In this document: positions 1 to 64,000 of the stretch, piece by piece
How positions within the stretch are numbered: position 1 is the stretch's first letter
How the letters are laid out: every line of letters begins with the position of its first letter
Origin: Chamaesiphon sp.
GTDB lineage: Bacteria; Cyanobacteriota; Cyanobacteriia; Cyanobacteriales; Chamaesiphonaceae
Reading direction: 5' to 3'
DNA length: 64,000 nucleotides
NCBI GenBank assembly: GCA_965246715.1
Contig: CBDFFH010000015.1
Location: 64,001 to 128,000 of the forward strand
Notes under the pieces: model-generated
Databases searched by the model: none
What the model was told of the DNA's origin: nothing
The model's input: the letters and a program-made list of their open reading frames with translations, nothing else
Position numbers and translations under genes: made by a program

Positions 1-2592
1 GTACCGTTGCGCTGCTCTGTGCTCGATGAGATCGTTCGTGGGAATGACAATCCGCTGGATACTATCGGCGGGGAATGCATAAATGGCCCGACCGACTTGA
101 CAAATCATCAGTTGGGCGATCGTCAGCGTCAGCGGAATGCGGAGTGTAAAAGTAGTACCACGTCCTAATTGAGAATCAATAAAGATCGTACCTTTAATCG
201 TTTGAATTTGGGCTTTAACAATATCTAAACCCATGCCGCGTCCGGATAGCTTGGTGACGCGATCGGTAGTCGAAAAACCGGGATTAAAGATGAAATCGAG
301 GATTTGGCTGTCGGTAGCATTAGCACTGGCATTTGGCAATTCCAGCGCTAATGCTTTGGCTTTGATCCGCTCTAGGTCGATCCCGCCACCATCGTCGCGG
401 ATTTCGATAACTGTCTGACTACCCTGATGGTAGGCCGTAATCTCGATCGAGCCACGTTCGGGCTTGCCCACCGCGCGTCGGACGGCGGGGGTCTCGATAC
501 CGTGATCGAAGGCATTGCGGAGTAAGTGGAGGAGCGGATCGAGCAGCTTGTCGAGCGTCGATCGATCGACGAGGACTCCAGCTCCGGTAATTTTGAGATC
601 GACAGGTTTTTGATACTCGATCGACAGATCGTGAAGCGTGCGTGGAAAGCGATTGAGGATTTCCCCCAAGGGGAGCATGCGCGCCCACATCAGGTCGTCG
701 CGGAGATAGGACAGGAGTTGTTTTTGTCGTTCGATTTGGCGTTCTGATTGGCTGCTAAATAAGTCTAGATCCTCGATCTGTTCTTCGATTTGGACGAGTT
801 GCTCGCTTGTTGCTTGGGCGATGTCATGTAATTCGCTATAGCGATCGAGTTCGAGCGCATCGAATCGCTCGGTCAGATCGCTAGCAATCGGCAATCGAGC
901 GGTAGTAATTGCCGAGGAGCGTGGAGCCGAGATCGAGAGACTGTCGGCCAGTTGTCGCAGCCTATCGCCAATGGCCTGAAACTTCACACATTTGCTCCGC
1001 ATTTTGTGTAAGTTGTCGCGAACTTGCTCGTTATATAGCGCTAAACCATGTCGCTCGATCGCGAGTTCGCCAATGACATTATTCATCCGATCCAACCGAT
1101 CGAGGGCGACGCGTACCGATAATTGTGGCGTGGGGGACAAGGAGATCGGCCGGGACTTCTTGATGCTGCGGGGGATGCTATATATAGGTGGCGGCGCAAA
1201 TACAATCGGATCGCTCAGCGGTAAGTTATCAAAACTATGAGTGAGGCTGGCAACTAGCTCTCGTATTTCGACCCGCCGCTGGTGGATCCCGCTGGGCAGA
1301 TTTACCACACTAGGCATATCGAACAGATCGATTAAATCGTAGCGCAGGTTGACTGGATCGGTTAGCTCTACTACCGATCGACTCGGCTCGGATGGCCGAT
1401 CGAATAGCTCGATTAAGTCAAAGTCCAGGCTTACCAACTCATCACTTTGACGCTCGGGGCGATCGAAGATATCGACAAGATCGAAGCCCAGACTCGCGAG
1501 ATCGTCGCAAGTCGATGGCGGTTGACTCGGGGCAAATATCGGGGCGAATAGATCGAGATCGTGCTGCTGGATTGATTCGTAACGATCGGTAGTAGCTTGA
1601 GGATCGCCCAGAATATCCCAATCAAGCGGTAATTCCTGTAGATCGGCCCGAGTGCTGCTGGACACTAAGTCGAGTGTAAAGTCTCGCTCGAACATCTGTT
1701 CGAGATCGAATAAATCGGCATCACTGGCGATCGCCAGCACATCTGACTCGAACATCTGTTCGAGATCGAATAAATTATCATCACTGACGCTCTCCGCTGA
1801 CTTTGGCGCTTCAGCCAGGAGAAAGGCAAAGCCAGGACTAATCTGGCCACAGTTAGCACGATTATCAGTTAATACGGCATCTAAGGCCTGATAAAAATTG
1901 ACTAGGGCAAAACAACAAATTTCGCGGTGACGGTCGGGATGGCGATCGAGCGCGTCAATGGTAACCTGAGCGAGGTTATTAAAACTGGGGAGGTTGACGA
2001 GTTGAGAGATGCCGATAAATACTTCTGATTGAGCACGAAACTCACCCACAGCAATCCGTTCGCAATTTGGGTCGAGCAAAACTCGTTCGAGTCGGGCTAA
2101 ACTTTGCGCGACATCCACCTCAAAAATCGATTGCGTCAAATCTGTACCAGAGATAATCCCATTGGGTGTTTGGCGGCCAGCGATCACAAAATGACCGATC
2201 TCCTCATCGATATTTGCCAGTACGATCTGAGTTTGGGTATGAAATCGATCGGGTATCACTTGGCGCTCGATCTCATAAGTCACCAATCGCGCCAGACAGT
2301 CATAGAGCTGAAACAATAACCGTTCCAATTGCCGATCGAATGGCAATTCGGGATGACTGAGAACGCGGAAAATCTCTTCAACTTGATGGGCCAAATCCTC
2401 AATTGCTTCCAACCCAAGACTTGCCGCGCCACCCTTAATCGAGTGCGCAGCGCGTAATAAGTTGTGTACCTTCGTGACGCTGCGATCGACACTGAGGGTC
2501 ACAAGTTCTGTCTCGATCGTCTGTAACAGCTTGGGTACTTCCAAGCTGAACAGTTGATAAACGCGATCTCGTAAGTCAGGGTCGATATACAT
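1..2592 (-). CDS. cheA: CheA-like (PixL/PtxE-type) chemotaxis histidine kinase, 3'-truncated by window edge
   Basis: Not in ORF track (no stop in window). Manual translation from ATG at 2592: MYIDPDLRDRVYQLF...[16 protein letters not shown] (Hpt), SVRVALDRLDRMNNVIGEL (dimerisation), HLLRNAFDHGIE, IRDDGGGID, FNPGFST, SGRGMGLDIV (HATPase), start of CheW domain; frame consistent at the points checked down to base 1. Confidence 0.93.
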   Translation of the reverse strand, partial: MYIDPDLRDRVYQLFSLEVPKLLQTIETELVTLSVDRSVTKVHNLLRAAHSIKGGAASLGLEAIEDLAHQVEEIFRVLSHPELPFDRQLERLLFQLYDCLARLVTYEIERQVIPDRFHTQTQIVLANIDEEIGHFVIAGRQTPNGIISGTDLTQSIFEVDVAQSLARLERVLLDPNCERIAVGEFRAQSEVFIGISQLVNLPSFNNLAQVTIDALDRHPDRHREICCFALVNFYQALDAVLTDNRANCGQISPGFAFLLAEAPKSAESVSDDNLFDLEQMFESDVLAIASDADLFDLEQMFERDFTLDLVSSSTRADLQELPLDWDILGDPQATTDRYESIQQHDLDLFAPIFAPSQPPSTCDDLASLGFDLVDIFDRPERQSDELVSLDFDLIELFDRPSEPSRSVVELTDPVNLRYDLIDLFDMPSVVNLPSGIHQRRVEIRELVASLTHSFDNLPLSDPIVFAPPPIYSIPRSIKKSRPISLSPTPQLSVRVALDRLDRMNNVIGELAIERHGLALYNEQVRDNLHKMRSKCVKFQAIGDRLRQLADSLSISAPRSSAITTARLPIASDLTERFDALELDRYSELHDIAQATSEQLVQIEEQIEDLDLFSSQSERQIERQKQLLSYLRDDLMWARMLPLGEILNRFPRTLHDLSIEYQKPVDLKITGAGVLVDRSTLDKLLDPLLHLLRNAFDHGIETPAVRRAVGKPERGSIEITAYHQGSQTVIEIRDDGGGIDLERIKAKALALELPNASANATDSQILDFIFNPGFSTTDRVTKLSGRGMGLDIVKAQIQTIKGTIFIDSQLGRGTTFTLRIPLTLTIAQLMICQVGRAIYAFPADSIQRIVIPTNDLIEHRAAQRY

Positions 2593-2594
2593 GG

Positions 2595-2642
2595 ATAGTG
2601 AATAGTGAATAGTGAACAGTGAACAGTGAATAGTGAATAGTG
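2595..2642. repeat. Heptamer tandem repeat (A(T/C)AGTGA) x7, STRR-type; partial inverted array at ~2717-2742
   Basis: atagtgaatagtgaatagtgaacagtgaacagtgaatagtgaatagtg immediately upstream of the cheA start. Confidence 0.9.
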
Positions 2643-2750
2643 TCTCGGACGCGCTTGCGCGTTGTGAACTTGGAGCGATACTTCATCTGCTGGATCTATC
2701 TCAATAAATACCAGCCACTGTTCACTATTTTCACTGTTCACTAGAGACCC

Positions 2751-5700
2751 CTAGTCAATCTTGAAGCGATCGATATTAACTTGTAGTTCGCGGGCGAGTT
2801 TGAGAAGATCTTGGAAGGAAGCTTGTACGTCATCAGCACGAATCGAGTTCTTATTAGCGATATTCGCCACTCGATCGATACTTTGAGTGACCCGACCGGA
2901 ATTTTCGGCTTGAAGTAGGGCTGCTTGGGCGATTGCTTCGACCAGTGCACCGATCTTGTTACTGGTGGCCGAAACGCGATCGAGACTCACACGGGTTTCA
3001 TCGACCAAGCGCGTCCCGATCGCGACCTGTTCGATCCCGGCTTCCATGGCGATCGCGACTTCACTCGTCTCTGCCTGAATACTGGCAACTAATTTTTCAA
3101 TTTCCCCCGTGGCAGCGGCAGATTGTCGTGCGAGCGAGCGGACTTCTTCGGCAACTACAGCAAACCCGCGCCCTTCCTCACCCGCTCGGGCAGCTTCGAT
3201 ACTGGCATTGAGCGCGAGCAAGTTGGTTTGGGCGGCAAAGCTACTAATCAGGTTGACGACTTTCGAGATTTTTTGGGAGGATTCACCGAGTCGTTTGACT
3301 TTTTTCCCGGTTTCCGCCACAGTATTGCGAATAGTGAGAATCCCTTCCACCGTACGGTTCATCGCGGTATCGCCATCGCGCATCAGCTGAGCGGATTCCA
3401 TGACAGCAGATTCGGCAATCAAGGCGTTATTGACTACTAGTTGGATCGACCCAGACATATCTTGCAAGCGTTGCAGCGATAGCGCCACATCTTCAGATTG
3501 TTGAAGTGCTTCGATCGAGAGTTCGGCAACAGAAATTTCATTGGTAGTAGTCGTCGAAACTACCTCGCGGGAGACATTTTGAACGTTTCGTACCAATCCT
3601 CGCAAACTTTCAACCGTAGAATTATATGAGTCAGCGATCGTCCCGATTTCATCTTCGGTAACGTGTGCGCGAATAGTCAAGTCGCCTTGACTGATCCGAT
3701 CGACTTGAATCAACAATTCCCAAGCATTTTTTTGGAGTATTTGTCTAGCCGCTTCTTGGCTGGCAGCATAGCGCGACTGTTCGAGACTAGCAGCTTCCAA
3801 TTGGCGCACCAGTTGCGCTTGAGTCAGCGCCGCGCCGATTTGGATGGCGAGTTGCAGCAAGAGTTCGATTTCTACATCTTCCCAATCATGTTGCTGCTGG
3901 CACATCGAGCCGCTAAAGAGACCGAAAAATTTATTGCCGACATAAATTGGCGTGGTGATAATCGACACAATCTGCATCTGCCGCAAGTTATCGGTCAGCT
4001 CGTCACTAAATTCGGACGCTTGGAGATTGGCAAGCTGGATATACGACCCCTGCTCGAAGCCTTGCCCGAGAATTTCAAACATGTATTCTGAGGAGATCGT
4101 CCGCCCCAGAATGCTAAACTCGGCAGCAGAGATCGACTCCGCGATGATTTTACCTTCCCCTTCGCCCAGTGTATCTACTACCAAAATGCTCGCGCGATCG
4201 AGTCCAAAAACTTGGCGCAATTCTGGCAGTGCCAGGTCGAGAATCTCGGTCTCGTCGTTCGATTGCCGCAGTTTGAGCGTGATGTCTGAGAGTAATTGCG
4301 ATCGTCTGGCCGCAGCTTCGCGTTGCTCGATCAGCACGGTTTGGTTGAGCGCAAGTGCCAATTGCGTCGCCAACTGGGTAAATAAATTGATTTCTTCGAT
4401 TTTCCAGGTGCGGGGTTCTTGACATTCATGACCGATTAATAGCCCAAATAATCGACTATCGATCGTAATCGGTACTACCAAATTTGCCCGCACTTGCAGG
4501 CTTTCGAGCATCTGAATGTGACAATCGGTCAAGCCAGCCTGATAGATATCCGGCATCGCGGTAATCTTGCCCTGTTCGTAACCAGCATCTTTGATACAAC
4601 AGTCATCGATCTGTTCGTTCAAGATCGATTTTTTACCAGCTGCAACTGATTCGGTGGTAATCTTACCATTGAAATTGGCATCTAACTCGAAGACAACCGC
4701 CCGATCGAGATCCAATGCTTGGCGGACGAGTTCGACTGCTGTGGTGAGGATATCTTGGCGTTTGAGCGATTGCCGCAGTTGCAAAGTAAAGTTGGAGAGA
4801 ATTTGGGACTTGCGGGCATCATCTTCCCGTTGGGCGATCGATTGCGCCTGATTTAAGGCCAAGCCAATCTGCGAGCCAATCCGTTCGAGCAGCTCGATTT
4901 CGGCTGGTTGCCAGTAGCGAGGGGCATGACACATGTGCCCGATGGTCAAGCCAAACAGTTTATTGCCAATAAAGATCGGCACGACCAAATTCGCTCGTAC
5001 CTGGAGCCGTTCGAGCATCTGGATGTGGCAATCGTTCAAGCTGGCTTGGTAAATATCCGCAATCGCCGTCGTCCGCCCCCGATCGTAACCAGCACCTTGA
5101 GTCAGTTTCAGACAAGTATCCTCGATGACTTCGCCTAAAATAGATCGACTATCTGCTGCTACCGATTCAGCCACGATCGTGCCTTCCCAGTTGTCATTCA
5201 GACTCAGGACGATCGCGCGATCGAGTCCAAAGGTACGGCGAATATTGGCTAAGGCAATATCGATAATCTCAGTGCGGTCGATCGACTGTCGTAATTGGAG
5301 GGTAATTTCTGAGAGGAGATTTTGTCGATAAATACTCGCTTCGCGCTCCAGGAGAGCTTGACGACGATTGAGTGCCAGCCCGATTTGGTCGGCAACCGTA
5401 GCAAATTTGTCCAGTTCTAATAAATCCCACTTTCTGGCCGACCGGGACATTTGACCGATGACCCAACCTAACGATCTCCCTTCAACGATAATTGGGGCGG
5501 TTGCGCGCGCGCGCACTTGAATCCGTTCCAACAAAGCGATCTCTTCTGCGGCTAATCCACCTTGGCGATCGATATCATGAATCCCGCAAATCTGTGCTGA
5601 TTCCTCAGCGCCAACCTGAATTTCACACTGTAAATAATCGGTCATTGCTGCATCATCGATCGGCTGGCAATCTGGAGCGATGGCAGCAGCAAAGACTAGT

Positions 5701-6959
5701 GGTGACTGCCGATCGGTAAGCCCGATGACGAGCGCGCGATCGAGCTTGAACTCTTGGCGAATGCTTTCTACCGCTTGCTCTAGTAGCACGCTCAGCTCGT
5801 CTAAATCGCTGACTTGCAGTGCTTGAGACAACAGATTGGTGCGCCGCAGTTCGGCATCCCGATCGTTAGAAATAGCGATTTGTTCTACAGCCAAAGCGAT
5901 CCGCTGGGCTGCTTGATGGCAAAAATCGATCTCCCAATTTTCCCACTTCCGCTTGCTACTACATTGCTGGAGCGATAGCAACCACACTGGATGGCGCTCG
6001 GCACTGCTCGGCACTCGTTTGCCAGTAACGATCGGTACGAATACCATCGATTTTGCTTTTAATTTGGCCGCGAGTGCTTGGCGATTGGGACTGAGTTTGT
6101 CCCGATTTACATCGTCGATCGTCAAACTGCGGCCTTGATGATAGCGATCGAGTTCGGCAGCGGATTCGGCAAAGTAGATGCCGTCCAATGAGTCAGAAAT
6201 TGTTGGCTTACAATCAACAGCGACACTTTCTGCCACTGTCTCGCCACTGCCATCTGGATTACAACGATAAATGGCGACGCGATCGACATTAAGGATCTCG
6301 TTCATCCCGCTCGTTCCTGCTGCATATACTTGCAGCGGATCGAGAAATTCTTGTGCGGTCAGGGCGATTTTACCAAATAATTTATTGGATTGTGCGGCTA
6401 GGCGTTGTTGCTGGAGCGTGCGATTAAATTTGGTAACTAATTGGTTGAAATTGTCGGCGACTTCTTGAAATTCTGTATTATCGCCAGCTTCGATTTGCGT
6501 GGATAGGTCGCCATTAGCAGCTTCGCTGAGTTTATTAGAAATTCGTTTGAACGACCTCGAGAGCCGATTGGCGATTAGGAGCGCAAAGCTTAAATTGATG
6601 CTTCCCAATACCAGTAACAAGATTAAATCTTCAGCCCAATGTTCGGCAGGTTCGCTCTGAGGTCTCGGTTGCGCAACTCCAGGGAGAGTAGCAGGTTTGA
6701 ACAGCTGCTTGACTGCAATCCATCCACTCATACCGACCAATGGCAGCAAGACGAATGGCAAGATGGTAATTAAAATTTGTTGATAGATCGTTCGATATTG
6801 ACGACTGTCGGTACCGACAACTGCTGAAGTGCGTAGTTTGGTGAAGTTTGCACCCTCTTCGGCGCTCCACACGAATGATGGTTCCGGTGGGGTCTCTGGC
6901 TGCTGCGGTGTTTGCACCAGCGCTGTTTGCTTGGTATCGTCTCGATCGATAGTTTTCAT
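2751..6959 (-). CDS. Methyl-accepting phototaxis receptor (PixJ/PtxD-like): 2 TM, HAMP, 5 GAF domains (2 cyanobacteriochrome-type), MCP signalling domain
   Basis: 1402 aa; repeated LDRA..GAF motifs; GAF3 DTCL..DCHIQML and GAF4 DCCI..DCHIQML; C-terminal [34 protein letters not shown]. Confidence 0.93.
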
Positions 6960-6996
6960 GACTTTACAGTTATCGCTAAAATAAAATTAAATATTG

Positions 6997-7620
6997 TTAG
7001 ATATCAGCATCGAGTTCGGCTCGATCGACGATCGCGAGTTCATCCAAGATCGTTAACTTTGCTCCGGTCGTCGCGATCGCATAACCGGCGATCCACCGCG
7101 ATAACGCCGCATGGTAATGCTCGACTATTGGTGTCGGATTCGGATCTAGTTCGCACCATTCGATATCGGCAATCTCATCGACGACTAAACCGATTGTTTT
7201 CTTCTGCCCGCCACTATCTGTAGCACTACTAATCACGATGGTCGGATAGCGCCGGCGATTGCGATCGAACCGTTGCTCCTGAGATCCCAACACCATTGCT
7301 AGATCTACGACCCAAAGAATTTCACCGCGCCAGTTATAAACGCCAATTACCGCAGGTGGCAGATGGGGGATCGGGACGACTCGATCGCTGGGAATATCGA
7401 TTAATTCTGTGACTCCTTGACGAACGGTCGAAGTAGTCATCTCATTGGCGGAGCCGCTGCGAAAGAGCATCGCGAACTCAGCGAGGTAAGAACTCTCGGC
7501 ACCTGCCCCGCGCACACCTGCTAGATCGAGCTGAAGCTGAAATCTTAACAACTGGCAACCCAACCGCTCGCCCTTGGGTTGTGAAGCTAAAAGAGATTGA
7601 TTTTCGCTAACTAAGCTCAA
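6997..7620 (-). CDS. cheW: CheW-like coupling protein (PixI-like)
   Basis: VIGVYNWRGEILWVVDL, IGLVVDEI motifs; position in taxis operon; TTG start. Confidence 0.9.
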   Translation of the reverse strand: MSLVSENQSLLASQPKGERLGCQLLRFQLQLDLAGVRGAGAESSYLAEFAMLFRSGSANEMTTSTVRQGVTELIDIPSDRVVPIPHLPPAVIGVYNWRGEILWVVDLAMVLGSQEQRFDRNRRRYPTIVISSATDSGGQKKTIGLVVDEIADIEWCELDPNPTPIVEHYHAALSRWIAGYAIATTGAKLTILDELAIVDRAELDADI

Positions 7621-7677
7621 TTTTGCCGCCCCCTGGATAATTTAAATCTGTAAAAATTAAGTTGACCGAGCGATCGA

Positions 7678-8040
7678 TTATCTGACCAATTTCTGCAATG
7701 CTTCTAAAATGTCATTACGACCGACCGGCTTCGATAAATACATGTCAGCGCCCTGTTTCATGCCCCAAAAGCGATCGAGATCGGTATTTTTAGTCGAACA
7801 AATCACCACGGGGATCTTTTTGGTATCGGATTGAGATTTAATCGCCCGACAAATCTCAAATCCACTTCGTCCCGGCAACACGATATCGAGAAAAACGATA
7901 TCTGGCTTAAGCGTACTCAAATGATTCAAAGCTTCTTCACCGTCGATGGCAACGATAACACTCCATCCAGCTGCTTCTAAGTAACTGGTATAGATCAAGC
8001 GATCTGTCTGAACGTCTTCAACAATTAATGCGGTGGCCAT
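7678..8040 (-). CDS. Single-domain CheY-like response regulator (PixH-like)
   Basis: ALIVED, PDIVFLDIVLPGRSGFEICR, WGMKQGADMYLSKP. Confidence 0.92.
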   Translation of the reverse strand: MATALIVEDVQTDRLIYTSYLEAAGWSVIVAIDGEEALNHLSTLKPDIVFLDIVLPGRSGFEICRAIKSQSDTKKIPVVICSTKNTDLDRFWGMKQGADMYLSKPVGRNDILEALQKLVR

Positions 8041-8075
8041 GTTAGTTACTATCTCTTCAAAAACGATCTGAGGGA

Positions 8076-9251
8076 CTATTTGGTAGCTACAGAATTTAAA
8101 TACTTTTGAGCTACTTCGATCACCAATTCTGATTGGACTGGCTTGGTTAAGAAGTCAGTCGCTCCAACAACTTTGGCGCGGACTCGATCGATTACACCGT
8201 CGTTACCTGTCAAAATTACGATCGGCGTATCGCGAAAAGCAGCTACCTTCCGCAAGCGGCTACAAATTTCATAGCCATTCGCATTTGGCATCACCAAATC
8301 TAGAAAAATTAACTGCGGTTTTTTGGAGATCGCGACGGGAATGGCCTTCATCGAATCCATCACGCTAATAAATTGATAACCGACCTCCCGAAAAATCTGC
8401 TCGAGGCGATCGCAGACAAACGGACTGTCATCGATACACATAATTAATGGCGCGGGATTGTTGGGGCCAAACGGGTACTTACTCGGATCGATCGGGCTGA
8501 TAAAATCCGGCAGATCTACTAACTGCAATCTGCCAGCATGAAGATGTGTGAGAAAAGACTGGCCGATCGTCACTGGCGGCTTCCGCGCCCTGACGGCGAT
8601 TTCGCGAATGCTATGTTGCCCGTTTAAGACAAATTGCAGTGCTTGACGCGCAGATGGGGAGATCGTCTGCTCGAAACCCCCTCCCGGCACGATACCGAGT
8701 GCTCGATCGGGTGAAACCTCGTTTAGTCCAGCTTGTTGCCATTGCTGCTGCTGTTGAACGGCTAAACCGAAGGCGCGATCGATATCGATTAGTGTTAGTT
8801 GAGAACTCAATTGCGGCTGAGGACTGCGCTCGAAACTCACTCGCTCGGCTCGAACGACATCAAACAGTACCTCGACGATCGTTCTTTGAATATGCTCGAT
8901 CGACTTACTGCGTGGCACCCGACTTTGTTTAGCCCAGTTCACCAGTAAATAATATTCCCAGCAACTCTCCTTCTCGGTGGGGTTTAATGCCGAAATATCG
9001 GTCAGCGCCTCAATGCGGACCTGGAGATCTTGCGCCGTACTGATGTCTACGCCAGCGATCGTCGAATTTCTCACCCACCGCCGCATTGGATGAGAGCCAC
9101 CACTTGCATACAAAATGCGCCCTAGGTAAAGATAAAGGCACCATTGCTGTCCCACTTGGCTCTTGAGAAAAACACATCCACTAAAGAGTTGATGCTTCAT
9201 CTCACTCAACTGAGTAGCTAACTGATCGAGAGTTATGTATTCAGCAACCAT
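8076..9251 (-). CDS. PatA-family response regulator (PATAN + receiver; PixG-like)
   Basis: N-terminal W.LYLYLGRILYASGG.H..RRW.R PATAN signature; C-terminal receiver CIDDSP..FLDLVMP..FLTKP. Confidence 0.92.
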   Translation of the reverse strand: MVAEYITLDQLATQLSEMKHQLFSGCVFLKSQVGQQWCLYLYLGRILYASGGSHPMRRWVRNSTIAGVDISTAQDLQVRIEALTDISALNPTEKESCWEYYLLVNWAKQSRVPRSKSIEHIQRTIVEVLFDVVRAERVSFERSPQPQLSSQLTLIDIDRAFGLAVQQQQQWQQAGLNEVSPDRALGIVPGGGFEQTISPSARQALQFVLNGQHSIREIAVRARKPPVTIGQSFLTHLHAGRLQLVDLPDFISPIDPSKYPFGPNNPAPLIMCIDDSPFVCDRLEQIFREVGYQFISVMDSMKAIPVAISKKPQLIFLDLVMPNANGYEICSRLRKVAAFRDTPIVILTGNDGVIDRVRAKVVGATDFLTKPVQSELVIEVAQKYLNSVATK

Positions 9252-9323
9252 TTGATTTGTTTCTGGTCAGCAGCGCTCGTTCGAGATCTGGCTGAGGCTA
9301 ATTGTAAAGATATCCGTACCACT

Positions 9324-9332
9324 AGTGTTCCC
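9324..9332 (-). promoter_or_regulatory. Putative SigJ/SigF-type promoter box (GGGAACACT) for the taxis operon
   Basis: Reverse complement of agtgttccc, ~70 nt upstream of the patA start; 8/9 match to the GGGAATACT J-box of motility promoters in Nostoc. Confidence 0.5.
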
Positions 9333-9716
9333 AGTGTCTGCTGTTTTTGCTCACACCAGCATGACGATCTTGTTTGACCGAATCGATCTAGCCCTCTCGA
9401 GCTGCGCTCGCTACTTTTACCGCTGTTTGCTGGCATTCAACCCGCCAAAATTCAAAGATTTGTCAAGGTACCTTGACAAATCTTTGAATTTTGTTCGTGC
9501 TAAGCATTTTCTCAAGCGCTGTATATCTAAACTCGAAAATATTCGAGTCGTTCTTTCTGGAAACCAAGGGGTATACCTTGTATCCCTAAATATATCCCAA
9601 TCGGCAGATCGACATCTTTGTCAAATTATTGTTATGATTGTTAACATAGCGACCCCGAACAGCATCTGTCTCGCACTGAGACATGCTTAACCCAATACAT
9701 CCATGCAGGAGCAATT

Positions 9717-9917
9717 ATGTCTAAATCAGTTAATCTATCGCTGGAACAACAATTTAGCATTCGATCGTTCGAGCACCAAGTTAGAGATATGAGTCGCGAA
9801 CAGGCACAGGAATTCCTCGTCAATCTGTACGCGCAAATGATGATGCAGGAAAATAGCTATAAAAATCTCCTCAAACATCAATGGGGCATCGACGAACCCA
9901 GTCAACAAGCAGCTTAA
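9717..9917 (+). CDS. nblA: Phycobilisome degradation protein NblA
   Basis: LSLEQQFSIRSF..QV..MSREQAQEFLV.LY.QMM..EN.YK.LLKHQWG; aggag RBS. Confidence 0.95.
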   Translation: MSKSVNLSLEQQFSIRSFEHQVRDMSREQAQEFLVNLYAQMMMQENSYKNLLKHQWGIDEPSQQAA

Positions 9918-10140
9918 TTAGTGGCTAATTGAACGATCGAGTAATTTACTCGGATTCACTGTCTCAGATTGGCGACCTCCTTCTCTGTTTGGACGATCGA
10001 TAGGTGGGGATTGGGGCACAAACTGTTTGACATACCAAGAGCGTTAAGACCGATATGGTCTCAGCGGAATGCTAGTTGTACAATGGTCGAGATTATGGCC
10101 GATCTGAGCCACGATTTGGAATGTACGAGTAAGCTAGCTT

Positions 10141-11265
10141 ATGTTTGATTGTATTATTGTCGGAGCTGGGCCTGGTGGGGGCAGTGCAGCCTACCATCTC
10201 GCCAAACAAGGGAGATCGGTATTAATTCTAGACCGAGATGTTTTACCTCGGTATAAACCCTGCGGTGGGGGTGTTTCACCCGCGATCGCTCAGTGGTTTG
10301 ACTTTGATTTTAGTCCCGCAATTTCTTGCGAGGTAGACACCTTACGTTACACCTGGAATCTCGAAGACCCCGTCGATGTCAAACTCGAACACCAACAGCC
10401 GATCTGGATGGTGCGCCGCGATATCTTCGACCATTTCCTCGTCCAACAAGCCCAAAGGCAAGGTGCCGAACTACGCGATAATACCGAAGTCACCGGGATC
10501 GAATTTAAAGTCGATCACTGGCAAGTCAATACGGCAACTGGTAGCTTTGAAGGTAAATATTTAATTGCTGCTGACGGTGCCAAAGGCAAGATGGCAACCT
10601 GGTTGGGTTTCAAAGATCGCAAACGCCGACTGGCTGGAGCATTGGAAGTAGAAGCTCCCGCCGAAAATGTGGCAAAAGTAATTAATTTTGAATTTGGGTT
10701 GGTCAAAAACGGTTATATTTGGAACTTCCCCAAAGCCGATGGTTACTCGATCGGGATCGGCACTTTCAAAGGTGGCGAAGCACAAGATTTCAAAAAAATC
10801 CTCGATGTCTATGCCCAAGGAGCCTTTGGGGTAAATATCAATAACTTCAAACAATACGGCCATCCCTTGTGTCTGTGGGATGGGGATCAAAAACTCCATA
10901 CCCAAAACGCACTGCTAGCTGGGGAAGCAGCTTGTGTGGTCGATCCGATGACTGCCGAAGGTATTCGACCCTCGATTTTTTCGGGCATCAAAGCGGCTGA
11001 ATCGATCCACGCTGCACTCGGGGGCACGACAAATGCGCTCGAAAAGTATAGTGAAGTAATGGCTACTGAATGGGGTGCGGATATGAAATGGGCGCAGCGT
11101 CTGGCTGCGGCTTTTTATCAGTTTCCCAAAGTCAGTTATAAAGCGGCAGTCAAACGTCCTTCAGCTAGTATGACCATGGCAAAAGTCCTAGCTGGCGAAC
11201 TCAGCTATTCAGCGATCGCGGGTAAAGCGATTAAAAAGCTCAGTGGCAGCGTATTCGGCAGATAA
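10141..11265 (+). CDS. Geranylgeranyl reductase family FAD-dependent oxidoreductase
   Basis: IVGAGPGG, RYKPCGGG, IAADGA, LLAGEAACVVDPMTAEGI. Confidence 0.85.
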   Translation: MFDCIIVGAGPGGGSAAYHLAKQGRSVLILDRDVLPRYKPCGGGVSPAIAQWFDFDFSPAISCEVDTLRYTWNLEDPVDVKLEHQQPIWMVRRDIFDHFLVQQAQRQGAELRDNTEVTGIEFKVDHWQVNTATGSFEGKYLIAADGAKGKMATWLGFKDRKRRLAGALEVEAPAENVAKVINFEFGLVKNGYIWNFPKADGYSIGIGTFKGGEAQDFKKILDVYAQGAFGVNINNFKQYGHPLCLWDGDQKLHTQNALLAGEAACVVDPMTAEGIRPSIFSGIKAAESIHAALGGTTNALEKYSEVMATEWGADMKWAQRLAAAFYQFPKVSYKAAVKRPSASMTMAKVLAGELSYSAIAGKAIKKLSGSVFGR

Positions 11266-11270
11266 ATTCG

Positions 11271-11328
11271 ATCGCTTTAAAAAAGGTAGGGGTAATTCAT
11301 GAATTACCCCTACCTTTTTTAAAGCGAT
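11271..11328. repeat. Perfect 58-bp palindrome with GTAG-type REP core; likely acts as a bidirectional terminator
   Basis: atcgctttaaaaaaggtaggggtaattca|tgaattacccctaccttttttaaagcgat between convergent genes. Confidence 0.85.
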
Positions 11329-11488
11329 AAATCTAATCATTCTGTTTTCAATCTAATTGACTTTTGGCTAGCTTGCGCTTGAAGACACTACCAGAGCCTA
11401 TACCAAACAGCGTACCCAAAATCGCCAAGAGTTCGGGCACAGAAGTTGCGGCAGCATTAACAGTACCTACATAGAGATTCCTTATCTC

Positions 11489-12364
11489 CTATCCAGCACT
11501 TGAAGACACAACCATCGAACCAGTCCCACTATCAGTAAAGATTTCCAATAGCAGCGAGTGTGGCAAGCGACCATCGATAATATGTGCCGCCCTGACCCCT
11601 TGAGCCAGCGAACGCACACAGCAGGTGAGCTTGGGAATCATCCCCCCACTGACGGTACCATCCTCGATCAGCGTGCGCGCCCCTGGAATATCCAATTGCC
11701 GAATCAAGGTATCGGGATCTTTAAAATCGCGCATCAACCCAGGCGTATCGGTTAAGAGAATTAATTTTTCAGCGCCGAGTGCGGCGGCAATTTCACCAGC
11801 GACGGTATCGGCGTTGATATTATATGCCTGTCCGTTTTCGTCAGCAGCAACACTAGATACGACCGGGATATAGCCACTTTTGACTAGAGTATTGAGAATG
11901 TCTACATTAACATTACTTACTTCACCGACAAATCCGATCCCTTCGCGTCCGTCGGGACGTGCCACGATCAGATTGCCATCCTTACCGCACAATCCAACGG
12001 CCTTGCCACCTGCCTGATTAATCAACGCCACAATTTCTTTATTGACTCGCCCGACCAAAACCATTTCAACTACATCCATCGTGGCCGCATCGGTAACACG
12101 TAAGCCATCTTTGAATTGAGGTTCGATGTTAAGTTTTTCGAGCCAACTATTGATTTCTGGCCCACCACCATGAACTAAGACAGGACGAATGCCAACGCAA
12201 GACATAAAAACTAGATCGCGAATCACTCGATCTTTGAGACTGCTATCCTTCATCGCCGCACCGCCATATTTGACGACTACCGTACGTCCGGCAAATTTTT
12301 GGATGTAGGGTAAGGCTTCACTGAGTACCCGCACGCGGGTGGCATCTTCACTGGAATGACTCAT
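11489..12364 (-). CDS. argB: Acetylglutamate kinase
   Basis: [36 protein letters not shown]. Confidence 0.97.
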
Positions 12365-12451
12365 GGATTACTCGATCGGTGACTATCGATCGATTGTAAA
12401 ACATTCAGTACAACTACTTAGGTACCAAATTTAGCTAATTTCACTTAAATT

Positions 12452-12841
12452 ATGACCGAACTCACCACGTTTACCGGCGGTTGTCACTGTGGCGCAGTCC
12501 GCTATCGCGTTTTGCTCGAACAACTTACAGCTACCGAGTGTAATTGCTCGATCTGCCAGAAAAAAGGGTTCATTCATGTCATCGTGCCAGCGTTGCGGTT
12601 TACCCTCCTCCAGGGCACAAACGACCTCAGCACCTACACCTTTAATACGGCTACCGCCAAACATCATTTTTGCCGCCACTGCGGGATTCACTCCTTTTAT
12701 CGACCCCGATCGCATCCAGACGGCTACGATATCAATCTTCGCTGTTTAGATGCTAATCCAATCGATCGATTCGAGATTACCACCTTTGATGGTGCCGATT
12801 GGGAAAATCAGATCGATCTGATTCAGGGACGGTATTCATGA
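12452..12841 (+). CDS. GFA/CENP-V family zinc-binding protein
   Basis: GGCHCGAVRY, CNCSIC.KKG, HHFC..CGI.SFY.PRSHPDG. Confidence 0.9.
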   Translation: MTELTTFTGGCHCGAVRYRVLLEQLTATECNCSICQKKGFIHVIVPALRFTLLQGTNDLSTYTFNTATAKHHFCRHCGIHSFYRPRSHPDGYDINLRCLDANPIDRFEITTFDGADWENQIDLIQGRYS

Positions 12842-12997
12842 GCGGATGCTCCGCAAGAGAGCGTCGACGCTCTCTTGCCTACTTCCAACCTGAGTTCGAT
12901 GAGGCGTAGCCAACGACAGAAAGACTCTTGGCAAGTTTTAAGGAAGTTACGATAGTTCTGATTGCTGTTGGAGCTGAAGTATATACAGAATTAACTA

Positions 12998-13341
12998 ACG
13001 TGAGTTCGGGTTAAGGATATTTGCTTCGTTCAAGCACCGCACTCGATTGTGTCTTGTCGCGCTAAACCCTCGGCAAAGCCGAGGAGCGCGCGCCGCAAAT
13101 CGGTGCTAATAGTGCAAAGTCCGGTTGTTGCCGCGAGCGGCAAAAGCCTGCCTTCGCGGACTAATTATCTAGTCCGCGAAGCGAAAAGTGCGGTCTTGGG
13201 GTTTCCCCAAGTAGAGCACCTTTTCAAGACAGCGACGCGCGCTCCTCGGGTTCCCCGAGGGTTTAGCGCGTCAAGACAGGCGGACTTTGCATCATGAGCC
13301 GAGACTTCAGTCTCCAGGCTATTCTTATGCCGAACTGACGT
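12998..13341 (+). mobile_element. 344-bp MITE with IS982-type terminal inverted repeats, carrying nested hairpin inserts
   Basis: Ends ACGTGAGTTCGGGTTAAG...CTTATGCCGAACTGACGT; 6-bp direct repeat TAACTA on both sides; near-identical inverted copy at 30302-30645. Confidence 0.88.
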
Positions 13342-13376
13342 TAACTATTCTTAATCCTATTCAACAAAAGATTTTA

Positions 13377-14812
13377 GGCTCTTCACTAGTTAGTATGCCA
13401 AATTAATGATTGAAGTGCCAATTAAGCAAGCATCTATTTCGGAAATTCTCAAAATTAGTAAATCCATATGCTGAACGTTTGATTAGTTTTAGCTTGTTAT
13501 TAATTCCCTCCACTACTCCACTAGTTGTTCCATTGTCAAAATAAGCCAGTATTTCATCAAACCATCGATAAATTGTCCCTTGACTTTTGACAAAATATTT
13601 TTGAGCTTTTGACAGCCATTCCCCTAAGCCTAGTAATCCCTCATTCCAGCTTTCCTTTTTCTCAAATATTTCTCGAAAATCCTCTTTCAATTGATGCATT
13701 TTTCCGAGCTGACTTGATACATTTTTTACCTGAGCTAGCTTGTCTTTCTGTTCTTCATTTAAGTCTTCTTCGTTTTTCAATATTGGATACTTACTATTAG
13801 TTATTCCTGCTAATATAGCCGCTTTCTCCGCTTTTTCTTCTGGGGTTTTTGCTTGCTTTATTTCTGCTTCGATTTTTCGCTTCTCCTTCTTTCTTTCTCC
13901 ATCTAATTCTTGATTTATTTGTACCATTATATGGAATCGATCTGCTACTATCTGAGCTTTTGGCATCATTTCTATTGCTAGACTTTTATATCCCTGCCAT
14001 AAGTCTATGCTTACTTCTTCGATTCCTTCTAATACCTCTGACCCCCACTCTCTCAGGACTTTCTTAATTTCTTCTTTGGTTCTTCCCTCGATAATTGCCA
14101 ATAATTTAGAACGATCTATGTCTATTAATACTGCACAATATTTTCCCTGCCCTTTAATCAATGCTATTTCGTCTATCCCTAATCTTTTTAATCCTATTGG
14201 TTTTATTTTTGATAAATCTCCTGATGCATCCTTTAGCATTCTTTCTATTTCTTTCTCTGTTACCTTCCCCTTCTTCGCTACACTCCTAATGTCATCTGCT
14301 AATACTTCTTCTATTATCCGATCTGCTAATCTTTTCGTGTATCTTCTTCTTGACTTGACAAATTCTAATTCTTCGCTAAATGGTTTCTGGCATTTTTCGC
14401 AGTTGAATTGTCTTCTATTTATTTCTAAAAATACCGCTTGCCCTCCCCAATCCAAATCTTTGATTATTTGCCGATGGTTTTGGTGTAACTTGTCGCTTTT
14501 CAAACCACAGCGTTGGCAAACACTTATTTTTTCGCTCGACTCAACTCCTAAAATTATTCCAATTCCTTCATGTTGGTGCTTGGCATTTACTTTTACTCCC
14601 GCTAGATTTAGTACTTCTGTTAGTAGTTGTATTTCCTTTTTGGTGAGCATTTTCTTCTGGTTTGTCTCAAGATCGCTTTCAATTAGATTATACTTAATAA
14701 CAAAATGCCCCCAATGTCAATTATCACTCCACTTTTATGGCAATTTCACATATTGATTAATTTCTATTTGCCACATTTGCTATCGATCGAGCATACTAAG
14801 TAGTGAAGAGCC
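13377..14812 (-). mobile_element. ISL3-family insertion sequence
   Basis: TIRs GGCTCTTCACTAGTTAGTATGC / GGCTCTTCACTACTTAGTATGC (21/22); 8-bp target duplication AGATTTTA at 13369-13376 and 14813-14820. Confidence 0.95.
13403..14650 (-). CDS. ISL3-family transposase
   Basis: CxxC zinc finger, LGIDEIA, SIDLW, ADRFH, TSGVVEGINNKLKLIKRSAYGF. Confidence 0.95.
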   Translation of the reverse strand: MLTKKEIQLLTEVLNLAGVKVNAKHQHEGIGIILGVESSEKISVCQRCGLKSDKLHQNHRQIIKDLDWGGQAVFLEINRRQFNCEKCQKPFSEELEFVKSRRRYTKRLADRIIEEVLADDIRSVAKKGKVTEKEIERMLKDASGDLSKIKPIGLKRLGIDEIALIKGQGKYCAVLIDIDRSKLLAIIEGRTKEEIKKVLREWGSEVLEGIEEVSIDLWQGYKSLAIEMMPKAQIVADRFHIMVQINQELDGERKKEKRKIEAEIKQAKTPEEKAEKAAILAGITNSKYPILKNEEDLNEEQKDKLAQVKNVSSQLGKMHQLKEDFREIFEKKESWNEGLLGLGEWLSKAQKYFVKSQGTIYRWFDEILAYFDNGTTSGVVEGINNKLKLIKRSAYGFTNFENFRNRCLLNWHFNH

Positions 14813-15039
14813 AGATTTTACAGCTATTGAACTTTCCCAGCGACATTTACACCCGTTTTTCATTGCAATTTGACTACCCGCTCTAAAAATGAGCGAACCG
14901 TCAGTTATTTTGACAATAGAACAACTAGTGGAACAGTAGAAGTAATTAATAACAAACTCAAGCTAATTAAACGTTCGGCATATGGATTTACTAATTTTAA
15001 CAATTTCCGAAATAGATGCCTGCCGAATTGGCACTTCAA

Positions 15040-16566
15040 TCATTGATTTGACATACTAACTAGTGAAAAGCTACATTGCTTTAATCTGGCTAATAACACC
15101 ACAACTTCATCGATGACTTTAACCATGCTGGCTGTCGGTCGATCGTGTTGATTTAAAATAATGCTAAATACTAACGGTGGATATTTAGGTGAATTGACAT
15201 AACCAGATAGACTTACAACCCCACTCATACTTCCAGTTTTGGCTCTAACTATACCTTGAGCGATCGTGCCTTTGAGCCGATTTTTTAGACTACCGCTAAT
15301 ACCCGCAACGGGTAAAGAGTCGCGATAAACTTGCCCTTCTGGTAGTGTCGCCATCGCTGATAATACGCGCACAAAAGCTGTCGGCGCGACTAAATTATGT
15401 CTCGACAAACCCGAGCCATCTCTGAGTAAATACGCGTCGGGATTGACTCCCAGTTCGGTCAGGCGTTGTTTGACTAGGGCGATGCCCAAAGTACTCGTAT
15501 CTTCAGGACTAGTAAAATGTTGGGGATAAGTTCGGCCGATCGATCTCAGTAAAACTTCAGCATAGACATTATTACTTTGCTGATTTGTTTCCTTAATTAA
15601 TTCGCTAATTGGCGGGGAATCGATCGCGGCAATTTCCGGCAGAGATAAAATACTTTGTTCGGCTACCGTTCGCATCATTGCGACACCGATCCCCGCTGAG
15701 TTTAAATTTTGCCGAAATTCGCTCATAAAAGCTGCGGTAGGATCGATAACGGGGAGATCGAGTTGGATCGGCTGAGCGGTTGTGGCTAATTTACCTGTCA
15801 ATTTTAGTGCTGGTTTGCCAAATACCGCGATCGCATTGACGGAATTTTCTAAAGTTGATTCTACGGCGATCGTTTGATTATCGATTATCCAGTTGTATGC
15901 GCCGGGATTTTTCCAAGTATATTGCAATGGCATCCCGAGTCGTTGGGGACTGACAGTTAGAGTAGTAGCATTTTGACCGAGCATCAAACTATTAATTGCG
16001 GGTGCATAATCTGTCGATAAGTCGTCCCATTCCCAATCGCCATTAATTTGCTCGCCCCGAAAGTAACGATCGTCGAAACTAATCCGATCGATCTGACGTT
16101 CTCCACGCTGTTTTAATTGTTGTGCGAGCGATTGTAACCCCATCTTCGTCAAACTCGGATCGCCCCGACCAACTACTAATAAATTTGAAGTATTACCAGT
16201 ATTCGGGAGTCGATACACCGATGTCCGCAAGCGCGTCGCCGCTCCCAGATGGCGCAAGGCGACGGCAGTAGTAATTAACTTGACATTCGAAGCAGGAATG
16301 AATAAGCGATCGCCATCCCGATTATAAAGCTGTGTCGTCGCACCCAATGCCTGCACGACAATTCCCCACCGATACCGTCGCAATTGAGGTCGATCGATAA
16401 TCTCATTAATCGCTGTCGGGAGTTGACTGGGACAAATAGCTGGCAAAGTCGGACTATTCGGCACTGAGCTGGGCGACTGTGCGCGGACGGAAATTGCCAT
16501 CGACTGAATCGCTAACCAGCCACAGAGCGCAATGGCGCGATGGTAGTTAATTAATTTATGCTTCAT
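15040..16566 (-). CDS. dacB: D-alanyl-D-alanine carboxypeptidase/endopeptidase (PBP4, peptidase S13)
   Basis: FIPASNVKL (SxxK), SNN, DGSGLSR.N, AKTGS; signal peptide. Confidence 0.93.
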   Translation of the reverse strand: MKHKLINYHRAIALCGWLAIQSMAISVRAQSPSSVPNSPTLPAICPSQLPTAINEIIDRPQLRRYRWGIVVQALGATTQLYNRDGDRLFIPASNVKLITTAVALRHLGAATRLRTSVYRLPNTGNTSNLLVVGRGDPSLTKMGLQSLAQQLKQRGERQIDRISFDDRYFRGEQINGDWEWDDLSTDYAPAINSLMLGQNATTLTVSPQRLGMPLQYTWKNPGAYNWIIDNQTIAVESTLENSVNAIAVFGKPALKLTGKLATTAQPIQLDLPVIDPTAAFMSEFRQNLNSAGIGVAMMRTVAEQSILSLPEIAAIDSPPISELIKETNQQSNNVYAEVLLRSIGRTYPQHFTSPEDTSTLGIALVKQRLTELGVNPDAYLLRDGSGLSRHNLVAPTAFVRVLSAMATLPEGQVYRDSLPVAGISGSLKNRLKGTIAQGIVRAKTGSMSGVVSLSGYVNSPKYPPLVFSIILNQHDRPTASMVKVIDEVVVLLARLKQCSFSLVSMSNQ

Positions 16567-16727
16567 CAAAAAAGTTGGGGGTGAACGTGAGATTTTCCAA
16601 TAATATCGTTAGTCAGCAAAGCTGAGTCTAGGAGATTTTTCAGAGTGTGGATGAGTCAACAGCGATCGCAATCCAAGTAAGATAGAACCAACAACTTTTG
16701 GTGTCTCTTCCTACCCCTCTAATCCTG

Positions 16728-18326
16728 ATGCAGTTACCCGATTTAGATAAACTATCCCTGGCTAAACAAGTCGCTCAAATGGTTGTGGTGAGAGCATCTA
16801 GCCATTTATTCGACCATCAGATCCAGTATCCTGAATTTGGCGAACGCGATCGAGTGACACTGAAACATTGGATTGGCGATCTTGGTGTAGGTGGGGTAAT
16901 TTTTTGGGGTGGGAATGCAGGGGAATTGACGCTGCGGATCCAGCAATTGCAAGCTTGGGCGGAGTATCCTTTGCTCGTTGCTGCTGATATCGAAGAAGGC
17001 GTAGGACAAAGATTTGTAGGAGCTACCTGGTTTCCACCCCCAATGGCGCTAAATGCGATCGCGCGGACGGATTTACCCAAGGCGATCGAATATGCGCGGC
17101 AAATGGGGGCAATTACGGCACGGGAAGCACTGGCTGTCGGGATTAATTGGATTTTGGCTCCAGTAGTAGATGTCAATAACAACCCCGCCAATCCGGTAAT
17201 TAATATTCGTGCCTTTGGCGAAACGCCAGAAATTGTCAGCCAGTTGGCGACGGCATATATCCAAGGAGCGGCAGCTTATCCAGTGCTGACGTGCGCCAAA
17301 CATTTCCCCGGACATGGGGACACGGGCACCGATTCGCATTGGGCTTTGCCTGTAATAACACACGATCGCGCGCGATTGGACTCGATCGAGTTGCCCCCAT
17401 TTCGAGCGGCGATGCGGGCGGAGGTAGATAGTATCATGAGCGCCCATTTATTGATTCCCACCCTCGATCCGGAGTTACCGGCGACACTCTCACACCGGAT
17501 TTTAACGGAGGAATTGCGGGATAATTTAGGGTTTGAAGGATTAATCAGTACCGATGCGTTGGTGATGGGGGCGATTGCCGATCGCTATGGGGCGGATGAA
17601 GCGCCAGTAATGGCGGTGGCGGCTGGTTCGGATATTATTTTGATGCCTGTCAATCCTGAAATTGCAATTAAATCTGTCTGTGCGGCAGTGGCATCGGGAC
17701 GGCTGAGTGCGGAACGGATTAAGGCAAGCGTTGGGCGGATTTGGCGATCGAAACAGAAGTTATTTAGAGAGTGGAGTGGTGTTACCCTGACACAATCACC
17801 TGTAAATATTCCCCCCGGGACATTTATGACTCTTGCCCAACCGAGTTCGCTGGCGATGGCCGATCGAATGTTACAAGATTCGCTAGTTACTCAGGGAAAT
17901 TTTCCCCTTGCTCCAGTTCCAGGGCGAAATATTGTCGTGCTCGAAGAAATCCTCGACACTACCTTTCTCAGCCGTAGTACTCCAGCCGTCATTATACCCA
18001 GTAAGCTAGGTTATAAATTACAACTCATCAATCGCCATAGCTCATCGATCGATATCGCGCCTGACGAACCAGCGATCCTCCAATTATTTATTCGGACTAG
18101 TCCATTTTCTGGCGGATTGGGGATTACATCAGTAGCAAAACAATTATTTCAGCAATTGCTCGCTAACCAGCAGTTACAGGGATTGATTATCTATGGAAGT
18201 CCTTATTTATTGGCAGATTTTGCCCCACATTTACCATCAGAGGTGCCTTGTGTATTCTGTTACGGACAAATGGCGGCGGCACAATCGATCGCTTTAGGAC
18301 GGTTATTTGGTAGTAATGTAACCTGA
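16728..18326 (+). CDS. GH3 beta-N-acetylglucosaminidase (NagZ-like) with C-terminal domain
   Basis: ADIEEG, APVVDVNNNP.NPVIN.RAFG, KHFPGHGDTGTDSH, TDALVM; alternative upstream TTG at 16698; stop codon lies within a MITE end. Confidence 0.88.
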   Translation: MQLPDLDKLSLAKQVAQMVVVRASSHLFDHQIQYPEFGERDRVTLKHWIGDLGVGGVIFWGGNAGELTLRIQQLQAWAEYPLLVAADIEEGVGQRFVGATWFPPPMALNAIARTDLPKAIEYARQMGAITAREALAVGINWILAPVVDVNNNPANPVINIRAFGETPEIVSQLATAYIQGAAAYPVLTCAKHFPGHGDTGTDSHWALPVITHDRARLDSIELPPFRAAMRAEVDSIMSAHLLIPTLDPELPATLSHRILTEELRDNLGFEGLISTDALVMGAIADRYGADEAPVMAVAAGSDIILMPVNPEIAIKSVCAAVASGRLSAERIKASVGRIWRSKQKLFREWSGVTLTQSPVNIPPGTFMTLAQPSSLAMADRMLQDSLVTQGNFPLAPVPGRNIVVLEEILDTTFLSRSTPAVIIPSKLGYKLQLINRHSSSIDIAPDEPAILQLFIRTSPFSGGLGITSVAKQLFQQLLANQQLQGLIIYGSPYLLADFAPHLPSEVPCVFCYGQMAAAQSIALGRLFGSNVT

Positions 18327-18580
18327 GTTCGGGATAAGGAAAATCGATTTGCTCCGTTCGAGCACCGCCCTGAACTATAAGTTCGGGCTAATAGCAAAAG
18401 TTCGTTGAAACGAACTAGACAATTTGGTAGTTCTCTTCAGAGAACTTTTGCTATCAGCCCCTGCTTGGTGCGCTAAACCCTCGGGAAACCCGAGGAGCGC
18501 GCATCCGCAAATTCATTTGAGGGCGGTGTAGCAACGAAGCTAGGAGTCATCGATCGTTAATCCTTAACCCGAAATCACCT
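18321..18580 (+). mobile_element. ~260-bp MITE with IS982-type ends (second subfamily)
   Basis: ACCTGAGTTCGGGATAAGGA...TCCTTAACCCGAAATCACCT; homologous to 28216-28466; no clear target duplication. Confidence 0.75.
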
Positions 18581-18583
18581 TAT

Positions 18584-19183
18584 TTACTCTTCGGCGCGGA
18601 CACCGGTAAAGTATGCTGGCTCGTTACCCGGAATCCATTTGATGTTACAGCCGATGCTGGGGCGTTGATTGGGATTTACCGCTTTACCTGCCAACAGTAA
18701 CTCGATCGCGTGGCGTAAATCTTGCCCCGTGACTGGTTTACCATTAGAAGGACGACTATCATCTAATTGTCCGCGATAAGCTAATGCGCGATCGCTGTCG
18801 AATAAAAAGAAATCTGGCGTACAAGCAGCAGTATAAGCCTTTGCCACGGCTTGATCCGGGTCGTAACAGATCGGGAAATCGAACCCTTCGTCGCGAGCCA
18901 GTGCTTGTTGGTGTTCTGGTGCATCATCGGGATACTTCTCGATATCGTTCGGGCTGATGGCGACGATGCCCAAACCTTCAGCTCCGTAATCTTTGCCGAT
19001 TTGAGCGAGTTGGCTTTGGACGTGTTTGACAAACGGGCAATGAACTGAAATAAACATTACCAATAATGCTTGCTTGTCAGTAAAGGTGTTTAGCGAAACT
19101 GACTTACCACTGACAACATCAGTGAGGTGAAAATCTGGCGCACTCATGCCCAGAGGTAGCATTGTGGATGCAGTCCGTACCAT
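18584..19183 (-). CDS. Thioredoxin-like AhpC/TSA family protein
   Basis: APDF.L, MFISVHCPFVKH, AACTPDFFLF, YRGQLDDSRP, SIGCNIKW. Confidence 0.9.
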   Translation of the reverse strand: MVRTASTMLPLGMSAPDFHLTDVVSGKSVSLNTFTDKQALLVMFISVHCPFVKHVQSQLAQIGKDYGAEGLGIVAISPNDIEKYPDDAPEHQQALARDEGFDFPICYDPDQAVAKAYTAACTPDFFLFDSDRALAYRGQLDDSRPSNGKPVTGQDLRHAIELLLAGKAVNPNQRPSIGCNIKWIPGNEPAYFTGVRAEE

Positions 19184-19391
19184 GACGATCTATTCCTGTT
19201 GGATAAAGCTAACGTTTATCAGCGTAGCTCAATCTGCACTAACTATTGCGGGTTACAGCGACTCGTGAGTCCGATCGATTCTCTGGGATTGTTGATGTAT
19301 AGATATGACAATCGACGCTTCTCGATCGGCGAGGCCGAGCCAACGAGATACAATAGCGATCGAGTTAGCTATTTCAAGACACGATCGAGTT

Positions 19392-20588
19392 ATGGAAGCC
19401 ACCCCCAGCCAAATCAGCCAAGCGGTTCAAAATCTCTACGATACATATCCCTTTCCCCCCGAACCGCTACTCGACGAACCACCCCCAGGCTTTAACTGGC
19501 GCTGGCAGTGGGATGCTGCTTATAATTTTTGTACCGGACAGATGCCCAGTCGCCGCGATATCCGGATTCTCGATGCTGGTTGCGGTACGGGCGTAAGTAC
19601 CGATAGCCTCGTCCACCTCAATCCCCAGGCGCAAGTAACAGCGATCGATCTCAGTCCTGGCGCACTCAAAGTTGCCCGAGAACGCTGTCAGCGATCGGGA
19701 GCCGATCGGGTAGAATTTCATCATCTGAGTCTGTTCGATGTCGCCCAGCTCCCAGGGAAATTCGACCTAATTAACTCGGTGGGTGTACTCCACCATACCC
19801 CCGACCCAATTCGCGGGATTCAAGCCTTAGCTGGCAAATTAGCCCCTGGTGGGTTGATGCATATTTTCGTCTATGGTGAGTTGGGACGATGGGAGATCGA
19901 ACTGATGCAAAAAGCGATCGGCATATTGCAAGGAGACAAACGTGGCGATTATCAAGATGGTGTCAAAATCGGTCGATCGGTATTTGCCTCGCTCCCCGAA
20001 AATAATCGCCTCGTCAAACGGGAAAAAGAACGCTGGGCGATCGAAAATCATAAAGATGAATGCTTTGCCGACATGTACGTTCATCCCCAAGAAATCGACT
20101 ATAATATCGAGACTTTATTTGAATTAATCGATGCTTCCGGTCTAGAATTTATCGGTTTTTCTAATCCGGAATTCTGGAGCTTGGAACGATTATTAGGTAA
20201 TGCACCTGAAGCTTTAGAACGCGCTAAAAAGTTAGATATTCGCCAACAATATCGCCTAATCGAACTCCTCGATCCCGATGTCGCACATTATGAGTTTTTC
20301 CTAGCAAAACCACCCCTAGCAGCACCGATCGATTGGTCGCAAGATGAGCTGTTTCTGGCTGCTATCCCCCATCGACATCCCTGTCTGGAAGGGTGGGAAA
20401 GTCAACATGTGTTTAATTGTGACTGGAAATTAATCGAGCTATCTGCTGCTGAATTTGCGTTTATGCAAGCTTGCGATCGGAATCAATCGCCACAATTATC
20501 AGTAGGAGCGCTTTTAAAGAACATCGAACTATCGATCGATAATGTTCGATCGCTCTTGGCGAATAAGTTAATTATGTTGAGTAAGTAA
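19392..20588 (+). CDS. Class I SAM-dependent methyltransferase (conserved cyanobacterial)
   Basis: ILDAGCGTG, GVLHH.PDP..G; ORF track start 19305 is probably too far upstream. Confidence 0.85.
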   Translation: MEATPSQISQAVQNLYDTYPFPPEPLLDEPPPGFNWRWQWDAAYNFCTGQMPSRRDIRILDAGCGTGVSTDSLVHLNPQAQVTAIDLSPGALKVARERCQRSGADRVEFHHLSLFDVAQLPGKFDLINSVGVLHHTPDPIRGIQALAGKLAPGGLMHIFVYGELGRWEIELMQKAIGILQGDKRGDYQDGVKIGRSVFASLPENNRLVKREKERWAIENHKDECFADMYVHPQEIDYNIETLFELIDASGLEFIGFSNPEFWSLERLLGNAPEALERAKKLDIRQQYRLIELLDPDVAHYEFFLAKPPLAAPIDWSQDELFLAAIPHRHPCLEGWESQHVFNCDWKLIELSAAEFAFMQACDRNQSPQLSVGALLKNIELSIDNVRSLLANKLIMLSK

Positions 20589-20626
20589 GAAGTCATGCTT
20601 AGATTTTAGTGCGTTCTGGAGTTGTG

Positions 20627-20669
20627 ACCCACCCCGTCGCTACGCGCCACCCCTCCTTGGAGGGGAATT
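20627..20669 (+). repeat. ACCCACCCC...CCCCTCC..GGAGGGGAA dispersed repeat (related copy at ~34182-34223; degenerate inverted copy at ~20968-21007)
   Basis: acccaccccgtcgctacgcgccacccctccttggaggggaatt vs acccaccccaccctatcgggcacccctccgaggaggggaatt. Confidence 0.65.
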
Positions 20670-20710
20670 ATATGCAGAGTTACTAATAACTAATAACTAA
20701 CAACTACCTT

Positions 20711-20953
20711 ATGTCTGTAACCGTTCATTTTTTACCCGATCGAGTCACCGTGGCAGCCGAAGCGGGCGAACCCTTATTAAATGTTGCCGAGCGCGCGGGA
20801 ATATCGATTCCCACTGGCTGTTTGATGGGTTCGTGTTATGCCTGTGAGGTCGAAATTGAAGGCGCAGATAACCCCGTTCGTGCTTGTCTTGCTTCTGTCC
20901 CTACCAGCGAATCCACCCTCATCGTCCATCGTTACGACGACCCCGTGTGGTAA
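20711..20953 (+). CDS. Small 2Fe-2S ferredoxin-like protein
   Basis: IPTGCLMGSCYACEVE...VRAC. Confidence 0.88.
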   Translation: MSVTVHFLPDRVTVAAEAGEPLLNVAERAGISIPTGCLMGSCYACEVEIEGADNPVRACLASVPTSESTLIVHRYDDPVW

Positions 20954-21043
20954 TCGATCGATATTGCTTCCCTGCTTGTTACCCACCTGGAAGGGGTAGG
21001 GGTGGATACCATACCAGAACATCCCAACTAACCAAGAGGTCTC

Positions 21044-23602
21044 ATGTCTACCGAATCGCTAGTTAACTGGTTGGAATCGGCTACCGAGCTAGGCATGTTG
21101 TCGCGTGAGATTTTAGAAACGATCGCGTCCGAACTAGTGGTATCGATCGTCCCATCGGGGCAAAAAGTGACGGTCGAAGATACCCCTGTCACCAATCTAT
21201 ACATCCTAGAATCCGGACAAGCAGAGCGGTATCGCCGTAAACAACCAGGATTGATGTGGGCGACTGGTTTGTTACCTGGCGCGGTAGTAAATTTATCAGC
21301 ATTGCAGCGCGGGCAAGCCACAGATAGTCGGGTAGTAACGCTGACAGAGTGCCAGTTTCAGACACTTGCTGCCGATCGGTGGCAGGCATTAGTCGTTCGA
21401 TACCCAGAAATTACCACCGCCTATGCTCAGCGGTTGGCAACTAAATTAGAGCAACTAGAAGGCGAAATTGTCTACGAACGCGATCGACAAGCCGCGTTGC
21501 GTCCCTATCTAGTCCCACAAGCCAAGCGCGGGATTATCGGTAGCAGCCGTTATGCAGTGAAGTTGCGCCAGCAAATTCGGGCTGCGGCTAGCGACGATCG
21601 TTCGGTCTTAATTTCGGGCGAGCCAGGATTGGAAAAAGATAATATTGCCGCGCTGATTCATTTTGGTTCCAAGCGTCGTCATCAACCGATAATTACCCTC
21701 AAAAGTGCCCTAATTACGCCCAATGGCGCAGAATTATTCGGGCGAGTGGGTGGTAAACCTGGATTATTAGAATGGTTGGGTGAAGGGACGTTAATTTTAA
21801 ATGATGTTCAACAATTATCGCCTGAATTAATCCCACAGATCGAGCGATTGCTAACTACAGCTACCTATACCCCAGTCGATCGATCTGGGCGAGACTCGAT
21901 CCCCCATCGACCGAGTAATGTGCGGCTGATTCTGATCTCAGAGCGCGTACAACCTCGATTGAGTAAAGCGATTGGTCGCAAGATCGATGTCCCTGGATTG
22001 CGGGTGCGCAAGGCCGATTTGGAGGCACAGGTGAGTTACTATATCAATATTATTTGTCGGCAGAAACAAATCCCTAAACCCCATGTGACCCCAGAAGCAA
22101 TTCGCCGCTTGCAAGCATATGATTTTCCTGGCAATCTCCAGGAATTACAGGGGATGGTCGAGCGCGCATTAGCGCAAGCACAGGGCAGTAATTTACTCAC
22201 CGAAGAAGTATTTTGGGTACAGGGCGCGAAGAAGCAACTATTTCGATTAAATCTATTAAATGCTTATCCATGGTTGCGGCAATTGTTACGTAGCGATTGG
22301 TATCCCGATCGGATTAATTATGGATTTACGGCTTGGGTATTTCCGATTGTCGTAGCCATCTTATTTATCGCCCCACAAGATCGCCAACATAACTTTGCAC
22401 TAAATTTATTTTGGGCGTGGTGGTGGCCGTTAATTTTATTGCTATTCCCAATAATCGGTCGGCTGTGGTGTGCTTTTTGTCCATTTATGATTTATGGCGA
22501 AATAGTTCAAAAACTATCGCTGAAAATCTGGCCGCGTACACTCCAAAAATGGCCGCGCGAACTTGCCGAAAAGTGGGGTGGCTGGTTTCTATTCGGGTTA
22601 TTCTTCCTGATATTTCTCTGGGAAGAATTGTGGAACTTAGAAAATACTGCTTATTTATCTAGCTGGTTATTGCTGCTAATTACTGGTGGAGCGGTAGTTT
22701 TTTCACTGATCTTCGAGCGGCGATTTTGGTGTCGTTACTTATGTCCGATCGGCGGGATGAATGGGTTATTTGCCAAACTCTCGATCGTCGAATTACGCGC
22801 CCAACAAGGTACCTGTGCGGCAGAATGTACCACTTATCACTGTTATAAAGGTGGAGTAGGTTTTGGCGAAGGCGCGACCACTAATGGCTGTCCGATTTAT
22901 TCGCATCCAGCGCAACTTACCGATAATAAAGACTGCGTATTATGTATGACTTGCTTTAAAGCTTGTCCGCATCGATCGGTAGAATTAAATCTGCGTCCGC
23001 CCGGAATCGAACTTTGGACGACACATGTCCCGCACGGCTATGAAGTGGCTTTATTATTTTTATTACTCGGTGGTGTCTATTTACATCGCTTGCCAGAAAT
23101 CAACAAATTATTGAATTTACAAGTAGATTTAACTCAATTTTCGCCGCATTTAGGACTGTCGATCGCGGCAATAGTTGTCCCCGCAACCATTCCCTGTCTG
23201 GCTTATGGGGTAATGCAGGGGGTAGCCCTGCTGGGACAGTTAGAATTTATCCCAGTTAAAATCGCTAAGTTGCCACCATTTATCGACCTAGCCTATGGAT
23301 ATTTGCCGTTAGTTTTAGGGGCTAATTTAGCTCACTACTTTAAGTTGGGGTTGACAGAGGGCGGACAAATTATCCCTGTTACATTTGCAACCTTTGGACA
23401 GTTTGCTGCCGATCTGCCTAGCTTTAGCGTGCATCCCGCCGCGATCGCCTTTTTACAAGGGCTAACTTCGATTTTTGCCCTACTGGTGACGATCTTTCTG
23501 ACTCAGAAAATTGCCAAACGTCCGCTGCGATATCTCTTACCACAACATCTAGCGAGTATTTGTTTGACGGTAAGCTTATGGTATCTAATCATCGGCAATT
23601 GA
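21044..23602 (+). CDS. cNMP-binding + sigma54-activator-like AAA+ + polytopic 4Fe-4S membrane domain fusion protein
   Basis: cNMP fold N-term (LYILESG); VLISGEPGLEKD, YDFPGNLQEL; GRLWCAFCPF, FWCRYLCPIGG, CVLCMTCFKACP. Confidence 0.85.
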   Translation: MSTESLVNWLESATELGMLSREILETIASELVVSIVPSGQKVTVEDTPVTNLYILESGQAERYRRKQPGLMWATGLLPGAVVNLSALQRGQATDSRVVTLTECQFQTLAADRWQALVVRYPEITTAYAQRLATKLEQLEGEIVYERDRQAALRPYLVPQAKRGIIGSSRYAVKLRQQIRAAASDDRSVLISGEPGLEKDNIAALIHFGSKRRHQPIITLKSALITPNGAELFGRVGGKPGLLEWLGEGTLILNDVQQLSPELIPQIERLLTTATYTPVDRSGRDSIPHRPSNVRLILISERVQPRLSKAIGRKIDVPGLRVRKADLEAQVSYYINIICRQKQIPKPHVTPEAIRRLQAYDFPGNLQELQGMVERALAQAQGSNLLTEEVFWVQGAKKQLFRLNLLNAYPWLRQLLRSDWYPDRINYGFTAWVFPIVVAILFIAPQDRQHNFALNLFWAWWWPLILLLFPIIGRLWCAFCPFMIYGEIVQKLSLKIWPRTLQKWPRELAEKWGGWFLFGLFFLIFLWEELWNLENTAYLSSWLLLLITGGAVVFSLIFERRFWCRYLCPIGGMNGLFAKLSIVELRAQQGTCAAECTTYHCYKGGVGFGEGATTNGCPIYSHPAQLTDNKDCVLCMTCFKACPHRSVELNLRPPGIELWTTHVPHGYEVALLFLLLGGVYLHRLPEINKLLNLQVDLTQFSPHLGLSIAAIVVPATIPCLAYGVMQGVALLGQLEFIPVKIAKLPPFIDLAYGYLPLVLGANLAHYFKLGLTEGGQIIPVTFATFGQFAADLPSFSVHPAAIAFLQGLTSIFALLVTIFLTQKIAKRPLRYLLPQHLASICLTVSLWYLIIGN

Positions 23603-23832
23603 GTGCAGGATAAGCAAATCGATCGATTAACCTTATCTGCTTGAATCTGTAGATGAATAGTTATTATCTTTACACAAAGTATCAGCTCATGAGGCACCCC
23701 AGCCGCCACAGTCGATTATGTGTATCATCCGGAAGGCCGAAGTTAGCATCAATGAGTTGCTAGTAAATTAACGACAAGTTATGATTACCTTGAGATTTTC
23801 CGATTATCACTGTCTTAACCTTCGATCGTCAT

Positions 23833-24021
23833 ATGTCTGAAGCAACTACCACTTGGTACATCGTCAAAATCGCTAATAGTAGCTGTCAGATCGTTACCCA
23901 AGATGCACTTGAAACTGCCGATCTTGAATTTATCGAGCGGTGGGGGCCTTTTCCGTCCCGGTCGGAAGCCATCGCCAAACGCGTAGGACTAATCCGCGCG
24001 GGCAAATGTCAACCGGTCTGA
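23833..24021 (+). CDS. Small hypothetical protein (probably conserved in cyanobacteria)
   Basis: WYIVK...C.I...WGPF.S..EAIAKRVGLIRAGKCQP. Confidence 0.7.
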   Translation: MSEATTTWYIVKIANSSCQIVTQDALETADLEFIERWGPFPSRSEAIAKRVGLIRAGKCQPV

Positions 24022-24024
24022 CCA

Positions 24025-24061
24025 GATCCCCCGAGCTTACCAGCTAGTAAGCTGCGGGATC
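24025..24061. terminator. Hairpin between convergent genes
   Basis: gatccc.agcttac-cagcta-gtaagct.gggatc. Confidence 0.45.
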
Positions 24062-24081
24062 CAGTGGAGCGATTAAGCGAA

Positions 24082-24324
24082 CTAAATTACACCAGTACGA
24101 GTCAACCCAAGAATCGCACCAGTACCGAGAATGTGCCCGAAACACGCACCGCCGATTAGTTGAGCTGCGGTAAAACCACCAACTAGGGATGGGCCAGCTT
24201 TTTTAGCGACAGTTGCCGCCAACAACCCTAGCACGTTAGCTGCCAGCATGACGATCGCAATTGTTGGCGACCAAGCTTGACTCATCGTTACGGGTACAAT
24301 CGCGAACAAAGTGGTATGTAACAT
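24082..24324 (-). CDS. psaK: Photosystem I subunit PsaK (divergent paralogue)
   Basis: WSPTIAIVM..AN; ACFGHILGTGAILGLTRTGVI; ggag RBS. Confidence 0.85.
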   Translation of the reverse strand: MLHTTLFAIVPVTMSQAWSPTIAIVMLAANVLGLLAATVAKKAGPSLVGGFTAAQLIGGACFGHILGTGAILGLTRTGVI

Positions 24325-24482
24325 GGTTTACTCCTAAGAATTAACAATCTCAAACGGTCTGAAGTATTATATCGAAATTAGTTGGTATATTTGGCGATCG
24401 ATAAAAATCGAATCGTACTGCGAGGGATCGATTGTCGTATCGATTACACATTGGCGCTACTTGGCAATAAATAACGCGAAGG

Positions 24483-24749
24483 TCAGATCGCACCGGCATT
24501 AGTCAATCCCAAGATCGCCCCAGCTCCGAGAATATGCCCAAAACTCATGGTTGCGAGTAATTCAGGTAAGTTAAAATTCCGAAACAGATCTGGTTTGCCA
24601 ACTGGCAGATCTGGCCCACCGCCAGGATTGGCAATCGCAAACCGACCGATGACGATCGCGATCGCATTACAAACAATCATTACTATTGCAGTACTAAATC
24701 CCCAAGGTTCGGTATGAGGAATAGCTGCCAAGATCGAGTTGTACAACAC
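24483..24749 (-). CDS. psaK: Photosystem I subunit PsaK
   Basis: AIVMIVCNAIAIVIGRFAI, GPDLP, LPELLATMSFGHILGAGAILGLTNAGAI; GTG start. Confidence 0.93.
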   Translation of the reverse strand: MLYNSILAAIPHTEPWGFSTAIVMIVCNAIAIVIGRFAIANPGGGPDLPVGKPDLFRNFNLPELLATMSFGHILGAGAILGLTNAGAI

Positions 24750-24985
24750 AGATTAGGCTCCTGTACTTTCAAAAATTATTTTAAAACTTGTCTAAATAAG
24801 TATTAGCTAGCAAACACCCCAAACCAACTTTTTGACCGAATATTTAACAAATATTGGCAAAACTAGATACATTTCTTAGTCAGTAGTTGTTAGTGGCTAG
24901 TAAAAGTTTGACTTCTTTCGCTCCGACTTAAGGAATAGGTTCCTGTCACATAAGATATACTGCCCATGAGGCTTGCTGAAAACTG

Positions 24986-25615
24986 ATGCGAATTAAAATT
25001 TGTGGAATTACAACTATCGAGCAAGCGATCGCGATTGCCGATCTGGGTGCGACAGATTTAGGTTTTATTTGCGTGCCAAGTTCGCCCCGCCATCTGACTT
25101 TAAATCGCTTGCAGCCTATTGTCGAGGAGTTAGCGGGTCGGGTGAATACAGTAGGTGTATTTGCAGATTTTTCCGTTACCACCATTTCGTTTGTAGTGAC
25201 ATTGACAAATTTAGCTACCGTCCAACTGCACGGTACCGAGTCGATCGAATTTTGCCAAGAGTTGCGTCAATTACTACCAGAGACGGAAATTATTAAGGCA
25301 TGGCGCGTGCGTAGCCCAGCGGATCTAGATATTATCCAAACTTATCACGAGGTTGTCGATGGTTTGCTCCTAGATGCTTATCATCCCGCTGCACTAGGCG
25401 GTACGGGGCACAAGCTCGATTGGGAGCAGTTGGCGGCATTTAAGCCCTCGATCCCGTGGTTGCTAGCTGGCGGTTTGACCCCAGATAATATTCGGCTGGC
25501 ATTGAGCCAACTGCAACCGGATGGGATCGATCTCTCTAGTGGGGTAGAATCCTCTCCAGGTCATAAAAATTTAGCGTTGGTCGATTGCTTATTTGCAAAC
25601 TTGCAGGGAATTTAA
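24986..25615 (+). CDS. trpF: Phosphoribosylanthranilate isomerase
   Basis: IKICGIT, VQLHG.E, LLDAY, GGTG, LAGGL.PDN, DLSSGVE. Confidence 0.95.
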   Translation: MRIKICGITTIEQAIAIADLGATDLGFICVPSSPRHLTLNRLQPIVEELAGRVNTVGVFADFSVTTISFVVTLTNLATVQLHGTESIEFCQELRQLLPETEIIKAWRVRSPADLDIIQTYHEVVDGLLLDAYHPAALGGTGHKLDWEQLAAFKPSIPWLLAGGLTPDNIRLALSQLQPDGIDLSSGVESSPGHKNLALVDCLFANLQGI

Positions 25616-25673
25616 ATGCTAAAATATTTAGCGAATAGAGGTCGAACTATGTCACAGTTCGATCGCCGATCGA

Positions 25674-26537
25674 ATGGATAGTAGTAAAGTCATGAATGTC
25701 GATCGACAGTCACAGTTAGATATAGCCGACGTTAATCTCGTTACCCTTCGGACTGAAAGTCTCGCGCAGATCGAGCGGCTACAAGCAGATTTAAGTAACG
25801 CTCTCAATCTTGACATTGAAGAAATTCAAGCTCGACTGAGCAAATCGTTTCGCCACTTTCTGTTGGAGAAAGAACAGGAACGGATGCCATTTCTACAACG
25901 GGTCATGACTTCGCATATCGAAAATATGGAAGACGAGCGCGGCTTTCCACCCCGCCATCCAGTTCACTGGTTTAAATCTAAATTAGAATTTAGTTCTACA
26001 GGTATCTTAGAGTTCGATTTCAAAAAAGATGCCGAAGCATTTATGGAATCAGCGCTAGCCTATATCGAAAGCGATATCAAGGCACAATTAAGCACGAAAC
26101 AACAAGCCACCACTGAAATTGTCGATCGGCAGATTCGCGAATTACAGCAGAATTTAGCAACCCAACTTCAACCCGTTGCTAAAGCTAGAAAGATTATTAG
26201 TACCGAATATGTCAATAGTTTCATTCAAACTGGACGCATGATTTTAAAGGCTGTCGATCGCTTTTACTTTGTAAGTATGGGCGCACGATTTGATGCCAAA
26301 AAAGAATTGATTTATAGTGAAGTTTGCGTCCGTCCGACAGGATTTTTCGATCGATCTAAAAATGACGATAATCCCACCCAACTAAAATATGCAATCTCAT
26401 GCGATCGATTGCTAGATGTTGTCAATGAATCGATCGCTCGCTCGGTCGGACAGATCGACGCACAAGCCGTAGCGTATCTAACAGGCGAACTCATCCCCCA
26501 GATCGATAACTTATTTCAAGGATTAGAATCTAACTAA
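25674..26537 (+). CDS. Hypothetical protein, predicted largely alpha-helical/coiled-coil
   Basis: 287-aa ORF filling the space between trpF and hemF; no recognised motif. Confidence 0.65.
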   Translation: MDSSKVMNVDRQSQLDIADVNLVTLRTESLAQIERLQADLSNALNLDIEEIQARLSKSFRHFLLEKEQERMPFLQRVMTSHIENMEDERGFPPRHPVHWFKSKLEFSSTGILEFDFKKDAEAFMESALAYIESDIKAQLSTKQQATTEIVDRQIRELQQNLATQLQPVAKARKIISTEYVNSFIQTGRMILKAVDRFYFVSMGARFDAKKELIYSEVCVRPTGFFDRSKNDDNPTQLKYAISCDRLLDVVNESIARSVGQIDAQAVAYLTGELIPQIDNLFQGLESN

Positions 26538-26571
26538 TCCAAATTGCTACCTAGAAACGCCTACGATTGTG

Positions 26572-26662
26572 GCTATAGTTACAAAGTTCGCCTTTGCGGA
26601 CTGAAGTATTAGTCCGCGAAGGCGGACTTTGCATCATTAGCAGCGGTTTCTAACTGCTGCTA
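26572..26662. repeat. REP-like inverted doublet (CAAAGTTCGCCTTTGCGGACT...AGTCCGCGAAGGCGGACTTTG), uninterrupted form
   Basis: Same doublet forms the core of the 344-bp MITEs, where it is split by inserts. Confidence 0.75.
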
Positions 26663-26693
26663 TTATCGGTAGCTGTCAGGCTGGGAGATGGCA

Positions 26694-27722
26694 CTATCCT
26701 TGCCAATTAGCCCAATCTTGAGGCTTGAGAAACGTATTATACAGCTCGGCTTCTGGCGAATTAGGTTCGGGTGTATATCCATATTCCCACCGAACTAAAG
26801 GTGGTAACGACATCAGGATCGACTCGGTACGCCCGTTGGTTTGCAACCCAAAAATCGTGCCGCGATCGTAAACTAGATTGAACTCCACATAGCGTCCGCG
26901 CCGATAGAGCTGGAAATTGCGTTGATGTTCCCCATATTCTGTATTCCGACGACGTTCGACAATCGGGACATAGGCAGGTAAGAAGCTATTAGCACAGTCC
27001 TGCGAGATCGCGAATAATTGCTCCCAGGTGCGGGGTGCCGGAATCCCGATCGAGTCACTATATCCAGCGGCAGGGCCTTGCGGATCGGGGCCGCGATATA
27101 ATGCTCCTTGCCCATCTTGATAATCAAAGAAAATCCCGCCCACTCCGCGAGTTTCATTCCGATGCTTCAGATAAAAGTACTCATCGCACCATAACTTGAA
27201 GGTGGGATATAGATCGGGACTATGTTTGTCGCAAGCGTCCTTGAGCGTATTGTGCAGATGGCTGGCATCTTCAGCGAATGGATAGTAAGGAGTCAGATCC
27301 AAACCACCCCCAAACCACCAGACGGGGCCAGCTTCAAAGTAACGATAATTGAGATGAACTGTCGGAATATAAGGGTTGCGGGGATGCAATACCATCGAGG
27401 TGCCCGTCGCAAACCACCGATGTCCAGCAGCATCGGGACGCTGACTTAAAATTGAAGGTGGTAAATGGTCTCCCCAAACTTCCGAGAAATTTACGCCACC
27501 TTGCTCGAATACATTACCTTCTTTCATCACCCGCGATCGACCGCCACCACCTTCGGGGCGATCCCAGCTCTCTTCTTGAAACTTACCGCCACCATCCACA
27601 GCTTCTAAGCCCTGACAGACGCTATCCTGAAAGTCTCGCATAAACTGCACGATCCGCTGTTTGGCATCGGCAGGTGGCAAAAAAGCATCATTTATCTTAC
27701 TGTCGGTGGAGAAAGCTGTCAT
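26694..27722 (-). CDS. hemF: Oxygen-dependent coproporphyrinogen III oxidase
   Basis: [46 protein letters not shown]. Confidence 0.97.
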
Positions 27723-27906
27723 ATCCGCAAGGTGAATGAGGTTAAATTAAAAATATTTGTAAAAGCAGCCGTTGGCGACTATCTAGCAAAGTAGCATATC
27801 CAGGCGATCGACAGTCGATCGTTGTTACGGGAAATATACAAATTAGGGAGTCAGTGAATAATAGTGTTGGAGATTGAAAAAATTCTTTCTATGCAGGTGT
27901 TGTCGT

Positions 27907-28026
27907 ATGTCGGAGGTTGCGGTTATGACTGCTGAGGAGTTGTTGGGGCGTTATGCGGCTGGGGAAAGAGATTTCAGTGGAGTTGATCTTGAAGGTGTGG
28001 ATCTTAGTAAGAAATGCTTACTGTAG
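27907..28026 (+). pseudogene. Truncated pentapeptide-repeat protein (N-terminal fragment)
   Basis: Manual translation MSEVAVMTAEELLGRYAAGERDFSGVDLEGVDLSKKCLL*; typical start of cyanobacterial pentapeptide proteins; ends at a REP doublet. Confidence 0.65.
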
Positions 28027-28195
28027 GATGGGCAAACTGAGAACTAGAATTATCGATCGAGCACAAGAATATTTGCCCATCACCATCAGCTTAATGTCTA
28101 CAAATCGATCGACATGTGACGCTCTCAATTGGAAATGGTGGGCAAACGCCCTAGACATTTTTCTCGATCGAAAGCAAGCAGTTTGCCCACCCTAC
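28023..28195. repeat. GTAG-type REP doublet (REPIN-like)
   Basis: GTAGGATGGGCAAA...TTTGCCCATC......GGTGGGCAAA...TTTGCCCACCCTAC. Confidence 0.7.
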
Positions 28196-28215
28196 TCGAC
28201 CTTATAGCTATGGTA

Positions 28216-28466
28216 ACGTCAGTTTGGGGTAAGAACAATTGATTTGCTCCGTTCCAGCACCGCCCTGAACTATAAGTTCGGGCTAATAGCTCAAGTTCTC
28301 TTCAGAGAACTGCCAAATCTATTAGTTCGTTAAAACGAACTTTTGCCATTAGCCCCTGCTTGGTGCGCTAAACCCTCGGGGAACCCGAGGAGCGCGCATC
28401 CGCAAATTCATTTGAGGGCGGTGTGCAACCGAAGCTAGGAGTCATTGAGCGGAAATACTTACCCCG
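28216..28466 (+). mobile_element. MITE with IS982-type left end, degenerate right end (copy of 18321-18580 subfamily)
   Basis: ACGTCAGTTTGGGGTAAG start; internal sequence colinear with the 18.3-kb copy. Confidence 0.7.
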
Positions 28467-28567
28467 CTCGATCGGCTATAGGCTGAGCGAGTGGCACTTT
28501 GGAGTAATGAGCGAGCCGTAGCATAGATGATTTATTGTAAAATAGAAAAAATACCTCCTGTGAAAAA

Positions 28568-28771
28568 ATGTTTACAGCAGTTGAAGAGATTGAATCGGCA
28601 ATTCTCAAACTCTCACCACAAGAGTTAGGCAAACTTGCAGAATGGGTTTTAGATTTAGACGAACAGAATTGGGATAAACAAATCGAACGAGATGCTGCCA
28701 CCGGAAAACTAGATTTCCTTGCCAAAGAAGCATTGGCAGAACTGGAAAGCGGCGAGAGCCGGATGCTCTAA
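28568..28771 (+). CDS. Putative type II antitoxin
   Basis: 67-aa acidic protein (VEEIESAI.KLS.QEL..L.EW...WDKQIERD...GKLD.LA.EAL); TAATG overlap with toxin. Confidence 0.75.
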   Translation: MFTAVEEIESAILKLSPQELGKLAEWVLDLDEQNWDKQIERDAATGKLDFLAKEALAELESGESRML

Positions 28772-29022
28772 TGCATTATACAACTAAGAGATTCTGGAAA
28801 TGCTATGACACTTTGCCAGCCGCCGTTCGGCAAGTAGCCGACCAAAACTATGAATTACTAAAAACTGACCCATCTCATCCTTCCCTGCACTTCAAGAAGG
28901 TTGGAGAATTTTGGTCGGTTCGGGCGGGGAGAGGCTATCGAGCTTTGGGTGTAGAAACAGCAAAAGGCATTTCGTGGGTTTGGATCGGTACACACGCAGA
29001 ATATGACAAATTAATTGGCTAA
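28771..29022 (+). CDS. Putative RelE/ParE-superfamily type II toxin
   Basis: 83-aa basic protein, F.KCY..LP..V...A...Y.LL..DP.HPSLHFKKV...WSVR....YRALG...WVWIG.HAEYD. Confidence 0.8.
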   Translation: MHYTTKRFWKCYDTLPAAVRQVADQNYELLKTDPSHPSLHFKKVGEFWSVRAGRGYRALGVETAKGISWVWIGTHAEYDKLIG

Positions 29023-29186
29023 AACCTTTGTTGACTCGGCAGGTAATAGCGATCGTGTATTTAGGGCGAGAGTTCACTTAAATACTCCCAATCCTCATGT
29101 TGCGATATAGACTATTCCCAGTTAAGATGCCGACGGTGTGATTTAGGCTATAGACTAAATCCATAGTCGAAAATATATAAATACTG

Positions 29187-30236
29187 ATGTTAGACTGCAG
29201 TGCTGTTTTAGAAGTCCTCAAACCAGTTCAAGACCCGGAGCTGCAAAAGAGTCTGGTCGAACTGAATATGATCCGCAATATTCAGGTAGATGGAGGGGTA
29301 GTGAAATTTACGGTAGTGTTAACGACCCCCGCTTGCCCCTTACGGGAATTTATTGTCGATGAATGCAAACAGGCAGTAAAAACGCTCTCAGGCGTAACGG
29401 ATGTGGAAGTCGAAGTAACTGCTGAAATTCCCCAACAAAAGGGATTGCCCGACCGGGTAGGCATCGATCGCGTTAAAAATATCATCGCGATCTCCAGCGG
29501 CAAAGGTGGTGTGGGTAAAAGTACCGTAGCTGTCAATGTCGCCGTCGCGCTGGCTCAATTAGGTGCGAAAGTCGGACTGGTAGATGCCGATATTTATGGC
29601 CCCAATGCACCATTAATGTTTGGGTTGAGCGATATTAGGTTGGTGCCAACGGCAGATGGTAGCCTCGAACCTGCTTTCAATCATGGGGTCAAACTCGTAT
29701 CGATGGCATTTTTGATCGATCGCGACCAACCAGTAATTTGGCGCGGGCCGATGTTAAATGGGATTATCCGTCAATTTCTGTATCAGGTTAACTGGGGCGA
29801 ATTGGATTACCTGATCGTCGATCTGCCGCCAGGAACTGGCGATGCTCAGCTTACCCTCGCCCAAGCCGTACCGATGGCGGGAGCCGTAATTGTCACCACA
29901 CCTCAAAACGTCGCCCTCGCCGATGCGCGCAAAGGCTTGCGGATGTTTGAGAAATTTACAACGGTCTTGGGAGTAGTGGAAAATATGAGTTATTTTATTC
30001 CCCCAGACATGCCCGATCGCCAGTATGATATTTTCGGTTCCGATGGCGGCGAGAAATTTGCAACCGAACTAGGCGTACCATTACTAGGTCGAATTCCACT
30101 AGAAATTCCCGTCCGCATCGGCGGAGATAGCGGCATCCCGATCGTTATTGCCGAGCCAGAGTCCGCTTCGGCTAAAGCGTTGGTTGCCATCGCCAAATCG
30201 ATCGCGGGTAAAGTTTCGATCGCAGCTTTGGGATAG
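29187..30236 (+). CDS. mrp: Mrp/NBP35 (ApbC) Fe-S cluster carrier ATPase
   Basis: LTTPACP, SSGKGGVGKST, DADIYGP, WRGPM, DLPPGTGD, VENMS. Confidence 0.95.
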   Translation: MLDCSAVLEVLKPVQDPELQKSLVELNMIRNIQVDGGVVKFTVVLTTPACPLREFIVDECKQAVKTLSGVTDVEVEVTAEIPQQKGLPDRVGIDRVKNIIAISSGKGGVGKSTVAVNVAVALAQLGAKVGLVDADIYGPNAPLMFGLSDIRLVPTADGSLEPAFNHGVKLVSMAFLIDRDQPVIWRGPMLNGIIRQFLYQVNWGELDYLIVDLPPGTGDAQLTLAQAVPMAGAVIVTTPQNVALADARKGLRMFEKFTTVLGVVENMSYFIPPDMPDRQYDIFGSDGGEKFATELGVPLLGRIPLEIPVRIGGDSGIPIVIAEPESASAKALVAIAKSIAGKVSIAALG

Positions 30237-30301
30237 GGATTAGGGGTTAGGCTTTAGCATTTGCAGCTAGCTTGCTAACTATCTCGATCGTAATTAATTT
30301 A

Positions 30302-30645
30302 ACGTCAGTTCGGGATAAGAATAGCTTGGAGACTGAAGTCTCGGCTCATGATGCAAAGCCCGCCTGTCTTGACGCGCTAAACCCTCGGGGAACCCGAGGA
30401 GCGCGCGTCGCTGTCTTGAAAAGGTGCTCTACTTGGGGAAGCCCCAAGACCGCACTTTTCGCTTCGCGGACTAGATAATTAGTCCGCGAAGGCAGGCTTT
30501 TGCCGCTCGCGGCAACAACCGGACTTTGCACTATTAGCAACGATTTGCGGCGCGCGCTCCTCGGCTTTGCCGAGGGTTTAGTGCGACAAGACACAATCGA
30601 GTGCGGTGCTTGAACGAAGCAAATATCCTTAACCCGAACTCACGT
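30302..30645 (-). mobile_element. 344-bp IS982-type MITE (inverted copy of 12998-13341), abutting the IS982
   Basis: ACGTCAGTTCGGGATAAG...CTTAACCCGAACTCACGT; only a few substitutions versus the 13-kb copy. Confidence 0.88.
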
Positions 30646-30647
30646 TA

Positions 30648-31615
30648 ACGTGAGTTCGGGTTAAGCCGAAGGCGGTAACACCCACTCAAATCCAAGAGAG
30701 GGCTTCTTCGGCTGATGGCAATAGGCAATTAAACCACACAAAACATTCACACAAAAGTTGACGGGGCTACGATGACGAGAATGTTCGACTTGGGAAATAT
30801 TTTTGAGCTGGTCAATAATCGTTTCAATAATTGAACGTTTTCTGCTCAAAAATTTGTCATTTAAACGCATTAATTTGTTCTTCATATTTCGCTTCGGTTT
30901 AGCGAAAAATTCTATTCCCTCATCTTCAAATAACTGTGTTGCTAATGATTGAGACACATAGCCCTTGTCAGCAAAAATCTTACCAAACAGAGATGAAACT
31001 AAGTTTAGGACTGGCTTGCGATCGTCAATATTACCAGGGGTCAGCATGATATTTAGAAGTTCACCGTTTTCATTAGCTACTAGATGTAACTTAAAGCCAA
31101 AGAACCAATCCACAGAGGTTTTGCCGCGAGCCGCCAGATTTTTAAAAACTTTATGTCCAGATATCCGTCGATTATGGCAGACTTTTAAACAAGTGGAATC
31201 AATAAAACTAATCCCTGTGCAAGCACCAAAGCACTGCTTGAGATAAACACATAAGGGCATCAGTGTCTGAGGTATCCATTCTACAAACCGTTGATAGCTG
31301 GGCAATAGGGGAAAAGCATCTGCCCAATAAACACTTACATGGTCGATGTAATAATGCTTGAAATTTCGGTAATGGTGCTGATGAAATGTTATCAAAATCG
31401 TCATGATTTCACTCAAACAGAGGCTTTTGGCTCGGCGACGGGTTTTGCTCCCATCGGAAATGAGCTGTAAGTGCCAGCTCGGTTCAAACTTTTGGCAGAA
31501 ATTGTCGATATCACAGAATAATGCATCTAAACTATTCATAGGAGGGTGTGCTAAATCGTTGATAGTAATACCTTTTAGCTTAACGCCCCCTCCTTTTCTT
31601 AACCCGAACTGACGT
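30648..31615 (-). mobile_element. IS982-family insertion sequence
   Basis: TIRs ACGTGAGTTCGGGTTAAG / CTTAACCCGAACTGACGT; ~970 bp; single transposase ORF. Confidence 0.93.
30661..31539 (-). CDS. IS982-family transposase
   Basis: LSEIMTILI.FH..HYRNFK, PSYQRF, FIDST.L.VC, WFFGFKLHL, ADKGY, RSIIETI.DQLK. Confidence 0.95.
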   Translation of the reverse strand: MNSLDALFCDIDNFCQKFEPSWHLQLISDGSKTRRRAKSLCLSEIMTILITFHQHHYRNFKHYYIDHVSVYWADAFPLLPSYQRFVEWIPQTLMPLCVYLKQCFGACTGISFIDSTCLKVCHNRRISGHKVFKNLAARGKTSVDWFFGFKLHLVANENGELLNIMLTPGNIDDRKPVLNLVSSLFGKIFADKGYVSQSLATQLFEDEGIEFFAKPKRNMKNKLMRLNDKFLSRKRSIIETIIDQLKNISQVEHSRHRSPVNFCVNVLCGLIAYCHQPKKPSLGFEWVLPPSA

Positions 31616-31629
31616 TAATTTAGACCGAT

Positions 31630-31676
31630 AATCCCCAATCCCAATCCCCAATCCCCAATCCTCAATCCCCAATCCC
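31630..31676. repeat. Heptamer tandem repeat (AATCCCC)n, STRR1-like
   Basis: aatccccaatcccaatccccaatccccaatcctcaatccccaatccc just upstream of rodA. Confidence 0.88.
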
Positions 31677-31683
31677 TAGAAAG

Positions 31684-32940
31684 ATGTACAGTAAATACTC
31701 CCGTCGAGCATCGCCGTTGCAAGATTTATTTATCCATTGGCAGCAAATGGATTGGTGGCTATTGCTAGTGGTGCTGGGGTTGACCTTTTTTGGCGGGACG
31801 ATGATCCGCAGTACGGAGCTAAGCCAACCCATAAATCATTGGGTTCAGCACTGGTTATTTGGTGGGATCGGGCTGACGCTCGCCTTATGCGTAGCCCGCA
31901 TCTCTTACAATTATCTGCTGCGGTGGCACTGGGTGACTTATGGTTTGGCAAATGGATTGCTGATTGCTGTAATGGCATTGGGAAGTAGTGCCAAGGGCGC
32001 ACAGCGCTGGATTAGTTTAGGTGGGTTCAACATTCAGCCCTCAGAATTTGCCAAAGTCGGGCTGATTATTACACTCGCAGCTATTTTACACCGTCGTCCA
32101 GCGGATACTTTGCCTAGCTTTCTCCGTGCTCTGGCGATTACCATTCCCCCCTGGTTGCTCGTATTTAAGCAACCAGATTTGGGCACATCGCTGGTATTCG
32201 GAGCCATTTTATTAGGGATGTTGTATTGGGCAAATGCCAATCCAGGTTGGCTACTGCTGCTAGTATCACCACTAGCAGCAGCAATTTTGGAAAGTGTCAA
32301 TGTGCCGGGATGGATCTTTTGGTCGTTATTAATGGGCGTAGTTGGCTGGTTCTCGCTGCCATTTCGCTGGGTGAGTTCGGTACTCGCGATCGGTGTTAAT
32401 ATTGGGGCTGGCTTACTCGGCCCAGTATTATGGCACGCGCTCAAAGATTATCAAAAAGATCGGCTGATCGTTTTTCTCGATCCCGATCGGTTTCCCCTTG
32501 GTGCTGGATATCACTTGATTCAATCGCGGATTGCGATCGGTTCGGGTGAATTGTGGGGACAAGGACTCAATCAAGGTACGCAGACGCAACTTAATTTTAT
32601 CCCCGAACAACATACGGATTTCATCTTTTCATCGATCGGTGAAGAGTTAGGCTTTTTTGGTTCGATGTGTCTGGTGCTAACTTTCTTGTTTGTCTGCTGG
32701 CGATTGCTCAGAGTAGCGATGCAAGCTCAAAATAATTTTGGTTCGCTGCTAGCGATCGGTGTATTCTCAATGATAAGTTTTCAAGTCATCGTCAATATCA
32801 GTATGACGATCGGCATCGCTCCAGTTACAGGTATTCCACTACCCTGGATCAGTTACGGTGGATCGGCACTGATAATCAATTTCTTTTCGATCGGTCTAGT
32901 AGAGTCGGTGGCCAATTATCGGCGGCGGTTTAATTTGTAG
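31684..32940 (+). CDS. rodA: Rod shape-determining SEDS protein RodA
   Basis: GAQRWI, IQPSEFAK, QPDLGT, GYHLIQSRIAIGSG, FIPEQHTDFIF, GIPLPWISYGGS. Confidence 0.94.
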   Translation: MYSKYSRRASPLQDLFIHWQQMDWWLLLVVLGLTFFGGTMIRSTELSQPINHWVQHWLFGGIGLTLALCVARISYNYLLRWHWVTYGLANGLLIAVMALGSSAKGAQRWISLGGFNIQPSEFAKVGLIITLAAILHRRPADTLPSFLRALAITIPPWLLVFKQPDLGTSLVFGAILLGMLYWANANPGWLLLLVSPLAAAILESVNVPGWIFWSLLMGVVGWFSLPFRWVSSVLAIGVNIGAGLLGPVLWHALKDYQKDRLIVFLDPDRFPLGAGYHLIQSRIAIGSGELWGQGLNQGTQTQLNFIPEQHTDFIFSSIGEELGFFGSMCLVLTFLFVCWRLLRVAMQAQNNFGSLLAIGVFSMISFQVIVNISMTIGIAPVTGIPLPWISYGGSALIINFFSIGLVESVANYRRRFNL

Positions 32941-33131
32941 CGTTGAATCTTCATGCTAATGAATTTTTGACAAATGGGATAATTAAGTGGATTTCGAGCT
33001 ACTCAGCCGGAATATTGGCAATTCGGCAATGCCATATGAGTTAACCCAACGTGGTAAGATACTCTACTTGCGTCAATAGAATGCGAGCCAATCGCGGCTC
33101 GTTGACGGTGCAATATGTAGAATTTATATAG

Positions 33132-34157
<1,026 letters not shown>

Positions 34158-34181
34158 TTAATTAGTGGGTGGCGAAGATTT

Positions 34182-34519
34182 ACCCACCCCACCCTATCGG
34201 GCACCCCTCCGAGGAGGGGAATTTTCTCGTTAAATGTAGGTGAATTATTGTAGGGGTGCCCCTTGCTGGCACTGTTCGCGTATCGTGGCCTTTGGCGATA
34301 CGAAGTCGTAGCGCAGCGTCTCCGAAATATGGAGAAGTGTGGGTACCCTGCTTGACTAAGGAATGAGAACTAAATAACTTGCAATTCCTCCTTTGGTAAG
34401 GGCAATTCATGAAGCGGCTCCCGCCCGTCGGGTTTCCCGACGCGAAAAGCGGATGGAATCGCGCTGAGGTTTCCTCAGCGTGCGTTCCACCAAGCAGGGA
34501 GACAAGACATTGCCCATAC
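34182..34519. repeat. Cluster of REP-like repeats with nested small hairpin inserts
   Basis: CCCCTCC-type repeat; GTAGGGGTGCCC repeat interrupted by short units; GTAAGGGCAATTCATGA|96 nt|ATTGCCCATAC. Confidence 0.75.
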
Positions 34520-34626
34520 CAAAGCTTGGGGCGACGGTAGATCTGGATATTATTAAATCCTCATTCCTAAGCTAAGATATCGATCTATCGATCGCATTCA
34601 GCCATCAATAAAGTAGAAATTGAAGT

Positions 34627-35451
34627 ATGAGTCAATTACCAATTCCAGTCGTCGTCAATGGTGCAGCCGGAAAGATGGGCATAGAGGTCATCAAAGCCAT
34701 CGCTGGTGCGGAGGATATGGTATTGTTTGGGGCGATCGATCGCAACCCCAAAATTCAGGGTGAAGATATCGGCGAGCTAGCTGGTTGTGGTGCGCTAGAA
34801 GTACCGGTAATGAACGATCTTCAAGCGATCCTGGCTGTGGCATCCCAGGAGAAACAACCCGCAGTGATGGTCGATTTTACCCATCCTGATAGTATCTACG
34901 AAAACGTCCGCGCATCGATCGCCTATGGCGTGCGTCCGGTTGTGGGAACTACGGGATTGAGTCCCACCCAGATTCAGAATTTAGCGGAATTTGCTGACAA
35001 AGCGAGTACTGGTTGTCTGATTATCCCTAACTTTTCGATCGGGGTAATATTAATGCAGCAAGCCGCAATTCAAGCTGCCAAGTTTTTCGAGCATGTCGAA
35101 ATTATCGAACTCCACCATAATCAAAAAGCCGATGCCCCTAGCGGTACGGCCATCCAAACCGCCCAATTATTAGGCGAACTCGGCAAAACTTTCAACCCGC
35201 CGAGCGTTACCGAAACCGAGAAGATTGCTGGCGCGAGAGGTTGCACCGCCGATGAAAATATCCGCATTCACAGTGTCCGCCTCCCCGGTTATATCGCCCA
35301 TCAAGAAATTATTTTCGGCGCGCCTGGAGAAATCTACCTGCTCCGCCACGACACTACCAATCGATCCTGCTATATGCCTGGAGTCCTCCTCGCCATTCGC
35401 AAGATTTTGGGGTTAAAATCATTGGTATATGGATTGGAGAAAATCTTGTAG
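34627..35451 (+). CDS. dapB: 4-hydroxy-tetrahydrodipicolinate reductase
   Basis: [39 protein letters not shown]. Confidence 0.96.
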
Positions 35452-35797
35452 GTAGTGAGTAATAAATTCCTAATTAATAATTTATAATTCTTCAGATGCT
35501 CGTTCCGATTACTCGCGCTAAATAACATCAGTTTGGGAATTGAATCTCGAACTTGGTGCCGAAATGGGATTTAGCACCAAGATTTCTGTCCCCTTGTAGG
35601 CGGGACGTGCTGGTGTCGCGCCGATTTAAAGTACCAGCATTCCCGAAGGGTATTGTTAAAAAAGATCGATCCATAACTTAATTTGGAAATGTTGGCACTT
35701 TTTACTCGGCTTGTCAATCTACTGTATTAGTCATTACTCAATGATGGCTATTTCGTTAGAATATGTAAGACATTTGCAAGCCGATCGACTTATCTAA

Positions 35798-36652
35798 ATG
35801 ACTAATGCACTATACCAACAAATCCAAGAATTTTATGATGCCTCTAGCGGGCTATGGGAAGAGGTCTGGGGCGAGCACATGCATCATGGGTATTATGGTA
35901 GGGATGGAAATCTCAAACTCGATCGTCGTCAAGCACAAATAAATCTAATTGAAGAACTGCTGACTTGGGCACAACAGAAATCGAGTCCCCAGCCCCAAAC
36001 AATTCTCGATGTCGGCTGTGGAATTGGTGGTAGTAGTCTATATTTAGCCGAAAAATTTGGGTCGAAAGTAACAGGAATTACCCTCTCCCCCGTTCAAGCA
36101 AATCGCGCTAAAGAGCGTGCCAAACTAGCTAGACTGACCGCAACTACCGATTTTCAGGTGGCAAATGCTTTAGAAATGCCGTTTGCCGATAATAGTTTCG
36201 ATCTGGTTTGGTCGCTAGAAAGTGGCGAACACATGCCTGATAAAGTGAAATTTCTTCAGGAGTGTTATCGGGTACTCAAGCCCGGTGGAAAATTAATTTT
36301 GGCAACTTGGTGTCACCGTCCGCTGAGTGAGGCAAATCCGCTATCAATCTACGAGCAAAAAGAGTTACAAGAAATTTATCGGGTTTATTGCTTGCCTTAT
36401 GTAGTGTCGCTTCCAGAATATATCGCAATTGTCGATCGATGTGGATTTAGAGATTTGCATAGCGCTGATTGGTCGCCAGCAGTTGAGCCATTTTGGGATG
36501 TAGTAATCGATTCGGCCATTACGCCGCGATCGATTGTTGGGCTATTTAAGGCGGGTTGGCAGACCATCGAGGCAGCAATGTCGTTGCAATTAATGAGCAA
36601 TGGTTATCGGAGTGGATTGATTCGCTTTGGTTTGATTGCCGCAACGAAATAA
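35798..36652 (+). CDS. Gamma-tocopherol methyltransferase (VTE4-like)
   Basis: FYDASSGLWE.VWGEHMHHGYY, LDVGCGIGGSS, WSLESGEHMPDK, ATWCHR; adjacent to hppD. Confidence 0.9.
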   Translation: MTNALYQQIQEFYDASSGLWEEVWGEHMHHGYYGRDGNLKLDRRQAQINLIEELLTWAQQKSSPQPQTILDVGCGIGGSSLYLAEKFGSKVTGITLSPVQANRAKERAKLARLTATTDFQVANALEMPFADNSFDLVWSLESGEHMPDKVKFLQECYRVLKPGGKLILATWCHRPLSEANPLSIYEQKELQEIYRVYCLPYVVSLPEYIAIVDRCGFRDLHSADWSPAVEPFWDVVIDSAITPRSIVGLFKAGWQTIEAAMSLQLMSNGYRSGLIRFGLIAATK

Positions 36653-36751
36653 GCTTTAAATCATGAATTAGGAATTTATAATTCCTAATTCATAATTATC
36701 GGTTTTCACAAAATATCGAAGATTCAATAATTTTGAATAGAATTTGACTTC

Positions 36752-37822
36752 ATGGAAATCGACAGCATTCACTTTTATGTCAAAGATGCCGCTCGAATGC
36801 GAGACTGGTCGATCTCACAACTCGGTTTGCAAGAATTGGCAAACGATCGCTCGATCGATCCGCACACCAGTACTTACCGAGTTGGTAACGAGCGGCTGTG
36901 TTTGACGATCTCATCGCCGCTCGATCCCAGTAGTCCGATTGCCGAATATCTCCAAGCGCATCCGCCAGGAGTTAGGGATATTACATTTCGCGTGAGGAGT
37001 CTGGACGAGATGCGGCAAAAGCTCGATCGATTGAAGATCGAAATTTTGGCAACCTCGTCCTTCCACGACAACTTACCCTGGCTGAAAGTGCGTGGGTGGG
37101 GCGCGATCGAGCATACAATTATCCAATCACCATCCACTGTGGCTGCTGAGTTTGAACTTAACTCGTCGCCTCGATCGGAGCCTTATCAGCTAGGAGCATT
37201 TACGGGGATCGACCATCTCGTCTTAAATGTGGCGGTAGGTGAATTAGCATCAGCAGTAGCTTGGTATCACAAGCTCTTCGATTTTCAAGTCCAGCAGACA
37301 TTTGAGATTCACACCCCAACTTCTGGATTGGCAAGCACAGCACTAGTTAGCGCCAACGGACAGGTTAGATTTAATATTAACGAACCGAGTTCGGCGAACT
37401 CCCAAATTCAAGAATTTTTAGATGTCAATTGCGGTGCGGGGATTCAACATGTCGCCCTGCATACAGCTGATATCTTTGGTACTGTCGATCGACTGCGCCA
37501 ACAGGGAGTAGCATTTTTGCCGATTCCCAAAACCTATTACACTAGCTTGAAAATGCGCGCTCAGAGCGGTATAGCAGCTCGATTAACACACACGGAATTA
37601 GCTAGACTCGAACAGCTCGAAATTTTGGCAGATTGGTCTGATGCGGCTCCGAAAGCCCTGCTGATGCAGATTTTTACCAAGCCGATTTTTGAGGAACCGA
37701 CATTCTTTTTTGAAGTGATCCAACGTCGCCATCGTGCCCAAGGCTTTGGGAACGGTAATTTTCAGGCATTATTTGAAGCGATCGAACGACATAGCGATCG
37801 GTTGCGACCTGCAAATCGCTGA
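36752..37822 (+). CDS. hppD: 4-hydroxyphenylpyruvate dioxygenase
   Basis: IDHLVLNV, INEP..NSQIQEFL, GIQHVAL, LMQIFTKP, FFEVIQR..AQGFGNGNFQALFEAIE. Confidence 0.94.
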   Translation: MEIDSIHFYVKDAARMRDWSISQLGLQELANDRSIDPHTSTYRVGNERLCLTISSPLDPSSPIAEYLQAHPPGVRDITFRVRSLDEMRQKLDRLKIEILATSSFHDNLPWLKVRGWGAIEHTIIQSPSTVAAEFELNSSPRSEPYQLGAFTGIDHLVLNVAVGELASAVAWYHKLFDFQVQQTFEIHTPTSGLASTALVSANGQVRFNINEPSSANSQIQEFLDVNCGAGIQHVALHTADIFGTVDRLRQQGVAFLPIPKTYYTSLKMRAQSGIAARLTHTELARLEQLEILADWSDAAPKALLMQIFTKPIFEEPTFFFEVIQRRHRAQGFGNGNFQALFEAIERHSDRLRPANR

Positions 37823-37946
37823 CAAAAAATCGCTCCCCAGCAGCTCGACTGCGGTAGCGATGCGCTGCGGCATTTTCAGTTAGAGGCTCGACAAGCGACT
37901 AAGCACGGGCGAGAAACAAGTGAATTCGCCCTGGGCAAAGATCGAC

Positions 37947-38822
37947 TCAATTAATTACCGGCCAATTTGGTTGACTCATTTCATTCCAAACTTCATCGAT
38001 CAACATCCCAGAATTTTCTGGTCGCTCGTCGATGTCCTGTAGATTGATAAACTCATGCTGGTCTCCAATCGAGCCATTAGCTTCAAAATCGAGCAGATCG
38101 CGATCGGTGAGATCCAGTCCTAGGTCGGTCAAGTCCAATTCCATCATGCCACTGGAGCCGCTCGTCCCACGATTGTCTTGAGATCGATCGAAATCAAAGG
38201 CAATCTCATCAAAACTTTCGCTATGGATCGTCTTGGAGTCTAGTTGGTATTCTTCGTCTAAGACGGCATCCGCAATCGGGGGCAGCTGCTGCTCGCTCAC
38301 TCCTGCTGGCGCAACAGTCGCAATTGCTACTGTTGCGACACCGCCAGCGACAACGCCGATGGCAGGGATCGCCATCGAGTTTAGCGTGTTATTGGTAAAT
38401 TCCGTGCCGGAATGTTCGCTAATCGGGGAATGGCTCTCTCCCTGGGCAACGGACTCGCTCTGATATACTGGTGGTGCGGGTTGAGCCGATAAGGTTACTG
38501 GGACTGATGCAGCAGAAATACTCGCGCTAGTCGAATGCTGTGCCGAGGCAGTTGCTTCGTCCGGACAAAATTCTAAGCACAATCTAATTCTCCCTTTTTG
38601 CCAACCGTTAGCGCCAAACCTAAGCGCCTCACAATCGATCCCTTCAGGACTGAACCAACCGTTTTTTTCTTCGCTCCATCCAGCGATCGCACTTGCCACC
38701 TGAGCTTTAATCGCATCGCTCAACTCGCCGACTCGAAAGGTGCGATGTCCGCTCAATACTTGTGTGTCGTTTTGGACGGAAACGACTTCCCCGCTGTTCA
38801 ATGGCTCAAAACGGTCGTTCAT
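37947..38822 (-). CDS. KGK-domain protein with long low-complexity/acidic C-terminal extension
   Basis: N-terminal WF..EGIDCEALRFG..GWQKGRIRLCLEFCPDE; start taken as MNDRF (38822) rather than 38888. Confidence 0.72.
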   Translation of the reverse strand: MNDRFEPLNSGEVVSVQNDTQVLSGHRTFRVGELSDAIKAQVASAIAGWSEEKNGWFSPEGIDCEALRFGANGWQKGRIRLCLEFCPDEATASAQHSTSASISAASVPVTLSAQPAPPVYQSESVAQGESHSPISEHSGTEFTNNTLNSMAIPAIGVVAGGVATVAIATVAPAGVSEQQLPPIADAVLDEEYQLDSKTIHSESFDEIAFDFDRSQDNRGTSGSSGMMELDLTDLGLDLTDRDLLDFEANGSIGDQHEFINLQDIDERPENSGMLIDEVWNEMSQPNWPVIN

Positions 38823-38895
38823 AAAATTCTCCAAGATTATTTGCGAGCTTAATCCAATTTGGTGACGAGAGTTTCCCCCCATCACCAATATATTA

Positions 38896-39903
38896 TTACA
38901 AGAACCACCCGTAACTATGCAGTCCTTTACCCAGTAGATTAACTCCTAAGTAACAAATCCACACGACGACAAAGCCACCCGTGGCTAGCAAAGCTGGTCG
39001 GCGACCCTGCCAACCTTTAGTAATCCGTGAATGGAGATAAGCAGCAAACACCAACCATTCGATCAATGCCCACGTTTCTTTAGGATCCCAACTCCAATAC
39101 GAACCCCAAGCTTCATTTGCCCAGACACCACCGGCAATAATCCCGATCGTTAGCAACGGAAAGCCCAACCCGATAATCCGGTAGCTGATATTGTCAAGCG
39201 TATCGGCGAGACTGAGGCGTTGCGGCGATAGCGCTGCAGTACCTACCATTGTTGTCGGTAATTCTAGCACGGCTGTCGTACTGCTGCTAGCCACACTGAC
39301 AGATTCGATCGCCAGTTCCGTAGTAGCTTCTGGTTGGGTTTTCAGACTGCTAGTTAGGCGATAACCATTGCCACCGAACGAACTCCCGCGCAATTCGACC
39401 TCCTGTCCACGCGTAACGAATAGAAACGCGATCGCGATTAAAGATCCGACCATTAAGGTCGCATCGGCTAGCATCATCACACTTACGTGCATCATCAACC
39501 AGTTGGATTTTAACGCGGGAACTAGTGGTGCCGAAGCTTGCATATCGCCAGGCAGCCGCAATGCGGCAAATGCCGTCACGGCCATCGCGACCGGTGCCGT
39601 TACCACCCCAACTAGCGGACTGCGACTGACATATTCAGCGAACAGATGCATGGTAGTAATCCCCCATGCCAGGAAAAATAGTGATTCGTATAAGTTACTC
39701 AGTGGAAAATAACCAGCTTCGAGCCATCTAGCGCCCAGCAAAGTTGCCATACACAAATTGGCAATAGCCATACCAGTCGTGCCCAGCGTTGGCAAGAAGG
39801 GAATGTTGGGAAAAGCGGCACCTACCCAGTATGCCAACATTGTTAGCAGCAAGACAGCAAACGAGAGGTTATCCAGTTGATTCTGGAGGAGGACGAGATT
39901 CAT
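38896..39903 (-). CDS. ccsA: Cytochrome c biogenesis protein CcsA (CcsB in cyanobacterial annotation)
   Basis: [47 protein letters not shown]. Confidence 0.95.
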
Positions 39904-39948
39904 GTGAATAAGTCGATAGTGAATAGTGGATAGTTGATGGTGACTAAA

Positions 39949-40155
39949 TTAACTCTCCCAATCAGGAATCACCCACTGCGGGGGAGCCGATAATTTTTTG
40001 CGACGGGCTTCCTCCGCAATTTCGTGCATTTTATCTAGGGGAGTTTCATTGATAAATTTAGACGCTGACTGAACGTGGACTTCATTTTGACAGCGATCGG
40101 GTTGGATACAGCCGTTAATGCAAGCCTCACTACAATTAATCGTGTTAGTTTCCAC
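39949..40155 (-). CDS. Small Cys-containing hypothetical protein
   Basis: INCSEACINGC..PD.C.N......ASKFI.ET.LDKM.EIAEEA.RKK. Confidence 0.7.
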   Translation of the reverse strand: METNTINCSEACINGCIQPDRCQNEVHVQSASKFINETPLDKMHEIAEEARRKKLSAPPQWVIPDWES

Positions 40156-40344
40156 TGTCTTTTATAAAAAATTTAAATCTTAAACATATTTTAGCTCAAC
40201 CGATCGGCTGCTAGTAAGGCCGCTCGCGGGGATTACCGCGCCGGGCGCGATCGGTAGTTAGTATTTAGCATCGCATCGTCTTTTGCCGCTCGATCGTCAT
40301 TAGTTGCTAATTTTAACAATCTGTAAGATCGATATCTCAACTAA

Positions 40345-40383
40345 AAAGTCAGCAGCCAGCTGTTAATGCTGACTCCTGACTTT
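40345..40383 (-). terminator. Probable intrinsic terminator downstream of the CmpX-like gene
   Basis: aaagtcagcagccagc-tgttaat-gctgactcctgacttt stem with adjacent A/T run. Confidence 0.5.
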
Positions 40384-40411
40384 GGGAAATTTAATTAATT
40401 AGCGATTGAGC

Positions 40412-42097
40412 TTAACGTTTGTCGCGGAAGCCTGAAATCCAGTCCCGGAGCTGTTCGGAAGCTACATCGCGACCGCCCAAACCGAAGGAAATCGCGATCG
40501 CGACGGCAATCGCCCCGAGGAGCAAGCCAAAAGCTAAGTTGACGATACTCGAAGCAATCCCCATTTGTTGGAGCGCCATCGCACCGACAAATGCGATGAT
40601 TGCCAACCGCGCGACTTGTCCGAGGATTTGTGATTGGTGGGTACCAGAGCTGCTAACGACTCTTTGAGCCAGATTTGCTAGATATAAACCGATCGCAAAT
40701 ACGACGATCCCAGCGAGTACCTGTCCGGCAATCAGCAGCAAAGCATTAACAAGATTAGTCAGCGAACCAATCCCTAATACGCCAGTAGCGGCTACTGCTG
40801 CTACCAGCATCACGCCCACTCGGGCGACTAATCCAGCGACTTCAGCAGGAGTCTGCTTGGTGCTAGCCGGAACGATCGAACTCCGAATATTCGCGGGATT
40901 GGTAGCATCGACTGGTGGAATCGGATCTGCCAGTGTCGATGCATGTAAGGTGTGAAGTCCCAGCGCCTGGAAGATATTATTAAATCCTAAGCCACTGAGT
41001 AAATTGGTAACTAGCTCACCAATAAACTGACTCACCACATAAGCAACAATTAAAATTCCTGCAGCGGTCAGGATTTGCGGGATCGCATTCAATACTTGTT
41101 GGAGCATTGAAGTCGCTGGTCCAGAAATTGCGGGAATCTGAAGTGCATCTAGGGCGGCTACCGCAGTGGGAATCAAGACCATGATATAAACGATCGTCCC
41201 GAGCAACCCTGAGAGCGATTGACCTGGTGCAGCTCTATTCAGACCAATTTTGGTAGCCAATCTCTCGGTGCCAGCCGCCGCAAGTAAGTTAGTGACCAAC
41301 TCTTTGATGATATTGGCAACAAACCAACCAACAAGACCGATCAGTCCTGCCTTAAAAATATTTGGTAGCGCGCTGAGGATCTCGTTTAACAGGTTTTGAA
41401 CGGGAGCTAACGGGCCAGTCAGATCGAGCACGCCCAGAATTAGTGGCAGGAAAAATAAGAATACAAACCAGTAGAGGGCGTTACCTAATGTTTCACTAGG
41501 TAAAACTTGATTTTCACCCACCGCTAACCGTCGAGACATTGCTGGCATCACCGATCCCGTCGTCCGGATGACAATTTCTCTAACAGCAGTAGCAATCAAC
41601 CAAGCAATACCTGCTAATACAGCCGCTGAAGCTAACTTCGGTACGAATGCAAAAATCTGGTTGAGGACGTTACTTAAAGGTAGCGCGGCACCAGTTAAGT
41701 TGAGTGCGTTGAGGAAGCCTAAGATCGCAAATAGAAAAATTAGCCAGAACACAATGTCTCCGACTAATTTTTCGGTATTCAATTGCGATCTCGGCCCAGA
41801 GATCATCCGCCCCAAGCGGTTATCTAAGTCGGTACGCTTGAGCAGATTGCGGACTACCGACGACACTACAGCTGCTACGATATAGCCGACAATTAAGGTG
41901 ACTAACCCACCAATCAAACTGGGCAAAAAAGCACCGACAGTGCCGCTGGTTTGCTTGACAAAATTTTCGACCCCAGTGGTTGAAAAATTTGTAGTGGTAG
42001 TTGTTACTGGTACTGTGGTCTGAGCGACTAACCAGTTACCAGTGATGAGTTGGTTCGTGCTGGGTAGCGCACTAATAAATTGCCAAGTTTCGTTCAT
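40412..42097 (-). CDS. CmpX-like / mechanosensitive-channel TM-helix repeat membrane protein
   Basis: Repeated F(L/V)P.L..A..I..IGW.IA units; C-terminal IVNLAFGLLLGAIAVAIAISFGLGGRD. Confidence 0.85.
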   Translation of the reverse strand: MNETWQFISALPSTNQLITGNWLVAQTTVPVTTTTTNFSTTGVENFVKQTSGTVGAFLPSLIGGLVTLIVGYIVAAVVSSVVRNLLKRTDLDNRLGRMISGPRSQLNTEKLVGDIVFWLIFLFAILGFLNALNLTGAALPLSNVLNQIFAFVPKLASAAVLAGIAWLIATAVREIVIRTTGSVMPAMSRRLAVGENQVLPSETLGNALYWFVFLFFLPLILGVLDLTGPLAPVQNLLNEILSALPNIFKAGLIGLVGWFVANIIKELVTNLLAAAGTERLATKIGLNRAAPGQSLSGLLGTIVYIMVLIPTAVAALDALQIPAISGPATSMLQQVLNAIPQILTAAGILIVAYVVSQFIGELVTNLLSGLGFNNIFQALGLHTLHASTLADPIPPVDATNPANIRSSIVPASTKQTPAEVAGLVARVGVMLVAAVAATGVLGIGSLTNLVNALLLIAGQVLAGIVVFAIGLYLANLAQRVVSSSGTHQSQILGQVARLAIIAFVGAMALQQMGIASSIVNLAFGLLLGAIAVAIAISFGLGGRDVASEQLRDWISGFRDKR

Positions 42098-42763
42098 ATC
42101 ATTGCCATGTAAATTGTGAATACTAGAGCGGACTGCGTGTAAGTCAGCAGAAACTAGCTTTGGGTATTGGCGATCGCTCGTCCGAAACAGGGAATATTAG
42201 GATTGCAACACCCACCATTTCCCCTGCCGCGATCGAGTGCGATAGCCGCCGGCGGCAGATGTAAATGGTATCCTCAAATTTGAGTTGGGTCGTACCAATA
42301 TCATCAGCTACGGCAGCATTCAATAATTCTCAGATTAAATATCCCGCTCGAAAAATTGTGTCGATAAATACAATTTTAAGTTAAGGTTTCGTTAAAATTT
42401 AATCGACTAGTTCGCTTGAAACAACTAAATTGGTATTGCAAATATGTAACAAAAGTACATATGAAGCAGATCCACGCCGATGCCATCGGGATTAATGTAT
42501 GAATATAGACATTTTCTACGTTCACCATCGATTAGTCACGATACAGAGGTAGCTTACCATGCTTCCTCAAAAATGGCATCCATCAGTTAACACAATCTGT
42601 GACATTGCAACAGTTCTCCCGTCACAAATCATCGATCGATCTTCAGACAATTATATTTATTAGATATAAAAAACGCTGGCTGTAGATCTACACAAAGATA
42701 GATTTAACCAGAGTTAAACTCAGCTTTGCAGTCAATTTTACCCTGATCGATCTGCTGCGCTAA

Positions 42764-43801
42764 TTAACTGCGTTGGCTCTGTTTAAAGAATTGATACATT
42801 TCTGGTAGCCGATTGACGATCGCCGCAGTTTTGAGCCAAAGTTTGTGGGAAACTGCGGGATAACCAGAGACGATTTCACCTGGTTCGACGTTACTATGAA
42901 TGCCTGTTTTTGAGGAGGCAATCGCGCGATCGCCGATCGTTACCTGATTAGCAACTCCGACCTGTCCAGCAAGTAATACGCCATTGCCCACCTTGACACC
43001 CCCAGCCAAGCCTACTTGCGCGGCGAGGGCACAATTAGATCCGATCGTCGTACCATGTCCGACATGTACTAAGTTATCTAACTTGGTGTCTTTACCGATC
43101 CGGGTTTCACCCATCGCCGGACGATCGACGGTACTGTTGCAGCCAATCTCGACTCCATCTTCTAAGACCGTATGACCGGCCTGTTCCATCTTGAACCAGC
43201 CAGTAGCTGTCGGCACGAAACCAAAGCCCTCTGCACCGATTACAGCGCCACTATGGATGACACAATCGGCACCGATCTGCGTCCGCTCGTGGATGGTACA
43301 GTTGGCATGAAGGATCGTGCGATCGCCGATGTGGACATCGGGATAAATGACAACATTGGGATGGATAACAGCACCATTTCCAATTTTTACACCAGCTTGA
43401 ATTACAACACGAGCGCCGATCGAAATGTTCGTTCCCAACTCGACCCCCGGTTCGACGATCGCACTAGGATGAATTCCCGTTAAGGGGACAAATGGTTGAT
43501 AAAATTGTTTTACGACCTTGGCCAGCAATAGTTTTGGTTCGCGTGCAGCAATCCAAGCAATCCCTCGTGCCTGCGCTCGCGCCTGAATCTCTGCATTCAT
43601 TGGCAATACTAAAGCACTGACGATTGTAGTGTCGACAAACTTCGCAAATTTATCACCTTCAATATAGCTAATCGTCCCAGCGGTGGCTGCATCGATCGGA
43701 GCCAAGCCAGTTAAGATCGGATCGAGATCGGCAGCTGTCTCCAAACTACTGGCTGTGACCGCCGACCCTAGTTTAGTTATCAGCTCGCTAAATTGCATCA
43801 T
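42764..43801 (-). CDS. lpxD: UDP-3-O-(3-hydroxymyristoyl)glucosamine N-acyltransferase
   Basis: Hexapeptide repeats, IHSGAVIGAEGFGF, TKLDNLVHVGHG. Confidence 0.95.
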   Translation of the reverse strand: MMQFSELITKLGSAVTASSLETAADLDPILTGLAPIDAATAGTISYIEGDKFAKFVDTTIVSALVLPMNAEIQARAQARGIAWIAAREPKLLLAKVVKQFYQPFVPLTGIHPSAIVEPGVELGTNISIGARVVIQAGVKIGNGAVIHPNVVIYPDVHIGDRTILHANCTIHERTQIGADCVIHSGAVIGAEGFGFVPTATGWFKMEQAGHTVLEDGVEIGCNSTVDRPAMGETRIGKDTKLDNLVHVGHGTTIGSNCALAAQVGLAGGVKVGNGVLLAGQVGVANQVTIGDRAIASSKTGIHSNVEPGEIVSGYPAVSHKLWLKTAAIVNRLPEMYQFFKQSQRS

Positions 43802-43828
43802 AAAAATTCGGGGATAGATATTACCTAA

Positions 43829-44017
43829 ATGTCAGACCAAGTTGGACTATTACTCAAAATGTTATTACCATCTGTGGCAATCTCGATCGCCATCCACTAC
43901 TTTAGTCCCACTCAGACACCAGTCCCGAACGACTCAATCGTGCTCGTCGCCGTCTTATTACCCTCGGTAACGATCGGAATCGCCTTATTGACTCGGGCCA
44001 AGGCGCTCGGTGAATAA
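43829..44017 (+). CDS. Small two-TM hypothetical membrane protein
   Basis: 62 aa, two hydrophobic segments. Confidence 0.55.
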   Translation: MSDQVGLLLKMLLPSVAISIAIHYFSPTQTPVPNDSIVLVAVLLPSVTIGIALLTRAKALGE

Positions 44018-44080
44018 CAATACTACTTATCGTAATATCAGGCGATCGGCAAAAAAAGATGAAACGCTTACAGCATCAGC

Positions 44081-44112
44081 ATTCATAATTCATAATTCAT
44101 AATTCATAATTC
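44081..44112. repeat. Heptamer tandem repeat (ATTCATA) x4.5
   Basis: attcataattcataattcataattcataattc. Confidence 0.85.
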
Positions 44113-44175
44113 GGCAGAGCGGACGATTTATGGGATTATAGATCGCAATCCTGATAAAATAATTTAATTTAGACT

Positions 44176-44901
44176 GTGCGTAAAGTTATTATTGCTGGTA
44201 ATTGGAAGATGTATAAAACTCAAGGTGAAGCCGCTGAGTTTTTGATGGAATTTATTCCCCAAATTGATGAGGCACCAGAATCGCGCGAAGTGGTTTTATG
44301 TGTGCCGTTTACCGACCTTGGGATTGTGAATAAAAGTCTACATGGCAACCGGATCCGGCTCGGCGCGCAAAATGTCCACTGGGAGAATGAGGGAGCCTAT
44401 ACTGGTGAAATTTCTGCCAATATGCTGACAGAAATGGGTGTTAGATATGTCATCGTCGGTCATAGCGAACGCCGTCAATTTTTTGGTGAAACTGACGAAA
44501 CCGTAAATTTACGACTCAAAGCAGCCCAACAGAGTGGATTGATTCCGATCCTCTGCGTCGGCGAAACCAAACAACAACGCGATGCTGGGGAAACAGAGCG
44601 AATTATCTTCAGTCAATTACAAAAAAACTTAATCGACATCGACCTAAATCGGCTGGTAATCGCTTACGAACCGATTTGGGCGATCGGTACTGGTGAGACT
44701 TGCGAAGTAGCAGAAGCCAATCGCGTGATTAAGGCGATCCGCAGCCAGTTGACAAATCCTCATGTCTCGATTCAATACGGCGGTTCGGTGAAGCCGAGTA
44801 ATATCGATGAAATCATGGCTCAGTCAGAGATTGATGGTGTCTTAGTTGGCGGTGCGAGTTTGGCTGCTACAGACTTTGCGCGAATCGTTAACTACAATTA
44901 A
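44176..44901 (+). CDS. tpiA: Triosephosphate isomerase
   Basis: [44 protein letters not shown]. Confidence 0.97.
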
Positions 44902-45083
44902 TCTAGTAGGTAGATTGCCGATCGATCTACTCAAAAAAGACCCCGATCTATCCCTTCCGATCTATAAAAATTAGCGCTGAGTTGGAAGGGAGTAATCGAT
45001 CGAAAATATCATTAACATATCTGCCCCGAAGGTGGTACGATCGGGTAAAATAACTCAGCGTTAAATTAAAAACGAAAGGGCAA

Positions 45084-45995
45084 ATGCCTGAAAAAGCCAT
45101 AAATACGAGAAATGCCACGGGCTTTCTGCTGATTCTCTTACCAGCAGCACTGGCGATGTCCGCGCTATTTATAGCGTGGCCATTTATATTGGGACTAACT
45201 GTACTAGTTGCTGGTGGAAATATCTGGCAAAATTACGAATGGTCGAAGACCGCTCGCTCGATCGATCCATCTTTTCAACAACTAATCGTCCAAAATCGCG
45301 GTGAAATCACGCCGATCGATCTTTCACTCAAAGCAAATATTCCTGGCAAGACAGCCACGCGTTATTTAGTTACCAAAGCGGATGAATTTGGCACTGGTAG
45401 CCGCCAACATCCCGATCGAGGTCAAGTTTTTTACTTTATTTCAGTTAGTACACTTGGCAATATTTTTGACGATAGCGAACGGCAAGAAGCCCCCGCAGCA
45501 ATTATGCCTGCTACTGCTCCAGTCGTCGCTGTTCCAGTAGCAGTCAGAGAACCAGTACTAACAGAATTAGTCGCACCACCGATAGTTCCGGAAGTTGCGC
45601 TAATGCACCAACCTGAAACAGTCACACCGATCGTTTCTGAAGTTGCCCCAACGCACCAAACTACCGAACAGCACACACCTCAATCAGAAATCCAAGTAGC
45701 TCAACAACCTACTTCCGATCTGAGCAATCTAGCTCGATTGTTAGACGAGCAACCAGTTGCCACTAATGTCGAATCGGCAACCGCAGCCGTGCCAACTAAC
45801 GTACCGTCAGTAAATTTACCATTAGTGACGATCCTCCAATCCGAACTAGCAAAACGCCTGGACGTACACTCTAGTACGATCTATAAGCGCCGGAGCGAAC
45901 CAACTTTTACCGACTGGACGCGCAATCGCGATCCTGAGGGACTTGCTTGGGGGTATGAAGACTCAAGTAAGGAATATTATCGAGTAAATACTTAA
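45084..45995 (+). CDS. Hypothetical membrane-anchored protein with Pro/Thr-rich linker and C-terminal HTH-like domain
   Basis: N-terminal TM hairpin; C-terminal QSELAKRLDVHSSTIYKRR...WTR.RDPEG.AW. Confidence 0.7.
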   Translation: MPEKAINTRNATGFLLILLPAALAMSALFIAWPFILGLTVLVAGGNIWQNYEWSKTARSIDPSFQQLIVQNRGEITPIDLSLKANIPGKTATRYLVTKADEFGTGSRQHPDRGQVFYFISVSTLGNIFDDSERQEAPAAIMPATAPVVAVPVAVREPVLTELVAPPIVPEVALMHQPETVTPIVSEVAPTHQTTEQHTPQSEIQVAQQPTSDLSNLARLLDEQPVATNVESATAAVPTNVPSVNLPLVTILQSELAKRLDVHSSTIYKRRSEPTFTDWTRNRDPEGLAWGYEDSSKEYYRVNT

Positions 45996-46275
45996 TCGAG
46001 TTCGAACCTTAAATTTATTAGATTGAAAATCTGTAATGTATGCGAAACATTGCAGATTTTTTATTGTGTTAAATGTCAAGGGGATCGATAGGGTTCTACC
46101 GAGCTTTTGGTGAAAGTGGACGATTCCCCAGGGGAGAGGTTTCACCAACGAGCGATTCTATAGAAAAAATGAGGCTATCAGTAACATGACAATATGACCA
46201 CACAATTTCTCCCATGCCTACTCCCTGGTTTCAACATGCTGCGGTTGGAACACGAGGCAATTGACACTATGGCAA

Positions 46276-47709
46276 TTACTGTCCTTGCATTTTCAGCACC
46301 ACTGAGAAAGTCCGCAACAAGATCTTCAGATCCAACCATGGCGACCAATGCTTAAGATAGTAAAGGTCGTATTGAAGCTTGATCAGCGCATCTTCAACGG
46401 TACTACCATAACCATAATTAATCTGCGCCCATCCAGTCAGTCCGGGTTTAGCCGCCAACCGCGTCCGATAGAAGGGAATTTCTTTTTGCAATTCTTTGAT
46501 AAATTGGTAGCGTTCGGGGCGAGGCCCTACCATACTCATTTCGCCACGGAGTACGTTTAGGACTTGGGGTAACTCATCTAACCGAGTTTTGCGGATAAAA
46601 TAACCAACCTTGGTAATCCTGGCATCGCCTTTAACCGCCCACTGCGCTTTACCATTGCGTTCGGCATTTTGCACCATCGATCGAAACTTATAGACAGTAA
46701 ATTTTGCGCCATACTGTCCGACACGTTCCTGTTTGTAAAAGATCGGCCCAGGACTGTCGAGTTTGATGGCTAGCGCCACAACCGGGAACACAGCTAACAA
46801 GATTGCCCCAATAATCGTGCCGCACACTAAATCCAATAATCGCTTACCGATCCGATTGAAGGTATCGAAAGGATTTTTCCGCAGCGGGAGCGCGGAATAC
46901 CACTGGCTGCCGATATGCTCTACGGCGACTTTACCCGTGAGTTTTTCATAAAGAACGGGCATCGTCGTGACGACTACTCCCAGTTCATGACAATTAGTTA
47001 GTAGTTGAAGTAAATCGTTATCGATGGGATTACTGATAGCCAGAACGATTTCATCGATGTTGCGACGATCGATTTCGGATAGTAAGGTGTGACGATCTCC
47101 TAAAACTGTCACGCCATCTGGACTTTTACCCTGCAATTGGGGATTGTCATCGATAAATCCGATCGCCTGATAGTGTGGATGCTGCCTGAACACGCCTGCT
47201 AAAATCGCTCCTGTGACACCCGCGCCCACAATTAATACCTGCCGTTTGGCATGACCGACACCTAAGAAAATCGCATAAATCGATCTCCAAATCGATAATA
47301 GGAGGGTTGTCGTCGCGATCGCTAATACCGGTGCGAGTCGCAGTGAGAATAATTCTTCATTCAGTGCTGCTGGAGCTGTAATAAAATAGTAAATTAAATA
47401 GATTGCACTTGCTGTCGCACAGCCCAAAAATATTCTGTGGAGCGTGCGCTTGAGCCGTACCGCAATTCGCAGGTCGTAGAGATCGTTAATAAACATCCAG
47501 ATCAGCCACCCGACTCCCATTGCCACGATCCACAACGAATGGTAGGTTAATAGCTCCCAAGTAAATGCTTTGTTTGCTAAATGAGTCCAGTACCATAGAG
47601 ATGAAATAATCCCACTGGCGATTAGAGCAATATCACCGATCGAAAGTAGTAATTTACGTTCGGAAAATTCCAAGGGGAGTTTTACTTCTGGAAATAAATA
47701 CGCAAGCAT
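46276..47709 (-). CDS. Priming polyprenyl-phosphate glycosylphosphotransferase (WcaJ/WbaP family)
   Basis: KRLLDL, IKLDSPGPIFYKQERVG, KFRSM, RLDELPQ.LNVLRGEMS.VGPRPE, KPGLTGWAQ. Confidence 0.94.
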   Translation of the reverse strand: MLAYLFPEVKLPLEFSERKLLLSIGDIALIASGIISSLWYWTHLANKAFTWELLTYHSLWIVAMGVGWLIWMFINDLYDLRIAVRLKRTLHRIFLGCATASAIYLIYYFITAPAALNEELFSLRLAPVLAIATTTLLLSIWRSIYAIFLGVGHAKRQVLIVGAGVTGAILAGVFRQHPHYQAIGFIDDNPQLQGKSPDGVTVLGDRHTLLSEIDRRNIDEIVLAISNPIDNDLLQLLTNCHELGVVVTTMPVLYEKLTGKVAVEHIGSQWYSALPLRKNPFDTFNRIGKRLLDLVCGTIIGAILLAVFPVVALAIKLDSPGPIFYKQERVGQYGAKFTVYKFRSMVQNAERNGKAQWAVKGDARITKVGYFIRKTRLDELPQVLNVLRGEMSMVGPRPERYQFIKELQKEIPFYRTRLAAKPGLTGWAQINYGYGSTVEDALIKLQYDLYYLKHWSPWLDLKILLRTFSVVLKMQGQ

Positions 47710-48468
47710 TGGCAGATCTATAAAAGTATGTGGCTAAAAATTTTTAGGTCAGTTATTTTCGACTCAGACCCACCTCAGAAAAATAACAGTAACTCTTGCT
47801 ATTGACTAACTTCTGAACTGATACTTTAGTGTCTTAGTCCAGTGGTGTACCTGGAGCTTACACTCTATTGTATGCGGTGGCCACCGTATATTAATATACC
47901 CCCAACTACCTTTTGCTCGGTTTACTAGTCTAACATTGATGACTAAAGTGAGAATTTTGAGATATGAAAGGTATAAAATTTATACACTGGAGAAATTTCG
48001 TTAATAAACCTCTATGACTGCCCATGATACGGGATGAATTTTCATGAAGAATCCGCTAATTAACTTAACTGTCAGGGACAAATAGCTGAGTGGTTTATCC
48101 CCGCTCGATCGAAGAGCGTAATATCCAAATTATTGCCAAAAAATATTGACATTCTCCAGATGTATTTAATAAAATGTGACTGTGATAGACGATGTATATA
48201 CGGGTAATGAAATTATTTTTATCTATCTAATATATATCCTCATGACTACAGACTCGATCGAGTCCACATCACAGCTAAATCGACACAACGTCTACTCCGA
48301 AACAGCCAGATACCGAACTGGATTATGGAGACATTAAATATATTATCGAATATCCATGCTGCCGATCGTAATTAACTTGACAAGATGACGAGCATTAGGC
48401 AAACCAGGTTATTAAGGGCGCTAGGTAGTCTCGCCATATTTTGGGATATCTATCAGGAGTCAAATAGG

Positions 48469-48539
48469 TTAAATTTGTTACGCGCTCGAAATCAGTCAAA
48501 TAGCGCAAGTCGATCTATTTTGTCATAACACTACTTACT
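48469..48539 (+). promoter_or_regulatory. Duplicated leader element, copy 1
   Basis: 56/71 ungapped identity (manual count) to 50986-51056, ending in identical AACACTACTTACT. Confidence 0.6.
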
Positions 48540-48735
48540 ATCAGTCTAGCTCTTGTTTATGAGGTTTGAGATTAATGGGCAACAATAATACTTTATATGC
48601 CGCTTGACGAAATTCATTCGATCGTTCACCATTCATTTAGGGAGTAAATAAGTTTCTATTTAGCTCAATAGTGGCTCAAGGTATTCTTTTGCTACAATAT
48701 TCTCTTTTTTAGTCTGAACTTCAGCTTAAGTCCTT

Positions 48736-50742
48736 ATGCTCCCAAAAACGTATTCATTTGATATTTTTGATACTTGCTTAGTTCGAGCTTGGGCTAGACC
48801 AACAGATCTACTATGGGAATTAGGTTGTCAATTACAGCAAGAAAATCTAATTAGAATTTCTCCAGATGAGTGGCAAAAGCTGCGAATAGAAACCGAAAAA
48901 TTGACTAGAAAGTCAGTTTTACATGGCGAGATAACGATGGTCGAAATCTATCAACAACTTGGATATTTGTTGGGATGGTCGGTCGAAGAAACAAATTATG
49001 TTTTGCAAAAAGAGTTCAGCCTAGAGCGACAAAGTTTATATCCAGTCCCAGCTATTTGTAAGAAGATTCAAGAGCTTCGATCTAAAGGGCATAAAATTTT
49101 TTACATATCTGATATGTATCTCCTTGAAGAGCAAATTCATCAATTATTAATAGACAATAATATTTGGCATCATCAGGATAGACTATATGTCTCATCTCAC
49201 TGGAAAGCGAGCAAAGCAACAGGGAAATTATTCGCTCTTTGTCTGCAACAAGAAAGTATAGAACCATCGCAAATCAATCATATGGGTGATAACTACCGTT
49301 CTGACGTTTTAATGCCTAAAAAGCTTGGGATTCGATCTGAATTTTTCAATCGAACACATCTCAATCGCTACGAACGGAAACTGGCCGATACTGGTTTAGT
49401 AACAAATAGGTTCCGATCTTTACTTGCGGGGACAAGTAGACTAACTCGATTGTCAGATCCAGACCTCGATCCAGATCGAAAAACTATTTGGGACACTTCG
49501 GCTAATGTTGTAGGACCAGTGTTATTTGGATACGTACATTGGTGCATACAGGAAGCTCAAAAGAGTAATATTCAAAGGCTATATTTCGTAGCTAGAGACG
49601 GACAAATTTTACATAAAATAGCCCAGATTATCTGTAAAAGCTGGGGCTACGATATCGATTGTCGATATCTGTATGGTTCTCGTCAAGCTTGGCACTTTCC
49701 AGCAATTTTACAGGTTGGAGAAACAGAACTAGAGTGGATTTTCGACCCAACTCAATTCTTATCGGTAAGATCTGTTTGTGAGCGAGTTAACCTGACACCC
49801 GATCTCATCGACGCTACTCTACAACAGTTTGAATTTCATGAGTCAATGTGGAATGAGAATTTGACAGCTGACAAAAGAATGATGCTCAAACAGGTATTTA
49901 GTACGCCGCAAGTTGTAGATTTAATCGTTAGTACTGCCGAGACTTATCGAAGAAAAGCGATTGCTTATTTCCTTCAAGAGGGAATGGGCGACTCAATTCA
50001 ATTTGCAATTGTCGATATTGGTTGGCATGGTAGATTACAGCGCTCACTTAGTAAACTACTGACCATCGGAGATTTATATCCTCAATCTGGATTGGTAGGT
50101 TTCTACTTCGGTATTTCAAAACGGATGCAAGAGTGTTCGACCGACCGATTATATGCATATTTCTCCGATCCTGACTTACCGACTAGTCGGGATGCTTTAT
50201 GTAAATTTCGGGAATTACTAGAACTGTTCATGACTGCCGATCACGGTGGAACGATGAAATTCGATCTCCTTAATGGGAAATTTTCTCCAGTGCTACGATA
50301 CGAGCAAAATCATAACGCGATCGACTGGGGACTATTAATCCAGCAACAAGCAATTTGTGAATTTTCTCGACAGTTTACCCAGCAACTAAAACCTAAAGAA
50401 TCGATCGATGCAGATTATTTATTAGTTTCTGAGATATTACTCCGTGAATTTATCTATCATCCATCCTTTAACGAATCAGAAGCATATGGCTCATTTCTAT
50501 TTGCTGAAGATCAAGCAGAAAATATTTTGTACGAGCTTGCTCCAGCTCATCAATTAAAAGACTGTTTCAATCTGATTATTAAAGGTGAGAAGATTCATCA
50601 AAACATCTGGTTTCCTGCTAGTAGAAATCGGAGTAGTAAGCTCGTTCGTCTACTGTTAAATCGAAATATTCTGGTTGTTGTGTTTGTACTCATAGCTATA
50701 AAACGCAGACTCAAAAAATATTTTGTAAAAAATACTAACTGA
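48736..50742 (+). CDS. HAD phosphatase + phosphoribosyltransferase-like two-domain protein (probable ribofuranosyltransferase)
   Basis: SFDIFDT, ISDMY, K, HMGDN..SD (HAD motifs); C-terminal FVARDG, SR, IVDIGWHGRLQ; located in glycan cluster. Confidence 0.75.
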   Translation: MLPKTYSFDIFDTCLVRAWARPTDLLWELGCQLQQENLIRISPDEWQKLRIETEKLTRKSVLHGEITMVEIYQQLGYLLGWSVEETNYVLQKEFSLERQSLYPVPAICKKIQELRSKGHKIFYISDMYLLEEQIHQLLIDNNIWHHQDRLYVSSHWKASKATGKLFALCLQQESIEPSQINHMGDNYRSDVLMPKKLGIRSEFFNRTHLNRYERKLADTGLVTNRFRSLLAGTSRLTRLSDPDLDPDRKTIWDTSANVVGPVLFGYVHWCIQEAQKSNIQRLYFVARDGQILHKIAQIICKSWGYDIDCRYLYGSRQAWHFPAILQVGETELEWIFDPTQFLSVRSVCERVNLTPDLIDATLQQFEFHESMWNENLTADKRMMLKQVFSTPQVVDLIVSTAETYRRKAIAYFLQEGMGDSIQFAIVDIGWHGRLQRSLSKLLTIGDLYPQSGLVGFYFGISKRMQECSTDRLYAYFSDPDLPTSRDALCKFRELLELFMTADHGGTMKFDLLNGKFSPVLRYEQNHNAIDWGLLIQQQAICEFSRQFTQQLKPKESIDADYLLVSEILLREFIYHPSFNESEAYGSFLFAEDQAENILYELAPAHQLKDCFNLIIKGEKIHQNIWFPASRNRSSKLVRLLLNRNILVVVFVLIAIKRRLKKYFVKNTN

Positions 50743-50985
50743 TAACAAATATTGATAAATATAGAGGCCATAGCGGAATTTTCTAGAACCTCCCAACGTG
50801 TAGAATCGATCGCTTCATAGGATGCTTTCTTACTACAGCTACCGGATAATTCGCCTGGAATCTTCAATAGGACAGAATATAAACAACCTAAGCCCGATTG
50901 GGTACTATAGATTGAGGGTGCAGATCTGCTGAAGGCGAGCTGGTAGTCTGACTAGTTTTTGTTGCCTTAATCGTGTTTCAACATC

Positions 50986-51056
50986 TTAAATTAGCTACAC
51001 GCTCAAACTCGCTCTAATAGCTCAAATTCATCTGTTTTGTTACAACACTACTTACT
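50986..51056 (+). promoter_or_regulatory. Duplicated leader element, copy 2
   Basis: See 48469-48539; lies ~110 nt upstream of the flippase start. Confidence 0.6.
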
Positions 51057-51165
51057 GACGGCAAAGCTTTGTGGTTATCCTTGATAGAGGTAAGATATTT
51101 TTAAACAAAATTTCTGGTTAAGAGCTTGCAGGATATCCGTGGTTAGATGTCGTATTTAAAGATAG

Positions 51166-52500
51166 ATGTTTAGTAAATTTAAAATTCCCAAAATATCTCA
51201 GCGTATACTTAGTCCTCGGCTGCTAACAGTCGTTACCAATACGGGATGGCTTTTTGCTGACAAAGTTATTCGGATTGGAGTAGGTTTGGTTATTGGTGTC
51301 TGGCTGGCTCGATATTTGGGAGTAGAAGAATACGGATTGTTTAATTACGCTACAGCCTTTGCGACATTGCTAAGTCCTTTGGCAAATTTGGGACTAGACG
51401 GTATTGTAATTCGTTACATGGTTCGCGATGGAGCCAATCGAATGGAAATTTTAGGTACGACTTTTCTATTAAAGTTTCAGGCTGGTACACTAACTCTAAT
51501 CGCATCGATTATCTGTATCTATCTAGTTAGTCCTAACGAAAAATTAACGATCGAGTTAGTAGCAATATTATCAGCTACTGGAATTTTTCAGTCATTCGAT
51601 GCGATCGATCTATGGTTTCAATCGCAAACACAATCTAAGTATACAGTCTTAGCAAAAAGTATCGTTTTTGTCTCGACCAGTATTTTGAGAGTCATATTAA
51701 TTACGATGAAAGCGCCGTTGGTGGCTTTTGCCTGGGTAGCATTACTAGATATCGCGTTGGGGTCGCTGGGTCTGATTTTTATCTATCAACTTCGAGGTTA
51801 TTCAGTGTGGTTGTGGCGGTGGAGCTGGCCTCTAGCAAAAATGCTAGTTAAAGAAAGTTGGCCGTTACTATTTAGTAGCTTTGCCATCTTGATTTACATG
51901 AAGATCGATATGGTTATGCTCAAGGAGATGTCTGACGAGCGCGCAGTCGGGATTTATTCAGCAGCAACGCGGATTTCTGAGGCTTGGTATTTTATTCCGA
52001 TGGTCATTTCTTCCTCGATGGCTCCAGCAATTTATGCTGCCAAAGAAAGTAGTGAGACGCTATTTTACAACTTATCCTTCAGGCTACATCGGTTTATGGC
52101 GTTGCTATCGATCGTTATCTCTATATCGATGACTTTTCTCGCAAAACCCTCGATCGCCTTGCTATTTGGGGATAAGTATGCCGCCGCTACCGATGTATTG
52201 ATCGTGCATATTTGGGCATCGATATTTGTATTTTTAGGCGTGGCTTCATCTACGTGGTTGGTAGCAGAAGATCTAGCTTTCTTCACGCTATCTAGAACGA
52301 TAATGGGTGCGATATTTAACATCGGATTGAATATTGTTTTAATCCCACGTTATGCTGGTGTCGGTGCAGCAATAGCAACATTAATTTCTTATGCCTTTGC
52401 CAATGTTTTTGCAAATCTTCTGAACAAAAAAACTCATAAGTTGTTTTGGATTCAGCTCAAATCATTAAACATGTTGTCGTTTGTCAGTAAGTTAAAATAG
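51166..52500 (+). CDS. wzx: Wzx flippase
   Basis: LARYLG.EEYG.FNYA, YMKIDMVML, VGIYSAA.R, N.VLIP.Y..VGAAIAT; ~12 TM. Confidence 0.9.
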   Translation: MFSKFKIPKISQRILSPRLLTVVTNTGWLFADKVIRIGVGLVIGVWLARYLGVEEYGLFNYATAFATLLSPLANLGLDGIVIRYMVRDGANRMEILGTTFLLKFQAGTLTLIASIICIYLVSPNEKLTIELVAILSATGIFQSFDAIDLWFQSQTQSKYTVLAKSIVFVSTSILRVILITMKAPLVAFAWVALLDIALGSLGLIFIYQLRGYSVWLWRWSWPLAKMLVKESWPLLFSSFAILIYMKIDMVMLKEMSDERAVGIYSAATRISEAWYFIPMVISSSMAPAIYAAKESSETLFYNLSFRLHRFMALLSIVISISMTFLAKPSIALLFGDKYAAATDVLIVHIWASIFVFLGVASSTWLVAEDLAFFTLSRTIMGAIFNIGLNIVLIPRYAGVGAAIATLISYAFANVFANLLNKKTHKLFWIQLKSLNMLSFVSKLK

Positions 52501-52582
52501 TGGCAGTGATGACCGATCGAAGTGAGTCCACAGTAGAAATGAAACTATAGATAGCACGCAGTTAAAAATAAGGATTTAAACC

Positions 52583-53854
52583 ATGAAAGTCATTCATATA
52601 AGTAATAGCGATATTTCTGGTGGTGCGGCTCGTGCTGCTTATCGACTGCACCGCAGCTTGCTGCAAATTGACATCGACTCAAGTATGCAGGTTGCATCTA
52701 AATCATCTGGCGATCCGCGTGTAAGATGCCACTCCTCAAAAGCCGGACGGATGGTGACAGAAGCTCGCAGCGGTATCGGGATGTTGGCAACTACGGCACT
52801 GAAAACTATCAATCCAGTTCGTCATTCGCTCTCACTGTTGCCATCGGGTTGGACGAAATCCATAAATTCATCCGATGCAGATGTCATCAATCTACATTGG
52901 ATTGGTGACGAAACGATGTCGATTCGGGAAATCGGCCAGATTTGCAAGCCTATAGTTTGGACTTTTCATGATATGTGGGCATTCTGTGGTGCGGAACACT
53001 ATACAGATGACGGGATCGATGCACGTTGGCGACAAGGGTACAGATCGAATAACCGACCTAGCTACGAATCGGGAGTTGATATCAATTACTGGACGGCGCG
53101 TAGAAAACAACGGCACTGGCAGCAACCGTTTCACCTTGTCAGTCCCAGTCGTTGGCTGGCAGACTGTGTAAAAGATAGCGCACTGATGCGAGATTGGCCT
53201 GTAAGTATCATTCCCAACCCGCTGGATCTCAACACTTTTCGCCCGATCGATCGACGGCTAGCACGACAATTGTTAAACTTACCACAGGATCGACAATTGA
53301 TTTTGTTTGGGGCATTTGGTGGGAGTGACGATCCTCGAAAAGGCAGCGATCTGTTGATGGCCGCTTTAAACTGGTTGAAGACCGTAGGCTCGCAAAATAT
53401 GGAGTTGGTAATATTTGGGCAGTCACCTCCACTGCAAGAGCCTAAACTGGGTTTCCCGATTCGATATACGGGACATCTGCATGATGATATTTCACTAGCT
53501 CTGCTATATTCGGCAGTGGATGTGTTTGTTGCGCCTTCTCGACAAGATAATTTACCAAATACGGTTGTCGAAGCGAGCGCCTGTGGTACGCCGTCTGTTA
53601 CCTTTAAAATAGGTGGAATGCCTGATGTCATCGAACATCAGGTATCAGGATATTTAGCACAGCCTAACGATCTTAAAGATTTAGCAACCGGGATTCGATG
53701 GGTACTAGAACAGCAAACACAACATAACCAATTAGGGATCGCCGCACGTCAAAGTGCAGAGTCAATTTTTCATCCTCGTCTAGTTGCACAACAGTACCGC
53801 GATGTTTATCAAGCAGCAATAACAGCACCAAAAGCTATCTCTCGTCAAAAATAG
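52583..53854 (+). CDS. GT4 glycosyltransferase (WcaC-like)
   Basis: GGAARAAYRLH, VWTFHDMW, PRKG, PSRQDNLPNTVVEA.ACGTP. Confidence 0.9.
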   Translation: MKVIHISNSDISGGAARAAYRLHRSLLQIDIDSSMQVASKSSGDPRVRCHSSKAGRMVTEARSGIGMLATTALKTINPVRHSLSLLPSGWTKSINSSDADVINLHWIGDETMSIREIGQICKPIVWTFHDMWAFCGAEHYTDDGIDARWRQGYRSNNRPSYESGVDINYWTARRKQRHWQQPFHLVSPSRWLADCVKDSALMRDWPVSIIPNPLDLNTFRPIDRRLARQLLNLPQDRQLILFGAFGGSDDPRKGSDLLMAALNWLKTVGSQNMELVIFGQSPPLQEPKLGFPIRYTGHLHDDISLALLYSAVDVFVAPSRQDNLPNTVVEASACGTPSVTFKIGGMPDVIEHQVSGYLAQPNDLKDLATGIRWVLEQQTQHNQLGIAARQSAESIFHPRLVAQQYRDVYQAAITAPKAISRQK

Positions 53855-53938
53855 GTGCCAGTCGCGACTCATCCAGATGCTCGCTCGATAGACTATTTGA
53901 TTTAGTACTATAACCAATCAATTGGTAAAAAACACACA

Positions 53939-55294
53939 ATGCAGATTGTCGATCGAAAGAATACTCATTTATTACATAGAGTATTCATCATGCGGAACAA
54001 ATACCGCCAAATTATCCTAGCAACTTCGCTAGCAATTTGGTGTGTTATTCCCATCTTAGGTATTGTATTTCTGCTAATTTACTCCCAAATAAATCTGTCT
54101 AGTAATTTAGCCGAACAGAAAAAGAAATCTTTTATCAACTTTATCCCAATCTTGTTGGTGGTATTTACAATTGGTACGTATATAGCGACATTTAAGTCTT
54201 TTAACGATACCGACGTGTATATTGGAGTGTACGAATCTCTTGGCAGAGAATCGCCATTTACTTTTCCAGTTATCGATATGGAACCAGGTGCATTTATCCT
54301 GCCCAAGTATATCAGCCTGATGACAGGAGGCAATTCGCTGATTTTTTTGCTGTTTCAATCCTTGACGATGAATATTGCTTTCACTGTTTATGCAGTAATA
54401 TTCATACCTGAGTTTTATCCCTTAATAATATTGATTAATGTTATGAGTCAGGGGTATTACTTTCAATTGTTTTGGATGCGGCAATTATATTCTTTAATTT
54501 TTATTATCCCAGCTATATATACTAATATTTTTGCAGTGAGATGGTTCTTAGTGTCACTGGGATTTTTCACACATGCAGCTTCATTAATTTATGCATTCAC
54601 ATTTAGTATTGTATCGATTAAAGATATTATTGCCAGCTTTCTTGATACAATTCGTAGTAAATTAAATATTCGAAATAAGATCGATAATCATAAGTTTTTG
54701 ATATTGAGTTTGTCATTAGTTATTATCATAGTATTTGGCCCTCTATTGCAGTTTTTACTTCAGAGTATGGGGTTTTTATCATTGCTCACTGGTGATAGTG
54801 TTACCGATCGAGTATCGACATATAGTACTGACGATACCAATATGGCAATTTTCTCACTTGCGAGTCAATTACGAACGATTTTAGACTATGTAACTATTTT
54901 CATATTTGCACTTGCCGCTGACTATAGTAAACAAAATCCTTTATTGACGAGGTGGCTGATCTTATTTGTAACAGTATTTGGATTGTATCTTGGTTCATTT
55001 ATCTCTGGTTTTAACTTGAGAGTTGCTAGTGTATTTTTCTGTTTACCAGGTTTTTTCTATACAATCCCATTACTATCGGGCAAATTTGACAGCGAAGAAA
55101 ATAGTAATAGTCGATCGAATATATATGTTTATATATTATGTGGTTCGATTACAATTAGAATACTATATTTTTTCAATAATTTAATTAGTTCGTATGAAAC
55201 GGAGAATTACCTTACTTTTTGGGGCGGACAAACATTGACAACGCCAATTACTGGATACTTTGAGTTTATCTATAAATGCTTAACTAGTATTTAA
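53939..55294 (+). CDS. Wzy/EpsG-family polysaccharide polymerase
   Basis: Polytopic, AT-rich; D..Y..Y, EPG, MRQ, FTH.AS pattern; cluster context; alternative start 53990. Confidence 0.7.
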   Translation: MQIVDRKNTHLLHRVFIMRNKYRQIILATSLAIWCVIPILGIVFLLIYSQINLSSNLAEQKKKSFINFIPILLVVFTIGTYIATFKSFNDTDVYIGVYESLGRESPFTFPVIDMEPGAFILPKYISLMTGGNSLIFLLFQSLTMNIAFTVYAVIFIPEFYPLIILINVMSQGYYFQLFWMRQLYSLIFIIPAIYTNIFAVRWFLVSLGFFTHAASLIYAFTFSIVSIKDIIASFLDTIRSKLNIRNKIDNHKFLILSLSLVIIIVFGPLLQFLLQSMGFLSLLTGDSVTDRVSTYSTDDTNMAIFSLASQLRTILDYVTIFIFALAADYSKQNPLLTRWLILFVTVFGLYLGSFISGFNLRVASVFFCLPGFFYTIPLLSGKFDSEENSNSRSNIYVYILCGSITIRILYFFNNLISSYETENYLTFWGGQTLTTPITGYFEFIYKCLTSI

Positions 55295-55382
55295 ACGAAA
55301 AAACTTAAATCAACATTAAAAATTAGCTTTCATTTCGAGTTAATACTTTAGAATTCAACCTATTTAACTTACTATATCTGCT

Positions 55383-56150
55383 ATGAATATCGCAATTTCG
55401 ATAGTTACTATTACAAAAAATCATTGTCAAGGTTTAACTCAAACTTTGACATCAGTAAACGAGCAAGATTATCAACAGATCGAGCATATTATCATTGATG
55501 GTGACTCTACAGATGGCAGTAAAGAATTATTAGCATTTTATAATCATTCTAAAGTATATATTTATTTCTCTGAACCAGATCGTGGTATATCTAGTGCTTT
55601 TAATAAAGGAATAGAAAAAAGTAGTGGCGAGCTAATATTTTTCTTGAATTCTGGAGATGTATTAACTTCGCATACGGTTATTTCCGAAGTTTGCGAAAGC
55701 TATCGATTACACAGATGGAAATGTGCTGTCGGCACCACTATTACGACAAACTTCAAAGAGGAACCTGTTTATTATCATCCACCACAGCTTTCCTCAAAAT
55801 TCTTAAAATATTTTATGTTTTTGCCGCATCAAGGATTCTTTTGTGAGACATCAATGCATAAAGAATATCAATATGATGAATCTATCAAAACCTCAATGGA
55901 TTATGAATTATTTTTGAGAATGTTGAAAAATGTCGAAATTTTCTACCTACCGATCGCGATTTCTAACCGAGAAGCTGGGGGGATTTCTAGTCAAGATCGG
56001 AAGCGGATTTTGGAACAGTCAAAAATTAGACTCCAACATGCTAATTATCTTCATGAAAAAGTTATTATCAACATTCTTAATCTGCTGATATCGGTTAAGA
56101 GTAATCTCAAAATTTCTTCGCCTTTCGCAGCTAAAATCCATAACAACTAA
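55383..56150 (+). CDS. GT2 glycosyltransferase (WcaE-like)
   Basis: ISIVT, IIDGDSTDGS, SEPDRGISSAFNKG, FLNSGD, PHQG, DYE. Confidence 0.9.
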   Translation: MNIAISIVTITKNHCQGLTQTLTSVNEQDYQQIEHIIIDGDSTDGSKELLAFYNHSKVYIYFSEPDRGISSAFNKGIEKSSGELIFFLNSGDVLTSHTVISEVCESYRLHRWKCAVGTTITTNFKEEPVYYHPPQLSSKFLKYFMFLPHQGFFCETSMHKEYQYDESIKTSMDYELFLRMLKNVEIFYLPIAISNREAGGISSQDRKRILEQSKIRLQHANYLHEKVIINILNLLISVKSNLKISSPFAAKIHNN

Positions 56151-56188
56151 GTAGCTAACAGAAGAGCCACCCTTGCTTAGTAAATTTT

Positions 56189-57322
56189 ATGAAAATAAAG
56201 CGTCGTAATTTTTTCAGTTTAATTGCTACGTCTGCACTAGCCATTTTTGGTTCGACTTGGCTGAGTATGGCACAGAAAAAATATTTAACGCTTGCACGTA
56301 AGCGGAGCTTACCATTTTTCATCGGGTGGTATGAATTTATCGAAAATTCTGCTGGGCCATCTCAAGTAGCAGGCAAGGGAATCAATCTTGTCATACCTTA
56401 TATCGAAGGCTCAAAGCTGGAAAAAATACAAGTTTTTCTAGATGCTGCCAAAGCTGCACGGATTAAAGTGCTACTTGAAGTCCATCGTCCGCTGGTCGAA
56501 TCTGAAAATCTTACTGGAACGAAAGAGTTTATTCGTACTTATAAAAATCACCCAGCCGTGTATGGTTGGTATCTGTATGATGAGCCAGAGATTAAGAATC
56601 CGACACCGCTTACTCCAGAATTACTTACAGCAGTCTATCAGGCGATTAAGGAAGAGGATAAGTCGAAACCAGTTGCGATCGTATTTTCTGATATTAATAA
56701 AATTGAATATTATAATAATGCAATGGATATTATCATGTGGGACGTATATCCTTGTAACGATAACGTTCCAGAATTTCAGTGGGTGTCATCTTATCGGGAG
56801 TCATTAAATCGAGTTATTAACATTGCTGATGCCAAACAGAAAAAGTTTTGGAACGTTCTTCAAGCATATAGCGGTCATGGTCTTAAAAAACGACCACCAA
56901 CTAAAGCCGAATTTCGCTATATGTTTTATTACTCAATTTTTTCGGGTAGTGATGGATTATTATTTTGGATGCATCCCTGGTCTACCCCGGCCTGGAATAA
57001 ATCAGTTTTATACCCTACTATTAATGAATTTCAACCTTATATTGCAGCAATTATCAATGGACATAAATCGCAAAATATAGCGCCAGTAAATTACACAAAT
57101 ACTGTAGAAGTTAAACTATTTCCGCTACCAAACAGTCGGAAGATTTTAGTAGTTGCGATCAATCACGATCGGTCGCCAGTTAGCATGATGGTGAAACTCG
57201 ATCGAGCGTTAGCTGGCAGATCGGTTGCAACAAACAAAAAAAGGATCGATCGGATATCGTCTCAGTCAAATTTAAAAGTTGTCTTGAGTTCTTATGAAGT
57301 AAGAATGTATGAAATTGGCTGA
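56189..57322 (+). CDS. Tat-exported glycoside-hydrolase-like (TIM barrel) protein
   Basis: KRRNFF twin-arginine signal; HPAVYGWYLYDEP; DVYP; WNVLQAY; GLLFW. Confidence 0.65.
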   Translation: MKIKRRNFFSLIATSALAIFGSTWLSMAQKKYLTLARKRSLPFFIGWYEFIENSAGPSQVAGKGINLVIPYIEGSKLEKIQVFLDAAKAARIKVLLEVHRPLVESENLTGTKEFIRTYKNHPAVYGWYLYDEPEIKNPTPLTPELLTAVYQAIKEEDKSKPVAIVFSDINKIEYYNNAMDIIMWDVYPCNDNVPEFQWVSSYRESLNRVINIADAKQKKFWNVLQAYSGHGLKKRPPTKAEFRYMFYYSIFSGSDGLLFWMHPWSTPAWNKSVLYPTINEFQPYIAAIINGHKSQNIAPVNYTNTVEVKLFPLPNSRKILVVAINHDRSPVSMMVKLDRALAGRSVATNKKRIDRISSQSNLKVVLSSYEVRMYEIG

Positions 57323-57457
57323 TACAAGTTCCACGATCTAGGTAACTTGTATTTAACAACATCCGATCGCGAATTAATTTTACTGTATTAATAGTAGAGT
57401 TGACTGGTAATAGTTCGACCGCTATAATATTTATTTTTACGATCCACCTTGTCTGAG

Positions 57458-58675
57458 TTACACTATTTCAAATAGATCTTCAAAGCGTTTTACAGCACAT
57501 TCACTAGTGTATTTAGTTTGATATGCATTAAAGGATTTATGACCCATTTCTTGAGTGAGATGACGGTCTTTGTATAAATCCAAGATTGAATTTACCAAAC
57601 CATCAACGTCGCCGGGAGCGACAACTAATCCGCACTGCTCTTCCTTCACAACTAAAGCAATTTCCGAATCAACTGGCACTTGTGCGATTGTCGCTCTCCC
57701 AGAAGCAAGAATTCCATAAAGTTTAGATGGTACGGCAATACCCGAAAGACCCGCTCGCAGGGTAATTAAAGAAACATGGCAACAGGCTAAGCTATCTTCA
57801 AGTTCTTCTTTGGGAACAAAGTCTTTCCAAATAATATTGCTCACATGCCCTTGTTGTGCAAGTTCAACTGCCTCTTGCTTACGCTTACCACCACCAATGA
57901 ATAAAAATTGGATGTCTGGATAAATCTCTAGTTTCTTAGCAGCAAATACAAAAGAGTTAAGATCGTGCCACAACCCCATATTACCTGAGTATTGAATGAT
58001 AAATTTATCCTGGATTGGTAGGGAAGCGTATAAATTACTTGCTAGAATACTTTTGGGTTCGATTGTAGCAGTTGAACTCCAATGCGGAATATAAACAAAC
58101 TTGCGCTTAGGAATAGAATAACTATTTTCGAGCAAAGGTATCATATCCCTACCCAAAACTGGGAGTAAATCTGCTCTTGAATAACTAATATTATTTAAAA
58201 AATGCCAGATCTTGAAAACTATAGATGAGGTATTTATTTTTCCAAGCGCCACCAATCCTTCCGGATAGATGTCTTGGAACATATAATGATACTTTGTCCT
58301 TCGAATCGAGCTAACTAGCCAAAGGATAATGCACAAGAATGGTGGATTAGTAACCCCAAATACGATCGAGTCTCTACTGGTAAACATTAATTTTATCCCA
58401 GCATGAAGTAGAAAAGAAAAATAACAGATCGCTCTGAATAAGTAATTTCCCTTTGATGGTATATCTAGACCACAATGGGAGATTTTAATAGCCGATTTAT
58501 ATTCTACTCGTCTAGGAGACGTGTAATTATCATTCCTAGTTGTCGGAAATCCACAGATTACTTCGATCGATACATCTGGAGCAGATAATTGAGTAAATAA
58601 CTCTGTAAAAAGTTGACTAGTAGCAGTAGTATCAGGATAAAATACTTGGCAAACAAGAATGATTTTCTTTTTCAT
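57458..58675 (-). CDS. GT4 glycosyltransferase (WcaI/WbuB-like)
   Basis: QVFYPD, TNPP, QDIYPE, YSGNMG..H, VPSKLYGILASG. Confidence 0.88.
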   Translation of the reverse strand: MKKKIILVCQVFYPDTTATSQLFTELFTQLSAPDVSIEVICGFPTTRNDNYTSPRRVEYKSAIKISHCGLDIPSKGNYLFRAICYFSFLLHAGIKLMFTSRDSIVFGVTNPPFLCIILWLVSSIRRTKYHYMFQDIYPEGLVALGKINTSSIVFKIWHFLNNISYSRADLLPVLGRDMIPLLENSYSIPKRKFVYIPHWSSTATIEPKSILASNLYASLPIQDKFIIQYSGNMGLWHDLNSFVFAAKKLEIYPDIQFLFIGGGKRKQEAVELAQQGHVSNIIWKDFVPKEELEDSLACCHVSLITLRAGLSGIAVPSKLYGILASGRATIAQVPVDSEIALVVKEEQCGLVVAPGDVDGLVNSILDLYKDRHLTQEMGHKSFNAYQTKYTSECAVKRFEDLFEIV

Positions 58676-58764
58676 ATATATGAGGAGGATAATCGAGTGT
58701 TAAGATAAATATTTAGACACTAATTGAAAGATGATGAGCTTCAACTAGATCGATAAATTACATC

Positions 58765-59814
58765 TTAAATAATTAATTTGCTTAGTTTATTATGTAAATA
58801 GGACGCAGAATTGTTTTTATTAAAATAATCGATCGAATCCCAACAACATTCTTCATATTCATCAGGAGTCATCGAAACTAGCTGCTGAATACATGCTAAG
58901 ATTTTATTTCGATCGTTAAAGTCAACCATGAGCACAGATTTTAAATCCTTAAGATGATTGAATGCTGCAATGTTATTGACTACAACAACTTTTCCATAAC
59001 TTAATGCTTCGATAACTACACCACTTTGAGTAGAAAATCGATAGGGGATAACAATAACATGAGTCAAAGATAGTAATAGCTTTTTGGCAGAGTTGGTAAT
59101 ATAGCCAGGGAAGTGAACGATCCGTTCTTTGCTATAGTCTAGTTCTATATCTTTATCCCAACCAGCTCGAATAAACTGCATTCGCTCTGGATACTTTGTA
59201 TTAGCAATATTCGCTAAATCTAAAAATCCTTCAATGTTCTTATCTCGAGCGCCAATACCAAATGAAGAAATCGTCTTTGTCTTGTCCCATGATTGTTTGA
59301 GCTGACTTATATTTTTTGCTAACAGATCGCGATCGTTGCTTGGAAATGTTAAGTTTATTCTGACAATCTTATCTTTCCTGATAAATTCTTCACCCTTCTT
59401 TGCCGCTTGTTCGCTAGATAAAATAATTCGGTCGCTCAAGCGAGATAAGATCGAATTAATCCAGTAGACTAAAAGTGACATTTTTAGCGTCGCTCTGCCT
59501 TTTTCATATTTAGGCTCATGCATCTGATGATAGACTTTAAGATCTCTACGGAGAATAAAACTCCAGCATCGGAGAGTAGCGATCGTTAAAATATATTCAG
59601 GTTGCGTAGAAAATAAAAATACTGACAGCCTGTCGCTCGCTGCTAACTTACCGATCTTCTGGATTAGATAGAAACATGTTATTAGATCTAGACAGCTTAA
59701 TCGCTCTATTTTTGTATCTGCTCGCGCTAACTCAACTTTTAGACCCGTCTCAAATGTATCCGGAGAATGTTTTAGGTTTGGATTTCTAGGATTTACTAAA
59801 TATATATAGTTCAT
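58765..59814 (-). CDS. Divergent GT-B (GT4-like) glycosyltransferase
   Basis: HEP, KNIEGF, IPYRFSTQSGVVIEALSYGK. Confidence 0.72.
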   Translation of the reverse strand: MNYIYLVNPRNPNLKHSPDTFETGLKVELARADTKIERLSCLDLITCFYLIQKIGKLAASDRLSVFLFSTQPEYILTIATLRCWSFILRRDLKVYHQMHEPKYEKGRATLKMSLLVYWINSILSRLSDRIILSSEQAAKKGEEFIRKDKIVRINLTFPSNDRDLLAKNISQLKQSWDKTKTISSFGIGARDKNIEGFLDLANIANTKYPERMQFIRAGWDKDIELDYSKERIVHFPGYITNSAKKLLLSLTHVIVIPYRFSTQSGVVIEALSYGKVVVVNNIAAFNHLKDLKSVLMVDFNDRNKILACIQQLVSMTPDEYEECCWDSIDYFNKNNSASYLHNKLSKLII

Positions 59815-60184
59815 ACTCTATCATTCGAGTTAAGTTCAGACATTGTAAGTAATGAAAATTTAAAGTATTTGTAAATTGGTTAATACTCTTCAAGTTTCTC
59901 ATGTGGAAAGCGAGAAGACTAGTAGAATTTAGAATACGATTAACACTTTATAATATTTGTGAATAAGTTACTACCGGCTAAACAGCTAAAAAGTGGCGAT
60001 TATTTTCTCGATCGATCGATTGATGCTACTCCAGACTATAGTTCCCATTGTCTCAATGAAATTAACACAATACAACATCTATCGTTAAGATTTTAAGGTG
60101 CCAGTGCTTCGATCTAGACTGATGGTAGTAGTGGTGACTGCGGCGATCGTGGCATAATGCGATCGAGCCAATCTCTTCAAAACT

Positions 60185-60976
60185 ATGGATATTTTTCCCG
60201 CGATCGATCTACTAGATGGTAAGTGCGTCCGATTATATCAAGGCGATTACGAGCGGTCGCAGGTATTTAACGACAATCCTGCTGCGATGGCGCAGGATTG
60301 GCTCGAACAGGGTGCCACCAAGTTACATTTAGTCGATCTCGATGGCGCAAAAGCCGGGCAGCCTGTAAATTTAGACGCGATCGCCAGGATCGTGGAAATG
60401 GTTAAAAAAACTGCCGATAAACCGGTACAAATTCAGGTTGGTGGCGGGCTGCGAACTGAAGCGAGCGTTCGGCAACTATTGACAATGGGAGTCGATCGGG
60501 TGATTTTGGGGACGATTGCTGTAGAGCAACCTCAATTAGTTAAAGATTTATGCCAACTCTACCCCCAACAAATTGTTGTGGGCATCGATGCGCGGGATGG
60601 AAAGGTGGCAACTAAAGGTTGGGTGGAAACTTCGACCGTAATGGCGACAGATTTAGCCAAACAGATGGCTAATGATGGTGCGGCGGCAATTATTTACACG
60701 GATATCCACCGCGATGGCACCCTGAGCGGGCCAAATTTGGTGGCATTACGTGAGTTAGCAAATAGTATCGAGATCCCCGTCGTTGCCTCTGGTGGAGTCA
60801 GTTCGTTGCGGGATTTACTCGATCTATTAGCACTCGAACCGATCGGCGTGACTGGCGCGATTGTCGGTCGCGCCATCTATACTGGCGAAGTTAACCTTTC
60901 TGAAGCCATTCGTGCCGTTGGTAACGGTCGCTGGCAAGATGTTCCGCCAGATTTGGGTACGTCTAGTTTTGCTTAG
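60185..60976 (+). CDS. hisA: ProFAR isomerase
   Basis: [50 protein letters not shown]. Confidence 0.96.
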
Positions 60977-61952
60977 AGTTGGAGATAACGCGGTGAAGTA
61001 AGACTACTAGTTCGGTAACTTGCTGACGATTGAAGTTTTGCAAGATCGCTTGAGCGGCACCGCGCACGTCTATCGGAATGGTAATTTGGGCGGGAGTTGC
61101 AGCGACTGGTGCAACGATAGGAGCCGCAGCAGTTGCTGCTTGCTGGAGATTGGCTGAGACGGTAATCTCGCGATCGCGATTGGCGGCCAGGAGATCGCCA
61201 GCTTGTTTCAACTCGCGAATCACTAGGGGCGCGATCGCATTGTAAGTGTTATTGGGGTTAGAGATCGCTCGATCGGTTGCGGCAACTAATGTTTGCCAGT
61301 TGTGAGCATTCGCTTCTACTGCTACGAGCGATTGACAGATCCCGCCCAATTGTTGGCGGGTAGCTGGACTATCCCCTTGCTTGAACTGCACCAACATTTT
61401 TTGGAGTGTTGCAGTAACGGTTGCGACGATATCGATTGGTGGAGCCATCACCGCAGTACCACCGCCGACAGCCTTGGCTGCTACTGGTACGGGAGCTTCT
61501 TTAGTATGGTCTTGGGTCTGAGTATTGGTATTGAGTAATTCCTCGAGATATTCTTGTAAGGCGACAAAATTAGCGGCCGAACCCGATAGCACGGTATCGA
61601 CAACTTCCGGACGCAGGCTCATTGTCGGTGAATTTGCTAGTTCTTCAACCAATGCCTTGAGCGCGTCGTAACCGCCGAGAAATAACGTTTCTAATTTGGC
61701 ATCGATCGGCACGGGATGATCGCGTAAAATCTTAAAGCAATCTTCTAGTTTATGCGCTGTGGCTTGGATGCCCTCAAATCCGAGCATTGCCGCACCACCT
61801 TTGATGGAGTGAGCAGCACGAAACATTTCATTAACACGCTCAGCGTCGGCGATAACTTCCGCTAGGTCTAATAAACCTTGTTCTACTGTCTCTAGATGTT
61901 CCTGAGCTTCTTCGATGAAGTAGTGAATGATCTGCTGCTTGTTATCGTCCAT
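60963..61952 (-). CDS. Stand-alone CheA-type Hpt-domain protein
   Basis: [40 protein letters not shown]; no kinase domain; 3' end overlaps hisA by 14 bp. Confidence 0.85.
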
Positions 61953-62840
61953 TTTCCTGTTCCTAAACAGATATTTTTATATCTCAACTCAAGAAAAAGT
62001 TTAAACCGATTTTCTAATTAGTTATCGATTCTTACCTGAGCCGAGTTAGTTAAATCTTGATTTCGCCCGCAGCACTCAAGCCTTGCGTCGGAAGACGAAG
62101 TAACGCTACGGGCAGTTCTCATATATATCGCAATCTTAATAGATATATTATGTTGACAAAATAACGAATGACGCGCTACTACATATTAAATGAGCAAACT
62201 GCATCGATCTTATCTTACCCGCATTCGCCGATATAGATATCAATCAGTAAATCTACGCAAGAGCGATATCGCTCGCTTGTAGACCTTCCCAAGTATCGAT
62301 TTCTACGTCCATATTTCCGCCTTTATCTATATGAAAAATATGCTATAAAAATGCTCGATCGACTATTACCAGTCATTAATAACCATTAAAAGTTAGCTTT
62401 GAATCGGTAGCAGATCGCTTCCACGAGCGTTCATCGCGCAATCTTCATAGTTAAGCACTACCAGTAGCGATACTACCTTGGCGGATTGAGATTAGCACAA
62501 AGCTCGATCGTCTAAACTAGAAGTTAGATTTGAGTCCTTTGGGAGATCTCGATCGCACTGAGATACGATTATAATTCCCACAAATTCTCAAAAACGATCG
62601 TATCTCGAACGGGTAACCAGCCATGCGATTTACGACTTGAGAGATTCTGGTATCGTAACACTCGATATCTTCCCGAACATCCGGTTTGCAAGCCCGAGGA
62701 AATGCAACCTCAACTATACCCGACGATTCGATCGGCACCGCTCGATCGAGGAAGGGTAAAGTATAATGCTTAGCATAGACGTAAAGATCGCGACTATCTC
62801 TACTCATCCTGCACGGGAATCTCTTCCTATGCGCTCTGAC

Positions 62841-63347
62841 ATGAATTTTGCCTTTCAGTATCCCATTTTCGGCCCAGAGATTCAGTGTCCTCATTGTCGG
62901 CAAATTATTCCCGCACTCACACTGACAGATACTTATTTATGCTCTCGACATGGGGCTTTTGAAGCCGACCCGCAAACTGGCGAACTGGTGCATCTGCAAT
63001 CCAGCCGAAATTGGTGTCTGTGGAATGGTGAATGGTATCGTCAGCATACACATCCCGACGGGATTCGGTTTGAAATTCACGATGCGCTCGACAAGCTCTA
63101 TACTCAAGGCTATCGCGCAACTAAAGTAATTATCGCCGAACGTTATCGAGATCTGATCGGCAGTTATCTCGATCGGCATCACCCGTGGATGGGCAATCCC
63201 GATCGACCCACGCCTCGGCTATTTGGTTTACCTGTGGAGTTTAGTCCTCAACCTACCGACGAGCCTTGTTGGAAGGTGATTAATTTTGAGTTGGAGAAGG
63301 AGCCGGGGATTCCAGTGCAGTATCCTTATTTTCGGATGTCTCCTTAG
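62841..63347 (+). CDS. Conserved cyanobacterial protein (TIGR02652/DUF2396-like), CxxC...CxxH zinc-ribbon-like N-terminus
   Basis: QYPIFGPEIQCPHCRQ.IPALTLTDTYLC.RHGAFEADP, WYRQHTHPDGIRFEIH; upstream in-frame ATGs at 62766 and 62829. Confidence 0.8.
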   Translation: MNFAFQYPIFGPEIQCPHCRQIIPALTLTDTYLCSRHGAFEADPQTGELVHLQSSRNWCLWNGEWYRQHTHPDGIRFEIHDALDKLYTQGYRATKVIIAERYRDLIGSYLDRHHPWMGNPDRPTPRLFGLPVEFSPQPTDEPCWKVINFELEKEPGIPVQYPYFRMSP

Positions 63348-63706
63348 TGCTTAGACTTTAGGCATTAGGGCAAGACACGTTTTGCGGAGTAGAAGATCGG
63401 GACTTACCGCAGTAACATCCGCTAGCTATACTGTCCCTGAATCCGATCGAGCTGTGCTTCCACGCGGCACCATCAAAAGTTGCGATTTCAGCAATTCTCA
63501 TTATGGAAATTGTTCACCTATTTTCGATCGCAAGAATGGTTGTAAGCCCGATTCTGTCGTTGATGATTGTAGTGTTGAATGGCCGATAAACACTTAAAAA
63601 TAGTACAAAAGTTTTAAAATGAGAATTGCTGTGGCGATTTCGAATCGGGCGATCTGGGGCGATAAAATGGTAGTCGATCGAGCGAAAATATCTTGTACCG
63701 ATACGA

Positions 63707-64000
63707 TTAACCCCCTTTTAGAACTCGATCGACCATCAAATTCATACTTTCCAAGACGTTTGACTCGATCTTAGTATCCCCCACCAATACCTTCTCTTCA
63801 CACAAACCCTCCACCCATTCCAACACCGTCACTTTTTGGGCGATTCTCCCTTGGAGAGGCTCCGCCAACGGATCGACACTCCAACATTCGGCCGCTGGAT
63901 GTATCCAAGATAATTCTAAACACTGATAAAGTAACATGATGATAGTCCTACGTGCGATCGCTACGATGGGGATCGACGCTCGAGATCGACATACCCTCAC
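63707..64000 (-). CDS. Hypothetical protein, probably 3' part of a gene entering from the right edge
   Basis: Open frame to window edge; no recognised motif. Confidence 0.4.
   Translation of the reverse strand: MRVCRSRASIPIVAIARRTIIMLLYQCLELSWIHPAAECWSVDPLAEPLQGRIAQKVTVLEWVEGLCEEKVLVGDTKIESNVLESMNLMVDRVLKGG

What the first reader, a model, noticed from the sequence alone, without database searches (positions are those of the whole stretch)
13051..13277. Family of ~46-50-nt mobile hairpin units with fixed ends and variable paired stems, inserted in tandem and inside each other
Seen: at least ten units share one architecture when read on one strand: GTCTTG or GCTTGG, outer stem, asymmetric internal loop, 6-7-bp inner stem, 3-nt purine loop (AAA/GAA/AAG), then back to ...CGC. 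Units: 13051-13096(+), 13181-13230(-), 13232-13277(-), their three counterparts in 30302-30645, 18463-18508(+), 28358-28403(+), 34414-34508(-) and 34449-34495(-, nested in the previous one). Inner stems differ (ctcggc/gccgag, ctcggg/cccgag, cttgggg/ccccaag, gtcggg/cccgac, gctgagg/cctcagc) yet stay paired. They behave as insertions: removing 13180-13277 restores tagtccgcgaaggcggacttt, which occurs intact at 26610-26630. Each unit follows a T, and where the empty site is known it adds one extra T/A, with no TIR and no multi-base TSD. Established: 21-27-nt nested small dispersed repeats are known from Nostoc, and HUH (IS200/IS605, RAYT) enzymes recognise ssDNA hairpins. Inference: this is a longer, structure-defined minimal mobile element that targets other hairpin repeats and depends on an enzyme encoded elsewhere.
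Basis: partly seen in the sequence, partly recalled or inferred. Interest (0 to 1): 0.75.

Follow-up and report, generated by a model that had tools for sequence, protein, structure and literature searches.

The report
Tiny hairpin mobile DNA of cyanobacteria
A 47-52-base DNA hairpin with fixed ends has been slotted base-precisely, without duplicating its target, into repeats, genes and copies of itself across many cyanobacteria; it likely moves as a single strand cut and rejoined by a still unidentified enzyme, which would make it one of the smallest mobile DNAs known.

Summary
Observation confirmed; one boundary corrected. The leading T belongs to the element (5'-TGTCTTG or TGCTTGG ... CGC-3', 47-52 nt), so there is no TSD. 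The genome (Chamaesiphon by genus) has 149 scan hits versus 7 in a shuffle, 142 kept. The pattern is in 24/24 same-genus genomes and folded copies occur in at least five other cyanobacterial families (130 matches in one complete chromosome). Empty alleles exist within the genome and in a close relative, including an exact in-frame 48-nt insertion in single-copy mutS2. Stems covary strongly, almost only Watson-Crick. Targets are fuzzy, mostly C^T, and enriched in REPs, heptamer repeats, MITEs, IS genes and the unit itself. No mobiliser was found: no enzyme gene is flanked by units, IS110 is absent from 4/5 carriers tested, one Y1 subclass does not track them, and no strand bias was seen. Best reading: an SDR-like non-autonomous element moved as ssDNA by an HUH-type enzyme in trans (~0.5). 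A 45-nt sister family shares the core but has other ends. The scan noted similar tiny elements on other DNA; this family was not found among them.

The parts
13050..13096 (+). 47-nt unit, TGTCTTG type, inserted at a G^A hotspot (CGATTG^AAATCG) of a host repeat
   Evidence: seven different unit 5' sequences occupy this one site type
13181..13231 (-). 51-nt unit, TGTCTTG type, second of a head-to-tail pair at C^T in the GTCCGCC^TTCGCGGAC hairpin
13232..13278 (-). 47-nt unit, TGTCTTG type, first of the head-to-tail pair; alleles carrying only the 51-nt unit exist
12998..13341 (.). Carrier MITE with IS982-type TIRs and a 6-bp TSD (TAACTA at 12992-12997 and 13342-13347) that spreads three units passively; 7 full-length copies in the genome
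18462..18508 (+). 47-nt unit, TGCTTGG type, at C^A in GCCCC^AAATTC inside a related MITE-like carrier
26610..26630 (+). Empty allele of the host hairpin used at 13181-13278
28357..28403 (+). 47-nt unit, TGCTTGG type, same site in a second carrier copy
30302..30645 (.). Second copy (inverted, 98% identical) of the carrier MITE
30365..30411 (+). 47-nt unit (passive copy of 13232-13278)
30412..30462 (+). 51-nt unit (passive copy of 13181-13231; loop AAG)
30547..30593 (-). 47-nt unit (passive copy of 13050-13096)
30648..31615 (-). Intact IS982-family element with the same TIRs as the carrier MITE; likely mobiliser of the carrier, not of the units
   Evidence: NF033520, E 1e-77
34414..34509 (-). 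48-nt TGTCTTG-type unit interrupted by a nested unit, inserted at A^T in a GGGCAA^TTCATGAATTGC-type REP-like repeat
34449..34496 (-). 48-nt TGCTTGG-type unit nested at C^T in the 5' arm of the outer unit
   Evidence: the same site type is empty in other units; a joint skipping 48 nt here appears in contigs of 2 of 4 public runs, probably from paralogous copies

Best explanation
This is a non-coding 47-52-nt mobile hairpin with fixed ends that has inserted precisely and without duplication, mostly between C and T, and it likely moves as folded single-stranded DNA, cut at both ends and rejoined by an HUH-type (IS200/IS605- or RAYT-like) enzyme encoded elsewhere. Shown: an unpaired 5' head (TGTCTT or TGCTT), an invariant G:C pair closing a 5-6-bp outer stem, a variable internal loop, a 7-bp inner stem ending GG (or GC), a purine triloop and a 2-nt 3' tail; precise insertion; repeated independent use of hot spots; recent gain or loss between close relatives; spread across families. 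Inferred: the enzyme reads the hairpin tip and foot on one strand, nicks before the head T and after the tail C, and releases a closed single-stranded circle with the junction ...CGC-TGTCTTG...; it then reinserts this at single-stranded targets that loosely resemble the junction (C-rich 5' side, T or A on the 3' side). Also inferred: copies multiply further by riding in MITEs and IS, and the stems diversify partly by template switching that copies one arm onto the other.
For: Precise ends with no TSD: 32 of 34 exact empty alleles; 68 of 73 long empty alleles align without a gap. Crossover inside mismatched dinucleotides (G^A gives G-T...C-A) needs a cut between two bases on one strand, not exchange of a shared core. 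C^T is the commonest site, 90 of 143 site types; TnpA-REP cuts C^T on either side of a hairpin and transfers strands (PMC3479197, passages). The target resembles the element's own 3' end: C at -4/-3/-1 in 49/52/72% of 197 Chamaesiphon sites, and C at -3 in 27/30 with T at +1 in 29/30 in G446. One strand is selected: 137 purine loops against 11 inverted pyrimidine loops. Stems are nearly pure Watson-Crick with no G-T excess (inner stem 792 WC, 8 GT, 6 AC), and triloops suit DNA (own knowledge). No orientation bias to transcription (51 sense vs 40 antisense). A Y1 HUH match was present in all 20 carrier genomes tested.
Against: No Y1 gene has a unit within 5 kb in G000 or in the Y1 loci of four other carriers. 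No enzyme gene is flanked by units on both sides; the three ORFs so flanked look like housekeeping genes. The cyanobacterial subclass-1.2 Y1 is not found (E<=1e-20) in G446 and G383, which have 130 and 53 matches, and is present in many genomes with none. Y1 genes are so common that their presence is uninformative. The foot motif is CTTG, not GTAG; the RAYT guide rule would predict C^A rather than C^T. No base-pairing guide between the variable 5' arm and the target was found. No replichore bias in G446 (28+/41- vs 30+/31-, p=0.38) and no link to local GC skew in G000 (66 vs 76); IS200/IS605 elements usually show such bias, though cyanobacterial origins are ill-defined (own knowledge). No circular intermediate was observed.
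Confidence: 0.5

Rival explanations
1. Retro-mobility: the hairpin is transcribed, processed to a precise RNA and reinserted with the help of a group II intron-type or other reverse transcriptase, as I recall was proposed for SDRs.
For: RT matches: 22 in G000 and in 4 of 5 other carriers, 31 in G217. The commonest loops with their closing G read GAAA, GGAA, GAGA, all GNRA-compatible. Strand-specific loop.
Against: No G-U excess over A-C; C-AAA-G loops (6 of 116 unique units) break GNRA; no truncation or added bases at ends; no orientation bias to transcription; one draft carrier has no RT match.
Confidence: 0.2
2. A host ssDNA strand-transfer enzyme (for example a type IA topoisomerase, or an unknown cyanobacterial nuclease-ligase) is hijacked by the hairpin, so no dedicated transposase gene exists.
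For: No dedicated enzyme gene co-locates or co-occurs; patchy spread over distant families; fuzzy C-upstream target preference, reminiscent of the recalled C(-4) preference of TopA.
Against: Fixed head, tip and length suggest a dedicated binder; high copy numbers occur only in some lineages although such host enzymes are universal.
Confidence: 0.2
3. IS110/IS621-type bridge recombinase moves the unit using a CT core.
For: Eight full-length IS110 copies in G000; their right end contains TCAAGACAG, the complement of the unit head, and most junctions read CT on both sides.
Against: G^A and C^A insertions split the dinucleotide; targets share no fixed flanking sequence; no IS110 match in 4 of 5 other carriers and only a sub-threshold one in the fifth, which has 16 copies; the TGCTTGG head does not match.
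Confidence: 0.05
4. The units are not independently mobile; they arise by local replication slippage or gene conversion and spread only inside MITEs and REPs.
For: 109 of 142 units have a repeated flank, against 68 of 400 random non-ORF CT sites; several are passive MITE copies; inverted loops and fully symmetrised arms show template switching.
Against: Near-identical units sit in unrelated unique contexts (3 of 3 in G217, most of 30 in G446); exact insertion in single-copy mutS2; seven different units at one site type; no sequence relation between unit and flanks.
Confidence: 0.05

Closest known systems
Small dispersed repeats (SDR1-8) of Nostocaceae (Elhai et al. 2008, Genome Res 18:1484). 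Paper not held; content recalled, plus second-hand passages in PMC5861425 and PMC4390886.
   Same: Tiny non-coding dispersed elements with compensatory structure, precise insertion, nesting in heptamer repeats, minitransposons and themselves, mover unknown.
   Different: About twice as long (47-52 vs a recalled 21-27 nt) and not a composite of two SDRs: only 1 short inner-less form was found. Abundant outside Nostocaceae, where PMC5861425 says no SDR-like repeat had been found. Never inside HIP1 (0/142). Sequence identity to SDR1-8 could not be checked.
REP/REPIN with RAYT (TnpA-REP) (PMC3479197, PMC6006769, PMC3116915, PMC3733652; passages read)
   Same: Hairpin with a conserved unpaired tetranucleotide at its 5' foot, stem-bulge-stem shape, C^T as the favoured junction, no TSD.
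   Different: The foot is CTTG, not GT[AG]G or CGTC; no cognate gene is flanked by the repeat; single hairpins have sharp mobile ends; they insert into REPs rather than being REPs.
IS200/IS605 elements and their non-autonomous derivatives
   Same: Asymmetric ends, no TIR or TSD, hairpin recognition, target motif 5' of the insertion resembling the element's right end.
   Different: One hairpin instead of separate left and right end hairpins; no ORF; fuzzy rather than strict tetranucleotide target; no autonomous partner and no replication-strand bias found.
Rickettsia palindromic elements and REP insertions in proteins (recalled; REP insertions in genes are mentioned in PMC6006769 passages)
   Same: In-frame insertion of a palindromic repeat into protein-coding genes (mutS2, cobN, pnkp, transposases).
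   Different: Much shorter (16-17 codons), both orientations, mostly within already expanded linker regions.

Membership tests
SDR (Elhai 2008) | Length 21-27 nt (recalled) | tested here: not met
   47-52 nt
SDR (Elhai 2008) | Dispersed, precise insertion, nesting in heptamer repeats, MITEs and itself | tested here: met
SDR (Elhai 2008) | Compensatory secondary structure | tested here: met
   92% of cells paired vs 62.5% shuffled; covariation 0.705 vs 0.194, 0/500 shuffles; slid controls at most 0.167
SDR (Elhai 2008) | Sequence match to SDR1-8 | not testable with these tools
   paper not held
SDR (Elhai 2008) | Confined to Nostocaceae (second-hand, PMC5861425) | tested here: not met
   24/24 same-genus genomes; named hits are Chamaesiphon
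REP/REPIN-RAYT | GT[AG]G (or CGTC) tag at the hairpin foot | tested here: not met
   the head is TGTCTTG or TGCTTGG
REP/REPIN-RAYT | Cognate RAYT gene flanked by the repeat | tested here: not met
REP/REPIN-RAYT | Junctions at C^T | tested here: inconclusive
   90/143 site types in Chamaesiphon but 7/30 in G446, where T^T is 17/30
IS200/IS605 | No TSD, asymmetric ends | tested here: met
IS200/IS605 | Strict tetra/pentanucleotide target 5' of the element | tested here: not met
   fuzzy motif
IS200/IS605 | Autonomous partner with the same ends | tested here: not met
   no multi-copy long element starting with the head was seen in the displayed part
IS200/IS605 | Replication-strand orientation bias | tested here: inconclusive
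   none in G446 relative to dnaA; origin uncertain
IS200/IS605 or RAYT | Cleavage by an HUH enzyme via 5'-phosphotyrosine | not testable with these tools
   needs biochemistry
IS110/IS1111 | Shared core dinucleotide at both junctions; recombinase present | tested here: not met
MITE (TIR type) | TIRs and TSD | tested here: not met
Rfam RNA family | Match at gathering score | tested here: not met
   window 12800-35000: two sub-threshold hits only, neither centred on a unit

The most novel reading that the evidence does not exclude
These hairpins and their 45-nt sister family form a phylum-wide superfamily of minimal single-stranded mobile DNAs. A shared core hairpin is the enzyme's landing pad and the few terminal bases set where the element cuts and inserts. 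They are moved by an uncharacterised strand-transfer enzyme that is neither a known RAYT nor an IS605 TnpA, and would offer a scarless, roughly 50-nt insertion system.
Probability: 0.25. Interest if true: 0.85.

Novelty: new variant of a known kind. Interest (0 to 1): 0.6.

Why it matters
How sub-50-nt repeats move has been open since SDRs and REPs were described. This family makes the question testable. Its ends are base-precise. One complete genome holds a recent burst (130 matches, mostly one sequence), so the mover should be intact there. There are natural filled/empty pairs, two head types and a sister family with the same core but another insertion rule. It extends SDR-like mobility beyond Nostocaceae and adds 16-17-residue inserts to proteins such as MutS2. 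It also shows layered parasitism: an IS4-family element uses the unit's hairpin tip as its 11-bp target, while units insert into that IS4's gene.

Tried and rejected
Composite of two nested SDRs: rejected, 1 short form against about 105 forms of 47-51 nt. IS110 as mover: rejected. Subclass-1.2 Y1 as mover: attractive because these genes are flanked by the host repeats, but no co-occurrence. Guide pairing between the unit's 5' arm and target -3 to -9: no signal beyond one marginal position (p=0.03 among 7 tests). An apparent replichore switch in the truncated G446 list vanished in the longer list (100 of 130 listed, the rest counted by strand). An association of unit position 8 with target +2 (purine 70/88 vs 35/68, p=0.0003) is real in Chamaesiphon, but the sites are not independent, no pairing rule explains it and G446 does not show it; left unexplained. 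Viral contigs gave 8 pattern matches that do not look like family members. Sequencing runs: no RNA holder listed; contigs laid on the window were dominated by paralogous repeats. The alignment was mis-registered and is not used. Literature searches found no description of this family. The key SDR paper and subscription papers on Nostoc trnL-intron inserts were outside the library. Rows dropped: 7 of 149 scan hits as false or truncated.

Full report
1. Observation. A covariance model built from 46 units finds nine intact units in the window and the remains of the interrupted tenth. The window lies in G000, 6.1 Mb, 46% GC, with 2,789 HIP1 octamers. A motif-plus-hairpin scan gives 149 hits against 7 in a locally shuffled genome, with 94 distinct sequences; 7 hits were dropped as false or truncated, leaving 142. 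A broader census including damaged copies gives 183 unit-like hairpins.

2. Boundaries. The base before GTCTTG/GCTTGG is T in 140 of 149 hits. Of 111 flank pairs, 44 have an empty allele in the genome; 37 fit an insert of T plus unit exactly, 3 fit T in the target and 4 neither. With exact 24-nt alleles the count is 32 to 2 among 34 of 105 pairs, and 13 of the 32 are at sites whose next base is not T, which fixes the boundary. With 60-nt flanks, 73 of 142 units have an empty allele and 68 align without a gap. The element is therefore T(G)[T]CTTG...CGC, 47-52 nt, with no TSD and no TIR.

3. Independence and mobility. The trio at 13050-13278 lies in a 344-nt MITE with IS982-type TIRs and a 6-bp TSD; 30302-30645 is a 98% identical copy, there are 7 full-length copies in the genome, and an intact IS982 with the same TIRs is adjacent. 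So some copies are passengers. Independent mobility is nevertheless shown. Seven different units occupy one G^A site type. Units interrupt IS4- and IS982-like transposase ORFs in frame, with a 16-residue gap against five or more empty copies. Of 80 units examined in the close relative G011, 38 could be mapped to G000: 14 were filled in both, 11 cleanly empty and 13 empty with gaps, often because the host repeat is missing (some of the 11 are IS or repeat copies rather than strict orthologues). The cleanest pair is single-copy mutS2, where G000 has a 48-nt unit at CCCC^TCC and G011 has the same stretch empty; G010 has a different 51-nt unit in the same variable loop. In G217 three identical copies sit in three unrelated contexts, and in G446 most of 30 inspected copies have unrelated flanks.

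4. Structure. On the 46-sequence alignment 92% of cells pair against 62.5% in shuffles, the covariation score is 0.705 against 0.194, and slid controls reach at most 0.167. In 116 unique units the inner stem has 792 Watson-Crick, 8 G-T, 6 A-C and 6 other pairs; the scan itself required 5-6 of 7 WC pairs, so this is partly selected. The G7:C(-3) pair is invariant (94/94) and the next pair is a T-C mismatch in 43 of 94. There are 36 outer and 31 inner types in 69 combinations. The reverse strand is marginally more stable in most units, so energy does not pick the strand; loop composition does, with 137 purine loops, 11 inverted and 2 mixed. Inverted loops and fully symmetrised arms show that template switching acts on these hairpins, which can create paired double changes without selection, so covariation alone overstates selection. 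The fixed geometry and the loop bias do imply it (inference). Only one short form without the inner hairpin exists, so the unit is not two nested SDRs, although other 21-33-nt inserts land inside units. Rfam has no match at gathering score.

5. Targets. Among 143 site types, C^T is 90, C^A 13, T^T 13, C^C 7, G^A 6 and others 14. The 5' side resembles the unit's own tail: C at -4, -3 and -1 in 49, 52 and 72%. TGCTTGG-type units prefer A/T-rich 3' sides, with T at +4 in 17 of 22. In G446 the rule is C(-3)NN^T (27/30 and 29/30). 109 of 142 units have a repeated flank against 68 of 400 random non-ORF CT sites. Hosts are GTAG REPs, other hairpin repeats, heptamer arrays, MITEs, IS genes and units (11 are followed directly by another head); none is inside HIP1. 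There is no orientation bias to transcription, to dnaA-defined replichores in G446 or to local GC skew.

6. Distribution. The pattern is in 24 of 24 same-genus genomes (14-232 matches, some double-counted; control 0) and 2 of 16 others, one of them chance. Named exact-pattern hits are Chamaesiphon or unclassified cyanobacteria. In an order-wide draw 42 of 201 genomes match, while 13 have one control match, so single hits are unreliable. Folded units were seen in families f1, f2, f7, f12, f15 and f19, with 130 matches in G446 and 53 in G383. Plasmids of Trichormus variabilis, Nostoc and Calothrix carry related sequences, unannotated in nearly all cases.

7. Sister family. A 45-nt element ACG[GC]CA...TG[GC]CT[CT] has the same architecture, the same GG-RAA-CC tip and some identical inner modules. 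It occurs in 10 of 16 chosen genomes (100 matches in G197, 46 in G320) and in none of three Chamaesiphon genomes. Removing 45 nt restores heptamer arrays and host units. Its target motif lies 3' of the insertion, with C at the third base in 30 of 32. The two families nest in each other. Same core, different termini and a different insertion rule suggest that the termini set the rule (inference). I recall 45-nt inserts being reported in Nostoc trnL introns; searches found no such text and the section read of PMC4476775 mentions side-stem insertions without sequences, so this remains a lead.

8. Mover. G000 has 6 Y1, 11 IS110 and 22 RT matches. No Y1 gene has a unit within 5 kb, and the ORFs flanked on both sides look like housekeeping genes. 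IS110 is disfavoured by split-dinucleotide junctions and by absence from 4 of 5 carriers. Two G000 Y1 proteins have the Y---Q-HH signature of the orphan cyanobacterial subclass 1.2 (PMC6006769, passages) and are flanked by repeats that host units. They are found in 21 of 27 Chamaesiphon genomes, some hits being weak, but not in G446 or G383, and in many genomes without units. Y1 matches of some kind are in every carrier tested, which proves little. RT is in 4 of 5.

9. Mechanism. A break between two bases on one strand, fixed ends, no TSD, one-strand hairpin recognition, a C^T preference and a target resembling the element's own end are the hallmarks of HUH strand transfer, as described for TnpA-REP and IS608 (PMC3479197, passages). 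I put that at about 0.5, RT-based movement at 0.2, a hijacked host enzyme at 0.2, IS110 at 0.05 and passive spread only at 0.05. Mobility itself is shown; the chemistry is inferred.

10. Verdict. It works like an SDR and probably like a REP/IS605-type ssDNA element, but fails defining tests for each (length and range; GTAG tag and cognate gene; strict target and partner). It is a new variant of a known kind. Novelty is limited by not having seen Elhai et al. 2008 or its supplements, which surveyed Nostocaceae genomes where low-copy members and the sister family occur. Earlier notes of this scan describe similar tiny elements in other phyla; look-ups by sequence and place gave nothing for this family (weak tests). 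Papers: PMC3479197, PMC6006769, PMC3116915, PMC3733652, PMC4390886, PMC5861425 and PMC2884548 were seen as passages; PMC4476775 as passages plus section 18; Elhai 2008 not seen (recalled); no supplements were read. Interest 0.6.

Noticed in passing
G000:C49:86929-88415 (L496), C40:38975-40461, C37:16323-17809, C9:142609-144095: A 1,481-bp IS4-family element (TIR starts ATTCGTGACAAGTT; 15 ends found) inserts into the tip of the units' inner hairpin; the 11-bp TSD is CGGG-NNN-CCCG in 4 of 5 copies checked. Units have in turn inserted in frame into this IS4's gene.
   Followed up: partly
L451-L480 (G197, G320, G067, G079, G161, G030, G446, G383, G408, G094): 45-nt sister family with the same core hairpin, different ends and a target motif on the 3' side; it nests with the main family.
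   Followed up: partly
L001, L002, L004; L213, L221, L223, L224: Orphan subclass-1.2 Y1 genes are flanked by composite hairpin repeats in a REPtron-like way, although PMC6006769 describes the subclass as generally without IS200-type terminal structures.
   Followed up: no
L007-L014: Two IS110 elements with a donor junction ACAGTAT-CT-TGTAT (IS621-like by recall) insert at the CT of GTAG-type REPs.
   Followed up: no
G000:C9:51695, C35:27566, C54:20267, C12:1675, C2:91190 and window 34300-34330: Several other 21-33-nt precise micro-insertions land inside the units, SDR-sized and in an organism outside Nostocaceae.
   Followed up: no
L491, L492, L493: cobN, mutS2 and pnkp carry in-frame repeat-derived loops; MutS2 has about 68 extra residues in the ATPase domain relative to the B. 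subtilis structure, filled with different repeats in each species.
   Followed up: partly
G020, G011: No Bac_DnaA match at E<=1e-20 in two near-complete Chamaesiphon genomes, while 6 of 6 other cyanobacteria tested have one; dnaA may be lost or divergent.
   Followed up: no
window 13378-15071: ISL3-family element next to the carrier MITE, with 167-nt inverted arms.
   Followed up: no
window 28560-29023: Two short adjacent ORFs that look like an antitoxin-toxin (HigB/RelE-like) pair by eye; not searched.
   Followed up: no
G217: 31 reverse-transcriptase matches in a 3.8-Mb genome; its three units lie near the 3' end of a tnpB-like gene, in a methylase-like ORF and in another unique site.
   Followed up: no
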